DNA of 64,000 nucleotides, taken from NCBI GenBank assembly GCA_030390025.1, contig CM059431.1, positions 120,096,001-120,160,000 on the forward strand, in the 5' to 3' direction. Positions 1-64,000 of this stretch are shown one piece after another. The stretch is from Squalus acanthias (Eukaryota). Position numbers and translations under genes: made by a program. Within the stretch, counting starts at the first letter, position 1, and the number at the start of each line of letters is the position of its first letter. The notes beneath the pieces are model-generated. The model ran no database searches. It was not told where the DNA came from and saw nothing but the letters and a program-made list of their open reading frames with translations.

Positions 1-31
1 CCTACTGGTAGACATCCCTCGACACTGCCTC

Positions 32-2829
32 GTGGACATGAACACCATGTCCCCCATCCTGGGCGCCATGGCCCCCCGTCAACCCGCCGACATGGCGTCA
101 CAGTGCCACGCCCGGGCCACGGATGACTACTCGGCACTCCTGGCCGAATTCCCGGCCCTTACCAATCCTACCTTCTCCGCGGAGGCCGCCAAACACGGGA
201 TGGAACACTTCATCCCCACCACAGGCCCCCTAGTGTACGCCCACGCCCGCAGGCTGGACCCGGCCAAACTGGAGATCGCGTGGACCGAGTTTGCCACCAT
301 GGAACAGCTCAGCATCATCCGCCGCTCCAACAGTCCCTGGGCCTCCCCACTCCACATCGCCCCCAAACCAGGCGGGGGTTGGCACTCCTGCGAGGATTAT
401 CGCAGCCTCAACGACGCCACCACCCCTGATCGGTACCCCATGCCACACATCCAGGACTTCTCGGCTAGACTGGCCGGCCGTTCAGTCTTTTCCAAGGTCG
501 ACCTGGTGCGCGGCTACCACCAAGTCCCCGTCCACCCCGCAGACGTCCCCAAGACGGCCGTAATCACCCCCTTCGGCCTTTTCGAGTTCCTGCGGATGCC
601 CTTCAGCCTCAAAAACGCAGCCCAGGCATTCCAACGGCTCATGGACTCGGTCCTTCGGGACCTGAAGTTCCTGTTCGTCTACCTGGACGACATCCTGGTA
701 GCCAGTTCCTCCAAGCAGGAACACCTCGAACACCTTCGCATCCTGTTCGGGCGCCTCAGCGACCACGGGCTCATCCTCAGCCCAGCTAAATGCCAGTTCG
801 GCCTGGACAAGATCGACTTCCTCGGCCACCACATCACCCATGCTGGGGCCATTCCCCTGCCCACCAAGGTGCAGGCCATCCAACAATTTCCCCGCCCCAC
901 CACCATCAAAGGCCTCCAGGAGTTCCTCGGATGGTGAATTTCTATAACTGCTTCATCCCCAAAGCGGCGTCCCTCATGAGGCCCCTGTATGAAGCCCTCC
1001 GGGGCAGGAGCGGCAAGATGGCGGTCGAATGGACGGCAGACGCGTCCGCCGCCTTCGACTCCACCAAGACCGCGCTTGCCAACGCCACCCTGCTCGCGCA
1101 CCCACGGCCCAATGCCAGGGTAGCGCTCACCACGGACGCCTCCGACCACGCGGTCTGCGCCGTGTATGAGCAGTGGGTCGACGGCGCCTGGCAACCACTT
1201 GCCTTCTTCAGCCGCCAACTACACCCCCCGGAGGTCAAGTACAGCACCTTCGACCGCGAGCTCCTCGCGCTGTTCCTGGCGGTCCGCCATTTTCGGTTTT
1301 TGCTGGAGGGCCACCCCTTCACTGCGTTTGTCGACCACAAACCCCTGACGTTCGCAATGGCAAAGACAACCGACCCCTGGTCCGCCAGGCAGCAGTGCCA
1401 GCTCGCGGCAGTGTCCGAGTTCATCACGGACATCCAACACGTCTCCGGCCGAGACAATGTGGTAGCCGACTGCCTCTCCCACCCCGCCATCCACGCCGCA
1501 CACCTGGCAGTCGACTACGCTCAACTCGCAGCAGACCAGATCACCGACCCTGATCTGCTCTCCGCACCTACTAACCTACCAGGGCTACGCCTGGCCGACG
1601 TCGCCTGTGACCCAACCGCAGTCACGGTCAAGTGCGACATATCCCTATGTCAACCTCGGCCCGTCGTCCCAGCGTCCTGGCGCCGCCGGGTATTCGAGAT
1701 TCTCCACAACCTCTCCCACCCTGGCGCCCGCGCATCCATCAAATTGGTAGCCAACCGCTTTGTCTGGTGCGGCCTTCGCAAGGATGTGCGTACTTGGGCC
1801 AACTCCTGCCTAGCCTGCCAACGGGCCAAGGTGCAGCAACACATGAGAGCACCCCTCGAGTAATTTACCGTCCCTTCGCGTATATTCGACCACATCCACG
1901 TGGACATCGTCGGGCCCCTGCCGCCGTCGCAAGGCCACACGCACTTGCTGACGATCGTTGACCGCACCACGCGCTGGCCCGAGGCAATTCCACTGACCTC
2001 TACCACCACCGCCGACATTGCCAGAGCCTTCGTCAGCACCTGGGTCGCACGGTTCGGCGTCCCCTCCGACATGACGTCGGACAGAGTTCCGCAATTTACC
2101 TCTGAACTCTGGACCGCCGTCACACGCAATCTCGGGGTGACCATTCACCGCACCACAGCGTACCACCCCCAAGCCAACGGACTGTGTGAGCGGTTCCACA
2201 GATCCTTGAAGGCATCTCTTCGAGCCAGCCTCCAGGACGGCGCCTGGACCGACCGACTCCTGTGGGTCCTCTTCGGCCTGTGCACCGCGGTTAAAGAAGA
2301 CCTCCACGCATCGGCAGCAGAGCTTGTGCACTGTCAGCCGCTGCGCGTACCCGGCAAGTTCCTGCCCACCGCCACGACACCCTGGTCAGCCGACCAGCAA
2401 CGCCACGACTTCGCCTCACCGGCGCTACAGTTCGCCCCGGTGCCCATTGCCCGACACGGCGAATCCACCTCACACGTCCCACTAAGCCTGCACCAGGCAC
2501 GGTTCGTTTTCGTCCGGCACGACGCCCACCACGGACCCCTTCAACCCCCGTACGACGGGCCCTACAAGGTGCTACAGGCTGGGGACAAATTTTTCACCCT
2601 GCAAGTGGGCGACAGGACCGAAAAAGTGTCGGTTGACCGACTCAAGCCAGCACACTCGGAGCCCGGTGAGCAGGTCCCTGTAGCTCGTCCACCGCCACGC
2701 GGCCGACCTGCCCTCAAGCCAGTTCACCTGGCTGCTCCACGCCCGGCCATTCCACGTCCACCGGCGTCCTACAAGAGCTGCTCCGGCCGGCCCATCAGAC
2801 CGCCGCACCGTCTCGTCCACACCTCCTAA
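32..2829 (+). pseudogene. pol: Ty3/Gypsy pol (RT-RNaseH-integrase), disabled; element continues left of window
   Basis: RT motifs SPWASPL, DRYPMP, KVDLVRGYHQ, YLDDIL; RNaseH TDASD and YSTFDRELLA; integrase HNLSHPG..CLAC, HVDIVGP, YHPQANGLCER, YDGPYKV. 1-nt frameshift near 930 (FLG/MVNFY) and in-frame TAA at 1861-1863. Confidence 0.95.
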
Positions 2830-2849
2830 GCGGATTCTGGGGAGAGCTG

Positions 2850-3083
2850 TGTGGCGGATCGCCACCTAAATGGGCGCAATCCACTTTTCCGTCCGTGGAC
2901 AATAAATCGGGCACCTTGCCTTTAAGGCGCATGCTGCCTTTAAGGCATGAAAAAAGGAGTGGGCGTGGCCCTCAGGGTTTTGCAGAGAAATGTTGTAGCA
3001 GCCATTTTACCAAGGAGATGTAATTAAAAGCCATGTGCTCCACATATTGACTCGGCCTCAATTCGTGTTTCGCGGCAGCCACA
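2850..3083 (+). mobile_element. 3' LTR (234 bp) of the Gypsy element, preceded by polypurine tract
   Basis: TGTGGC...GCCACA terminal inverted repeat; purine tract GGGGAGAG at 2839-2846; ATTAAA at 3023-3028. Confidence 0.85.
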
Positions 3084-3392
3084 ACAAGGTGTTCTATTAC
3101 GTAAATAGGACCCAGATCATCATTTTTGGTTGGAAATGGTCAGAGCCTACGCAATACACACTCCGACCAGTTCAACAGGTGATGGAACCAAAGAGGCAAA
3201 TGTAAGCGCTAATGTTTTTTGCAGGAGTGCTCCTCTGGGTACAACAAAAATAATTTGAGCCGTTGTTGCCCCGAGACCCCCACCCTTCGTGATCATGACC
3301 TACCCCGCAACTTACCTTGCCGGTGGCTGACCCGGCCAATCTTGAGCATCAATCCAGCAAGCTGCATCGGGATGCCTGTCAACTTTAAATGA

Positions 3393-3612
3393 AATTGAGA
3401 GGTCGCACAACACCAGGTTATAGTCCAACAGTTTTATTTGAAATCACAAGCTTTCGGAGCTATCGATTGCCCCTTCCTCAGGTGAAGAGGAAGGGGCAAT
3501 CGATAGCTCCGAAAGCTTGTGATTTCAAATAAAACTGTTGGACTATAACCTGGTGTTGTGCGACCTCTCAATTTTGTCCACCCCAGTCCAACACCGGCAT
3601 CTCCGCATCATG
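3393..3612. mobile_element. Short fold-back Penelope-like pLTR insertion
   Basis: ~90-bp perfect inverted arms around ~3484; TSD AACTTTAAATGA at 3381-3392 and 3613-3624; same terminal sequence as the GIY-YIG element at 23564-25686. Confidence 0.88.
3445..3484 (-). ncRNA. Minimal type I hammerhead ribozyme motif in Penelope pLTR
   Basis: Minus strand reads CAC-CUGAGGA-aggggc..gcucc-GAAA-gcuu-gug: conserved core boxes, helix II, palindromic AAGCUU. Confidence 0.7.
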
Positions 3613-3895
3613 AACTTTAAATGAGGCCAGGGCCTCAAAATCACTGGGTCACAGAAATATTTATGCTGGTTTCTATACCGATCTTGCAGACTGGTACTTA
3701 TGTCCAAATTTCCTGCCAATCTAATTAGTACATGCTGGAAGGTAAATATCTGCGTAAATAAGCGAAAATAAGCATAAACAATTGGGGCCAGGGGAAGGTG
3801 TGGAATTGATGCAAAAGGAATTTAGTCCTTTGTATAAAATTAAAGTTTGAAAGCATTAAACCATCATTTACGCACATTGAAGATACTGGGACAAT

Positions 3896-4638
3896 GGCCC
3901 AGAAATTGATCTCGCTCTGTTCCCGCGGGGGTAAGCCTTCCCCGCGATGTCTCACCTCGCTTGTGCTTTTTCAGATCCAGCTCGCACGAACTTGATGTTC
4001 CAGACATCAGCTGTGCTGGGCTTGCGTATCCCAGCGGCGTAGTGAATTTGTGCGAGCTGTGGGATCACGTGACTCAGTTAGAGCCAATGGCAGCACACCA
4101 TCTTCCATTCATAAGTTTCATAGACCTGATGTGAAATCTATGAATCTTACACCCCCCCAAAATAACAGCTAAACCTCAATTAAATTTAAAAAAAAACCAT
4201 CACATTAATAAAATAAGTATAGTTAATTAAATTAACCATTTTAAATAAAAAATTAAATTTTTGAAAAAATTTAAAATCTTTTAAAAAGTTATAAAAATAA
4301 ACTTACCTGTCTTTAAAGTCTCTAAAAAAGATATACCTGTAAAAAAAAATTCAAAAAAATACTTAAATCACTACTTACCTTCTTAAAAGCGGGTCTTACT
4401 CCTCCTTTTTACATTTCCAAAATCTTCCCTACTTACCTGCGCGTCCAAAGCATGAAGTGCACAGCGTGCGCGCAGCCTGTAGCGCGCACGCGATGCACCC
4501 AGGACCCGCCCCCTTTTCAGAAGAGCAATTGCCGGTTTTCAGCGCATGCGCAGGGCATGCAGAAAACCGGCAATTGGAGTGGCAATACGCGAGAGTACGC
4601 AGTGCGTACTCTCGCGTCCTGGGATCAATTTTCGGCCC
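3896..4638. mobile_element. PIF/Harbinger-type MITE, family A
   Basis: Imperfect TIRs GGCCCAGAAATTGATC / GATCAATTTTCGGCCC; homologous along its length to 13608-14368. Confidence 0.8.
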
Positions 4639-4643
4639 ATTGT

Positions 4644-4870
4644 TCCAATTTCCACCCCTCCCTTGCCTTTGCATGGTCCATCTCCGACTCTTCCCTTCTC
4701 TTCTTTGACTTCTCTATCTTCATTTCTGGGGGATAGGCTAATGACCAATATTTACTATAAGCCCACTAACTCCCACAGCTACCTTGATTACACTTCCTCC
4801 CGCCCCACTTTCTGTAAGGACTCTATTCCATTCTCCCAGTTTCTCCGCCTCCGTCGCATCTGTTCTGAGG
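4644..4870 (+). mobile_element. Penelope-like RT C-terminal fragment
   Basis: Translates to NFHPSL..IYYKPTNSHSYLDYTSS..KDSIPFSQFLRLRRICS, typical of Penelope RT. Confidence 0.8.
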
Positions 4871-6030
4871 AAGCTGCAAGGGGATATTGATAAGATGGTG
4901 GAATGGACAAAAAAATGATAGATGGAATTCTATGTCAGTAAGTGTGAGGTCGTAGGTTTTGCTAAAATAAATAAAAGTAATAATTATACTTTGAATGGAG
5001 GGTTCAGGTTCAGATGGCATTAAAAGCAGCACCTCAAATGGATAAGGCCATAAAAAAAGGAATTGGAGTACTAGGTTTTATGGCAAGAGGTATAGAACAT
5101 AAAAGTCTTAAAGGGGGAAAAAGTGAGTTGCGCCCCCATTGGGGCACTAACTTCGCCGGAGCGCTACTTTTAGCGCCCTGAAAAAGTTAGCGTCTCCGTG
5201 GCCGAAATTCATCAGTAGCATCCCAAGAGGGAAGCGGTGTGCTACTGGAAGCACCCCACCTCCCTCTTGGGGCGCTGCGAGTGAATATCATGGCGCTACG
5301 TGCCGAAGTAGTGCAAGCCTTCCTCCTCTACTTAAAGGGGAGGAGCCTTGCGCAGCGCGACCCGGGGCCCAGCTGGGCCACCAGAGATCGGAGTGCCAGC
5401 AAAAGAGCCCGGCACTCAAGAGAAGTGCCGAGTTCAAGGAGCGCAGCCGGCACACCATGGGGGGGCAAGTCAGGAGGCCGGGGACGGCAACGGGGGCAGG
5501 TGCTGGCAGGCAGCCAGCAACAAAAATGGCCACCCTGCACCTCGCCTTTACTTAGTGCCGCCCCAGCTTCAGGTAGGCCCCCCTGACCCCGTCGGACATA
5601 GCGTCCGGTGGTAAGTCAGGGGGCGCTACCGAAGATCGCGGCCGGGGCGCGAGTGGGGCGCTGCGCACGATGATGACGTCATCGCCGGCGACGCAGCGCC
5701 ATGGGGCGCTAGTGGTTACCGCCACCGCTAACCTCCCGCTGAATTTCACGGGAGGCATTGGCGGAACCTCTTAGGGCGCTAATGGGAGGCGCAAAGCAAC
5801 CGAATTTTTAGGCCAAGATGTAATGGCAAATCTCTATAAAACTTTCGTAAGACCACAGCTGGAGTACTGTGAGCAGTTTTAGGCTCCACACTATTGAAAG
5901 GATGTTAAAGCAATAGGGATGGTACAGTGCAGAGTCACTAGGACATCGCTATGGTATGAGGAAATACAATACAATAAAAGTGTTAAAAAACTGGAGCTGT
6001 TTTCATCAGAACAGAGTGAATTGAAACAGA
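4870..6030 (+). mobile_element. Degraded CR1 RT fragment interrupted by a MITE
   Basis: Remnants such as GIEHKS|KDVM..LYKTFVRPQLEYC join across the 5113-5814 insertion. Confidence 0.7.
5113..5814. mobile_element. GC-rich Harbinger-derived MITE
   Basis: Starts GGGGGAAAAA and ends AATTTTTAGGCC; the right end resembles the reverse complement of the left end of the Harbinger at 17613. Confidence 0.7.
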
Positions 6031-6182
6031 GGTGGAGAAATTCAGCTTCAGTGTGGCACCAAACGGGCGGTAGTGAATTGGCCATCCATTATATCAATGG
6101 AAAGGAAAATTGGATGGGGTGTATAACGGGCAGTCGATTTGTACTGCCCATTTTGTGCCCCCGTCAAAGTTGAATTTCACCT
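6030..6182. mobile_element. Small palindromic MITE
   Basis: GAAATTCAGCTT..AAGTTGAATTTC ends and internal inverted similarity. Confidence 0.5.
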
Positions 6183-8984
6183 TCATGGTAGCTGGCTGGG
6201 CACTTGGGATTAAGACTACTGCTCATGTGGAAGATAAACTGGTTGGGCCAAATGGACTGTAGCTGTAGTGTAATTTCTATGTAATTCTATGTAATAAGGA
6301 AAGAGTCTTGATCCAGAACTGAACGTTTCACTTCCTCAGCTCTAATGTGGCGCTTTCTGGAGACACACACTGGTGCATTGTGCCATGCAATGCTCCACAT
6401 CCTAATATCAGATTGGCCGGGACGTTCCTTAGAGCTGCTTCCAACTCCTCCGTCATTGCTTCGTTGGAAATGTGGTGGAAAGCCCACCAGAAGAGCAGGA
6501 GCAGTTCTGTGGAATTTCCCGGCCAATGTTATGGTATGGAGCGTAATTGCTATCAGTTCATAGCAATCATCTTGATAGTTACCTCTGGATAAAAAAAAAT
6601 AGTTTAAAACTATTCCCCTCATTAGCTCCAGAGTACATATTAAATTAATAAACACATGGGCGTGATCTTGATTTTGTAATCTCATTTTGGGATTCCAAAT
6701 TGGTTATAAACTAATTAAGCTTTATAGTATCTGCCCCATTAAAGGTTACTGCCTTGTAATCACTATCAAGAATGAATTTCTCTCTGCAGCCTAGAAATGA
6801 CTGTGATATTAGCATGCAAATAGTTAACTCATTTGTATGAGATTCATTTTTGTCCATTATTTTAACTGAGATATTAATCCATTTATTACCTGTTAAAATA
6901 ACAGACAAAACAATATCTTATGAATGTAGTAAGTGTTCATACTCTAATATCGTAGAGTCATACAGCACAGAAGAAGGCCATTCAGCCCATCGTGCTCTTT
7001 GAAAGAGCTATCCAATTAGTCCCACTCTCCTGCACTTTTTCCATAGCCCAAAAACCTTTAAACAGTAATTTCCAGGCCTGCATGTGTTGTTGAGAAGAAA
7101 GTAGCATTGCATGCACTGGAACATATTTTTTTTAATTAAATGAATGGCATTTCATGGTATGTTAAGTGACAGTGCTGAAGCAGAACATGGAGTTTCTAAT
7201 AATAAAAAACGATTAGAAGCATTAGCTTCTTCATATTCTGTACTTCTAAACTTTAATTCAGTCAGGCAGAAACAAAACAAAAAAAATCTTGGACAGATTT
7301 TATTAGAGATTGAATTATCATGCTAGTGCTCTTATTCATAATTATTTAGAGCACTAACATGATAAAGTTGGCTTTGGGTCAACTATTCAATGTAAGACAA
7401 GAGCAAAATAGGCAGATGCCAGAAATCTGAAATAAAAACAGAAAATGCTGGAAATACTCAGCAGGTCAGGCAGCATCTGTGGAGAAACAAAGTGCACGAT
7501 TCAGTTTGATTGTCTTTCATCAGATCAATGTAAGAGATTGACAGCTTTCAAAGAGAAATAGAAATGAAGAGAGTTCACTTTAGAATGGCAGATGATATAT
7601 ATTAATGTAAATCAATGCATATTGATGCAGGAAACATGAAACCTATGAAGATGATGGATGGCTCTGTATTTGGAATGGTGAAAAGTCCAAAAATTTGGAA
7701 TGATTATTGACAATTCATTGAAAGTATAAAATTAATGTAGACTTGTTATCAAAAAATCTGATTGAGTATTGGGTTGTAACTTGATTATACATTGAAAGTG
7801 GTTATTTTACTTCTATGTAACTCATTCGTGAAACTATATTTGGAATGTTTGGATCATGGAAATCTCAGGTTTGACTAAAAACCTAGTTAAAGGTCAAGGA
7901 TTAGTAAAGGGCATTTGGCCCATTAAGGTTGTCCATCTGATACTCCAACTGATCAATCCTAGCATCCATCCAAGCACCGCACATGCTTATGCTGACGATC
8001 CATGCAGGAAATGATCAGAAAAAAATATTTAAATTGTTTTTTACAACATTGAACAGGAAGGAGCAAGAGTTCTCCTCCTGACTCCACAAGAATACTGCAA
8101 GCCTCCCACCGCTCCCCACCCCCTACCCACCCCCATCCCGCCGAGGACCTACCCATGGGCTCTGCCAGCGTCCCAACTGGCCGACATTCCTGAGGCTGAA
8201 GTCCAGCAAGCTGAATCGGGATGCCTGTTTAACGTCCACAGCTTGCCAGTCAACTTCAACTGAGGCTGGGGCCTCAAAATTGCAGTGACCTCTTTGCCAC
8301 CGGAACGGCCGCCCAAAATAACTCGCGTCATTTCTTTCCCCCAGAGACGTTGACCAATGATCCAGAGAATGCGAGTTAAAATTACACCATCGGAGGTTGA
8401 GAATTTGAATTTAATTTTAAAAATATGGATAAAAATGCTGGTATCAGTAAAAGTGACTATGAAGCTGTTGGATTGTCATAAAACCCAACAGGTTCATTAA
8501 AGTCCTATAGGGAAGAAAACCTGCCACCCTTCCCTGATCTGGCCTATATGTGACTCTGGTCCCTCACTCTGAAAGGGAATTTTTCTTTTACTTACCTTTT
8601 ATACTACCCCGACCTTGCACATAGAGGTCCCATTGGCCCAGTTCCAGTCACAAATCGATTACATTCGATTACACTGCTCAATTGCGTAGATTCGCGGGAG
8701 ATTTCACGTTCAGGCTTATGCTAATGAGTTTGTGTGGAAACTTGGACACAATTTCTCATCAGCCAAACGAGAGCAGCATCGCACGAATTTTGGGCATAAT
8801 TTGCCGATTGTGCCACTAGCGGAAACACAAGGTCAAGGAGTTTAGCCTCAGTGGGAATTCAGCCTGAGAGAAAGTTCAGTGTTGAGGTGCTAATGGGCAG
8901 GTGTCTATAATTACTACTTGTGTGACGTCAGTAAGCAAAGCTTGATTCTGGAGACAGTTTGGTGCTAGTGGGAATCCAGGAGAA

Positions 8985-9225
8985 ACTTCTTTACCCAGAG
9001 AGTGATTAGAATGTGGAACTTGCTACCACAAGGAGTAGTTGAGGTGAATAGCATAGATGCATTTAAAGGGAAGCTAGATAAGTACATGAATGAGAAAGGA
9101 ATAGAATGTTACACTGATAGGTTTAGATGAAGTAGGGTTGGAGGAGGCTCGTGTGGAGCATAAACACTGGCATAGACCAGTTGGGCTGAATGGCCTGTTT
9201 CTGTGCTGTAAATTTTATGTAATAC
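8985..9225 (+). mobile_element. CR1 3' end fragment
   Basis: NFFTQRVIRMWNLLPQ..FKGKLDKY, then the CR1 3'UTR with GGGCTGAATGGCCTG and short-repeat tail. Confidence 0.8.
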
Positions 9226-9469
9226 TATCTACATTTTTAAATTAGACACAGAGGGATGGCAGTGCAGAGAACCCTCATGATATTTGTGGGATGTGCCAAG
9301 TGGAACATCATGGATCCTCAGGATATCAGGGACAGCATATTAAAAAATAAATAGTAAGAAAATATTATCAGAAGAGAAAAGGAGAGAAAAATGCTTTGAG
9401 GTAGTGAGGGATAAAAACACTGCTATAGAAGGGGAAAGGGATATCAAGAAAATTAAACCTGAACACCAG

Positions 9470-10287
9470 GGGGGGGGCGATTTTCTCAGCCCCGAGGAGG
9501 CGGGTATGGAGGCGGGACTGCCGGGAAAATGGCAGAATTTGGGGGCGGGTGGCAAACCCGCCCCCAACCCGCCTCCATGCCATCTTCCCAGGAGGCGGGT
9601 TGCCGTCCCGCGCCGTGTCCCGTCTCCTTGGAGGCGGGAAGGGACTAAAGCCAATTAACTGCCTGTAGTTAACAGGCAGAATATAGGATTATCCCGTTTT
9701 TGCCCTCACAAGTGCGGGTTTCCTGAAGGCTCCAAAACACGCCAGGGTCACCGAGGCGAGTAGTGGGTCTACGGGGGTCGGGGGGATGCAAAAGGATGGT
9801 GTGACGATAAGTGATAGGTGCAAGAGTGTAGAGGTGAGTATCTGAGGTAAGTCCTAAGTGTTTTTAAAAGTGTATTACCTTTGTTTCTTCCTGCAGGCTT
9901 CAGTCGGTTTCTATACGGAGAGTCTCGCACCTCCGTGTTGCAGATGAGAGATGGCCGTTGCATTCTCAGATGCAACAAACATCTCAATTCTGTAAAAGAA
10001 ATAAGGTTGATGAGGTCTTATATGCAAGACCTCATCAAACTGCAGAGATTGTCACTGTTTGACAGCTTCACAGAGCTGTCAAACGATGACAATTCATCTG
10101 TCAAAAATTTTTGACAGATGACACATCATACGTTGACATGCTCTGCAACCGGCTTTCCCTTAATTGGCACGCTAAGGCCAATCAAGGGAAAATAGCGTGG
10201 GTTGGCCACAACTCGATGGAGGTGGGACTGAAACCCGACAAGCAGCAGTTCCGCCTCCAATGCACCTCCATTCACAAAACCGCCCCC
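9470..10287. mobile_element. Harbinger-type MITE, family B
   Basis: GGGGGCGATTTT / AAAACCGCCCCC TIRs with CAG TSD; homologous to 50553-51389. Confidence 0.8.
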
Positions 10288-10329
10288 CAGGAAAAAAAAT
10301 AAGCATCAATATTCTAAAAAATTGGTGTC

Positions 10330-11270
10330 TGAATTCGTGGTATGGATGTGACTACAGCAAGTATTGAAAACAAAATTGGAGAGTTAGAAGCATGAATAAC
10401 TATGGAGTAACATGCATAGTAGCTATAACAGAGATATCGTTTAAGATTGGACAAGACTGAGAATTTACTATTTCTGGTTAGAACATTTTCAGGACAAATC
10501 GGAAAGAATAGGGTGGGGTGGGGTGGAGTGGGGTGGGATGGGGTGGGGTGGCAGTGTCAGTAAAGGGTTCCACCACAAAGCTAGAATGTAAGCATGTCCT
10601 AGCGGGCTGTATAAGATAAAATCCGTAGGAATAGACTTAAGGAATAGGAAGGGAAATGGTGCAATTCTTGAAGCGCGGTACAGGCCACTAAGTAGTAGAG
10701 ATGAGATATAGCGGAAGATCTCCAGGCAGTGCAGAGACATAAGAGAACAATAGGGCAATAATGTATGACAATTTTAACTATCCTAAGAGAGACTAGAATA
10801 AACCTAATTCATGTGATCAAAGTAGGGAAAGCTTCCTAGATCAGTATGGTCCTGAATTTCCATCGGGGTTGCCCCAATCTCCAACAGTTTTCAACCTTTT
10901 ACGTTATTTCCCCAGAAGTAATGGGAGGAGATTGCATTAACTTCCATGGAAATTCAAAGCCTATGTTTCTCATCCAACAAGGAAAGAAGCATTGCTTGAT
11001 TTAATTCTGGGAAATGAAGTGGAGCAAAGAACTGATGTAAGAGAACAATAGGAAAATAATCACTACAGCATAATTAGGTTCAATCTAAGGAAAGAAAAGG
11101 ATAATGAAGGGTGCAGGACTGGAAACAGGCAAAGTTCAATGAGTTAAGAAGAGATCTGGTCCAAATTAACCTTGCAGAAAAGTTAGCAAATGGATCAGCA
11201 ATGGGAAAGCTTCAAAATATGAAGTGGATAGAGTATAAAATATATTTATTCATATGGGGTGCAAAATGGT
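10330..11270 (+). mobile_element. Degraded CR1 ORF2 (APE endonuclease region)
   Basis: Remnants of VAITE, FNYP and LLDLILGNE motifs, with many stops. Confidence 0.65.
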
Positions 11271-13589
11271 GCATGAATATATAGGGGTAGGAATTTGTCT
11301 TGGACAGTAGCATAAAACAGGCCTTTCCAATGGAAATAAAAATCAGGAGAGATATAGAATGGGCTGCCGAGTGCCGACTCGCTATCACCCGTTTTACACT
11401 ATTGCTAGAGCTACCCCAATGGCTCTAAACATTTTCAGTCATTCGTGTTCCACTAATATCTGTCTTCCCTACACATTCCATTGATGATCATGTTATTTTG
11501 ATTGTGAGATTAGGAATGGTACAACATGCTGCCTTCATGAAAGATCATGAAGAGGTTAAAAAAAACTGATGTTAAAATTTCTACAACAAACCTGTTAAGC
11601 CGACCTTTCAGAGGCCCAATTTCTTCCCTGATCCTTGTGATGAGCATTAATGAAAAAATGATCCTCTTTCATGATCACAATGATTTGTTTTCTATTCTTT
11701 TATCCTTTAATTTTCATTTCAGTAATCCTTATCTACCATGAAAACTTATCTTCATTTAATTTTTCTTTTCCCTTAACATTCTTAAATCTTTTATAGTTTT
11801 CTTTACTGTCGATCTAGCTTAGTTTGCTTTCCTTATTCCTCTCAGGAACATATAGTTGGTCTGATGAGTAACTGGAGCACAGTTACTGCTGTGCTAATCT
11901 ATGAGTGCAGTCAAATGTATTATGCATCTAGTCAATTACTAGTTGAAGAAAAGCAAACTGTTAGAGCCCTTGAAGACTCAGCATATGCAGTACTTAGTTA
12001 ATGCAGACCAGTACATCCTGGATTTAACTGTGTTCCATTTGTCAATCTCTTCTGGGACAGCAGTTGGGTTCTACAATTGGCCTTCATGCCCATGGGCTAG
12101 GAAAGAAAAAAAATCAGCCAGGATTCCTGTTTCTGATCAGCATCCAGTGACTCTTGATGAAAAATGTACACATGTGGGTATCAAATAAAAACAGAATCAA
12201 ACGTGACTGCAATGCCCTGCAGGGTACAACAGTATGCCAACTCTCACTAACTAGGTTCACACCTGAAGAATTAATCTAATAAAGACTGTTTTTCCAGAGC
12301 TAGGCAAAGATTAAAGCAATTTGTGATATGTTAAAACAATCATGAACACAGTTGCTATGTAAACCAATCCATAAAATCTTGCACAACAAGGGGGTGACTT
12401 GAACAAACTCACGTACCACACAACTTATCAGGAGCCTCAAGCCGCAGCTGCTTGTTGACTTGGTCGGCTCGAGTTAACTCATTCCTATCCAGCCACAATT
12501 CATTTGGTAAACTAACTGGGGCAAACTTTCTTGGCACTGTTCCTGCTAGGCTCCCGTAACTTCGTCGGAAATGCAACGGGAATCGTGTCGTCAACAGGGT
12601 TTCCACTGCACTTCCAGCAAGGTTATGGCGGTGAAGCGTGAGCAGCACCAAGGAAACTCCAAACCAAAATAGCTAAGAAAAAAGGTCTAATCTCTGGAGT
12701 CTTTTCTGATGTTTTCTAGAATACTGCTATTTCCACGCAGCCATTTCTCTCCCAATGCACTCTGATTCCTCCAGGCATTGAAACTGCTCGAATGAAGCCA
12801 GACACTTCATCTTATAACTTTTGACATTATTTTTCTTATAAATATTAAATATTTTAATTGTATTAAATCACTGTGTCTAAAACTTTCCATGAACTAGATC
12901 ACTGATAATTTCAAAATATTTAATATAGCATCAATCTACGTGTGCTGAAGCAGTTACTGCATTAAAAGCAGTCCCTGAGTATCTGAATAAATTAATTATT
13001 GTCCCTATTGTAGCCATTATTACTGGATAATTGAAGGCACACATGAATATATTACATTACTTTAATTATCTTGATTTGTTAATTAAATTCAAATTTATGA
13101 TACAAATCCACCTTTTTAAGTCGGATGTGTTTCAGAAAATTCCCCACAGCCACATGGGGGTAAGAATGGGTCGGTTTGGGTCGGGTGGGAAGTAAATATT
13201 TTTTAAATTTCACACCTGACCCCAAATTACCTCCAACCCCTTCATATTTTAACAGAGGCAGGTAGTCAAAGGGCCGGCAACCAATCCGCTCTCAGCAAGC
13301 AGGTTGCAAATTGAAATCTTTTAAGGAGGTTGTGCGCTTCCATTTTAACAGATTTTTTATTTTTATCTAATGTCAGCCAGGTTTCCTGATGCTTGGGAAT
13401 CCCGCCAGGTAAAAGGAGGATAGAAAGACCGGATCCGTAAGGTACGTGCATTTACAGCACTGCTTGTGGGCCAGGAGGAACAGGACTGTTCCCTCAAGGC
13501 CCAACAAGCTTACTTCTGTATTCCCCTGCGATCTCCGTTTCCCCCCACCACATTCTCCAACTCCCCTCCACCCCCCACCACCCCACAAC

Positions 13590-15350
13590 CCCACAGCTAT
13601 TCACAATGGCCCAGAAATTCGCTTCTCCGGCTTGCCACGGGGGTAAGGATTGCACGCGCTCTTACCTACCGCGCCTGCCGTTGTATTTTGGGCCCACGGG
13701 AACTTCGGGTCCTGGGCCTGCTCCAAGTGCCGGCGCGCAGTGCTTGCGTGTTCCAGGGGTGCAGTTAATGCGATGCGTCCCCTGGGATCAAGTGGGCCAT
13801 GGAGAGCCAATGGCAGCAGACCATCTTTCATTCATAGATTTGACAGGAGACCTGTCAAATCTGTGAATTGAAATCGGCCCCAAAAGAACAGCTAAACTTA
13901 AAATAAATTAAAAAAAAACATCACATTTATAAAATAACTAGGTTAAATAAATTAACCACTTTAAAGAAAAATTTAAATTTTTGAAAAAATTAAAATAATT
14001 TTTAAAAGTGATAAAGATAAACTTACCTTTCTTTAAAGTATCTAAAAAAGATAAACCTGTTGAAATTTTTTTTAAATTATACTTAATTAACTACTTACCT
14101 TGTTGAAAACGGGTCCTGCGCCTCCTTTTTAATAGCGTAGTATCTTCAATACTTACCCTCGCGTAGAAACCTGAAAAAAAATCTAAGTCTGCTGCGTGCG
14201 CGCAGCCTCTACCGCGCACGCGGTTCACCTAGGAACCGCCCCCTTCACCAGACCAGAAGTTCCGGTTTCCCGCGCATGCGCAGTGCATGCAGGAAACCAG
14301 CACTTTGGGACGTCTTACGGGTGAGTACGGACTGAGTACTCACGCGGGAAGGACCGAATTTTTGGCCCAATATATATTAATGATCTAGTCAAGGGAACTA
14401 GATGTAATATCTCCAAGTTTGCAGACGACACAAAGCTGGGTGGGCGTGTGTGCTGTGGGGAGGATGCCGAGAAACTCCAGGATGATTTGGACAGGTTGGG
14501 TGATTGGGCAGAAGCATGGCAGTTGCAATATAATGTGGATAAATGCGAGGTTATCCACTTTGGTGTCAAAAACAGGAAGGCAGATTATTATCTGAATGGC
14601 AATAGATTGGGAGAAGGGGAAGTGCAACGAGACCTGGGTGTCCTTGTGCACCAGTCGCTGAAGGTAAGCATGCAGGTGCAGCAGGCGGTTAAGAAGGCAA
14701 ATGGTATGTTGGCCTTCGTAGCGAGAGGGTTTGAGTACAGGAACAAGGATGTCTTGCTGCAGTTGTACAGGGCCTTGGTGAGACCACATCTTGAGTATTG
14801 TGTGCAGTTTTGGTCGCCTTATCTGAGGAAGGAGGTTCTTGCCATGGAAGGAGTTCAGCGAAGATTCACCAGGCTTATACCTGGGATGGCAGGAATGACG
14901 TATGAGGAGAGATTGGGTCAATTGGGCTTATACTCGCTGGAGTTTAGAAGAATGAGAAGGGATCTCATTGAAACTTATAAAATTCTGACAGGACTGGACA
15001 GACTGGATGCAGGAAGGATGTTCCCGATGGTCGGGGAGTCCAGAACCAGGGGTCACAGTCTAAGGATAAGGGGTAAGCCATTTAGGACTGAGATGAGGAG
15101 GAATTTCTTCACCCAGAGAGTGGTGAACCTGTGGAATTCTCTACCACAGAAGACAGTAGAGGCCAATTCATTAAATATATTCAAGAAGGAGTTGGATATA
15201 TTTCTTAAGGCTAAAGGGATCAAGGGATATGGGGAGAAAGCAGGGACAGGGTTCTGAATTTGGATGATCAGCCATGATCGCATTGAATGGCGGAGTAGGC
15301 TAGAGGGGCCGAATGGTTTACTCCTGCTCCTATCTTCTATGTTTCTATGT
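13590..15350 (+). mobile_element. 5'-truncated CR1 LINE (RT C-terminus, stop at 15257, 3'UTR with TTCTATG tail)
   Basis: ISKFADDTKL, LVRPHLEYCVQFWSP, RNFFTQRVVNLWNSLP; open frame from ~14370 to 15257. Confidence 0.95.
13608..14368. mobile_element. PIF/Harbinger-type MITE, family A, inserted in CR1
   Basis: TIRs GGCCCAGAAATTC / GAATTTTTGGCCC; AAT TSD; removal restores CR1 PQLFT|IYINDL. Confidence 0.88.
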
Positions 15351-15519
15351 AACCCCCACGATCTTTGGCTCCCCCCACTTATCTGGCATCCAATCCTTGG
15401 TTGCTTTCCAGCCAAAGTCAATCAGGCTGGCTGTCAGGCGGGAAACCTACTGATAACATTTAAATCCTGCAGGATGTCCAAGAAACCCTTACTTCCAGGT
15501 TTCCATTCTGCAGAGACGT

Positions 15520-16530
15520 GACGGGCCAAAAATCTCCTCCCTTTTGCAGGTTAGCAGTGGAGTAGGATTACTGCCTGCAAATCTCAATATGCTGCAGATT
15601 GCCCACTGTAATTTCTTGTTGGGGCACCAACCTGCTGTGCCCTGACCGGTAGGCTACAAGGATTGGGTGCAGATGTCAATACCTCTCCAGGGCACTCAAC
15701 CAGCTGCCACAAGGCCCCTGATAATGCCTTCACAGGAGGGGACATCAGGTATGACCCCAGCATCCTTTACCACTGCAAGAGATGTGGGTGTGAGTGTTGC
15801 AACAGTGGTAAGGTTGTGAGGTTTAAGTGAAGCTATGATTGTGAGGTCTGAGTGGTGATAGGTAGAGATTGTTGGTCAGTGAATGCTGAGGGTGTGCTGC
15901 ACTGAGCAGTGTGTGAGGCTTGTGGTGCAGATGGTGGGATATGACACTTGCTGAAGCCTTCACTCACCTTGACCTGCCATCTGAGGTCATTAAACGCCTT
16001 TCGGCACTGGATCGACCACCTGGGGACCACAGTGCTGGCTGTACATAGTCGGCTGTCTCCTGGCAGAGCTTCTAGATGTATGGTGCGAGGGCTTCATGCC
16101 AGTCTGCGGGAAGAGAACAGCCCGCCTCCTCTCCATGGCCACCACCAGTGCCTCCAGAGCCATGTCTGAGAATCTTCAGGTTCTCTCCCTGTACTGAGAC
16201 TCAGCTATCTGTTTCCAGTACCATCTGCTTCCAGGTGAAGTTGGAACTGGATTGACAATGAGGTGCTGCAGCAACAACGGAGCTCCCCTTTAAGTACTGA
16301 ATAAAGCCTGTGCCAAAGATGACTGGGAATTAGACTGGACCCGATATTGTCCCACATGTTGAGGTAAGCCAAAGAGCACTGGTTTTAGCGCTGAGATCAG
16401 CACCATAATCATATCAATGAGAACTGAGCACTAATTTTGCGTGCTACCTAGACCATTCTGACCCGGCGCAGCTTAACATCGTTGGCCCATGACACCGCCC
16501 GTTTTCTGGCCATATCCAATTTTTAGCCCC
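15520..16530 (-). mobile_element. Degenerate Harbinger remnant (Myb/SANT gene exon 1 and adjacent end)
   Basis: Minus strand ALEALVVAMERRRAVLFP..IQCRKAFNDL followed by AG|GTGAGT donor; homologous to the other Myb exons in the window. Confidence 0.65.
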
Positions 16531-18123
16531 TAGTGTTTGCTTCCACCTTGCAACGCCTTGGTGACAGTGCATAATGCATATGTTCAGAACCATAGCCTTC
16601 TAGGTGCTACCTCTGTGTGTAAACAACCCTCTTGGCTTGGAGGTGACCTTGTCCATCCCACAGCCGAATCTAGGATGGATATGCTGCGGGCCACTTAGCC
16701 TCCTCAGGCCCCAAAATGGCGGGCAGGAAGCAGGGTCCTTTACCCATGCCCGAAGCAGGCATTAAGCAAATTACATATGAAATTAAGGGGCCTAATACCT
16801 GCTTCATGACCCTGCTGCAACTATGGTTTGCCCTGTGGTAGCCAGCGCCAGCAATGTTTGGGAGCATGAAATATTCAATGAGTATTTTCTTGTGCATAGG
16901 ATTGCTTTTGAACCCTCAGTACACCTTACTTAACTTAAATAAATATTTAACAGATCAGAGCAGGTTTTATTCAACAAGTAACCAAATCTAAACGATTTTG
17001 GTCTCACAGATGAAGTGTCCTTGAGGCTTAATTTTGCTTATCTCGTAATTAATGCAAAATTATACATGCTCTATCTTTATATATAACTTGACAGTAAGCC
17101 ACTTCTTGTAGCAGTCAAGGTCTGCAGTTGTACCTCATATATTAAGAAAAACTAGCTGAAATGCGCTGAAGAGCTTCCAGCCATGTAGAGTGGAGTTGTA
17201 AGTGTCTGGGTGCAATAGGGCAGGCTAAAGATGTGTTATGTTCTGTTAAACTCAGTGGTTGATGTACTAATATAAATACTCTTTGAGTACAAAATAAAGA
17301 TTCATATATGCTACACACATTATATATGCACTTACACAGTGGGCCACCAGTTAAAGACAGCATGGTGACAGCAAAACAATTTATCAGAGAGCTCGTTGAC
17401 AGAAATTAATGTTATCGATACCATTCATGCCTGCACTTTTCCAGCATTAAGTGGGTGTACAGCACACTTTCTACCCGGCTTTATTGAATGTTATTTAAGA
17501 CTTAAGGTTTTGGGCAATACAGGGGTGATGTGAGGAAAAACCTTTTTTACGCAGCGAGTGGTGAGGACCTGGAACTTGCTGCCGACTGAAGTGGTGGAAG
17601 CGGAGACACTCAGGGGGAAAAATTTGGTTGGTTTGCACCTCCCGTTAGCACCATAAGAGGGCGCTAATGAGGCGCAAAGCAATTAGCGCCCGGGCGCGGT
17701 GATGTCTGCGCCGCTCGCGAAATTGACCAGACATTTTGCGGCGGTGCTAAACAATACCGCCCCGATCTCCTGCGTCCGCAGATCTTGACGTCAGTCGAGT
17801 GTGCAACGCCCTTGTGGCACCCCGGACCAGATATTGAGTGGCGCTCCCCTCCTTTCCGCCTGGCGCAAGCAACGACAGGTAGACTGGAACGTTTCCCAGT
17901 CGGTGTGGGGCTGGGGGGGCGCTATTTAAAGGCGGCCTCTTCCTGGCTTTTTCTGTGGTAGGCATTTTTGCTCCACTCATTCTGACAGAGAGAGAGATTC
18001 TGAGAGAGAGAAGGAGAGACTTCTGCATCGAGTCAATGCTGTGTGAAGTAGTTTTGGCTACTGATCATAACTTTGCAAGTACTTTTGGATTTTGGCCTTC
18101 ATTACTTCGATTGCCAAGAGATT

Positions 18124-19213
18124 GTGGGGGCTGCACTGATTGGGGGCGTCGTCCTGCGCCAGCAGAATCAGAGGCAACATAGACGCAGAGAGAGAGTGGC
18201 AATCATGGCCAGACGGAGGAGGGCCAACAGGCCTCTGTACAGGAGACCTTACCCTCCCAGGGTATTTCGCCAACAATTCTCCTACATTAATTTGTCTGAG
18301 GAGCAGTGTTTGCGCAGGCTGCGCTTCAGCAAGGAGGTAGTCACTGAGCTCTGCCTCCTGCTGCAGCCAGATCTGCAGCCTCAACTGAGGACAAGCAGCT
18401 ACTGGGGACATCGCCAATATCTCCCAGTTCGCGGTCCATTGCTGCATCCGTCAGGTCACAAATGCCCTCTTTAAAAGGAGACACCAGTACATCTCTTTCC
18501 CGATGACCCGGGCCAAACAGCATGAACGCGCATTGGGCTTTGCAAGGATAGCGGGCTTCCCCATGGTACAGGGCACCATTGACTGCACGCATGTGGCATT
18601 GCGTGCACCGCATGAGAATGCAGAGGATTTCTGCAACCGCAAGAGGTACCACTCCTTAAACGTCCAGTTGGTCCGTGACCACAGACAGCTGATACTCGCT
18701 GTCAATGCCCGCTATCCTGGCAGCAGCCACGATGCTTTCATCCTGCGCCAGACTGCTGCGCCAGAACTTTTCCAGGCACCACATCAGCCAAGTGATTGGC
18801 TCCTCGGGGACAAGGGTTATCCACTGTGCACCTGGCTGATGACACCGCTCCGTAAACCCAACACCCCTGCTGAGCTGCGGTACAACGAGAGCCATCGCGC
18901 CACCAGGAACATCGTTGAGCAGACGATCGACGTGCTCAAGCAACGGTTCCGCTGTCTGGACCACTCAGGAGGAGACCTGCAGTACTCGCCTGAGCGAGTC
19001 TCCCTCTTCATAGTTGTATGCGGCATGCTGCATAACCTGGCAATCCTCAGGACCCAGCCAATGACACCAGGCCTTGGAGTTCCAACGGAGGATGAGGAAG
19101 AGGAGGAGGAAGAGGAGGAGGATGATCATCAGCAGCACCAAGGCGGGAGGGAGGCCCACAATGTTGAAACTGCAAGGGCCGTCCGTCAACGGCTGATAGC
19201 AAGCCGCTTCTAG
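18124..19213 (+). pseudogene. Harbinger (HARBI1-like) DDE transposase, frameshifted/deleted near 18395
   Basis: CLRRLRFSKEVVTELC, GTIDCTHV, SLNVQLV, YPGSSHDAFIL, LLGDKGY, IVEQTIDVLKQRFRCL, acidic C-terminal tail. Confidence 0.92.
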
Positions 19214-20003
19214 GCCCCTACTGAGGAAATGGCTTCTGCCATTGAGAACAACATGAATGAAACCAACCCGCAACCCCTAAGCTGGCCAAGACAGCAATGA
19301 TTCCAAAGACCAAACATGTACATTTTGAATACAAAAACTTATTTATTTTACAAACTCTGTGTGTGTCATTTCTTCATGACAAACTAATAGAAACAAACAC
19401 AAAAAATCATTTATTAACATAACCAGTTCTCACAACCTGGAGATAATAACCAAAACACTAAACAAAAGTTTGAACACGAACCTCGGCCTTTAATAAAAAA
19501 TTGACCAACATTTCGTCACACCTCCTACTTTTTGCCCTTCGAGGGTGATCTCCTTCCCTTGCGCACTTCCCCCCTGCCCACCCTACTGCTCCTCTGTAAT
19601 GGGGCCCCAGTGGCTGCAGCAAGGCTGGTGGAAGGCTGCTGATTGTCAGAACCTGAGACTGCAGATGCCCTTGAAGGACGGCTTCGACCAGCTCTGGACC
19701 TGGAGGGCCCGGCTGCAGACTGCACCAACTCTGGATGGGCGGCAGCAGTCTGTCCTACAGGCGGTGGCAAGTGCAATGGGGAAGTGACAGTGGTGGCAGC
19801 AGGAATGCTGTCATCTTGAGAGAGGACAGCAACTCCCTGCTCGACCGACACACTGGCACTCCCACGGGCCAGCACATCAGCATCCGGAGCAATCTGCTGG
19901 AGCACAGATTGCTGGCCTGCTGCGGCACCGTGAGAACCCCAGGGAAATGTATCTGAACCAGCGACAATGGCAGCAGTCAGTGCATGCATGGCCTCAATCG
20001 TGA

Positions 20004-20457
20004 GGGCAACACAGTGGCATAGTGGTTAGCACTGGTGCTTCACAGCGTCAGGGACCCGGGTTCGAATCTGGCCTCGGGTGACTGTCTGTGTGGAGTTTGC
20101 ACATTCTCCCCGTGTCTGCGTGGGTTTCCTCCGGGTGCTCCGGTTTCCTCCCACAGTCCAAAAATGGGCGGGTTAGGTTGATTTGGCTATGATAAATTGA
20201 CCCTTAGTGTTAGGGGGGGGATTAAATATGTGGGGTTACGGGGATAGGATAGGAAGGGATATGTTAGGGGGTATTAAATACGTGGGGTTACGGGGATAGG
20301 GTGGGATATGTGTCGGTGCAGGCTCGATGGGGATTCTGTGTGAGAAAGCAGGGACAGGGTACTGGATTTGGATGATCAGCCATGATCGTATTGAATGGTG
20401 GAGCAGGCTCGACGGGCCGAATGGCCTACTCCTGCTCCTAGTTTCTATGTTTCTATG
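20004..20457 (+). mobile_element. tRNA-derived V-SINE (HE1-like) with CR1 3' tail
   Basis: A box TGGCATAGTGG, B box GGTTCGAATC, V-domain TGTGTGGAGTTTGCACATTCTCCCCGTGTCTGCGTGGGTTT, CR1-type tail ending (TTTCTATG)2. Confidence 0.88.
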
Positions 20458-21286
20458 AGAGCAGTCTGAGCTGGGATCATGGCAGCCAGTGACTGAATTG
20501 CAGCACTAAGCTTTAGCGTGGCATTCACCTGTGCTACAGCGAGGTGCGCCACACTCCTTGGCAGTGTATCAATGCATTCGGGCACCCTTCCCACTGCACC
20601 CATGAGCTGAGTGTGCATGTGCACCGCCTAGGTGTTAATTTCAGCGATGAGCTGCTCCTCCTCCAGTGCAGCAGGACTCGCTGGCATACTCTCCCTCCGG
20701 AGAGAAGGCCCCCGAGCTTCCCTACCCCTATCGCGTTGCTGCAGCCCGCAGGGTCCTGGAGCTTCACCCTCATCAGACCCTTCCCTCCAGGGAAGACGTG
20801 TTCCCAGTGTGGGCATGGGCTTCCTCGGGTGAGGGTGGCGCTGATGCTCCGGCTTCCTCTTCCTCCTCACCTGCAGCTTCACTCCCACTGGCAGCTTGAG
20901 GGCCCGTCTCCTCAGCTGGTGAATCACCATCTGAAAGCAGGGAGGTACAAGAGTGGCTTTAGCGTGAGGACAGGGTGGCAGTAAGGGAGGAATGAGTGCA
21001 GCAATTTAGTAAGTTGGATTGAAAGTGTCAAAGGCTGGTGTTGTGAGGGACAAGTGGAATGAGCGAGGAGAAAAAGGTGATGACCGTACCATTGCTGTCC
21101 AAAACAGGGTCGGCCTCTCCAGGGGCGACGGGATCGATCACCTGGCTTGCCACAATCCTGTGGACGCGCGCCTCAACATCGCTGAGGGGTTGCAGCTGAG
21201 GCCGCCCTCCACCCGACCATTGCTGCTTTCTCCTATTATAAGATAGCTTGGCCTGCAAGAAAAAGGACGGCGTCTGAGTAAATATA

Positions 21287-21392
21287 CAGCCATGGTCTTG
21301 CCGGATGTGCCTCCCATAGTTGAATAGCCCTGAATGTATGCAGCCATGGTCTTGCCTGATGTGCCTCTCATAGTTGAATAGCCCTTAATATA
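21287..21392. repeat. Two-copy ~54-bp tandem duplication in the Myb gene intron
   Basis: CAGCCATGGTCTTGCC..TTGAATAGCCCT at 21287 and 21341. Confidence 0.85.
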
Positions 21393-22293
21393 GGCAAAGT
21401 GTGGAATGTGTGTGTGTGTTTCATGAGAGGGCCATAGGTGTTGGATGAGTGTTGGGCATTGGGGTTTTAAGACCCTCTGGCATAGAGTGAGGTTGAGATG
21501 GAGGGATGGAGAGGTATTGAAAAAAAGCCACTCACCCTGACGACAAGAGTGAGGTCGTTGAACTTTTTGCAACATTGTATATGGGTCCTGGGAACCATGC
21601 TCCTGGAGGAGACATGCTGAGCCACCTCCCTCCACACTCTTCTGTAGTCGCGCGACAAAGGCCTCCTGCCACTCTCAGGGTAGAGTATAGATCTTCTGCG
21701 CTCCACCGCGCCAACCAGAGCCTCCAAGGCCCGCTCGCTGAAGCGCTGAGCTCGTTCTCTCACCCTCTCTGTAGTCCTTGGCTGGAAAATGTAATCACAG
21801 GTCTTTCCAGGCCGAGATTCAAGGCTCCAAGGAGCAGGGTGTGGCTGGAGAGCAAGATCGAGCCTCCCCTTTAAGAACTGTCCGGCGCCAGTGTGTCTGT
21901 GTTCCATCTCTAATTGACATCACCTGCGCTGCGCTCGCACTCTGAGTTAGCGCATTGCTCCTCGGCATTTGCGCCTTAAGACAGGTGTGCAGCGCCTGAT
22001 TTAGCGCTCCAATCACCTCCAGGGGCGATAAAAGCCAAGTTTGCAGTCAGAGGCGATAATTAGCGCCAGGCGCTAAACTTTGCGCCCGGCCGATAATCGC
22101 GCCCCAAACGGGGCAATACTGAATTTCTCCCCCTCAGTATTTTCAAGGGGAGACTGGATAGGCACTTGAGGGAAATAAACTTGCAGGGCTAAGGGGATAG
22201 AGCGGGGGAGTGGGACTGACTGGATTGCTCCACAGAGAGCCAGCACGGACTCGATGGGCCGATTGGCCTCCTTCTGTGCCGTTATGACTCTAT

Positions 22294-23187
22294 GGGGGAA
22301 AAATTCAGTTGGTTGCACCTCCCGTTAGCGCCTTAAGAGGGCGCTAATGGGGCACAAAGCAACTAGCGCCCGGGTGCAGCGATGTTTGCGCCGCTCACGA
22401 AATTAACTAGACATTTTGCGGCAGCGCTAAACACTACTGCCACGATCTCCTGCGCCGGCAGATCGTGACGTCAGTCGAGTGCGCAACGCCCCGGTGTTGC
22501 CCCGGAGCGGATATTGAGTGGCGCCCCCTGCCTTACCGCCTGACGCGAGCAACGACAGGTTGAGGGGAGCGTTCTGCAGTCAGGAAGGGACTGGGGGTGC
22601 GCTATTTAAAGACGACCGCTTCCTGCCTTTTATTGTTGGTGACATTTTTGAACCACGCATTCTGAGAGAGAGAGAGAGAGACTTCTGGAGAGATTCAACT
22701 CTGTGTGAAGGAGTTTTGGGTACTGAGCAACACTTTGCAGGTTCATTTTGATTTGCCCTTCCTTGTATCGATTTAGAAGAGACTGTGGGGGCTGCACTCT
22801 AAGCTCTTTCCCTGGGCCTCTCCATTGTTCTTCCCAGCAGATTTGATGTACAGGTCTCTCCAGGCCGAGATTCAAGGCTGCACAGAGCAGAATGTGAATG
22901 GAAAGGAAGATCAACCATCCCCTTTAAGAACTGGTCGGCGCCATTGTGTGTGTGTTCCATTGCTGACTGACATCATATGAGCTTCGCCAGCGCTCTGAGG
23001 TAACGCCTCGCTCCTCGGCCTTTGCGCCTTAAGACAGGTGTGAAGCGCCTGATTTAGCGCTCCAATCACCTCCAGGGGTGATAAAAAGTCAAGTTTGCAG
23101 TCGGAGGCGATATTTAGCGTCATGCGCTAATCTTTGCGCCCGGCCGATAATTGCGCCCCAAATGGGGCGATACTGAATTTCTCCCCC
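22294..23187. mobile_element. Non-autonomous deletion derivative of the 17613-22133 Harbinger family
   Basis: Same TIRs and several hundred bp of both ends; TAT TSD; sits in the CTATGA tail of the same CR1. Confidence 0.92.
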
Positions 23188-23563
23188 TATGACTCTATGA
23201 CTATATCATTTCTCCTCTCACCGCAGTCCTGAACTTCCACAGTCCCTTTCACATAAGAACATAAGAATATAAGAAATAGGAGCAGGAGTAGGCCATTTGG
23301 CCCTTCGAGCCTGCTCCAACATTCAATAAGATCATGGCTGATCTTCTACCTCATCTCCACTTTCCTGAACTATCCCCATATCCCTTAATATTCAAAAATC
23401 TATCGATCTCTGTCTTGAATACACTCAACGACTGAGCCTCCACAGCCCTCTGGGGTAGGGAATTCCAAAGATTCACCACCCTCTGAGTGAAGAAATTTCT
23501 CCTTTCAGTCCTAAATGGCCGACCCCTTATTCTGAGACTCTGACCCCTGGTTCTAAACTCCCC

Positions 23564-25686
23564 AAAATTGAGAGGTCACACAACACCAGGTTATAGTCCA
23601 ACAGTTTTATTTGAAATCACAAGCTTTCGGAGCTTACTACTCCTTCGTCGGGTGAAGTAAAGAGATACAGAATCGCCAAAGCATATATAGATAGAGAACA
23701 ATGCATGTGTACCTTACAATTGCAGACAACTAAATTAAATCATCCTGACTGTTTATCTGCCGAGGTGTGATAAAGTTAATCAGGTCAGCCAGGAAGGTAC
23801 CACTTCAAAGACATAGCAAGATACAACTGAGACAATGAGGTGGAGTCGGAGGGGGTCTAATGTGTCAAAAGCTGCCGTCTGTATGTAAAACGATAAGCTT
23901 TAAAAATTTTACTTTTTTACTGGGAATCACATCTGTGAACAAGCCAACGACGACTCGAGTCCGGATCACGTCATGTATCGTGACATAAACCCAAGATCCC
24001 GGTTGAGACCGTCTTCATGAGTGCGGAACTTGGCTATCAGTTTCTGCTCGATGATTTTGCGTTGTCGTGTGTTCCTAAGGTCGCCTTGGAGAACGCTTAC
24101 CCGCAGATCCGAGGCTGAATGTCCTTGACTGCTGAAGTGTTCCCCGACTGGGAGGTAACAATCCTGCCTGACGATTGTTGCGTGGTGCTCGTTCATACGT
24201 TGTCTCAGTGTCTGCATGGTCTCGCCGATGTACCATGCCGCGGTGCATTCTTTCCTGCAACGTATGAGGTAGACAACGTTGGCCAAGTCACATGAGTATG
24301 TACCATGTACCTGGTGGGTAGTGTCCTCACGTGTGATGGTGGTATCTGTGTTGATGATCTGGCACGTCTTGCGGAGTTTGCCGTGGCAGGGTTGTGTGGT
24401 GTCGTGGTCGCTGTTATCCTGAAAGCTGGGTAATTTGCTGCGAACGATGGTACTTCTGAGGTTAGGCGGCTGTTTGAAGGCAAGTTGTGGAGGCGTGGGG
24501 ATGGCCTTAGCAAGGTGTTTGTCGTCATCGATGGCATGTTGAAGGCTGCGAAGAACATGGCGTAGTTTCTCCGCTCCGGGGAAGTACTGGACGACGTAGG
24601 GTACCCTGTTGGTTGTGCCTACGTCGTCCAGTACTTCCCCGGAGCGGAGAAACTACGCCATGTTCTTCGCAGCCTTCAACATGTCATCGATGACGACAAA
24701 CACCTCGCTAAGGCCATTCCCACGCCTCCACTACTTGCCTTCAAACAGCCGCCTAACCTCAGAAGTACCATCGTTCGCAGTAAATTACCCAGCTTTCAGG
24801 ATAACAGCGACCACGACACCACACAACCCTGCCACGGCAAACTCTGCAAGACATGCCAGATCATCAACACAGATACGACCATCACACGTGAGGACACTAC
24901 CCACCAGGTACATGGTACATACTCATGTGACTCGGCCAACGTTGTCTACCTCATACGTTGCAGGAAAGAATGCACCGCGGCATGGTACATCGGCGAGACC
25001 ATGCAGACACTGAGACAACGTATGAACGAGCACCGCGCAACAATCGTCAGGCAGGATTGTTACCTCCCAGTCGGGGAACACTTCAGCAGTCAAGGACATT
25101 CAGCCTCGGATCTGCGGGTAAGCGTTCTCCAAGGCGACCTTAGGAACACACGACAACGCAAAATCATCGAGCAGAAACTGATAGCCAAGTTCCGCACTCA
25201 TGAAGACGGTCTCAACTGGGATCTTGGGTTTATGTCACGATACATGACGTGATCCGGACTCGAGTCGTCGTTGGCTTGTTCACAGATGTGATTCCCAGTA
25301 AAAAAGTAAAAATTTTAAAGCTTATCGTTTTACATACAGACGGCAGCTTTTGACACGTTAGACCCCCTGCGACTCCACCTCATTGTCTCAGTTGTATCTT
25401 GCTATGTCTTTGATGTGGTACCTTCCTGGCTGACCTGATTAACTTTATCACACCTCGGCAGATAAACAGTCAGGATGATTTAATTTAGTTGTCTGCAATT
25501 GTATGGTACACATGCATTGTTCTCTATCTATATATGCTTTGGCGATTCTGTATCTCTTTACTTCACCCGACGAAGGAGTAGTAAGCTCCGAAAGCTTGTG
25601 ATTTCAAATAAAACTGTTGGACTATAACCTGGTGTTGTGTGACCTCTCAATTTTGTCCACCCCAGTCCAACACCGGCATCTCCGCA
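23564..25686. mobile_element. 5'-truncated Penelope-like element with ~1.04-kb inverted duplication
   Basis: Arms 23564-24600 and 24618-25654 with a 17-nt spacer; TSD TCTAAACTCCCCA (23552-23564, 25687-25699). Confidence 0.93.
24620..25252 (+). CDS. Penelope ORF C-terminus with GIY-YIG endonuclease (partial; mirrored at 23966-24598 on minus strand)
   Basis: PLLAFKQPPNL, PCHGKLCKTC, NVVYLIRC..WYIGET..LRQRMNEH, PVGEHF, GLN. Confidence 0.9.
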   Translation, partial: YVVQYFPGAEKLRHVLRSLQHVIDDDKHLAKAIPTPPLLAFKQPPNLRSTIVRSKLPSFQDNSDHDTTQPCHGKLCKTCQIINTDTTITREDTTHQVHGTYSCDSANVVYLIRCRKECTAAWYIGETMQTLRQRMNEHRATIVRQDCYLPVGEHFSSQGHSASDLRVSVLQGDLRNTRQRKIIEQKLIAKFRTHEDGLNWDLGFMSRYMT

Positions 25687-26417
25687 TCTAAACTCCCCAG
25701 CCAGGGGAAACATCCTCCCTGCATCTACCCTGTTAAGCCCTGTAAGAATTGTGTATATTTCAATGAGATCACCTCTCATTCTTCTAAACTCTAGGGAATA
25801 TAGGCCTAGTCTACTCAATCTCTCCTCATGGCTCATCTTCTACCTCAACTCCACCTTCCCGCACTATCCCCATATCCCTTGATTCCCTTAATATCCAAAA
25901 AATCTATTGATCTCTGCCTTGAATATACTCAACGACTCAGCATCCACAACCCTCTGGGTTAGAGAATTCCAAAGATTCACCACACTTTGAATGAAGAAAT
26001 TTCCCCTCATCTCAGTCCTAAATGGCCGACCCCTTATTCTGAGACTGTGCCCCCTAGTTCTAGACACCCCCAGCCAGGGGAAACATCCTCCCAGCATCTA
26101 TCCTGTCAAGCCCTGCAAGAATTTTATGTCCTATAAATTCAATTAGGCCAAAAGACGGGCACAGAGATCGCGATGTGCAATCTGCCCGCACCCATTGAAA
26201 GTGGTGCAGGCAGCATACAAAATTTGTGCTGCCTGTTCATTTAGATGTTTGGAACATTGAGCGCAGCACTAAACAGGCTGCTGGTTGGCTCAACACACAA
26301 GAGGGAGGCCAATATCGGGTGAAGTCTACTGGCCAATAAAATTTTGCCTAGGCTCTCTGCACTTAAAGGGGAGGTGCTTTGTTGCAGAAGCATCCCATTC
26401 TCACTCTGGATGCAGCC

Positions 26418-28173
26418 ATGGCTCAACAGGGAAGAGAAAGGGCAAGTTTTTTTTTTTTATTCATTCCTGGGATTTGGGCATCGCTGGCAAGGCCAGCATT
26501 TAGTGCCCATCCCTAATTGCTCTTGAGAAGGTGGTGGTGCGCTATTTTCTTGAACTGCAGCAGTCCCTGATTCTCTGATGCAGCACTGGAGGTCTTGGTC
26601 CTGGGGGTACACAGAAGAGGACAGGTACTCTACCCACAGGGGGGAAGCAGGCCTTCCAGGCAGAACGTCAGAAGGCAGTGGGAGGAGATAGCACAAGCCA
26701 TCAGTGTCACGTGTGTTGCCCCCAGGACCTGGTTCCAGTGGTGCAAGAAGTTTAATATGACCTCACATGAATGGTCAAGGTGAGTGAATGCATCTTCAAA
26801 TGCCATATCCCACCAACTGCACCACTAGCCTCACACACTGCTCAATGCACCACACCCCATCACTCACCTACCAACAATCTCTAGCAACCACGACTCATAC
26901 CTCACAATCATAGCTTCACCTTACCCTCACACACTTACCACTGCTGCAGGCCTCACACCCACATCTCACACCTTTTGCACACTGCCAGCTGTTCACCATG
27001 ACAGGCACATCACCCAGACACATTGCACCACACCCACTGACACATTTCCCTTTCTCTTGCAGACCAAGTTGGCTCACAACTGCCATGAGCAGCAGCAGAC
27101 ATGCAGAGGGGAAGCACGTCTGCAGATCCTTACTGTGCTGGAGGAGACGGTGCTAGAGATCATTGGAGGGGCCATCACTGAGACCGTGGTGACGGCAAGG
27201 TTGAAAGCATTGCTGATGATGGCCTGCTCTTAATCCTTCTTCTCACATCCCACTTCCCCCTCATCCCACAATCTCTTCTCACATACAAGCTGCTGATGGT
27301 GTAAGCAAATACATCTTGCTTTCCCACTCTCTCCTCACCACAACCCAACCCTTGCGCCTTTCTCCTTTCAGATATCCAAGAAATACCAGCAGTCCAGCCT
27401 GTCCCTGACTTAGTAGAGGAGGAGAGTGCTGAAGAAGAAGAAGAGGCACTGTCACTCAATCTGACACTCCTAGGCACCAGCTCACAAAACAGTACTATGC
27501 GAATGTTAAAGGGTAGTATAGAGGTGGGATCTGTATGTGGAGAGTCACCGGGTACAAGTGGGCTGCAGCCAAGCCGGGGGAAAGGGTAGCTCGGGTACCA
27601 GCTCCCTGGAAGGCGAGTTCACACACGAGTTCAGCTGCACAGGACTTCCATTGCAGCACAAGCGGAAGCGACCCAACGTGTTAGTGCTACACCGGAAGCT
27701 CGGACTGCCCTCATGCAGCCCCAGTTTGCTGTCACGCAAGCTCAGACGGATGCCATCGTGGCTGGGTTTACAAGTGTGGAAAGGGGCTTGCAGGGTCTCA
27801 CAGCAGTCCAGCAATCTGAGCTCCAACAGATGGCTCGGAAAGCTGAGGCGCCGCCCCCAGGGAGTGGCAGTGGAGCACGACCCTGCTGTCCTCTCTCAGG
27901 AAAACATCATTCCTACTCCCACCACTGCCACTCCGCCATTGCCCTTGCTGCTGCCTGTCAGCCAGCCAGCCCAGACTGCTGCCGCCCATGCCGAGGTGGT
28001 CCAGTCCACAGCTGGGCCTTTTCGGCCCAGAGCTATTCGAAGTCGTCCTGCAAGGCCATCTGCAGTGCCCCCACGGAAAGTCAATAGCCTTCCACCAGCC
28101 ATGCTGCAGCAACTGGGGTAGCACTGCATAGGAGTACAAGATTAGGAAAAGAAACACGAAAAGCAGACACTAA
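26418..28173 (+). pseudogene. Harbinger Myb/SANT gene remnant
   Basis: FSDAALEVLV..QWEEIAQ..WCKKFN; donor AG|GTGAGT at ~26779; acceptors at ~27062 and ~27371; a LINE tail is inserted at ~26448-26568. Confidence 0.75.
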
Positions 28174-28364
28174 GGGAATGCACAAGGGTGATTAGTTGAC
28201 TTTGTTATGCAGTATTGGCTTGATTCATTTATAAATTGTGTTTGAAATGTTTGTTTTGTGGTGGCTCTCATTTCAGCATTGTTCCCAAGAGGACACTGTG
28301 ATGTTCCATGACAGAGCGATGGTAAGGTGGGGAAGTGGTGAGCAACGGGGATCTGGGGTTTCAT

Positions 28365-29483
28365 TCAGGGAAACCGGATTCTGATGAGGCACTCACGGAC
28401 AGCCCATCCGGAATGGGGATCTGCTACCTGCCTCCTCCCTTCCTTTTCTTCCTCCTCCTCTTCCTTCTCCTCCTCCTCCGCTTCCTCCTCCTCCTTCTCC
28501 GCAGGTGGCCATGGAACCCAAGGTGGCAAGGGCTGCACCCTCATGATGGCCAAGTTGGGGAGGAAGCAGCAGACCACCACAAAATGGGACACCCACTCTG
28601 GAGTGTACTGGAAGGCTCCTCCCGAGCAGTCAAGGCAGTCGAACCATTGCTATAGCACCCCGACGGTATGATTGATGAGGTTCCTCATGGCAGCATAGCT
28701 CTCATTATATGAGTGGTGGGGTTGTGGATGGGAGTCATCAGCCAGGTGTTGAGTGGATAGCCCTCGTCTCCAAGCATCCACTCTCGGGTTTGACATGGTG
28801 GCTGGAAGATTGCTGGACCGGAAGCCGATGCAGGGTGAAGGTATCATGACTGCTGCCAGAACACTTGGCATCAACATGATGTGCTGGGCATGATCGCACA
28901 CCAACTGCACATAATCTCAAGATTGATATGCGGTGCCCTCAAAGCCACGTGCGTGCAGTCGATGGCACCCTCCACCATGGGGAAGCCCGATATCCTGGCA
29001 AAGCCATATACGCGCTCCTCCTGCTTCTCTCTGTTCAGAGAGAAGTGAATGAAATCCCTTCTCCTGGAGGACAGAGCCTCTATGACCTCCTGGATGCTGC
29101 GATGGATGGCAAACTGGGAGGTGTTAGCTATGTCTCCTGCTCCAGACTGGAAGAATCCGGTGGTGAAAAATCTGAGGCCCTTGGTGACCTTGAGGGCCTC
29201 TGGAGGCTCTGCTCTGAGGCAGCAGGTCTGGTTTCAAGATGTTGCAGAGTTCTGTGACCACCTCGTTGTTGAAGCGGAATCTCCGAATACACTGCTCCTG
29301 GCTTAAGTGCAGGTAGGAGAAGTGCTCTCGGAAGACCCTACATGGGTAAGGCCTCCTGCTGAGAGCCCTCTTGACCCACCTCCTCCTCCTCCCTCTGCAA
29401 GCAGCTTGTCCTCTTCTTTGCTGTCTCTGCTCCATCTCCCTGTCATGCTCCAGCGTGAGGGGGACTTCAAGTAGAGCCCCCAT
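28365..29483 (-). pseudogene. Harbinger transposase remnant
   Basis: RVFREHFSYLHLSQEQCIRRFRF, GAIDCTHVAL, QLVCDH, acidic tail; several frameshifts. Confidence 0.85.
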
Positions 29484-31874
29484 GACTGGGAGCAAGTGGT
29501 CTGAGCAGATCTCTTGAATTCAGAAGCAAGGCCTTCACCACTCCCTGTCACCTCACCAACTTTAAATAACTGTAGAAAGTGCCAAACAGTTGCACAAACT
29601 TACAGAGAACCAGTAGAACTCAAAAAGCAAGTCACCTGCAAATTGTTGATGATCCCTTTAATTACCGCTGGTGGGTAGTCCCTCGTGCAGCTGAACGCAC
29701 GTTCTGCTGTACGTGATTTGGAAAGGGCATGCAGTCGAGCGCCGATGTCCAAAATGGCAGGTTGTGCGCCAAATCAGCTTTGCACGCTGATTGACGTCAC
29801 GATCTGAACGATTAGCATTTTTCTAGCAAATGCAGGCAACGGCCGCGCTGCTAAGCCTTGACCCTCTCGTCCTTCTCTGGGCCCATCAGACATCTCGGGC
29901 CTTGCTGTCACACAGACTGAGTGAGAGAATCCTCCAAAGCACAGAAATCGGCTCACCACACGGTATAGATAGCAAATTGGAGGTGTTTTCACCGAGTGAT
30001 TCAGTGAGCACATGAACTGCTGCAGCTGGAAACGATGGACCAGGAAAGAGCTCACCAGAAACCCAGCTTGCATCCTACGGAAGAGGACAGAGATGCGGAC
30101 TTTGGGAGCCCAGACTTTCAAAGAAAAATGCTTTCCGTGCACCAGTAACTGATCAATGCATTGGACTGCTAGCCAGGGAGCTTCTGCTACATGTTAGAGA
30201 GTATGGATGTGTCTACTACCAATTTCTGTGAGGTTCTGGTGCATGGCATCAACACTTTGCAGTTAACCATGGAGTATGTGGTCAACTCAATGGACACTGC
30301 AGCTGGTCCCTTCTTGTATGAGTTTGTGGCACCAGACATTGCATCGCTCAGTGATGCTATTACTAGGGCCATGCAGGATCTGGGCTCAACCATCTTCTCC
30401 GCCTTGGTCAGACTGGGACACCGAATAAATAGGGGCTTCCATCAGATCTCTTGCAGACCAGTGTGAGTGCTGAGTCGCAGCCCAAAAGCAGAGGTAGTTG
30501 TGCAATAGGGATGGAACATGTTGCCATCTCTCAAAATGACAGCATGTCCGGACCCTCGCCACTCTCTCAAACAATGCCTGTTCTGGTGCTGGAATGACAG
30601 CTGGGCCAGACTGCCCTGACAGATGGGTGTTGCTGCAGTCTGTAGCTGGGCCCTCTAAGCACAAGCTCGTAGAGGTTGCTGACCATGAGCATCTAAAGAA
30701 CCCCTGATTGAGTCACAGATCCCTTCCACCTCTCCTGCTGAAACCACTGGAAGAACATCTTGTAGAAGCATTCGAGTAGGAAAGAAAACACAACACAAGC
30801 ACTAAGATCTCCCAGCTGGGCGATAATTAGTGTGTAGGCATTTATGTAAGCCAGTAAAATGATAAACTATTTTGAAATTGTTGCGTGCAGCAAGTGGTCC
30901 AATAGCAGCTGGTGACCCTAATGATTGTTGGCATGAATATGAATGCTGATCTTTGGTGGTGCTGTTTATTTGAGGATGGAAGGACTGGGAGAGATGTTGG
31001 ACATGATTGTTAATGCAGGGGGGTAAATATTTATTAAAAAACTGGATAGCAAATTTGCAATGAGGAACTTATCATTTTAAAGAATGCAAAAATACTTATC
31101 TGAGCAGCAGCAGTAGCAAATATAGCCTGGCAAAACACGACAATCAAAATGGCTGCCAAATGAATCCCTAAATGTTTTGAACAACATGACGTTAACACTT
31201 CACGTATGTGCACTAGTCAAACAGTCACACATGCATATTATGCAGGGAATAAGATAGAGATTATCTGTACTTTTTATTTGTAAACACAAAAGAGTGGCAC
31301 ACTTTGGTTGATCTCCTGCAACTCAGCCTTTGTAGACCACAAAATATAAAAGCTCTCTTCTTTCATGTCCTCTTCTGGCAGGTATGTGCCGTGCACATTG
31401 ATATTTTTGAATGACTTTCATCTTGTTCCTGAGCTCCAGGTTTGGTGGATTCACGGCACAGCTTTGGCTCAATCAATAATTGCTTTCCACACCTGCTTGA
31501 ACCAGGTGCTGGTGGGAAATGTGGACCTCTGTCCGGTAAATGCCATTTCTCCATTTCTTTGCTCCCTGGTCACCAAATAGGAAATGATTATTTCAGCTCG
31601 CATTTCAGTGCATGCTCTGATATATCATTACAGCACATGTCTTTATGCAACAAATAAAAAAACAGTAAAACTGTTTGCTCATGTGTGCACTTTATAATGC
31701 TGAAACAGCTTAAGCAATGGCCAGTTAGCCTTTGATTATGCAAAACCAGTAATTTCTAAGTTTACATTTCTGATGAAGTGAGTATATAAGATCATATGCA
31801 GTTTCTTTATCAATGAGGAGGTAAGTGCTCGGAGGTGACAGACCAAGTACTACTGAGGAGCCAGTTGCAGCTTT

Positions 31875-32265
31875 GAATCAGAGAATCATATGGCACAAAA
31901 GGAGGCCATTCAGCCCATCATGCCCATGCAGGGCCTTTGAAAGAGCTATCCAATTAGTTCCACTCCCTTGCTATTTCCACACAACCCTGCCAATTTTTCC
32001 TTTGCAAGTATGTATCCAATTCCCTTTTGAGCGTTACAATGAAATCTGCTTCCACTTTCAGGCAGTGCATTCCAAATTATAACAATTTGCTGCATAAAAA
32101 AAAATCCTCATATCCCCTCTGGTTCTTTTTACAATTATCTTAAATCTGTGGTCTCTGGTTACTGACTCTCCTGCCAGTGGAAACAGTAAACTCTATCAAA
32201 ATCTTTCATAATTTTGAACATCTCTATTAAATCTCTCCTTAACCTTCTCTGCTCTAAGGAGAACA
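31875..32265 (-). mobile_element. CR1 3' fragment
   Basis: Minus strand FSLEQRRLRRDLIEMFKIMK and CR1 3'UTR. Confidence 0.75.
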
Positions 32266-32600
32266 AAAATGAGAAGTTGCACAACACCAGGTTATAGTCC
32301 AACATTTTATTTGAAATCACGAGCTTTCGGAGCGCTGCTCCTTCGTCAGGTAAAGTGAAAGAATATAAATCAACAAAGCATATATAGACAGAGAACAATG
32401 TGTAGCGTACAATGTCAGATGACTACAGTAAATCTTTCTGACTGGCCTCCATTACACCTCGGCAGAGATACAATCAGGCCAGTCAGGAAGGCATTACATC
32501 AAAGACACAGCAAAATACAGCTAAGACAATGAGGTGGGGTCACAGGGGGTCCAACGTGTCAAATGCTGCAGTCTGTATGGTTAAGCTTTTTACTTTTTTT
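32266..32600 (-). mobile_element. Penelope-like 3'UTR/pLTR fragment with hammerhead motif (32318-32353)
   Basis: Homologous to 23565-23900; minus strand CUGACGA-aggagc-agc-gcucc-GAAA-gcuc. Confidence 0.8.
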
Positions 32601-33443
32601 TAAATGTTGGAGAGAAAGTCAAAAGGGATCAGCAGCAAAATTACAAGTGGAACATTTCTATTTTTGTTGTTTTATTTTTACATGGTCCTCCTAGCTCTTT
32701 CTGCGGTTTTGTGTCTGTCTTGTTTGACCTTACAAAGGAATCAAACCTTAAGTGCTGTCTGCATATTTGCTACCATAATTTCCAGTAATACATTGCTGGG
32801 CTCTGTGCCAACAGTCAACAAATATCTATGTTTTTATTGAAAACATGAAGATTTAAAAGTAACATTATTTTTCTTCTCATGTTGTGTATGTACTGTGCCA
32901 TCCATAGCATCATTCCACAAGTACTGTAGCTTTAAATCAATCATTATTCAGCTCTTATTATTTAAATCCATAAATGCTATGCAGCTTATTGTGTTATTGC
33001 TCTTTCCTATACCCACAGCAGCCAAAAGCACTGGCATTGGAATTGGAAAATGTAAGCCAGTGTGCTCAATCCAACAGCAGGTAATGAAATGAACCAATGT
33101 GCAATAATGTAATCTTTGCAAATGGAAAGGGCATACCATGTGACATGAGTCAGCCAACTCGTTCATTGTGAGGGCGAGGTCCGATTCTTTTTAGCTTATA
33201 ATTTAGTTTGGCTTGAAGACAATTGCCTGGATCTCCCAGCATAATTTTAGCAGACGATTGGCGGAAACCCAGAGAAAGGGCGAGAACAGTCGATCATCTG
33301 TCGGGGTCACATTAGGACCAACCCCACGGGAAATCTACTCCAATGTTTCTGTTTTATTGGGGTTTTTTTTGTTTAACACAGGTTGGAATTCATCTTTCGG
33401 GGTTACGTATTGTACTTCATTGAGCACAGCACTGTTAATAGTA

Positions 33444-33679
33444 ACAGAAAACGCTGGAAAAACTCAGCAGGCCAGGCAGCATCCGTGGAGAGAGTAACAG
33501 AGTTAACGTTTCAGGTCGAAGACCCTTATCTTAGCATTTATAATGAGTTCTGACGAAAGGTCATTGACCTGAAACGTTAACTCTGTTTCTCTCTCCACGG
33601 ATGCTGCCTGGCCTGCTGAGTTTTTCCAGTGTTTTCTGTTGTTAATTCGGATTTCCAGCATCCGCAGTATTTTGCTATT
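33444..33679. mobile_element. Second-family short fold-back Penelope-derived element
   Basis: Inverted arms; 15-bp TSD GCACTGTTAATAGTA (33429-33443, 33680-33694); degenerate relatives at ~7400-7520 and ~54018-54150. Confidence 0.85.
33545..33583 (+). ncRNA. Minimal type I hammerhead ribozyme
   Basis: Helix I GAGUU/AACUC, CUGACGA, helix II AGGUC-auu-GACCU, GAAA, palindrome AACGUU, predicted GUU cleavage triplet. Confidence 0.78.
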
Positions 33680-34129
33680 GCACTGTTAATAGTATTGGCC
33701 AGTTGATGCAGTAGGCGTTTAGTTTCTGTTGGCAATGTGACTTCTCAAAATTGGCAAGAAATGTTTGAAATGGGCGGTTGGAAAGAGTTAATAGAAAAGC
33801 ACTGATTTTTTGGATTTGATTTTTGAGGAAATTATTTGAATTAAAACAGCAGTACTGCTAACAGCAGACAGTCAGGGATTGTTGGCACAAACTCAGTCGA
33901 GTGCATCAGAATAAATTAGTTCAGTTTGATAGAAAGATTGTTCTGATCTCACAATCAAAGGCAACAGGAAAACTTGGTTTAGTTACAAGTTTGCCCATAC
34001 AGAAAAAAAAAGAATCTGAATACAAAATGCAGCTTGATTTTAGCTAAGCACATTTGCACCTGGTAAATTTTAGAGAGTGAGTTGCATGTTTCATTGGTGC
34101 CACGCTCATTACTATTGCCTGATGCATTT

Positions 34130-34360
34130 TACATAGAATTACATAGAATTACATAGGATATACGGCACAGAAAAAAGGCCATTCGGCCCAACCAGTCCAT
34201 GCCGGCGTTTATGCTCCACTCGAGCCTCCTCCCATCCTTCCTCATCTAAGTCTATCAGCAAAACCCTCCATTCCCTTCTTCCTCATATGCTTATCTAGCC
34301 TCCCCTTAAATGCATCTACACTATTCGTCTCAACATTCTCACCACTCTCTGGGTAAAGAA
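34130..34360 (-). mobile_element. CR1 3' tail
   Basis: (TTACATAGAA)n tail and GGCCATTCGGCCC on the + strand. Confidence 0.75.
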
Positions 34361-37300
34361 GTTAAAGGAGCCCTAGTAAAATTGAAGTCAATGGGACTCA
34401 GAGGCAAACCTCTCCACGGGCTGGAGTCATACCTAGTCCGAAGGTTGTGGTTGTTGGAGGCCAATCATCTCAGCACCAGGACTATCTTATATTGATGGCT
34501 TCCTCACAAGTGGAAACACTCTGGCCTAGAAATTCAAGATCGCTAAAAACCTGCCGGTGCCACTGCGGGCTGATGTTAACGACCGCCAAAATTGATGGCG
34601 CTGTTAGGACCGGTAAATTAACATTAGCCCAGCGCTAAACTTACCGTGCAAGGCAATTTTTGTGTCATTAGTCCCGGCAGGAGGCCAAATGTAGCATGGC
34701 CATAGCATCTTTGCAGCAAGAACAGCCTTCTCTTAAAGCAAGGCTGTAATTTTAGAGAGCAGAGCAAACCCTTAAAGGGGAACTGCCTCCTAAAATGAAA
34801 AAATATCATTTAAAAATAGGCAGTTTTTTGCCCTTACAGCTCAATTGCCTTCTGAAAAAAATCAACATTAAATAGAATTCCCAAATGGCATTCTTCAGCT
34901 CTTGAAGCTGAATTGCCTTCCACACCTAAAAAACATGGAACAAGTGCATCAGCACTAACACAAATGACTCAACAAGCCAGGGAAGGGCATCCAGGGTCTT
35001 GCAAGCAGCACTCCAGCTTTGTGCAGGGGGTCAACACTGCAAGAGAGGTCCTCTGCCCACAGTGGCCAGGAAGCCCTTCTGAAAGAAGGATGTTAGACAA
35101 GATCACCGAGGCTGTCACGGCCAGCAGTGTCACCCCCACGACCTGGCTCCAGTGCCCAAAGAAGTTTCATGACCTCAGACCTGGTCAGTGAATGCATCTT
35201 CAAAAACCGTCTCCTACAACTGCACCACTCGCCTCACACACTTCTCAATGCACAACTGCACCAATCCCTACCCCCCACCACCTCGCCAATCATTCACCTA
35301 CCAACAATCTGTAGCAAACACGAGGCACACTGCCCAGTCCTAGCATCACCTCATCCTCTTGGAGGTGCTGGCCATTCTTGGCAGGGGCATGGCTGAGCCC
35401 TTGGCCAGCGGCGGGGCTGAAAGTATACAAGGTGCTGGTATCCTCATACGTTATCTCCTTCTCGCATGCAGCTCTTGGTTTCCCGCCCTCCCCTCACCAC
35501 AACTCCACCCTTGTGCCTTCCTTATTTCACACACTCAAGAAATGCAGCCTGCCCAGCCAGGAGGTGACCAAGAAGAGGGAAAGGAGAGTGAAGAAGAAAC
35601 ACCGTCACTCGATTTGACACTCACAGACACCAGCTCCTCGAGGTCGACCGGCAAGGCCATCGGCAGTGTCCCCCACTGAAAGTCAGCAGCCTTCCACCAG
35701 GCATGCTGCAGCCACTGGGGTAGCACTGTGTGGCATCAGTAGGATAGGCAAAGGCACACACAAGACAGTCACTAAGAGAATGCATGAGGGTGATTAATCG
35801 AATTTCTTGATGTCATATTGGATCGATAGATGTATAAAGTTGGATTGGAAAGTTTGCTTTGTGGTGGCTTTTATTTCAGCGGTCTGCACAGAGCGGGATT
35901 AAAACGAAGTATACTTAAACAGGGTGTTTTATTTAGGAATTTGGAAAGAGTGGGAATTCGGAGAAGAGGGGGAAGGATTTGTTGCTTTTTGCCGACACTA
36001 CTTGTAGTGCTTTGCGTTACAGGTAGATATTTAATTTCAGTATCCATAACTTAATCTAGATCAAGTAAGTAGTCACAAAATTATACTGTAAACTAAGTTA
36101 CCTAATTACAAATTTAATTAAATTTAATTAAATAAAACAAGGTCATATTGGGATGGCAGTGCAGATGGTGTGCCGCAACTGCAACATGTGGGAAGTTGTG
36201 GAGAGCATTGTGATCCTGACAACCACGTTTGCAGTGAGTGCCTGCATCTTGAGGACCTTCAGCTCAGAGTTTTTGAGCTGGAGTCTGAGGTGCAGACATT
36301 GCGGGGCATCAGGGATGGGGAGAGTTACCTGGACACTTTGATCCAGGAGGCAGTCACGCCTCTTAGGTTAGGTAGTGGTACAGGTCTGCTTAGTGGTCAA
36401 GGACAGGAGGGTGTGACTGCAACTCAGGCAGGTAAGGGGACCCCAGTGCTGGAGAAGCCTCAGCCTTTGCCCTTGTCCAACATAGAAACATAGAAAATAG
36501 GAGCAGGAGTAGGCCATTCGGCCCTTCGAGCCTGCTCCAGCATTCAATATGATCATGGCTGATCCTCTATCTCAATCCCATATTCCTGCTCTCTCCCCAT
36601 ACCCCTTGATGCCTTTTGCGTCTAGATATTTAATTTCAGTACCCATAACTTAATCTGGATCAAGTAAGTTAGTCACGGAACTACACTGTAAACTAAGTTA
36701 CCTACTCAGGTATGAGGTTTTTGCTGCCTGTGTGGATGAGGGAAGAGTCTGCAAGATGGATGAGCAAGCTGACCATGGCACCATGGTGCAGGAGGCCATT
36801 CAAGTGGGGGGAGTGAAAGGGAGTGTAGTTGTGGTAGGGGACAGTATATTCAGGGGGATAGATACTGTTTTCTGCAGCCACAACCGAGAGTTCCAAAGGT
36901 TCTGTTGCCTGCCCTGTGCCAGGGTTAAAGACATCTCCTCGTGGCTGGAGCAGAACTTGGAGTGGGAGGAGGAGAATCCAGTTGTCATGGTCCACGTAGG
37001 AACCAACAACAAAGGTAGAACTAGGAATGAAGTTCTGCTGAGGGAGTTTGACGAGCTAGGATCCAAATTAAAAAGCAGAACCTCAAAGGTAATAATCTCT
37101 GGATTGTTACCTGAGCCACACGCAAATTGGCATAGGGAAAAAAGATGGTTTAAATGCGTGGCTCAAAGAGTGGTGTGGGAGGAAGGGGTTTCGGTTCATG
37201 AGGCACTGGCACCAGTACTGGGGAAAGAGGGAGCTGTTCCATTGGGACGGGCTCCACTTAAACCTGGCTGGGATCAGTGTCCTGGTGAGCCGAATAACTA

Positions 37301-39578
37301 GGGCAGTAGACAGGGCTTTAAACTAATGAAGGGGCGGTGGGAGGATTCAGGAAAGAGTAAATGTAAAAGCAGTGAAAGAAATGTCAAGGCTCTAGAGCAG
37401 AGTAGAGTTTTGGGTAAAAATAAGCAGAGTGGGTCAGGAAGGGACAGAGAGAGTAACAAAGGTAATAAGGCATCAGTGACTAAGGTGACATCAGGGAAAA
37501 ATAGAAATAAGTCACTATATCTGAATGAGTGAAGCATTCACAACAAAATAGATGAACTAATAGCGCAGATAGAAATTAATAGGTTTGATCTAATAGCCAT
37601 TATGGAGACGTGGTTGCAATGTGGCCAAGGTTGGGAACTAAATAATCCAGGATACTTAACTTTTAGAAGAGAAAGGTAAATTGGAAAAGGAGGAGGTGCA
37701 GCCCTGATAATAAAGGATGGGATAAAGACAGTAGAGAGAAAGGACCTTAGCTCTGAAAAATCAAGAAGTAGAATCAGTTTGGGTGGAGCTAAGAAAGAGC
37801 AAGGGCAGAAAACATTGGTGGGAGTTGTTTATAGTCCCCCAGACAGTAGTTTTAGTGTAGGGCAGAGTATAAATCAGGAAATTAGAGGTGCATGTAACAA
37901 GGGTAATGCAGTAATTATGGGGGACTTTAATCTACATATAGATTGGGCAAACCAAATTTGCAGTAATAGTATGGAGGACGAATTCATGGAATATATGGAA
38001 GATAGTTTTCTAGATCAGTATGTTGAGGAACCAACTAGGGAACAGGTTATTTTAGATCTAGTATTGTGCAATGAGAAAGGGTTAATTAATAACTTTGTTG
38101 TAAAGGAGCCTTTAGGGAAGAGTGACCATAATATGATAGAATTTTATATTGAGTTTGAAAGTGATTTAGTTAAATCTGAAACTAGGGTCTTAAATCTAAA
38201 CAAAGCAAACTATGTAGGTATGATGGGCGAGTTAGCTAAGGTAGACTGGGAAACTACATTAAAAGGTATGATGGTAGAGAAGCAATGGCTAGCATTTACA
38301 GAATTAATACATAATTTACAACAAATATACATTCCTTTAAGGCACAAAAACCCCACAGGAAAAGTGGTCCAACCGTGGCTAACAAGAGAAGTTAAGATAG
38401 TATTAAATCAAAGGAAGAGGCTTATAATGTCGCAAAAAGAGTAGTAAGCCTAAGGATTGGGAGGATTTTAGAATTCAGCAAAGGAGGACCAAGAAATTGA
38501 TAAAGAAAGGGAGAATAGAATATGAGGGTAAACTAGCAAGAGACATAAAAACAGATTGTAAGATCTTATATAGATATGTAAAAAGGAAAAGATTAGTGAA
38601 AGTAAATGTGGGTCCCTTACAGGCTGAGACAGGAGAAATTATAATGGGGAATAAAGAAATGGCAGGGAAATTAAATAAATACTTTGGACTGGATTTTACC
38701 AGCCCTGAGGAGGCGGGTTTGAAGGCGGGTCAGGTGGGAAAGTTTGAAAAAATTACGGTGGGTTCCGATACCGCCGTCCAGCCGCCACTGCGCAACCTTG
38801 CCAGAGGCGGGCTTACGGAGCCCATTTCGGTCGCGCCTCCAAGTGGCGGGATAGGCCCTTAAGGTACTTAACTACTACTTAAGGACCTCTATAATGCCAT
38901 TTTGAGAGGCCTTTCAAATTTTCCCACATTTCCAGCGTGCTGCACGTCTCTCCTGAAACACGCCAGCTAATCCTGTCAGGTTCACAAGTGGCTGGCTTCC
39001 AAACAGCTGCAGCTCCACCATAAAAACGGAGTTTTCAACAAGGATCAATTGCAGGTGGGAGAACTTTGTTTTTTCAGGTCTTGGAGAACTTTTTGCAGGT
39101 CCACTGATTTTGGAAGTGGTGAAGCTGAGATCCATCTCCACTGTGACCTCCTGGGAAAACCCTCTCCCCACCTTAACTGAGCACTGCCTCAACTGAGGTA
39201 TCTACCAGCATCATGGGAACCATTTATTTCCTTTCATCCTGGAGCTCAGATTCGGATGAAGAGCAGCCACAGCAGCACAGCACCAGGAACAACAGCAGCA
39301 ACAGCAGCAACAACATCAGGAGCACCAACCTGCTGCTCACCCACCTGATGGTGCACAGGGCAGAAGGCACCAACGCAGGGAAGCACGTCGCCACAGGCGA
39401 TACCCCCAAAACAGGGTTTACAGGCTGAGGATGAGCTTCCTCAACATGAGTGAGCAGCAGTGCCAAAGGAGGCTGAGGCTTTCACGAAAGGTAGTGTGTG
39501 ACATCTGCGCAATGCTGCAGCAAGACCTGGAGCCCAGAGGATCGGGTGGACACCCCTTACCAGTGGCTGTCAAAGTCA

Positions 39579-39875
39579 GCAGCGAGCAGCTAGGAGGCAT
39601 AAATACAGCGGGAGGCCGAGGACAGCGTGGACCTGCGAGGAGTCGGCAGCAGCGAGGAGGAGGCATAAATACAGCGGGAGGCCAAGGACAGCGTGGACCT
39701 GCGAGGAGTTGGCAGCAGCAGCGAGCAGGAGGCATAAATACAGCGCGAGGCCGAGGACAGCGTGGACCTGCGAGGAGTCGGCAGCAGCAGCGAGGAGGAG
39801 TCATAAATACAGCGGGAGGCCAAGGACAGCGCGGACTTGTGAGGAGTCGGCAGCAGCAGCGAGGAGGCAGATACA
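39579..39875 (+). repeat. 66-69-bp tandem repeats in CR1 5'UTR (~4.5 copies)
   Basis: (G/T)CATAAATACAGCG recurs at ~39596, 39662, 39731, 39800. Confidence 0.9.
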
Positions 39876-39983
39876 AATCCGGCGAATTCCAAAAGAACAG
39901 CAAAATCAAAGAGTGACATCACAGGACTGCAGGAAAGAGTCCGAGAGCGGGAGCAGTCAAACAACAACTGCAAAACCGCTAAA

Positions 39984-41443
39984 GTGACGCCACTATTCAA
40001 AAAGGGGGTTAGGGAAAAAGCAGGTAATTACAGACCTGTAAGCCTTACATCAGTTGTGGGCAAAATGCTGGAGTCCATCATTAAGGATGAAATAGCGGAG
40101 CACTTAGCAAATGGGGAGAGGATAGGACAGAGTCAACATGGATTTATAAAGGGTAAATCGTGCTTGACTAATCTATTGGAATTTTTTGAGGGAGTAACTG
40201 GTAAAATAGATGGGGGAGAGCCAGTAGATGTGGTGTACCTGGACTTCCAAAAGGCCTTCGATAAGGTCCCACATAAAAGATTAGCAGGGAAAATTGAAGC
40301 TCATGGGATAAAGGGGAAAGTATTGACGTGGATAGAGAACTGGCTGTCAGATAGAAAACAGAGAGTTGGAATAAACGGCTCATTTTCTGAATGGCAGGCA
40401 GTAACAAGTGGGGTACCACAGGGATCTGTCCTGGGTCCCCAGCTGTTCACAATTTACATTAATGACCTGGATCAGGGAGTCGGATGCAGCATTTCCAAAT
40501 TTGCAGACGACACTAAACTAGGAGGGGGGGTGGGCTCAGAGGAGGAGACCAGGAAGCTCCAGAGCGATTTGGACAGACTGGGTGATTGGGCGGATAAATG
40601 GCAGATGCACTATAATGTGGACAAGTGCGAAGTTATCCACCTTGGGTGCAGGAACGGGAGGGCAAATTATTATTTAAATGGCAATAAATTGGGAGAGGGG
40701 GAAGTACAGAGAGACCTGGGTGTTCTTGTACACCAGTCACTGAAGGCGAGCATGCAGGTGCAACAGGCAATCAAGAAGGCAAACGGTATGCTGGCCTTCA
40801 TAGCAAAAGGGTTGGAATACAGGAACAGGGATACCTTGCTGCAGCTGTACAGGGCACTGGTGAGACCACACCTCGAGTACTGTGTACAGTTTTGGTCGCC
40901 TCATCTGAGGAAAGATGTTCTTGCCATGGAGGGAGTGCAGCGGCGATTCACCAGGCTGATACCAGGAATGGCGGGATTGACCTATGAGGAGAGACTATGT
41001 AGTTTAGGGATGTACACACTGGAGTTTAGAAGATTGAGAGGGGACCTCATAGAAGTGTATAAAATTCTGACAGGTCTTGACAGACTAGATGCAGAAGGAA
41101 TGTTTCCCTTGGCGGGTGAGAACAGAACTAGAGGACATAATTTAAGGATAAGGGCTAAACCATTTAGGACAGAAATGAGGGGGAATTTCTTCACTCAGAG
41201 GGTGGTGAACCTGTGGAACTCATTGCCACAGAGGGCAGTGTACGCCAGCTCATTAAATATATTTAAGAGGGAATTAGATATATTTCTACAGGCAAAAGGG
41301 GTTAAGGGTTACGGAGAGAAGGCGGGGACGGGATACTGAATTGGAGGATCAGCCATGATCTCATTAAATGGCGGAGCAGGCTCGAAGGGCCGGATGGCCT
41401 ACTCCTGCTCCTATCTTCTATGTATCTATGTATCTATGTATGT
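39984..41443 (+). mobile_element. 5'-truncated CR1 with an uninterrupted 451-aa RT frame, inserted in the 5'UTR of another CR1
   Basis: NYRPVSLTS, YLDFQKAFDKV, GVPQGSVLGP, FADDTK; stop at 41339; (TATGTATC)n tail. Confidence 0.95.
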
Positions 41444-41622
41444 AGCCAGGGAAGTAGCTGATTGGTAAGTAGGACCTGGTGAGTATTTCTACAGTCCAGT
41501 CGTTAAAGTAAAAGTAAGGTCTCTAATTTAGAGTAAGTAGTGTTTAAAGGGAAGTAAGGTCCCCAGTGCATTTAATATTCTTTAAATTAAAGGAAGTAAA
41601 GGGAGTAAATTAAGGGTAGGAC

Positions 41623-42573
41623 ATGGCAAGACAGCTCGGCAGCGTGGAGTGCTCCTCCTGTGCTCTGTGGGAGGTCAGGGACACTTTCGGTGTCCAGGGC
41701 GAACACATGTGCAGGAAGTGTCTCCAGCTGCAGCTACTCGAAATCCGCGTTTCGGAGCTGGAGCTGCGGCTGGAGTCACGGTGGAGCATCTGCGAAGCTG
41801 AGATCTTCGTGGATAGCATGTTTAATGAGGTGGTCACACTGCAGGTAAAGAGTGCACAGGCAGACAGGGAATGGGTGACCACAAGACAGAGTAAAAGAAC
41901 TAGGAAGGTAGTGCAGAAGTCCCCTGGGTCCCTCTCCCTCTCCAACAGATTTTCCATTTTGGATACTGCTGAAGTAGATGGTTTCTCAGGGGACTGCAGC
42001 AAGAGCCAAGTCCGTGGCACTACGAGTGGCTCAGCTGCACAGGAGGGGAGGAAAAAGAGTGGGAGAGCAATAGTGATAGGGGATTCTATCGTAAGGGGAA
42101 CAGATAGACGTTTCTGTGGCTGCAGACATGACTCCAGGATGGTATGTTGCCTCCGTGGTGCCAGGGTCAAGGATGTCACTGAACGGCTGCAGGGCATTCT
42201 GAAGGGGGAGGGCAAACAGTCAGAGGTCGTGGTTCACATTAGTACCAACGACATAGGTAGAAAGCGGGATGAGGTCCTGCAACAAGAATTCAGGGAGCTA
42301 GGTAGCAGATTAAAAAGCAGGACGTCAAAGGTTGTAATCTCTGGATTACTCCCGGTGCCACATGCCAGTGAATATAGGAGGAGGAGGATAGAGCAGATGA
42401 ATGTGTGGCTAAAGAGTTGGTGCAGGAGGGAGGGCTTTCGTTTCCTGGATCACTGGGTCTGCTTCTGGGGAAAGTGGGACCTGTACAAGTCGGACGGGTT
42501 GCACCTGAACCGGAACGGGAATAACATCCTTGCAGGGAGGTTTGCTAGTACTGTTGGGGGGAGTTTAAACTAA
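41623..42573 (+). CDS. CR1 ORF1p (zinc finger/coiled coil plus SGNH esterase), intact frame
   Basis: CSSC..CRKC, SNRFSIL, IGDSIVRG, TND, DGLHLN. Confidence 0.9.
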   Translation: MARQLGSVECSSCALWEVRDTFGVQGEHMCRKCLQLQLLEIRVSELELRLESRWSICEAEIFVDSMFNEVVTLQVKSAQADREWVTTRQSKRTRKVVQKSPGSLSLSNRFSILDTAEVDGFSGDCSKSQVRGTTSGSAAQEGRKKSGRAIVIGDSIVRGTDRRFCGCRHDSRMVCCLRGARVKDVTERLQGILKGEGKQSEVVVHISTNDIGRKRDEVLQQEFRELGSRLKSRTSKVVISGLLPVPHASEYRRRRIEQMNVWLKSWCRREGFRFLDHWVCFWGKWDLYKSDGLHLNRNGNNILAGRFASTVGGSLN

Positions 42574-45500
42574 CTTGGCAAGGGGATGGGATACAGAGTG
42601 GAGCTATAGTAGAGGGTGATTCACAGCCAAATATAAAGGAAAAAACAAGTCAGCCTGGAAGGCAGAGCAAATATGTAATGGCACAAGGGAGTATGGCAAG
42701 GCTGGATGGCATTTATTTTAATGCAAGGAGTCTTACGAGTAAGGCAGATGAATTGAAGGTGTTGATGAACACATGGGATAATGATATTGTTGCTATCACA
42801 GAGACATGGTTGAGGGAGGGGCAGGACTGGCAGCTCAATATTCCGGGGTATAGAATCTTCAGGCAAGACAGAGGGGGGAGTGAAAGAGGAGGGGGTGTCG
42901 CAATATTAATCAAGGAGTCAATTACTGCTGTAAGGAGGGATGATATCTTAGCAGGTTCTTCTAATGAAGCCATATGGGTAGAATTTAAAAACAAAAAGGG
43001 GGCAAGCACTTTGCTGGAAGTGTACTATAGGCCCCCAAACAGTCAGGGGGAGATAGAGGAATAGATATGCAGGCAAATCTCAGAGAAGTGTAGAAATAAT
43101 AGGGTAATAATAGTAGGGGATTTCAACTTCCCCAATATTAACTGGGATAGTCAGAGTGTGAAAGGCTTAGAGGGTGCAGAATTCTTAAAGTGCATCCAGG
43201 AGAGCTTTTTGAGCCAGCATGTAGAAAGTCCTACAAGAGAGGGGGCGGTACTGGACCTAATTCTAGGGAATGTAGCTGGGCAAGTGGTAGAAGTGTCAGT
43301 AGGAGAGCATTTTGGTGACAGTGACCATAATTCGGTGAGATTTAAGGTAGTCATGAAAAAGGACAAAGATGGACCGGAAATAAAGGTTCTAAATTGGGGG
43401 AAGGCCAATTTTAATATGATAAGTCAGGATCTGGCCAAAGTGGACTGGGATCAGCTACTTGTAGGAAAATCCACATCAGAGCAGTGGGAGTCATTCAGAA
43501 AGGAAATAGAGAGAGTACAACGCCAACATATTCCCGTAAAGGTCAAGGGTGGGACCAACAAACCCAGGGAACCCTGGATGTCAAGGGATATACAAGAATG
43601 GATTAGGGAAAAAAGGGAGGCTTTTGGCAGATACAAAGGACTAAAAACAGTGGAAGCCCTAGAGGAGTATAGAAAGTGCAGGGGGGTACTTAAAAAAGAA
43701 ATTTGGGGAGCGAAGAGGGGGCATGAAAAAACACTGGCGGGCAAAATAAAGGAAAATCCCAGGGTGTTTTATAAGTATATTAAGGGCAAGAGGATAACCA
43801 GGGAAAGAGTAGGGCCCATTAGGGACCAAAGTGGCAATCTGTGTGAAGAGCCGGAAGATGTGATTGAGGTTTTAAATGAATATTTTGCATCTGTGTTCAC
43901 TGTGGAGGACGATGTAGGCATAGAAATCAGGCAGGGGGATTGTGATATACTTGAACAAATTAGTATTGAGAGGGAGAAGGTACGAACATTTTTAGCGGGC
44001 TTAAAAGTGGATAAATCCCCAGGCCCAGATGAGATGTATCCCAGGCTGCTGTGTGAGGCAAGGGAGGAGATTACAGGGGCTCTGACACAAATTTTCAGAA
44101 CCTCTCCGGCCAGAGGTCTGGAGGACAGCCAACGTAGTACCATTATTCAAGAAGGGTAGTAGGGATAAACCAGGGAATTACAGGCCAGTGAGCCTAAATC
44201 AGTGGTATGGAAATTATTGGTAAAAATTCTGAGGGACAGAATTAGTCTCCACTTGGAGAGGCAAGGATTAATCAAGAATAATCAGCATGGCTTTGTCAGG
44301 GGGAGATCATGTCTAACCAATTTGATTGCATTTTTTGAGGGGGTGACTAGGTGTGTGAATGAGGGTAGTGCAGTTGATGTGGTCTACATGGACTTCAGTA
44401 AGGCTTTGGGAGACTAGTCAAGAAGGTAAGAGCCCATGGGATCCAGGGCAATTTGGCACATTGGATCCAAAATTGGCTTAGTGACAGGAGGCAGACGGTG
44501 ATGGTCGAAATTTGTTTTTGTGACTGGAAGCCTGTGTCCAGTGGTGTACTGCAGGGATCGGTGCTGGGTCCTTTGCTGTTTGTAGTACACATTAATGATT
44601 TATATATGAATGTAAGAGGTATGATCAATAAGTTCGCAGATGACACGAAAATTGGTGGAGTGGTAAATAGCGAGGAGGGACGCCTCAGGCTACAGGACAA
44701 TATAGACAGGTTGATCAGATGGGCAGAACAGTGGCAAATGGAATTTAACCCTGAAAAGTGTGAGGTGATGCATTTTGGGAGGACTAACAAGGCAAGTGAA
44801 TACACAATGAATGGTAGGACCCTAGGAAGTTCAAAGGATCTGAGGGACCTTGGTGTGCATGTACATAGATCCCTGAAGGCAGCAGGACAGGTAGATAAGG
44901 TGGTTAAAAAGGCATATGGGATACATGCCTTCATTAGCCGAGGCATAGAATATAAGAGCAGGGAGGTTATGATGGAGCTGTACAAAATGCTAGTTAGGCC
45001 ACAGCTGGAATATTGTGTGCAGTTCTGGTCGCCACACTATAGGAAGGATGTGATTGCATTGGAGAGGGTGCAAAGGAGATTCACCAGGATGTTGCCTGGG
45101 CTGGAGCGCTTCAGCTATGAAGAGAGACTGGACAGGCTGAGGTTGTTTTCCTTAGAGCTGAGGGGGGACCTGATTGAGGTGTACAAAATTATGAGGGGCA
45201 TAGATAGGGTAGATAGAAAGGAACTTTTCCCCTTAGTAGAGGGGTCAATAACCAGGGGGCATAGTTTCAAGGTAAGGGGCAGGAGGTTTAGAGGGGATTT
45301 GAGGAAAAACTTTTTCACCCAGAGGGTGGTTGGAATCTGGAACTCACTGCCTGAAAGAGTGGTAGAGGCAGGAACCCTCACAACATTCAAGAAGCATTTA
45401 GATGAGCACTTGAAACGCCATAGCATACAAGGCTATGGACCAAGTGCTGGAAAATGGGATTAGAATAGACAGGGCTTGATGGCCAGCGCGGACACGATGG

Positions 45501-46629
45501 GCCAAAGGGCCTCTTTCTGTGCTGTATAACTGACTCACCACAGCACTCAACTTTTTTGCTTCAGGCTCCTTCCAGGGATCATCAGCAGACATCAGCGGCA
45601 TCTCCCAGTCGTCCGCACACACTTGCATCACGCAGGTTACCGATGCCCTCTTTGCAAAGGCGCACAATTACATCCACTTCGCCACAGATCAAGCAAGTAT
45701 AACCGCATGTGCAGTTGGCTTTGCAAATATGGTAGGCTTGCCAAGGGTGCAGGGCATCGTAGACTGCACACATGTGGCCCTTAAGGCACCCCATCACAAA
45801 CCAGCTCTTTTTGTCAACCGCAAGGGCTTCCACTCCCTCAATGTGCAGCTGGTGTGTAACGACAAGAAGGACGTTTTGCATGCTTGCGCCAAGTACCCTG
45901 GCAGTTGCCATGACTCGTTCATCCTGCGGCAGTCTAGTGTGCTTCCGCTCTTCAATCCGCCAAACCAACTTTTGGGATGGCTACTTGATTACAAGGGCTA
46001 TCCCCTGAAGACATGGCTAATGACACCGTTCAGGAGGCCATCGACCGAAGCTGAGGAGCCATCGAGCAAGCCATCGGCTTGCTGAAGATGTGATTCAGAT
46101 GCCTTGACAGATCAGGAGGAACCCTGCAGTACTCAGCAGCCAGGGTCTCCAGAATCATCGTGGTCTGCTGTGCACTGCACAACATTGCACAGCATCATGG
46201 CTTGCAGCTGCCTGAGGAACAAGTGGCTCAGTGCATAGCATCCTCAGATGAGGAGGAGGATGAGGAGGAGGAGGAGGAGGAGAATGAAGACCTTGCAGAT
46301 GCGCATCAACCAGCTGCAGCAGCACTCGAGCACATTGCTGCCCAGGATGCAAGGGATACATTCATCTTGGCCAGATTTGCTTAGGCTGCCCAATCAAACA
46401 CATGTGCCTGGCACCTTCTTGCCACACCATAGACAATGGACAAGAACCTATGGCTTCTTATCACACTGACCACCATCATGACAAATTCAATTCGCCCTGA
46501 GCCCTCAATGTGGAACTTCCATTTCCGAAATGACAGAGGCCAGATCTTCAACAGTTTGCCATCACTTCATTTTAATACATTGACTAAAGGATGGCATTTG
46601 ACAATTAAACACAACAGAACACCCAAGTG

Positions 46630-49600
46630 ACTACCCTTGTGTTTTATCTTCCTCTTACGCGTGCTTCTACGTGGTGCTTCCCCTGTACCTTCAGCAGATG
46701 TGGAGGCCCCTTGCTCACTTTCATGCTGCTCCTGCCTCAACACCTTTGGCGGGCGTCCTCTGGGGTTGCGAGCCTCTGAGACCTCGGCAACAGTCTGTTC
46801 CTCCTGCGGCTGTGCAGGGGCTGGGACGCCCATCTCAGTTGGGTGAGGACTCTGATGGGACTCTGACCGAGGGCTCCGCAGTGGCATGGGAGTCTGAGCA
46901 CTTGGAGAGGAGCCCCCACTTCCTTGTTGTCTGCCACCAACATCCCTCTCATGGGTCAGCCTCACTTCAGTGCTAGCAAGTGGCTTGACAGCACCTTGCT
47001 GCACATCAGGGGGGCCATGAGGACCCATATCTGCACTGGCAGTCCTACTCCAGAGGACTTCCATGAAGCTCTGGTTTCTCTGCTCAATAGCAGTCCATCG
47101 CTCCTCTAGAGATATCAGTTTATTAGAACATTCACCATGTTTTTAACACTCTGGCGACTTAGCTCCTCCATGGCCGTAGCCATCCCCATCTCTACCATAG
47201 CCATCCTTTCCACGGAGGATGTCATCTTTTCCGTGGTGATGCATTCATGCACCAACGCCTCCACAAAGGCTCTGCTCATGTTAGCGATGGACTCCTCCAT
47301 CCTCTCCACACTCGCAGTGACCCTGGAGGCAAAACCTGCCAGAGACTCCTGCACCTGTTCCTAGAGTTCCAGCACCACTCTCCTTCTGGATGGACCCAGA
47401 GGCATAGGGTCCACATGCTGCTGAGCAGAGCTGGGAGCGCCCTGTAGCCTCCGACGAGGACTCTCCACTGCTGTCCCTGTCTCCACTATCTGCTGTTGTT
47501 CACTTGTGAGCTGTGATACAACAGGTGACAACACTACTCTTTGTCCCGAAGGTCCCACCTAGGTGTGCGTCTCTGCGCTGGTGCTGGGTGCGCTTACTTC
47601 TGCTGACGCTGCATCCTCAGAGGTTGCAGGTTCTTCTGAGGAGTTTTCAGGCTCAGGCTCTTCCTCCTGGACAGTGGGAAGGAGGGCTGTCGATGGTCCT
47701 GTGGGGGAGTAAAGGCATGAGTTAAACATGTGATTTAAACATAACATGCACATAGAATTGTGCAGATTATCATAAATCAATCTGTTTGAGCATCAGAAGC
47801 CATATCAGTCACTCATGCAATCTAAATGAGAGAGATGACAAACTATTCTGTCACCAGCTTGCTCTGATGCGCCCGTCTGTCCGTCCCCCACTTCCACATC
47901 CTCCTCAGCACCAACGATCTCTAGGGCCGCCTCCTCAGTGCTGGTGAGATGGGCATTGAGGGTGGCCCTCCTCCTGTCTTCGCCCTTTCCCTCTTATTGT
48001 GGGCTCTCTTTTCCTGCAATGACAGACACAAGTGGAGTTTGAATGAGAATGATGGAGTCAGTGTAGATAATCCATAGCATAGATGCTTAGAAGGACACAA
48101 AGATGGAGTGAGGTCCCAATACTAAGGGCCCTCCATGTGTGTTGTTAGTTGTTGTCATTGCATTACAGTGATAGGGAGTGGGAGGGCAGCATAGTTGAAT
48201 AGTTAAGTGAATGTGTACATAGAGAGAGAGGGAATGGTTAAGGGTGCAAGGGATGTAAGCGTAAAGTGGGATGTATAGGAGTAGGTTGACAATGCAGAGT
48301 GCTGGTGCTGAGAGGAGATGGGGAGCAGAATGAGGGTAAAGGTGATGCTATACTCACTTTTCCTGTGTGGACAACATAATTGAACCTCTTTCGGCACTGC
48401 AGCCAGGTTCTGCTGCACATTTGATGTGGAACTGACCTCCTGAGCAAGTTGCAGCCACACGGCTTTGGTCTGCTGCTGCAAGGGGGTCTTTCGTGGCCTG
48501 TGATTCTTTGCTATTGCTTGCTCTGGTCTCCGGCCAGACTTTTGCAATAATCACCTGTGAGTGGTTCGACCCACTCGCCCTTACGGTTCTGACACCTGGA
48601 CTTAGATGCAAAGGAGCAGTAATGCAGAGAAAAGTCTCAAATAGACCTGGTTGAATAACACGAAATGAATGCCTTTATTGTACGGTGTCCAAAATAATGA
48701 AATACATGTCATATGCGCAGATCAAAGAAATTACAAGTATACACACGTCTATAAAACTTGGTCTATACAAATGGGGAACACACGGCACATCGTAAAGGGG
48801 GGAACACATTACACATTAACCTTAGGAACCACCCTCCCTTACAATACCTAAACTACGTCTGGATTTGTAGGATCGGGAAACATGCTCACCACTCGGGTTA
48901 CTTCGGAATTTAAAATGAGGCTCGCAGCCTTTCGCTGCAGCGCCTGGCTGTCACGTGGCTGTAAGGGTTTCTGAGCTCGACTTGTTTACACTCGCTGCCG
49001 CGATGGACCCACTTGAGACAGCCCTGATGAACGTTCATCGCGGATGGCCCAGGCTACCCGCTCAAATAACCAGAAGATAAGCCTGTCTTCCTGGATCTTC
49101 GGTAGGATTCAAAAAGGTGGATTTGAACCTACTTCGTCGTTTATCTTCGGGCGCGGTCAGGGTTTTACTGACCGTGGCATCTCCCACGTGGAATTTCTTC
49201 TCGTCATTCGGGCCTCGCTCGGCCGAGATTCTTGTCTTCTTCGCTACCGGCGGCTGGTCGCTCGGGAACACACCGCTGCGTTGCCCTGATGGATCCGGAC
49301 ACCGTTTACCGACGATCGGGATGGTGTACCCTACTGCCTGCCGTGTCGAGGTGGCTCGTTCTGATGTTCCATTTCTGGCCGACACGGACCACGAACAACG
49401 AACTCAAACCCGAACTCCACCCAACACTCGAACAACCGACCAACACAGCAATCCGCAACTCTTCCAATCTCACTGTACCTAATCCGTAACTCATCCGTAA
49501 CCCCTGATGAGCATTCGTCCTCTATAGTTATACTGTTTGGCCGGGCCTTATCTCCCACTCAAATCAAGATGCTGTCTTTTGTTTAATTTTGGCGCCCAAA

Positions 49601-50266
49601 GTTCCCGGTATGGGGTAATTGTCTTCTTAACTAGTTTCGGGATCACCCGAAACTGGCCAACTACCCGTTAATGTCTTCTTCATTGTTGAGCTAGGCAGGA
49701 TGTGTATACTTGTCTCCTCAACTGGTTTTGGGATTACCTGAAAAGTGGCCCAATCACCCGTCAATGTCTCTCTCATTGTTGAGCTGGGGGGGGTATTTGT
49801 GTATTGATGTGTCTGGATGGGCCCCCGATTGTCCAGTGCAATGATTCTCACCGTGCATATGAAACAATTCAAGCACTTATATCATTATTTTTGTCCAAAA
49901 CGCAATTGGGTTGCATCCTGCCTTCCCAATCTATACCGTGCATGGTTTCATTATGAATGTATATTCAGCGCCATCTTGTCTGCTCACTATCTTCTGGAAA
50001 ACGTCTGTCACGATGCTCGGTGGCCATTTTACAGGCTGCTGTGTCCTTATATTTAAAAGCAGCCTTTCGTTCAATAAAAATGTACAATTGAACCTGCTTC
50101 TCTCACTTTATTAGAATCACGATAATTGCAAAACTCTACACTGGGGAGGTTTTTTCCTCCCAGAGGAAGGAAACAGCACCTCCTTTTGTGCTCTAGCTCC
50201 CTCCACCAGAGCATGGAGGGAGTCATCATCAAACCGTGGTGAAGCCTTGGGCCTTGAAGAAGACAT
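46630..50266 (-). pseudogene. Harbinger Myb/SANT gene; exon 1 split by a solo LTR
   Basis: MSSSRPKASPRFDDDSLHALVEG..KKPP|QQTKAVWLQLAQEV..CRKRFN rejoins across 48477-50140. Confidence 0.82.
48477..50140 (-). mobile_element. Solo LTR (~1.66 kb) related to the LTR at 60173-61985
   Basis: Minus strand TGTAGAG...CCTTGCA; imperfect 4-bp TSD (CTGC/CTGG); colinear conserved blocks with 60173-61985; internal ~90-bp duplication at ~49650-49790. Confidence 0.85.
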
Positions 50267-50552
50267 CCCACGAGCTCCAAACACTTTGAAGAGAAGCAAG
50301 GACAAGTGTAGAGGCTGAAAATGAACCAAGGCTGCTTGGAGCCCTGAAATGCAGCTGGAGAAATTACGTCATCAGAGGCGAGTTTTAGGCCCAAAAAACT
50401 AATTGGGCCAGGGGTGCACACACGCTGGGGATCAATTGCCCAATTAGGGCAAAATAGCTAAATTATCCCGCCTGACAGTGGAGGCAGGATCGGGACCTGC
50501 CGACCACCTGACCCGCATCCAACCCGCCACCAATGGCAAAATCCAGCCCTGT

Positions 50553-51389
50553 GGGCTGGATTTTCTCAGCCCCGAGGAGGCGGGAAAGGAGGGGGGACTG
50601 CCGGGAAAGTTGCAGAATTTAGGGGCGGCTGGCAAACCCGCCCCCAACCCGCCTCCGTGCCTTTTGCCAGGAGGTGGGAAGCCGTCCGGCCCCGGGTCCC
50701 GTCTCCTTGGAGGCGGGAAGGGATTAAAGCCTGTTAACTGCCAGGTAGTTAACAGGCAGGAAATAGGATTATTCCCATTTTTTGTGCTGAAGTACGGGCT
50801 TCCCGACCTGGGGGATCCCCGCCAGGGTGAAGGAGGTGAGTAGGAGGTCTGCGGGGGTCGGAGGGGTCTGAAAGTGCGATGTAGAGGTGAGTGATGGGTG
50901 CAAGTGTAGAGTGGTAAGTATGTGAGGTGAGTGTAAAGTGTTAGAAAATGTTAACTTACCTTTGTTTCTACCTACAGCCTTCAACCGCTGTAGAGCCAGA
51001 GTCCCCGACATCTCCATTGTAGAGATCACAGACTGGCTGTTGCATCCTCCGATCCAACAGCCAGCTGATTTCTGCAAAGTAGAAAGGTTTGATGAGTCCT
51101 GAACACAAGTACTAATCAAACTACACAGAATTTCAGTGTTTGACAGCTTCACAGAGTTGTCAAACGATAACATTTCTTCTTTCAAAAGTTCTTGACAGAT
51201 GACACGTCATACGTTGGCGTGCTCTGTCACTGACTTCCCCTAATTGGCCCGCTGAGCCCACCGGGCGGGCTTAACAAGGTCAATCAGGGGAAATTCTTGC
51301 TGGTTGGCCAGAAGCTGATAGAGGCGGGATTGAAACCCGGCAAGCAGCAGTCCCGCCTCCAAATGCTTCCCATTCAGAAAATCCAGCCC
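50553..51389. mobile_element. Harbinger-type MITE, family B
   Basis: TIRs GGGCTGGATTTTCT / AGAAAATCCAGCCC; flanked by TGT and TAT. Confidence 0.88.
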
Positions 51390-52582
51390 TATGTGTATCT
51401 CTTCACGGAAGAAGATGCAAAAAACTTCCCGGAAATAGTGGAGATCCAAGGGTCTAGTGAGAATGAGGAACTGAAAGAAAGGAGTATTAGTAAAAAAAAT
51501 ATGACTGGAGAAATTAATGGGACCGAAAGCCGATACATTCCCTGGACCTGATGGCCTACATCCTAGGCTTTTGAAAGAGTTGGCTATAGAGATAGTGGAT
51601 GCATTGGTTGTCATTTTCCAAAATTCCATAGATTCTAGAATGATTCCCGCGGATTGGAAGGTAGCAAATGTAACCCCACTATTTCAGAAAGGAGGGAGAG
51701 TGAAAATGGAGAGTTACAGACCAGTTAGCCTGGCATCAGTAGCAGGGAAAATGCTAGAATCTATTAGTAAGGACGTGGTAACAGGGCACTTAGAAAATAT
51801 TAATAGGCTTGGGCAGAGTCAACATGGATTTATGAAGGGGAAATCATGTTTGACAAATCTCTTAGAGTTTTTTGAGGTTGTAACTAGCAGAATAGATAAG
51901 GGGGAAGCAGTGGATGTGGTGTATTTGGGTTTTCAGAAGGCATTCGATAATGTGCCACACAAGAGGTTATTAAACAAAATTAGGACTCATGGGATTGGGA
52001 GCAATATACTAGCAAGGATTGAGGATTAGTTAGCAGACAGAAAGTAGGAATAAATGGGTCATTTTTGGGTTGGCAGGCTGTAACTAGTGGGGTACCGCAA
52101 GGATCAGTGCTTGGGCCTCAGCTATTCACAATCTATATCATGATTTGGATGAGCGGACCTAATGTAATATATTCAAGTTTGCTGATGATACAAAGCTGGG
52201 TGGGAATGTAAGTTGTGAGGAGGATGCAAAGAGGCTTCAAAGGGATATAGACAAGCTAAGTGACTGGGCAAGAACATAGCAAATGGAATATAATGTGGAG
52301 AAATGTGAAATTAATCACTTTGGTAGGAAAAATAGAAAAGCAGAGTATTTTTTAAATGGTAAGCGATTGAGAAATGTTGGTGTTCAGAGGGACCTGTGTG
52401 TCCTTGTACATGAATCATTGAAAGTTAACATGCAGGAACAGCAAGCAATTAGGAAAGCAAATGGTATGTTGGCCTTTATTACAAGAGGATTTGGGTATGA
52501 GAGTAAAGACGTCTTACTGCAATTATATAGGGCCCTGGTGAGATCACACCTGGAGTATTGTGTACAGATTTGGTCTCCTTAC

Positions 52583-53212
52583 AACAACAACTTGTATTTA
52601 TATAGCGCCTTTAACATAGTAAAACGTCCCAAGGTGCTGCACAAGATATTTTAAGACAAAAAATTTGACACGAGCCACATAAGGATAAATTAGGGCAGGT
52701 GGCCAAAAGCTTGGTCAAAGAGGTAGGTTTTAAGGAGCGTCTTAATGGAGGAAAGAGAGGTAGAGAGGCAGAAAGGTTTAGGCAGGGAATTCCAAAGCTT
52801 AGGGCCTAGGCAACAGAAGGCACGGCCACCAATGTTTGAGCGATTATAATCAGGGACGCTCAAGAGGGCAGAATTAGAGGAGCGCAGATATCTCGGGGTG
52901 TTGTGGGGCTGAAGGAGATTACAGAGATAGGAAAGGGCGAGGCCATGGAGGGATTTGAGGATGAGAATTTTGAAATCGAGGCGCTCCTTAACAAGGAGCC
53001 AATGTAGGTCAGCAAGTACAGGGGAGATGGGTGAATGGGATTTGGTGCGAGTTAGGATATGGGCAGCCGAGTTTTGGATGACCTCAACTTTACTTAGGGT
53101 GGAATGTGGGAGGCCAGCCAGGAGTGCGTTGGAATAGTCAAGTCTAGAGGTGACAAAGGAATGGATGAGGGTTTCAGCAGCAGTTGAGCTGAGGCGAGGG
53201 CGGAGACAGAGA
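52583..53212 (-). mobile_element. L2-type LINE 3' fragment inserted in CR1
   Basis: Reverse complement of the family at 55560-57708 with (CAA)n tail; CTTAC TSD (52578-52582, 53213-53217). Confidence 0.85.
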
Positions 53213-54574
53213 CTTACCTAAGGAAGGATATACTTGCCATAGAGGGAGTGCAACGAATATTCACCAGACTGATTCCTAGGATGGGGGGATTGTCTTATGA
53301 GGAGAGATTGAGTAGACTAGGCCTATATTCTTTAGAGTTTAGAAGAATGAGAGGTGATCTCATTGAAACATACAAAATTCTTACAGGGCTTGACAGGGTA
53401 GATGCAGGGAGGATGTTTCTCCTGGCTGGGGAGTCTAGACCAGGGGTCACAGTCTCAAAATAAGGGGTCGGCCATTTAGGACTGAGATGAGGAGAAATCT
53501 CTTCACTCAGAGGGTGGTGAATCTTTGGAATTCTCTACCCCAGAGGGCTGTGGAGGTTCAGTCATTGAGTATATTCAAGACAGAGATCGATAGATTTTTG
53601 GATATTAAGGGAATCAAGAGATATGGGGATAGTGCAGGATAGTGGAGTTGAGATGGAAGATCAGCCATGATCTTATTGAATGGCAGAGCAGGTTCGAGGG
53701 GCAAAATGGCATACTCCTGCTCCTATTTCTTATGTTCTTATTGTGACCAAATGATGCTGTGATGGTCAATAACAGATGGAAGGTAAGGTGTGGGAAAAAT
53801 GTTGAAAGGGGAAAGAGAAATTGGGGTTGTGGTCACTGGTACCACAGGTGGCTGATTCCATCCCGGATATCCCGGCCAGAAAGGTGCTGTCTGGGTTGCA
53901 TCCTTCCTTCTGCTTCACCTCTTCTGCTTCTTCCTCTTCTGCGTCTTCCTCTTCTGCGTCTTCCTCTTCTGTGTCTTTTTCTTCTGCTTCTTCCTCTTGC
54001 CTCTGCGTGTGGATGCTGTAATCTGAAATAAAACCATAAAATGCTGAAAATACTCAGCCGGTCAGGCATCATCTTGAACTGACACCTGAACTCTGTTTCT
54101 CTCTTCTCGGATGCTGCCTGACCTGTTGAGTATTTCTAGCATTTTCTGTCTTCTCAGAGGTCTTCCTTTACCATCCGAGGCCTTGCAAGCATCCAGCAGC
54201 ACTCCCAGCACACTTAAAAAACTTTTAACATGTATTGCGCCAAGCCGCTTCTTCAATAAAATATTAAAAAATCTAGTCCAAAAATGTAAATGCAGACTTA
54301 ACTGAAAGATGTGTGTGTCCCTTTAAGAAGTGCTGTCAGCGTTTCTGTCAATCTGCTGCATGCTCACTTTTCAGAGCGAGCTTAGGACCCAGCGCTAAAC
54401 TCAGTGGTAAGGTCTAAGTTAGCAGAGCATGATGTTAAGTTGGCATTGCACACCGACTGACGTCACACTCTCTTCATTTGCATCTCCAGGGCCAGCACTG
54501 CTGTTGGCCTCACCAAAATCTTTTCCAGGATTGCAGCGGTAACTCATGGCAGTAAGTAGCCCAATTTCTGAGCC

Positions 54575-55040
54575 TTTCTCTGTCTACTCTATCAAAACCT
54601 TTCATAATTTTAAAGACCTCTATTAAGTCACCCCTCAGCCTTTTTAAAGAGACCCAGCCTGTTCATCATTTCCTATAGGTACAACCTCGCAGTTCTGGTA
54701 TCATCCTTGTAAATCTTTGTTGTGCCCTCTCCAGTGCCTCTATATCCTTTTTATAATATGACGACCAGAACTGCACACAGTACTCCAAGTGTGGTTTGAC
54801 CAAGATTCGATACAAGTTTAGCATAACTTCCCTACTTTTCAATTCTATCCCTGTAGAAATAAATCCTAGTGCCTGGTTTTCTTTTGTTATGGTCTTATTG
54901 ACCTACGTCACAACTTTTAGTGATTTGTGTATTTGTCCTCCCAGATCCTTTTGCTCCTCTACCCCATTTAGATTAATATTTTCCAAGTAATATGAGACCT
55001 CCTTATTTTTCTTACCAAAATGTAATACCTCACACATATT
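54575..55040 (-). mobile_element. CR1 RT fragment (continues at ~34490-34522)
   Basis: Minus strand PHLEYCVQFWSS..DLIEVFKIMKGFDRVD. Confidence 0.8.
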
Positions 55041-55058
55041 TTTGTCAATATTTTTGTT

Positions 55059-55390
55059 TCACCAATTGAAGGTAAGTCTGTTAAGTAAGAATTGTTTATC
55101 AGATAGTAAACTGTGTCCTTCCTGTATTCTGTTCACGATTCTAAGTGAAGTGTCACATGAGCTTCCCCAGGTATGGAGCCAGTATTCATGTCTTGGCTCG
55201 ATTTGGGATTTATAAAGCTTTAACAGTTGTTGAGCAGAGAAGCGTTTGTCATAGAAGAGCTTCTTGGAGTCAGCTTCAGCATGAAAGAAATCTGGCAGAT
55301 TCACAAAGTCATAAGATATAGTGAAAGCAAGAACCTTAATCAATGAAGAAGGATTTATTCTGGAGCCATCAATGGTAGTAGATGGGAATG
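55059..55390 (-). mobile_element. Old non-LTR RT C-terminal remnant
   Basis: LYKSQIEPRHEYWLHTWG..RIQ resembles the LYKxxIRPxxEY motif. Confidence 0.5.
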
Positions 55391-55559
55391 GTTGGTTTGA
55401 TTAGCAAGAGACTGAAGAATCTGAGACCGAACATCTGTGACCTTTCTGGATCTTAGATCTTCAGTGGTTAGAATCTCATGGAAAATGTTAAAATCTCATT
55501 GATTAGTGGCATAATGAATAATTTACCACATTCCAAGTAGGACATGTAAGGGTAAATTC

Positions 55560-57708
55560 AGTGAGGCTCCACTCCCAATATGGAATCTTCTAACAACCAT
55601 ACCCTCACCTCCACCTTTCTTGCCCTAGTCCCCATTAAAACCATTACTCTCTCTCATCCTGGCCGTTCCCCCGATACAACCCTCATCTCCACTCCCTTAA
55701 GTCCAAAGCATGCAGACTTGAACAGCCAACTGGTTTAGCCATTCACCACCAGATCTGGCTGGACCACTTAAAGCAGTATCGGGTCCTGTTCTCATCTGCC
55801 AAACCTGCTCATTAATACAAAGATAACCCCTGGCTTCTTTTCTCTACTGCAAACTGTCTTCTTAAACCCCTCTCCCCTGTCTCCTCCACCTTCACTTCCA
55901 ACAATACGTGTGAGCAGCTCATGGACTGTTTTGTCACTAAGATTGAGACCATCTGATCAGCTGCCTCTGCCGCTTCCCTCCCACCGGGCCAAACTTCCTC
56001 TGAGGATCCCCCCTGCCCTAACCTTGAAGTCAAGTCTTTCTCTAGTTTCTCTCCTATCTTCCCTCATGACCTCTCCGCACTCATCTTGTCCATGAGACCC
56101 ACCTCCTGCTCCCTTGATCCTATTCCAACTAAACTGCTGACCACCCAACTTCCCTTCCTGGCTCCTATGTTAGCTGATATTGTTAATGGTTCTCTCTCCT
56201 CAGGTACTGACCCCCATCCTTCAAATCTGCCATCATTACCCATCTCCTCAAAAGCCAAACCCTTGACCCCTCCGTCCTTGCAAACTACCGCCCCATCTCC
56301 AACCTCCTTTTCCTCTCCACAGTTCTTGAATGTGTTGTCGCCTCCCAAATCCGTGCCCATCTTTCTCGGAACTCCGTATTTGAATCCCTCCAATCAGGTT
56401 TCTGCCCCTGCCACAGTACCGAAACGGCTCTCATCAAAATCACAAATGACATCCTATATGACTGTGACAAAAATAAACTTTTCCCTCTGTGTCCTTCTCG
56501 ACCTGTCTGCAGCCTTTGACACGGTTGACAACACCATCCTCCTCCAACGCCTCTCCACCGTCGTCCAGCTGGGTGGGACTGCACTCGCCTGGTTCCATTC
56601 TTACCTGTCTCGTCATAGCCAGAGAATCACCTGCAATGGCTTCTCTTCCCGCTCCTGCACAGTTACCTCTGGTGTCCCCCAAGGATCTATCCTTGGCCCC
56701 CTCCTATTTCTCATTTACATTCTGCCACCTCGGCGACATCACCCAAAAACACAGTGTCAGTTTCCATATGTATGCGGACAACACCCAGCTTTACCTCACC
56801 ACCAGCTCCCTCGACCCCTGCACTGTCTCTAAATTGTCAGACTGCTTGTCCAACATTCAGTACTGGAGGAGCAAAAATTTCCTCCAAGTAAATATTGAAA
56901 AGACCGAAGCTATTGTTTTCGGACCTCGCCACGAACTCTGTTCCCTAACCCCCGACTCCATCCCTCTCCCTGGCAACTGTCTGAGGCTGAACCAGGCTGG
57001 TTGAAACCTTGGTGTCATATTTGACCTCAAGATGATCTTCCGACCACATATCCGTGCCTTCACCAAGAGCGCCTATTTCCACCTCCTCAGCATCGGCTAA
57101 TTCTGCCCTGCCTCAGCTCATCTGCTGCTGAAACCCTCGTCCATATCTTTGTTACCACAAGACTTGACTATTCCAATGCACTCCTGTCCGTCCTCCCACG
57201 TTCTACCCTCCGTAAACTTGAGGTCGTCCAAAGCTCGGCTGCCCCTTTCCTAACTCGCACCAAGTCATGTTCACCCAACACCCCTGTGCTCTCTGACCTA
57301 CACTGGCTCCCGGTTAAGCAACGCCTCGATTTAAAAATTCCTTGTTTTCAAATCCCTCCATGGCCTTGCTCCTCCCTATCTCTGTAATCTCCTCCAGCCC
57401 TATAACCCTCCGAGTTATCTGCACTCCTTCATTTCTGACCTCTTGAACATGCCCGAGTTTAATCATTCCACCATTGGCAGCCGTGCCTTCAGCTGCCAAG
57501 GCCCTATGCTCTGGAATTCCCTCCCTAAACCTCTCCACCTCTCTTTCCTCCTTTAAGATGCTCCCTTAAACCTACCTCTTTGACCAAGCACCTGCCCTAA
57601 TTTATCCTTATGTGGCTCAGTGTCAAATTTTGTTTGATAACACTGCTGTGAAGCGCTTGGGACGTTTTATTACGATAAAGGCGCTATATAAATACAAGTT
57701 GTTGTTGT
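55560..57708 (+). mobile_element. L2-clade LINE, 5'-truncated, frameshifted
   Basis: SCSLDPIPTKLL, LLDLSAAFDTVD, GVPQGSILGP, YADNTQLY, RLDYSNALL; tail ..AAATACAAGTTGTTGTTG. Confidence 0.92.
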
Positions 57709-57741
57709 AGATCAGAAAAACTACTCTTCATGTTATAGCCC

Positions 57742-57960
57742 TGACATGAATCTGTCATTCATGACTTATGAAATAATACTGAGTGGCCTGCAGGTGGCGC
57801 TGTCCAGGGAGAGTATAAATACTCGGGCACGGGCCCAGCTTGCACAGGACATTCTTAACCGGAACCAGTGAAGGACACAACTAGACCTCCATGTTGTAAA
57901 ACAGTTGATTAAAGCTTTGTTTAATGCTTAGACCAAGTGCCTAGTAGTTTTCTTACGTCA
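57742..57960 (+). mobile_element. Small solo LTR (219 bp)
   Basis: TGAC...GTCA ends; perfect AGCCC TSD; TATAAATA at 57814; ATTAAA at 57908. Confidence 0.8.
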
Positions 57961-60039
57961 AGCCCTATATGTGATCTATGCTGCTATCTAGTGATAATTT
58001 ACCCTGTCACACAGATCTGAACACAGGTTTACTGAATGATCCTTTCTTTTTCCCAGAATACCCATTTCTTTTCTGTAACTGCCTGTACTGATTTAAGTTT
58101 ACCTGCATTTCCAAAACTAGCTTTTTTTTTTAATAATGTTGCTGTAATGTTAAAATCAGCATCTCAATCAAGGCTGGTTGCCATAATAATTTGGGATTTA
58201 TTTGGTAAATAAAGAGATAATTGTGCACATTCTAAAGTCTGTCATACCAATGTGATGAAATAGATCCTTTGCAATACCTAAGTAGCCAGGCATTGCCTTA
58301 TTCCATTCACATAACAGGGGCTTGATTAAAACAGCCATTTGAGAGTCTCATATTCTCATATCAAGGGGGAGCGACACTTCAATCAGGCTAGTGACTTTGG
58401 GTGATAGGTCGGTAGGCTAAATCCTGACACCACAAATTCAAGGGGCTGGTTCTCTCTCTATCTCTCTTAGACAGCGTGGTGGAGAATATCGTGGCAGGCA
58501 CTACAGAAAAGCTAGACCAGCTAGCTTTGGAATAGCTTAACTTGAAAGTGGACCTATTCTTTAGCGAGACTAAGGTAGCATCTTTCCAATAACCAAGGAA
58601 TATATGAAATCAACTATTTGTACTGTGAAAGCTTTCTATTGCTCATTCATGCATCTTACATTAAATAAACCATATCACTGGTTTACAGTCAAGCCCCGGC
58701 TCAGTCGAATTCCTTTCAGTCCAAATTTTGTCAAGAAAAGAGGATGCTGTGGCAGCATATTCGATATTCCAATGGTCAGTATATGGAACAAAGGTTCTCA
58801 GTTATGATGGTAAGTTCATGTTATTAGTCAACTAGATATTGGGCAGTGGTACTCTGAATCTTAGAAGACACAAGAATGACTGGTGATGGTGAATCCATGA
58901 GAATATTTAGCACAAACACAAAAATTTGCATCAAAGTATAAACATTGGAGCAAATATTTTAACTTGATTCACCATACTCACTGCCTTTATTCAGTCCAAA
59001 TAGACATGGATTGAGAGATATTCCGGTGCAAATAACTCGCTTATGCAGTATTTTTCATCCTAATACTTGGAGGAAGCTCAGAAATAAACTATTATTAAAA
59101 GAAAAATTATACAAATTATTATGAAATAATCACATTTAAGGAATGTATTTTTGGTGTTTTATCTATGATATCATTCTTTTTCAATCAGATTTATGGCAGG
59201 GGGTGGTCAGCGATTTATTCAAATCAATTAAATGGTGACATGTGGACTAAAAAATGACCATACTGTTTTGTGATAACAATCTCACTGGTTCATTTGTGTC
59301 CTGGGAATGGAACCTACCAACACTATCTGGTCTTGCCTACATGTAACTCTTAATTCCCTTCGGGCAATTAGGGATAGGCAATAAATACTCCCTTGCTGGT
59401 GTAGCCGACAGCCCAAGATCAAATAAAATAAAGGTTCCAGGATATTGGTTTAGTGGCGAAGATGGAACAACAGTATATGCTCAAGCTGATGGAGAACTTG
59501 CAGGTAATGGTGTTCCTATAAGATTGCTGCACTTGTCCTTCTCAATGGTAGAGTTCACAGGGGAGCGAGGTGCTGTTAAGGTAATTTTGGTGAGTACAGT
59601 GCAGTCTGTTTATTGTACATATTGCAGCCACAATGCACCTTTGATGGAGGAGGTGGATACAATGGCAGGGGCGCTGGTCCAGCAAACTGCTCTGTCCTGG
59701 ATGGCGTTGAGCTTCTTGAGTGTTGTTTCAGCTGCACCCATCCAGACAAATGGTGTGTATTCCTTCTACAGAAACACTCTACAGTAAAAATGTTCCCTAA
59801 GAAGAATAACAAATTTAAAAATATGTAGCCTTTATAAAGTTGTTTTCAATCCTTGGCAGAATCAATAGATGGCTACTGGACTGGATTTCATCAGGGGCAA
59901 ATGTTGTAAGGCTGAATGATACATTATTGGAAGAGAAAGAATATAATCTTGGGGTGTTCGTGAAATGATATAAAACACAGTTTTAGTTGGAGGAGATTAC
60001 ATTGTTTTCTGACCTGATTTAAAAGATAGAGGGCTGTAA

Positions 60040-60172
60040 CTTTTTATTTATTTGTTCATGGGATGTGGACTTTACTGGTAAGGCCAGCATTTATTGCCCA
60101 TCCCTAATTGCACTTGAGAAGGTGGTGGTGAACCACCTTCTTGAACCACTGCAGTCCATGTGGTGAAGGTAC
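60040..60172 (-). mobile_element. LINE 3' tail, truncated by the LTR insertion
   Basis: Same sequence as ~26448-26568 (GGCCAGCATTTATTGCCCATCCCTAATTG..GAGAAGGTGGTGGTG). Confidence 0.65.
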
Positions 60173-61985
60173 TGTAAGTGGTTTTCTCGGACGCACCGAA
60201 AACACACCTCTTACTGCAAGTTCTGGACGATAGGGATTATAAGGACAGATCAGACTCGGACACCCATTTGAGCTCAACCGTATTGTGTTTAATAGGATTA
60301 ACAATAACACTCCTAACAGTACAAAACAATACAACCCTGGCTTGTCCAACAAGCCATACTGTGCTAAATTATGTAGAATTCGCAATATATCGCGATTTTA
60401 TAAATAAGGAGAAAAACACATAGTTTCGTTCAAACAGCTTTTATTTCAGCAGAATGCTGTCAGGTTTTCAAAGTGGACACAAGCAGCTTGTAAAATGGCC
60501 GCCGCACCTTGTGGCAGAACAGTCTAGACTTTTCAACAGGCAGACAAGATGGCGTTCCAGTAAACATTTGTGCAAGATCGATTAGGACTCAGCACATTTA
60601 AGATAATACACGAGACATCATGGTTTCACAGTATACACATAAATACTGAAATCGGTCTCCCAGGTGCGAATGAGGGCTGTTGTACCAAGTAATCAAGAAC
60701 CCATCCAAAGACATTAATATGTAAAATCCCAACGACTCTACGATGAGAGAGCCGTTAGCGGGTAGTTACAGAAAACACTTGGAAGCCCCAAAACCCCTCC
60801 AGGGAGAACACCGACCGATTAAACAATGGGAGAAATATTAACAGGTACTCAGACAGTTACGAGTAGCCCCGAAACCCATTAAAACGAAGATCACCCTATA
60901 CAAGACATTTGAGCGCCAAACCCTAACAAAAGAAAAGACATTAAGGTTGGGCGGGAAACGGAAGATTTTGCACTATAATTGCAAGCTCCAAACCGTCCAT
61001 CTTTCTCTTGACTCTTGACTCTTATTCGGTTGACTCTTATCCTCGTGGCTGCTCCTGTGCTCTTGACTCGCCGTCTTGTTCCTGCTTGCCTCGTGTCTCT
61101 TTTCAAAAGACTGTTGAACTTTACGATCCGCTCGAATCTACCTCGTGTCGTGTCGCGAAGACCTGTGTAGAACTGGGCTCTGAAGCCTTGAAACGGGCGC
61201 ACCATTCCGATAAGTCGGTCAACGGTGTTGGAACCAAAGGCCCGAAATGAGATGAGATGAGATGAGATGAGATGAGAAGAGAAGACAGCAATACATCTCG
61301 TCACGGTCAGTAAACCCCGACCGCGCCCGAAATAAGTGAACTTTGTAGGTTTTGATCGGGAATCCAAGGTCAGCACCGATCTTCATGACAGCAGACGTTC
61401 CAGCCTGCTAGCCGGAGCAGAAACGAGTAAACAAGTGGGGCCAGGAGACCCCCTGATCGACACGTGGGCGCTGCGGTGAAAAACATCCGATCAGAGTTTT
61501 CGGAATTCTCCGAGTTATCACGAGTGGTGAGCATGAGTCTCGAATCCTACGAATCTAGCTTAGGACAGATATTGATAGGGGAGGGTTTTTAGTATTAAGG
61601 ATAATTGTAATGTGTGCCCCCATTTACGATGTGTCGTTCGTTCCTCGTTTCCCCGAAATTAGTTACATAACTGCGTGTAAGATTGTACTGTCATTAATCT
61701 GTGCTTATGACATGTATTTCGTAATCTTAAGTACTGTGCAATAAAGATTTTCCATTTTGTACCATTCAACCGAGTCTACCTGAGTTTCATCTCCATTACT
61801 GCTCTCGCATCTAAGTCCAGTGTCTAGAACCGTAAGGGCGAGTGGGTCGAACCACTCACAGGTGTGTCTAGTGCTCCCAGACTGGCTGGAGACCAGAACA
61901 GGCAACAAGGCCTAAACCGGCACTAGCACCCGGGCTGCACAGAGCCACACGAATCTCACAGGCTGAGAGACAAAAAACCCTTACA
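60173..61985 (+). mobile_element. 5' LTR (~1.81 kb) of an LTR retroelement
   Basis: TGTAAG...CTTACA inverted termini; AATAAA at 61740; followed after 5 nt by a PBS; homologous solo LTR at 48477-50140. Confidence 0.88.
61248..61275. repeat. (TGAGA)n microsatellite inside the LTR
   Basis: About five consecutive TGAGA units. Confidence 0.9.
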
Positions 61986-61989
61986 GAAA

Positions 61990-63795
61990 ATGGCGACCGC
62001 GGCAGGACACTGGCAGCGAGAGGGTAGTGTGTTAGATTTTGGTGTGAATGTACGAAATGTTATGCAGGAAAAGATAGCAGATTATGTGTTCAGAAAGGTA
62101 AATCTAACTAAGAAATGGATAAGTGACCTGTTAGCGGATAAGAGTCCACTAGAGGCAGCCGAGAGGTGGACAGATAGTAAGGAACATAAAAAGACAGTCG
62201 AGAAAGCAGTCTGGTTAATGTGTTACAAAAGGCAGGTCCAGATTTCAAACCAGGTCATTACAGCGCAAACAGCTCGGATCAGGCATTTGGAGGAGGAAAT
62301 GGATGAGAAAGTCTCTGGAGGGGAGTTGCTCATCAGGAATTTAAGTGCGCTGCACCGAGAACGCCAGGAAATCACCAGTCACCACAAAGCAAAAATAGAT
62401 TACCTCGAGTGTCAGGTCACTGAGGCAAAGTTAAGTGAGGGCAGACTAAAGGAATGATGTGCCCGCCAAGCTGCCCAAATAAGAGCCCAGGAAGAGAGCT
62501 TAACGGGGGTTAGGGCGGCATATAAGATGGCCCTTGAGGATAAATTTCAGGGGGCCGATCATAGCGCCTGCCAAAAGGAGATAGAGCACCTTAAAAGGGC
62601 CGTGAACAAAGCGCACGGCATGGTGTGCCTTATCAGTCCGTCAGCACACCAGCCGCTAGTAGATGAGGAGTTTCAGAAATTCCCACCAAGTAAAGCAAAG
62701 GAAGTATTAGCCACTACGCCCTCCGCGCCACCCAGCTATTCGGAAACCTGGGTAAGGGAGGAAGTAGTAGAAGAAACGAAAGAGCCCACTGAGGGAGAAG
62801 TGGAAAAGGGACCGTTGTGTCCAGTTACGGGTATAAAAAGGGGCCCAAACGGGAACGGTGGGGAACCAGGGGATCTCCTGAACCAGCTTGTGTTGCCTCA
62901 CAGCTCACACCAGCTGAGAGTTATGATAAATCACGTACGGAAGCTGACCGAGTCAGACGACCCTTCCGTACATTTCAGAGAAGTTGAGCAAACCGCAGCC
63001 ATTAACGGCTGCGATGATGGGGAAACAGCAAAAATGCTGTTATTTTCGTTAGGCAGTTCAATCCTTCAGTGTCTCTCGGACGAGAGCAAGAGGGGAACCA
63101 AGACATATGAGGCATTAAAAAATGAGGTCCTAGAAGTGTTGGGGACGGACGATGAAGGTCCGTTTCCTAGAGTGGGACAGACAGTGCAGATGGAGGGAGA
63201 ACCCCCGAAGGTTTTTGCCGACAGGCTGTGGCCAGTATATCAGCGCAGCTGTCCAGGTGCGCCAGAGCGCGACGCTGTGGACGGCGTCGGTTTAACTCAT
63301 TGGCTCAGGTGTATAGTAGCCAACAGTTTGCCAGCCGTCAGAGAGCAGGCAAAAGCGTGGTTTGATCCCACTGACCCCAACATTACGGAAGAGTCGGTCT
63401 TAAATCGACTCACGGTAGGATACCGCAATATAAGGGGTATGGGAACACGTCCCCTTAAGGGAAAAGTACATGAGGTACGACCCGCAGCCCCGGCTCAAAG
63501 GGAGTGGCATCAGGAGGGTAACCGCGCCCCGCAGGCAAGTAATGCTTGTTACGGGTGTGGGAGGACAGGGCACTGGCGCAAGAACTGCAGGAACCCTTGG
63601 AAGGATTCCAGGGATAAAAATCCCGCAGCCCGAGCCCAGATGCCTGTCTCGGTTAGGGAAGCTAGTGCACCCACCCGTCCCGACGACCTCGAAACAGTGT
63701 TGGGAGCCATGCGCAACTTCATGAGTGCACATGGAAAAGTGGCGGTTGCTACCGGCCCCGTAGGTGCCGCAGGCCCGTCTAACCATACCCAATGA
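61990..63795 (+). pseudogene. gag: gag with CCHC zinc knuckle; one premature TGA at 62455-62457
   Basis: ORFs 61990-62457 and 62527-63795 are in the same frame; coiled-coil-like N-region, PSAPPSY late-domain-like motif, capsid-like QMEGEPPKVFADRL, CYGCGRTGHWRKNC. Confidence 0.85.
61991..62008 (+). promoter_or_regulatory. Primer-binding site, tRNA-Arg(TCG)
   Basis: TGGCGACCGCGGCAGGAC is the complement of the 3' end I recall for vertebrate tRNA-Arg-TCG (GTCCTGCCGCGGTCG-CCA); located directly after the LTR. Confidence 0.85.
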
Positions 63796-64000
63796 CTAGA
63801 GCCCACGCAGCCTGCCTACCTGTGTCCTTTTAAAAGACACGCACAGGAGGGCGTCGCCGGTGAGGAGGCCAGGTTAAAAGAGCAGGCCTTGCGGGAGGAG
63901 AACGCCCGCTTAATAGGGAAAATAGATGGGCTGGAAGGGCAGCTTAGAGAGCAGGCCCTGCGGGAGGAGAACGGCCGCTTAATGGGAAAGTTAGACGTGC
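63796..64000 (+). CDS. In-frame open continuation after the gag stop (putative readthrough product), partial
   Basis: 68 codons without a stop up to the window end, directly after TGA-CTAG. Confidence 0.55.

Follow-up and report, generated by a model that had tools for sequence, protein, structure and literature searches.

A pol-deleted provirus from an abundant endogenous retrovirus family of Squalus acanthias, full-length members of which are predicted to read through a UGA-CUAG gag stop

The gag-like reading frame close to the end of the 64,000-nucleotide stretch of Squalus acanthias DNA analysed here (the window; contig CM059431.1, positions 120,096,001 to 120,160,000 of the forward strand) is followed by a single opal stop codon and then by more open frame, which raises the question of whether the element makes a downstream protein by reading through that stop. 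The original prediction was that it does. We favour, with a probability of about 0.78, the reading that the element is a non-autonomous copy, lacking pol, of a young and very abundant endogenous retrovirus (ERV) family in whose full-length members Gag-Pro-Pol is predicted to arise when ribosomes occasionally read through UGA-CUAG. Features inside the window lie on the plus strand, and those beyond it are given in window-equivalent coordinates.

Window DNA and the flanking DNA beyond it together contain a provirus of 9.25 kb, in which the order from 5' to 3' is LTR, primer binding site (PBS), gag with a CCHC knuckle, TGA-CTAG, an in-frame ORF of 368 codons, an env frame of 847 codons, polypurine tract (PPT) and LTR. 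It carries the marks of an endogenous retrovirus, namely a pair of LTRs with TG..CA ends, a short target-site duplication and a PBS complementary to a host tRNA. The 5' LTR (60372..61985; 1614 bp, TGTAG...CTTACA) and the 3' LTR (68009-69622) are 98.76% identical, with 20 mismatches, and are bordered by 4-bp duplications of ATTA, one at 60368..60371 and the other, adjoining the 3' LTR, at 69623-69626. Perfect 4-bp duplications were found in 8/8 other complete copies, each copy having its own. The LTR had been expected to measure 1.8 kb and to start at 60173, and this was in error: the 3' LTR matches only from position 200 of the element so delimited, the homology of all ten other copies starts at 60371/60372, and 60100-60173 is part of another repeat, outside the LTR. 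An 18-nt PBS for tRNA-Arg was correctly described: in reverse complement, the PBS (TGGCGACCGCGGCAGGAC, 61991..62008) is identical at 18/18 positions to the 3' end, with CCA added, of a tRNA-Arg(TCG) gene in this genome. It starts 5 nt past the end of the LTR and is overlapped by the gag ATG (61990). The 3' end of the PPT lies at 68008.

The product of the gag gene (61990..63792, 601 codons) has a coiled coil at its N-terminus, a PPSY motif (62728-62739), a part resembling CA and a single CCHC knuckle (CYGCGRTGHWRKNC, 63544-63591). The knuckle matched Pfam zf-CCHC at E 0.0016 with 18.9 bits, under the cut-off of 20.8, and HIV NC chains at E 0.04; the CA-like part matched the gag of another ERV in the same genome (E 2e-5). 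A word-based protein search found no longer proteins containing gag. Among copies, the ratio of nonsynonymous to synonymous changes (N:S) was 77:80 for shared variants versus 259:72 for singletons (p 2e-10), indicating purifying selection on gag.

The end of gag reads CAA TGA CTA G as described (stop, 63793-63795; stop with context, 63793..63799), and the frame is open past the stop to the end of the window and on to 64899, 368 codons in all. It closes there, about 1.1 kb past the stop, and such a closure beyond the window had been named in advance as counting against readthrough at this locus. The chance of the open frame is about 2e-8 at uniform composition, that of its sharing the gag frame is 1/3 and that of CTAG following the stop is 1/256. 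The 368 codons are a remnant of pol carrying foreign DNA. They begin with the first 11 codons of pro-pol (63796..63827), the last stretch in common with full-length elements before the breakpoint, and continue into a 233-nt insert (63828..64000 within the window, ending at 64060) that stands in for 3.6 kb of pol with 78 codons of coiled-coil repeat in the gag/pol frame; about 280 codons of the C-terminal tail of Pol follow (64061-64899). The window copy is therefore without pol, codons 12 to about 1216 having been replaced in frame. No source of the insert was found within the full-length element, and the remnant ORF gave no Pfam family at cut-off and no homologue in the word-based protein search. 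A non-coding, indel-rich spacer (64900-65205) leads to env (65206-67554, 783 codons from the first Met). This 9.25-kb gag-ORF-env layout is common to 29/29 of the nearest copies and to the ten copies that were fetched in full.

The check proposed with the original prediction, to retrieve downstream DNA and search it for protease (PR), reverse transcriptase (RT), RNase H, integrase (IN) and env, located env at the locus and the enzymes in longer relatives only. All 12 loci sampled from the larger junction sub-family had 3615 extra bases between 63827 and 64061, and in each a pro-pol ORF lies behind TGA-CTAG in frame with gag, with that one stop in between. This frame is open for 1508 codons in three of the 12, for 1495 in two and for 1460 in one, and is broken earlier in six. 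The 1508-codon form contains PR, RT, tether, RNase H, IN and a disordered tail, the Pfam matches being RVP (codons 17-69), RVT_1 (1e-35), RT_RNaseH_2/RT_RNaseH (470-602), RNase_H (PF00075, 650-792) and Integrase_H2C2, rve and SH3; this full retroviral set is absent from the window copy. The enzymatic part of pol is under purifying selection (N:S 20:61 for shared variants versus 274:153 for singletons, p 5e-11; a control frame was not significant), whereas the Pol tail shows no amino-acid constraint (44:21 versus 283:116). Two young ERV families reached through an integrase-family search had been considered as the helper and were set aside as unrelated; the true full-length form came from the larger junction sub-family.

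The expectation that TGA-CTAG would be kept across genomic copies was borne out. It is present in 30/30 aligned copies, none with a sense codon, and the 12/12 full-length copies read CAA TGA CTA GAG. Genome-wide, it occurred in 32/32 matches with exact flanks and in 100/100 among the matches listed with at most one mismatch. Among 100 matches listed, unsorted, out of 1361, TGACTAG stood in 91, and the other nine were single or double transitions that kept the stop, with no sense codon in any. The copies are just 1-6% diverged and all come from one genome, so that this constancy is weak evidence of constraint. The UGACUA hexanucleotide at the stop is the 'type II' readthrough context according to the part of a recent review that we consulted (PMC13517186). 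No RNA fold behind the stop was better than those of shuffled sequences (MFE z -0.88 for the deletion form and +1.16 for the full-length form), in a search restricted to nested folds and blind to pseudoknots. The junction departs from the arrangement of UAG, purine-rich spacer and downstream pseudoknot, as the stop is UGA and is followed by CUAGAGCC.

Readthrough contexts of the UGA-CUAG type are also found in the vertebrate genes AQP4 and OPRL1. With PR, RT and IN in frame behind a conserved UGA-CUAG, the enzymes of the full-length elements are predicted to come from occasional readthrough. Ribosomes would pass the UGA in a few percent of cases, as happens in gamma- and epsilonretroviruses, and the resulting Gag-Pol fusion would bring the three enzymes into particles; the likely signal is the short UGA-CUA(G) context and not a downstream pseudoknot. 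The proposal that a downstream protein is made by opal readthrough therefore fares differently at two levels: for the family it is favoured by the in-frame pro-pol, the purifying selection and the retained stop context, and readthrough is predicted, but at the locus itself only a remnant without pol lies behind the stop.

Gag-pro readthrough is used by gamma- and epsilonretroviruses (PMC13517186, in the part consulted). As in MoMLV and WDSV, the shark family has a single in-frame stop, located after the NC knuckle and ahead of the protease DTG, either immediately upstream of the protease N-terminus or within it (as described in the same part of PMC13517186), and Pol is predicted from the sequence to arise only as a Gag fusion, as theirs does. 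Their signal consists of UAG-GGA, a spacer of 8 nt and an H-type pseudoknot, whereas that of the shark family is UGA-CUAG with no stable nested fold predicted. The UGA junction had been taken to be atypical. This holds only in part, since UGA also separates gag and pol in three retroviruses of aquatic hosts, fish and frog, namely SSSV (UGAAGA), ZFERV (UGACGA) and a Rhinella marina ERV (UGAAGU), according to the consulted portion of PMC13517186, and a second ERV family of the same genome has gag-TGA-pol in frame; CUA(G) is, however, in none of those three contexts, and the same portion of the review lists the type II motif for no retrovirus. The alphavirus and Triatovirus type II signal uses the same hexa- or heptanucleotide and is largely independent of long structure, but there, as in AQP4 and OPRL1, the stop sits in replicase or cellular mRNAs and not at a retroviral gag-pol junction.

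The env protein has a signal-like N-terminus, an RQRR site, heptad helices and a C-terminal transmembrane segment, as expected of a cleaved class I fusion glycoprotein. It is also under purifying selection (N:S 22:73 for shared variants versus 93:96 for singletons, p 2e-5), and homologues were found in sharks and frogs. No Pfam family was found in env at cut-off. PF00523 (Fusion_gly) gave no match in env at E<=1 or in 12 relatives at E<=0.1, and none across the shark's own genome, where the scan used a stricter first filter and is therefore weak evidence. Searched alone against PDB sequences env had no matches, and as a profile it matched foamy Env gp130 weakly (E 0.044 and 0.21). A single-sequence AlphaFold model had a pLDDT of 32; in the structure model used here, residues 236-650 were at pLDDT 80-93. 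In that model Env has the fold of a paramyxovirus F protein: the best 50 PDB structure matches were all F proteins (Foldseek E 2e-11, Z 12.2), with no foamy Env among those 50. The model also matched the predicted Envs of the epsilonretroviruses WEHV-1 (8e-11) and WDSV (3e-7), again with no foamy Env among the best 50 matches.

The same features can be read in other ways. If Pol were made apart from Gag, from a spliced mRNA in the manner of foamy viruses, the TGA would really terminate translation, and coincidence would account for the shared frame and for CTAG. The weak profile match to foamy Env gp130 at E 0.044 would fit this, as would a best solved integrase match to PFV integrase (2e-33), the occurrence of env relatives in sharks and frogs, a range of hosts that a published foamy-like clade also has (PMC5512871, consulted in part), and the presence of a Met at pol codon 24. 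That Met is, however, the first and only candidate, and the Pfam protease match begins upstream of it, at codon 17, with no stop between the gag stop and the match, which suggests that pol is read on from gag. A frame shared with gag (chance 1/3), a stop within a known readthrough hexanucleotide, and a CCHC knuckle and tRNA-Arg PBS that are not foamy-like also speak against it, and we consider a separately made Pol improbable. We hold it very improbable that the family is a Ty3/Gypsy-type (Metaviridae) retrotransposon that captured an env and stands outside the retrovirus lineages. The top solved-structure sequence match was indeed Ty3 Gag-Pol (242 bits), and Pfam called Integrase_H2C2 and a Tf2-type SH3, but the 242 bits sum RT and IN. 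On RT alone the MLV type scored 208 bits, foamy 180 and Ty3 140. The tether (470-602) plus a separate RNase H (650-792), in place of a single RNase H, is the retroviral layout, a gamma-like ERV of the same genome gave the same Pfam calls, and env is under purifying selection.

The original prediction had named a lokiretrovirus-like or an atypical Gypsy/ERV lineage as candidates. The family may be epsilon-like, foamy-like or lokiretrovirus-like, and an F-type Env fold fits all three; lokiretroviruses are defined by an RT that branches as sister to all Retroviridae. Like the lokiretroviruses (Wang and Han 2020, PMC7947760, consulted in part), it has LTR-flanked gag-pol-env, tether plus RNase H and an F-related Env, the last at the level of the predicted fold; it differs in that env and its 12 relatives lack a PF00523 sequence match, and cartilaginous fishes are absent from the hosts named in the consulted part of that paper. 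With foamy viruses and the foamy-like ERVs of fish and amphibians it has in common long LTRs, a large genome and an F-like Env fold (PMC11468914), besides the host pattern and integrase match given above, but a CCHC Gag, a tRNA-Arg PBS and a pol in frame with gag set it apart from them.

The family is both numerous and young. Counted with up to three mismatches, the 32-mer across the deletion junction occurs 1309 times genome-wide and that across the full-length junction 2199 times; the whole family comes to about 3500 copies, or roughly 1% of the genome. (A first look had given 2489 candidates, a figure rejected as a copy number.) The LTR pairs of nine deletion copies differ by 0.15-1.24%. 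The deletion form lacks PR, RT and IN, has LTR, PBS, gag and env as in its autonomous relative, and occupies independent insertion sites. It would be copied in trans by Pol from full-length relatives while using its own Gag and Env; trans-mobilisation is suggested by the shared LTR, PBS and gag. Its leaky stop would in addition give a minor fusion of Gag to the coiled coil and the disordered Pol tail.

Helper-dependent pairs of defective and autonomous elements are known from ETn and MusD. The shark pair resembles MoMSV with MLV in that pol is deleted internally, LTRs and PBS are kept and the defective form has multiplied to many copies alongside an autonomous relative; it differs from both MoMSV and ETn in that the deletion form keeps gag and env under purifying selection, the leaky stop and an open in-frame remnant.

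Whether that remnant has a use is a closer question. In the deletion form, both the leaky stop and the frame of 368 codons could be leftovers, the deletion having been in frame by luck, the sub-family being young and the product inert, and we give this just short of an even chance. The remnant ORF shows no amino-acid constraint (N:S 70:24 versus 116:42) and neither does the homologous Pol tail, so that the fusion product of the window copy may be functionless. The lack of a Pfam family or word-search homologue points the same way, and among 24 other copies the remnant ORF is open in 16 and the fetched part of gag in 11, a similar decay per codon, as neutral decay after insertion predicts. Against this, all four lineage-shared indels in the ORF are multiples of 3 (42, 30, 3 and 39 nt), compared with 6/24 singletons (Fisher p about 0.01), although these counts are low and two of the events, those of 39 and 42 nt, fall within coding repeats; two further 1-nt indels scored as shared sit in G runs, occur together in one copy only and were treated as recurrent slippage. 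Shared stop-creating variants number one in frame versus nine and eight in the other frames, again small numbers. A bolder reading, which we regard as unlikely, is that a cartilaginous-fish retrovirus lineage sets its Gag:Gag-Pol ratio by a bare UGA-CUAG, that the pol-less satellite (>1300 copies) keeps the leaky stop and an open frame because it requires its minor Gag fusion, with coiled coil and Pol tail, for co-assembly with helper Gag-Pol or for capturing it, and that the family spread with a working F-type env.

Readthrough between gag and pol in gamma- and epsilonretroviruses is textbook knowledge, with UAG and a pseudoknot, so the shark family would follow a known strategy with an unusual signal. 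If UGA-CUAG is used, retroviral recoding would be connected with the signal of alphaviruses and some vertebrate genes, and the junction would give work on a basal vertebrate a compact natural cassette for studying it. Few ERVs with so many copies have an env under purifying selection, the rule being that ERVs at high copy number are without env, and the large pol-less sub-family with gag and env should be useful on how helper-dependent proviruses spread and on whether 'superspreading' needs the loss of env. The modelled F fold of Env would extend the retroviral F-like fusion proteins with a branch from cartilaginous fishes and frogs.

Within gag, the original prediction did not mention an in-frame TGA at 62455..62457. 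This stop disables the gag of the window copy and is private to it; in the contigs of all four runs, which are short pieces without splice information, position 62455 is C.

An LTR provirus begins at position 60372; its 5′ portion lies inside the window, and its 3′ portion was read from 16 kb of the same contig past the window end; with the window numbering continued into this adjoining DNA, the element ends at 69622, is 9251 bp long and is flanked by a duplication of ATTA. The 5′ LTR (60372-61985, ends TGTAG...CTTACA) measures 1614 bp and not the 1.8 kb from 60173 originally predicted, a start placed 199 bp too far to the left: the 3′ LTR (68009-69622) matches only from 60372, LTR homology began there in 10/10 other copies, and 60100-60173 is part of another repeat outside the LTR. 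The two LTRs of the window copy are 98.76% identical (20 mismatches). A short interspersed repeat (GGCCAGCATTTATTGCCCATCCCTAATTGC...; 60040-60173) stops exactly at the formerly proposed LTR start, with similar copies near 3 of the 10 other loci, and a short (GAGAT)n-like microsatellite lies within the LTR (61249-61285). After a 5-nt spacer comes the 18-nt primer binding site (PBS; 61991-62008), recognised correctly in the original prediction, which is exactly complementary to the 3′-terminal 15 bases, with CCA added, of a tRNA-Arg(TCG) gene in the same genome. The genome holds 422 occurrences of the 22-base 3′ half of this tRNA, most of them, among the matches listed, on contig C26, where the genes form large tandem arrays at ~1.6-kb spacing (G000:C26:38.99-42.2 Mb); judged by complementarity, the tRNA of these arrays is the predicted primer.

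The gag gene (61990-63792) encodes a protein with an N-terminal coiled coil, a PPSY motif and a single CCHC knuckle; a central segment is similar to gag from another ERV in the genome (E 2e-5). The knuckle and the ending CAA TGA CTA G (stop at 63793-63795, with context 63793-63799) were as predicted, but an in-frame TGA at 62455-62457, found in the window copy only, had gone unreported. The gag frame has its first ATG at 61990-61992, sharing two bases with the PBS and leaving no leader, so that a packaging signal or splice donor would sit in the LTR or within gag; the gene may instead begin further on, at the ATG at 62063. The gag frame does stay open from the stop to the window end, as had been noted, and forms a 368-codon ORF (63796-64899). 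This is followed by an indel-rich non-coding spacer (64900-65205), an env-like ORF (65206, the first Met, to 67554) and a purine tract before the 3′ LTR.

ORF and Pfam analysis found no PR, RT or IN in the ~6-kb internal region of the window copy, and the same layout was repeated in the 29 closest copies and in 10 fully fetched copies. The first impression from the closest copies, that the whole family lacks pol, was ruled out by longer loci. A mismatch-tolerant genome search with 36 bases around the gag stop gave 912 places, the larger sub-family differing by one base, and 12/12 loci drawn from that sub-family carried 3615 additional bases between window positions 63827 and 64061. Each had the junction CAA TGA CTA GAG with pol behind it in the gag frame, as the original prediction supposed. 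The frame was open for 1508 codons in three copies, 1495 in two and 1460 in one, with earlier breaks in six. In the 1508-codon ORF (P0007), Pfam matches were obtained for RVP (residues 17-69), RVT_1 (245-407, E 1e-35), RT_RNaseH_2 / RT_RNaseH (470-602), RNase_H (650-792), Integrase_H2C2 (874-932), rve (950-1046) and a Tf2-type SH3 (1181-1223), followed by a ~285-residue acidic, proline-rich tail. Since the relatives hold this extra pol segment, and since the C-terminal three quarters of the 368-codon ORF are this Pol tail, the window copy is a deletion form in which pol codons 12 to about 1216 were swapped in frame for 78 coiled-coil-repeat codons. No source of the 233-nt insert (63828-64060) was found within the full-length element.

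In the full-length copies gag and pol lie in one frame with a single stop between them. The protease match begins at pol codon 17 and there is no ATG between the gag stop and codon 24, so no internal AUG could initiate a complete protease. Strong purifying selection acts in this frame on the enzymatic region of pol: the nonsynonymous to synonymous ratio (N:S) was 20:61 for variants shared by several copies versus 274:153 for singletons (p 5e-11), and the same test in a shifted control frame was not significant. Among copies within the S. acanthias genome, TGA-CTAG was kept in 30/30 aligned deletion copies, despite sub-lineage variation in the three codons directly upstream, in all 12 full-length copies, in 32/32 exact-flank matches and in 100/100 with at most one mismatch among the matches listed. 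An unsorted 100 of the 1361 exact-flank matches gave 91 TGACTAG, 4 TGACTAA, 3 TGACTGG, 1 TAACTAG and 1 TAACTAA, with no sense codon, although agreement among such young copies is weak evidence of constraint. From the shared frame, the AUG-less protease start, selection on pol and the constant stop context, we infer that the gag UGA of the family is read through, as in gamma- and epsilonretroviruses. Opal readthrough in a CUAG context stands as a well-supported prediction for the family, whereas at this locus what lies behind the stop is a remnant of pol and not pol itself.

Because the ~120 nt behind the stop folded no better than shuffled sequence in both forms (pseudoknots lie beyond the method), the short UGA-CUAG context is the likeliest candidate signal. 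In the relevant portion of a 2026 review (PMC13517186), UGACUA is a 'type II' readthrough hexanucleotide assigned to alphaviruses and Triatovirus, which share it with the present family. The retroviral junctions listed there are UAG-GGA, unlike the UGA-CUAG found here, and three UGA cases (SSSV, ZFERV and a Rhinella ERV) in contexts other than UGACUA.

Every copy examined had its own 4-bp duplication, indicating that the deletion arose once and that the resulting form then multiplied by reverse transcription and integration; Pol would presumably have come from full-length relatives. Purifying selection was detected on gag of the deletion form (N:S shared 77:80 versus singletons 259:72, p 2e-10) and on env, in a set including full-length copies (22:73 versus 93:96, p 2e-5). 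No amino-acid constraint was found in the 368-codon remnant ORF (70:24 versus 116:42) or in the Pol tail of full-length pol (44:21 versus 283:116), as would be expected if this ORF, and a minor Gag fusion containing it, were a mere leftover, a reading we place slightly short of even odds. Against it, the frame seems, from the pattern of variants, to be kept: the lineage-shared indels (42, 30, 3 and 39 nt) are all four multiples of three, compared with 6/24 singletons (Fisher p about 0.01), and stop-creating shared variants number 1 in frame versus 9 and 8 in the two alternative frames. Two 1-nt 'shared' indels sit in G runs and look like recurrent events. Copies vary greatly in length in the spacer that separates the pol stop from the env start (64900-65205), where many shared indels have lengths not divisible by three, in marked contrast to the flanking ORFs.

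Genome-wide, breakpoint-spanning 32-mers (up to 3 mismatches) gave 1309 deletion-form and 2199 full-length matches; assuming that complete elements (9.25 and about 12.6 kb) account for most of these, the family would occupy ~40 Mb, about 1% of the 3.71-Gb assembly. The moderate interest of the family lies in this large pol-less sub-family retaining gag, env and an open frame, among ~3500 copies with env under selection. LTR pairs diverge by 0.15-1.24%, corresponding to roughly 3-28 million years with the slow chimaera rate assumed in PMC4422223 and ten times less at a mammalian rate. Some junction matches recur on one strand at regular 7.7-12.4-kb or 21-29-kb spacing (G000:C3716:68009-92915; C1:143657918-143673390; C6:92303239-92374698), which suggests tandem or segmentally duplicated copies beside dispersed insertions.

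A full HMMER scan gave 48 env relatives, those named being from sharks, a skate and frogs. In an AlphaFold model from a 34-sequence alignment, env residues 236-650 were modelled at pLDDT 80-93, and the predicted fold is F-like: the best 50 Foldseek matches in the PDB were all paramyxo- or pneumovirus F proteins (top, hPIV3 F, E 2e-11), and a second aligner gave Z 12.2 to Nipah F over 293 aligned residues, with none of its best 50 entries scoring below Z 10. Among predicted viral structures, mononegavirus-like arthropod virus glycoproteins matched best, with further matches to baculovirus F and the epsilonretrovirus Envs of WEHV-1 (8e-11) and WDSV (3e-7). Pfam PF00523 was not matched by env or 12 relatives, and the env profile reached only E 0.044 against foamy gp130. 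As F-like Envs are described for both lokiretroviruses (PMC7947760) and foamy viruses (PMC11468914), the fold does not decide the lineage. RT ranked MLV-type sequences (208 bits) above foamy (180), Ty3 (140) and, far below, HIV (about 55) among solved sequences; the top integrase match was that of PFV, and two other retrovirus-like families in the genome share 32-36% identity with the family pol. An epsilon-like or other class I placement is our leading, if tentative, candidate; a foamy-like one is rather unlikely, some other lineage a little more so, and a lokiretrovirus-like one the least probable.

An unrelated young ERV family (G000:C2:57189000-57206999, element at ~3473-11440 of the joined stretch L090+L091; identical 514-bp LTRs) provides a second gag-UGA-pol junction in the genome in a different context: a 450-codon gag with two zinc knuckles, CAG TGA CAG, an in-frame 1185-codon pol and a 490-codon env bearing a CX6CC motif of gamma type. 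Its integrase score recurs at dozens of places in a genome integrase search. A very abundant LTR family (L086+L087, G000:C4:144064000-; L088+L089, C20:13194000-; 516-bp LTRs, 99.6-100% identical) carries gag and pol as one fused ORF (1665 codons at the longest) and lacks env; nonetheless its pol has the retroviral tether and RNase_H layout, and dozens of integrase matches had identical scores and 1187-codon open frames.
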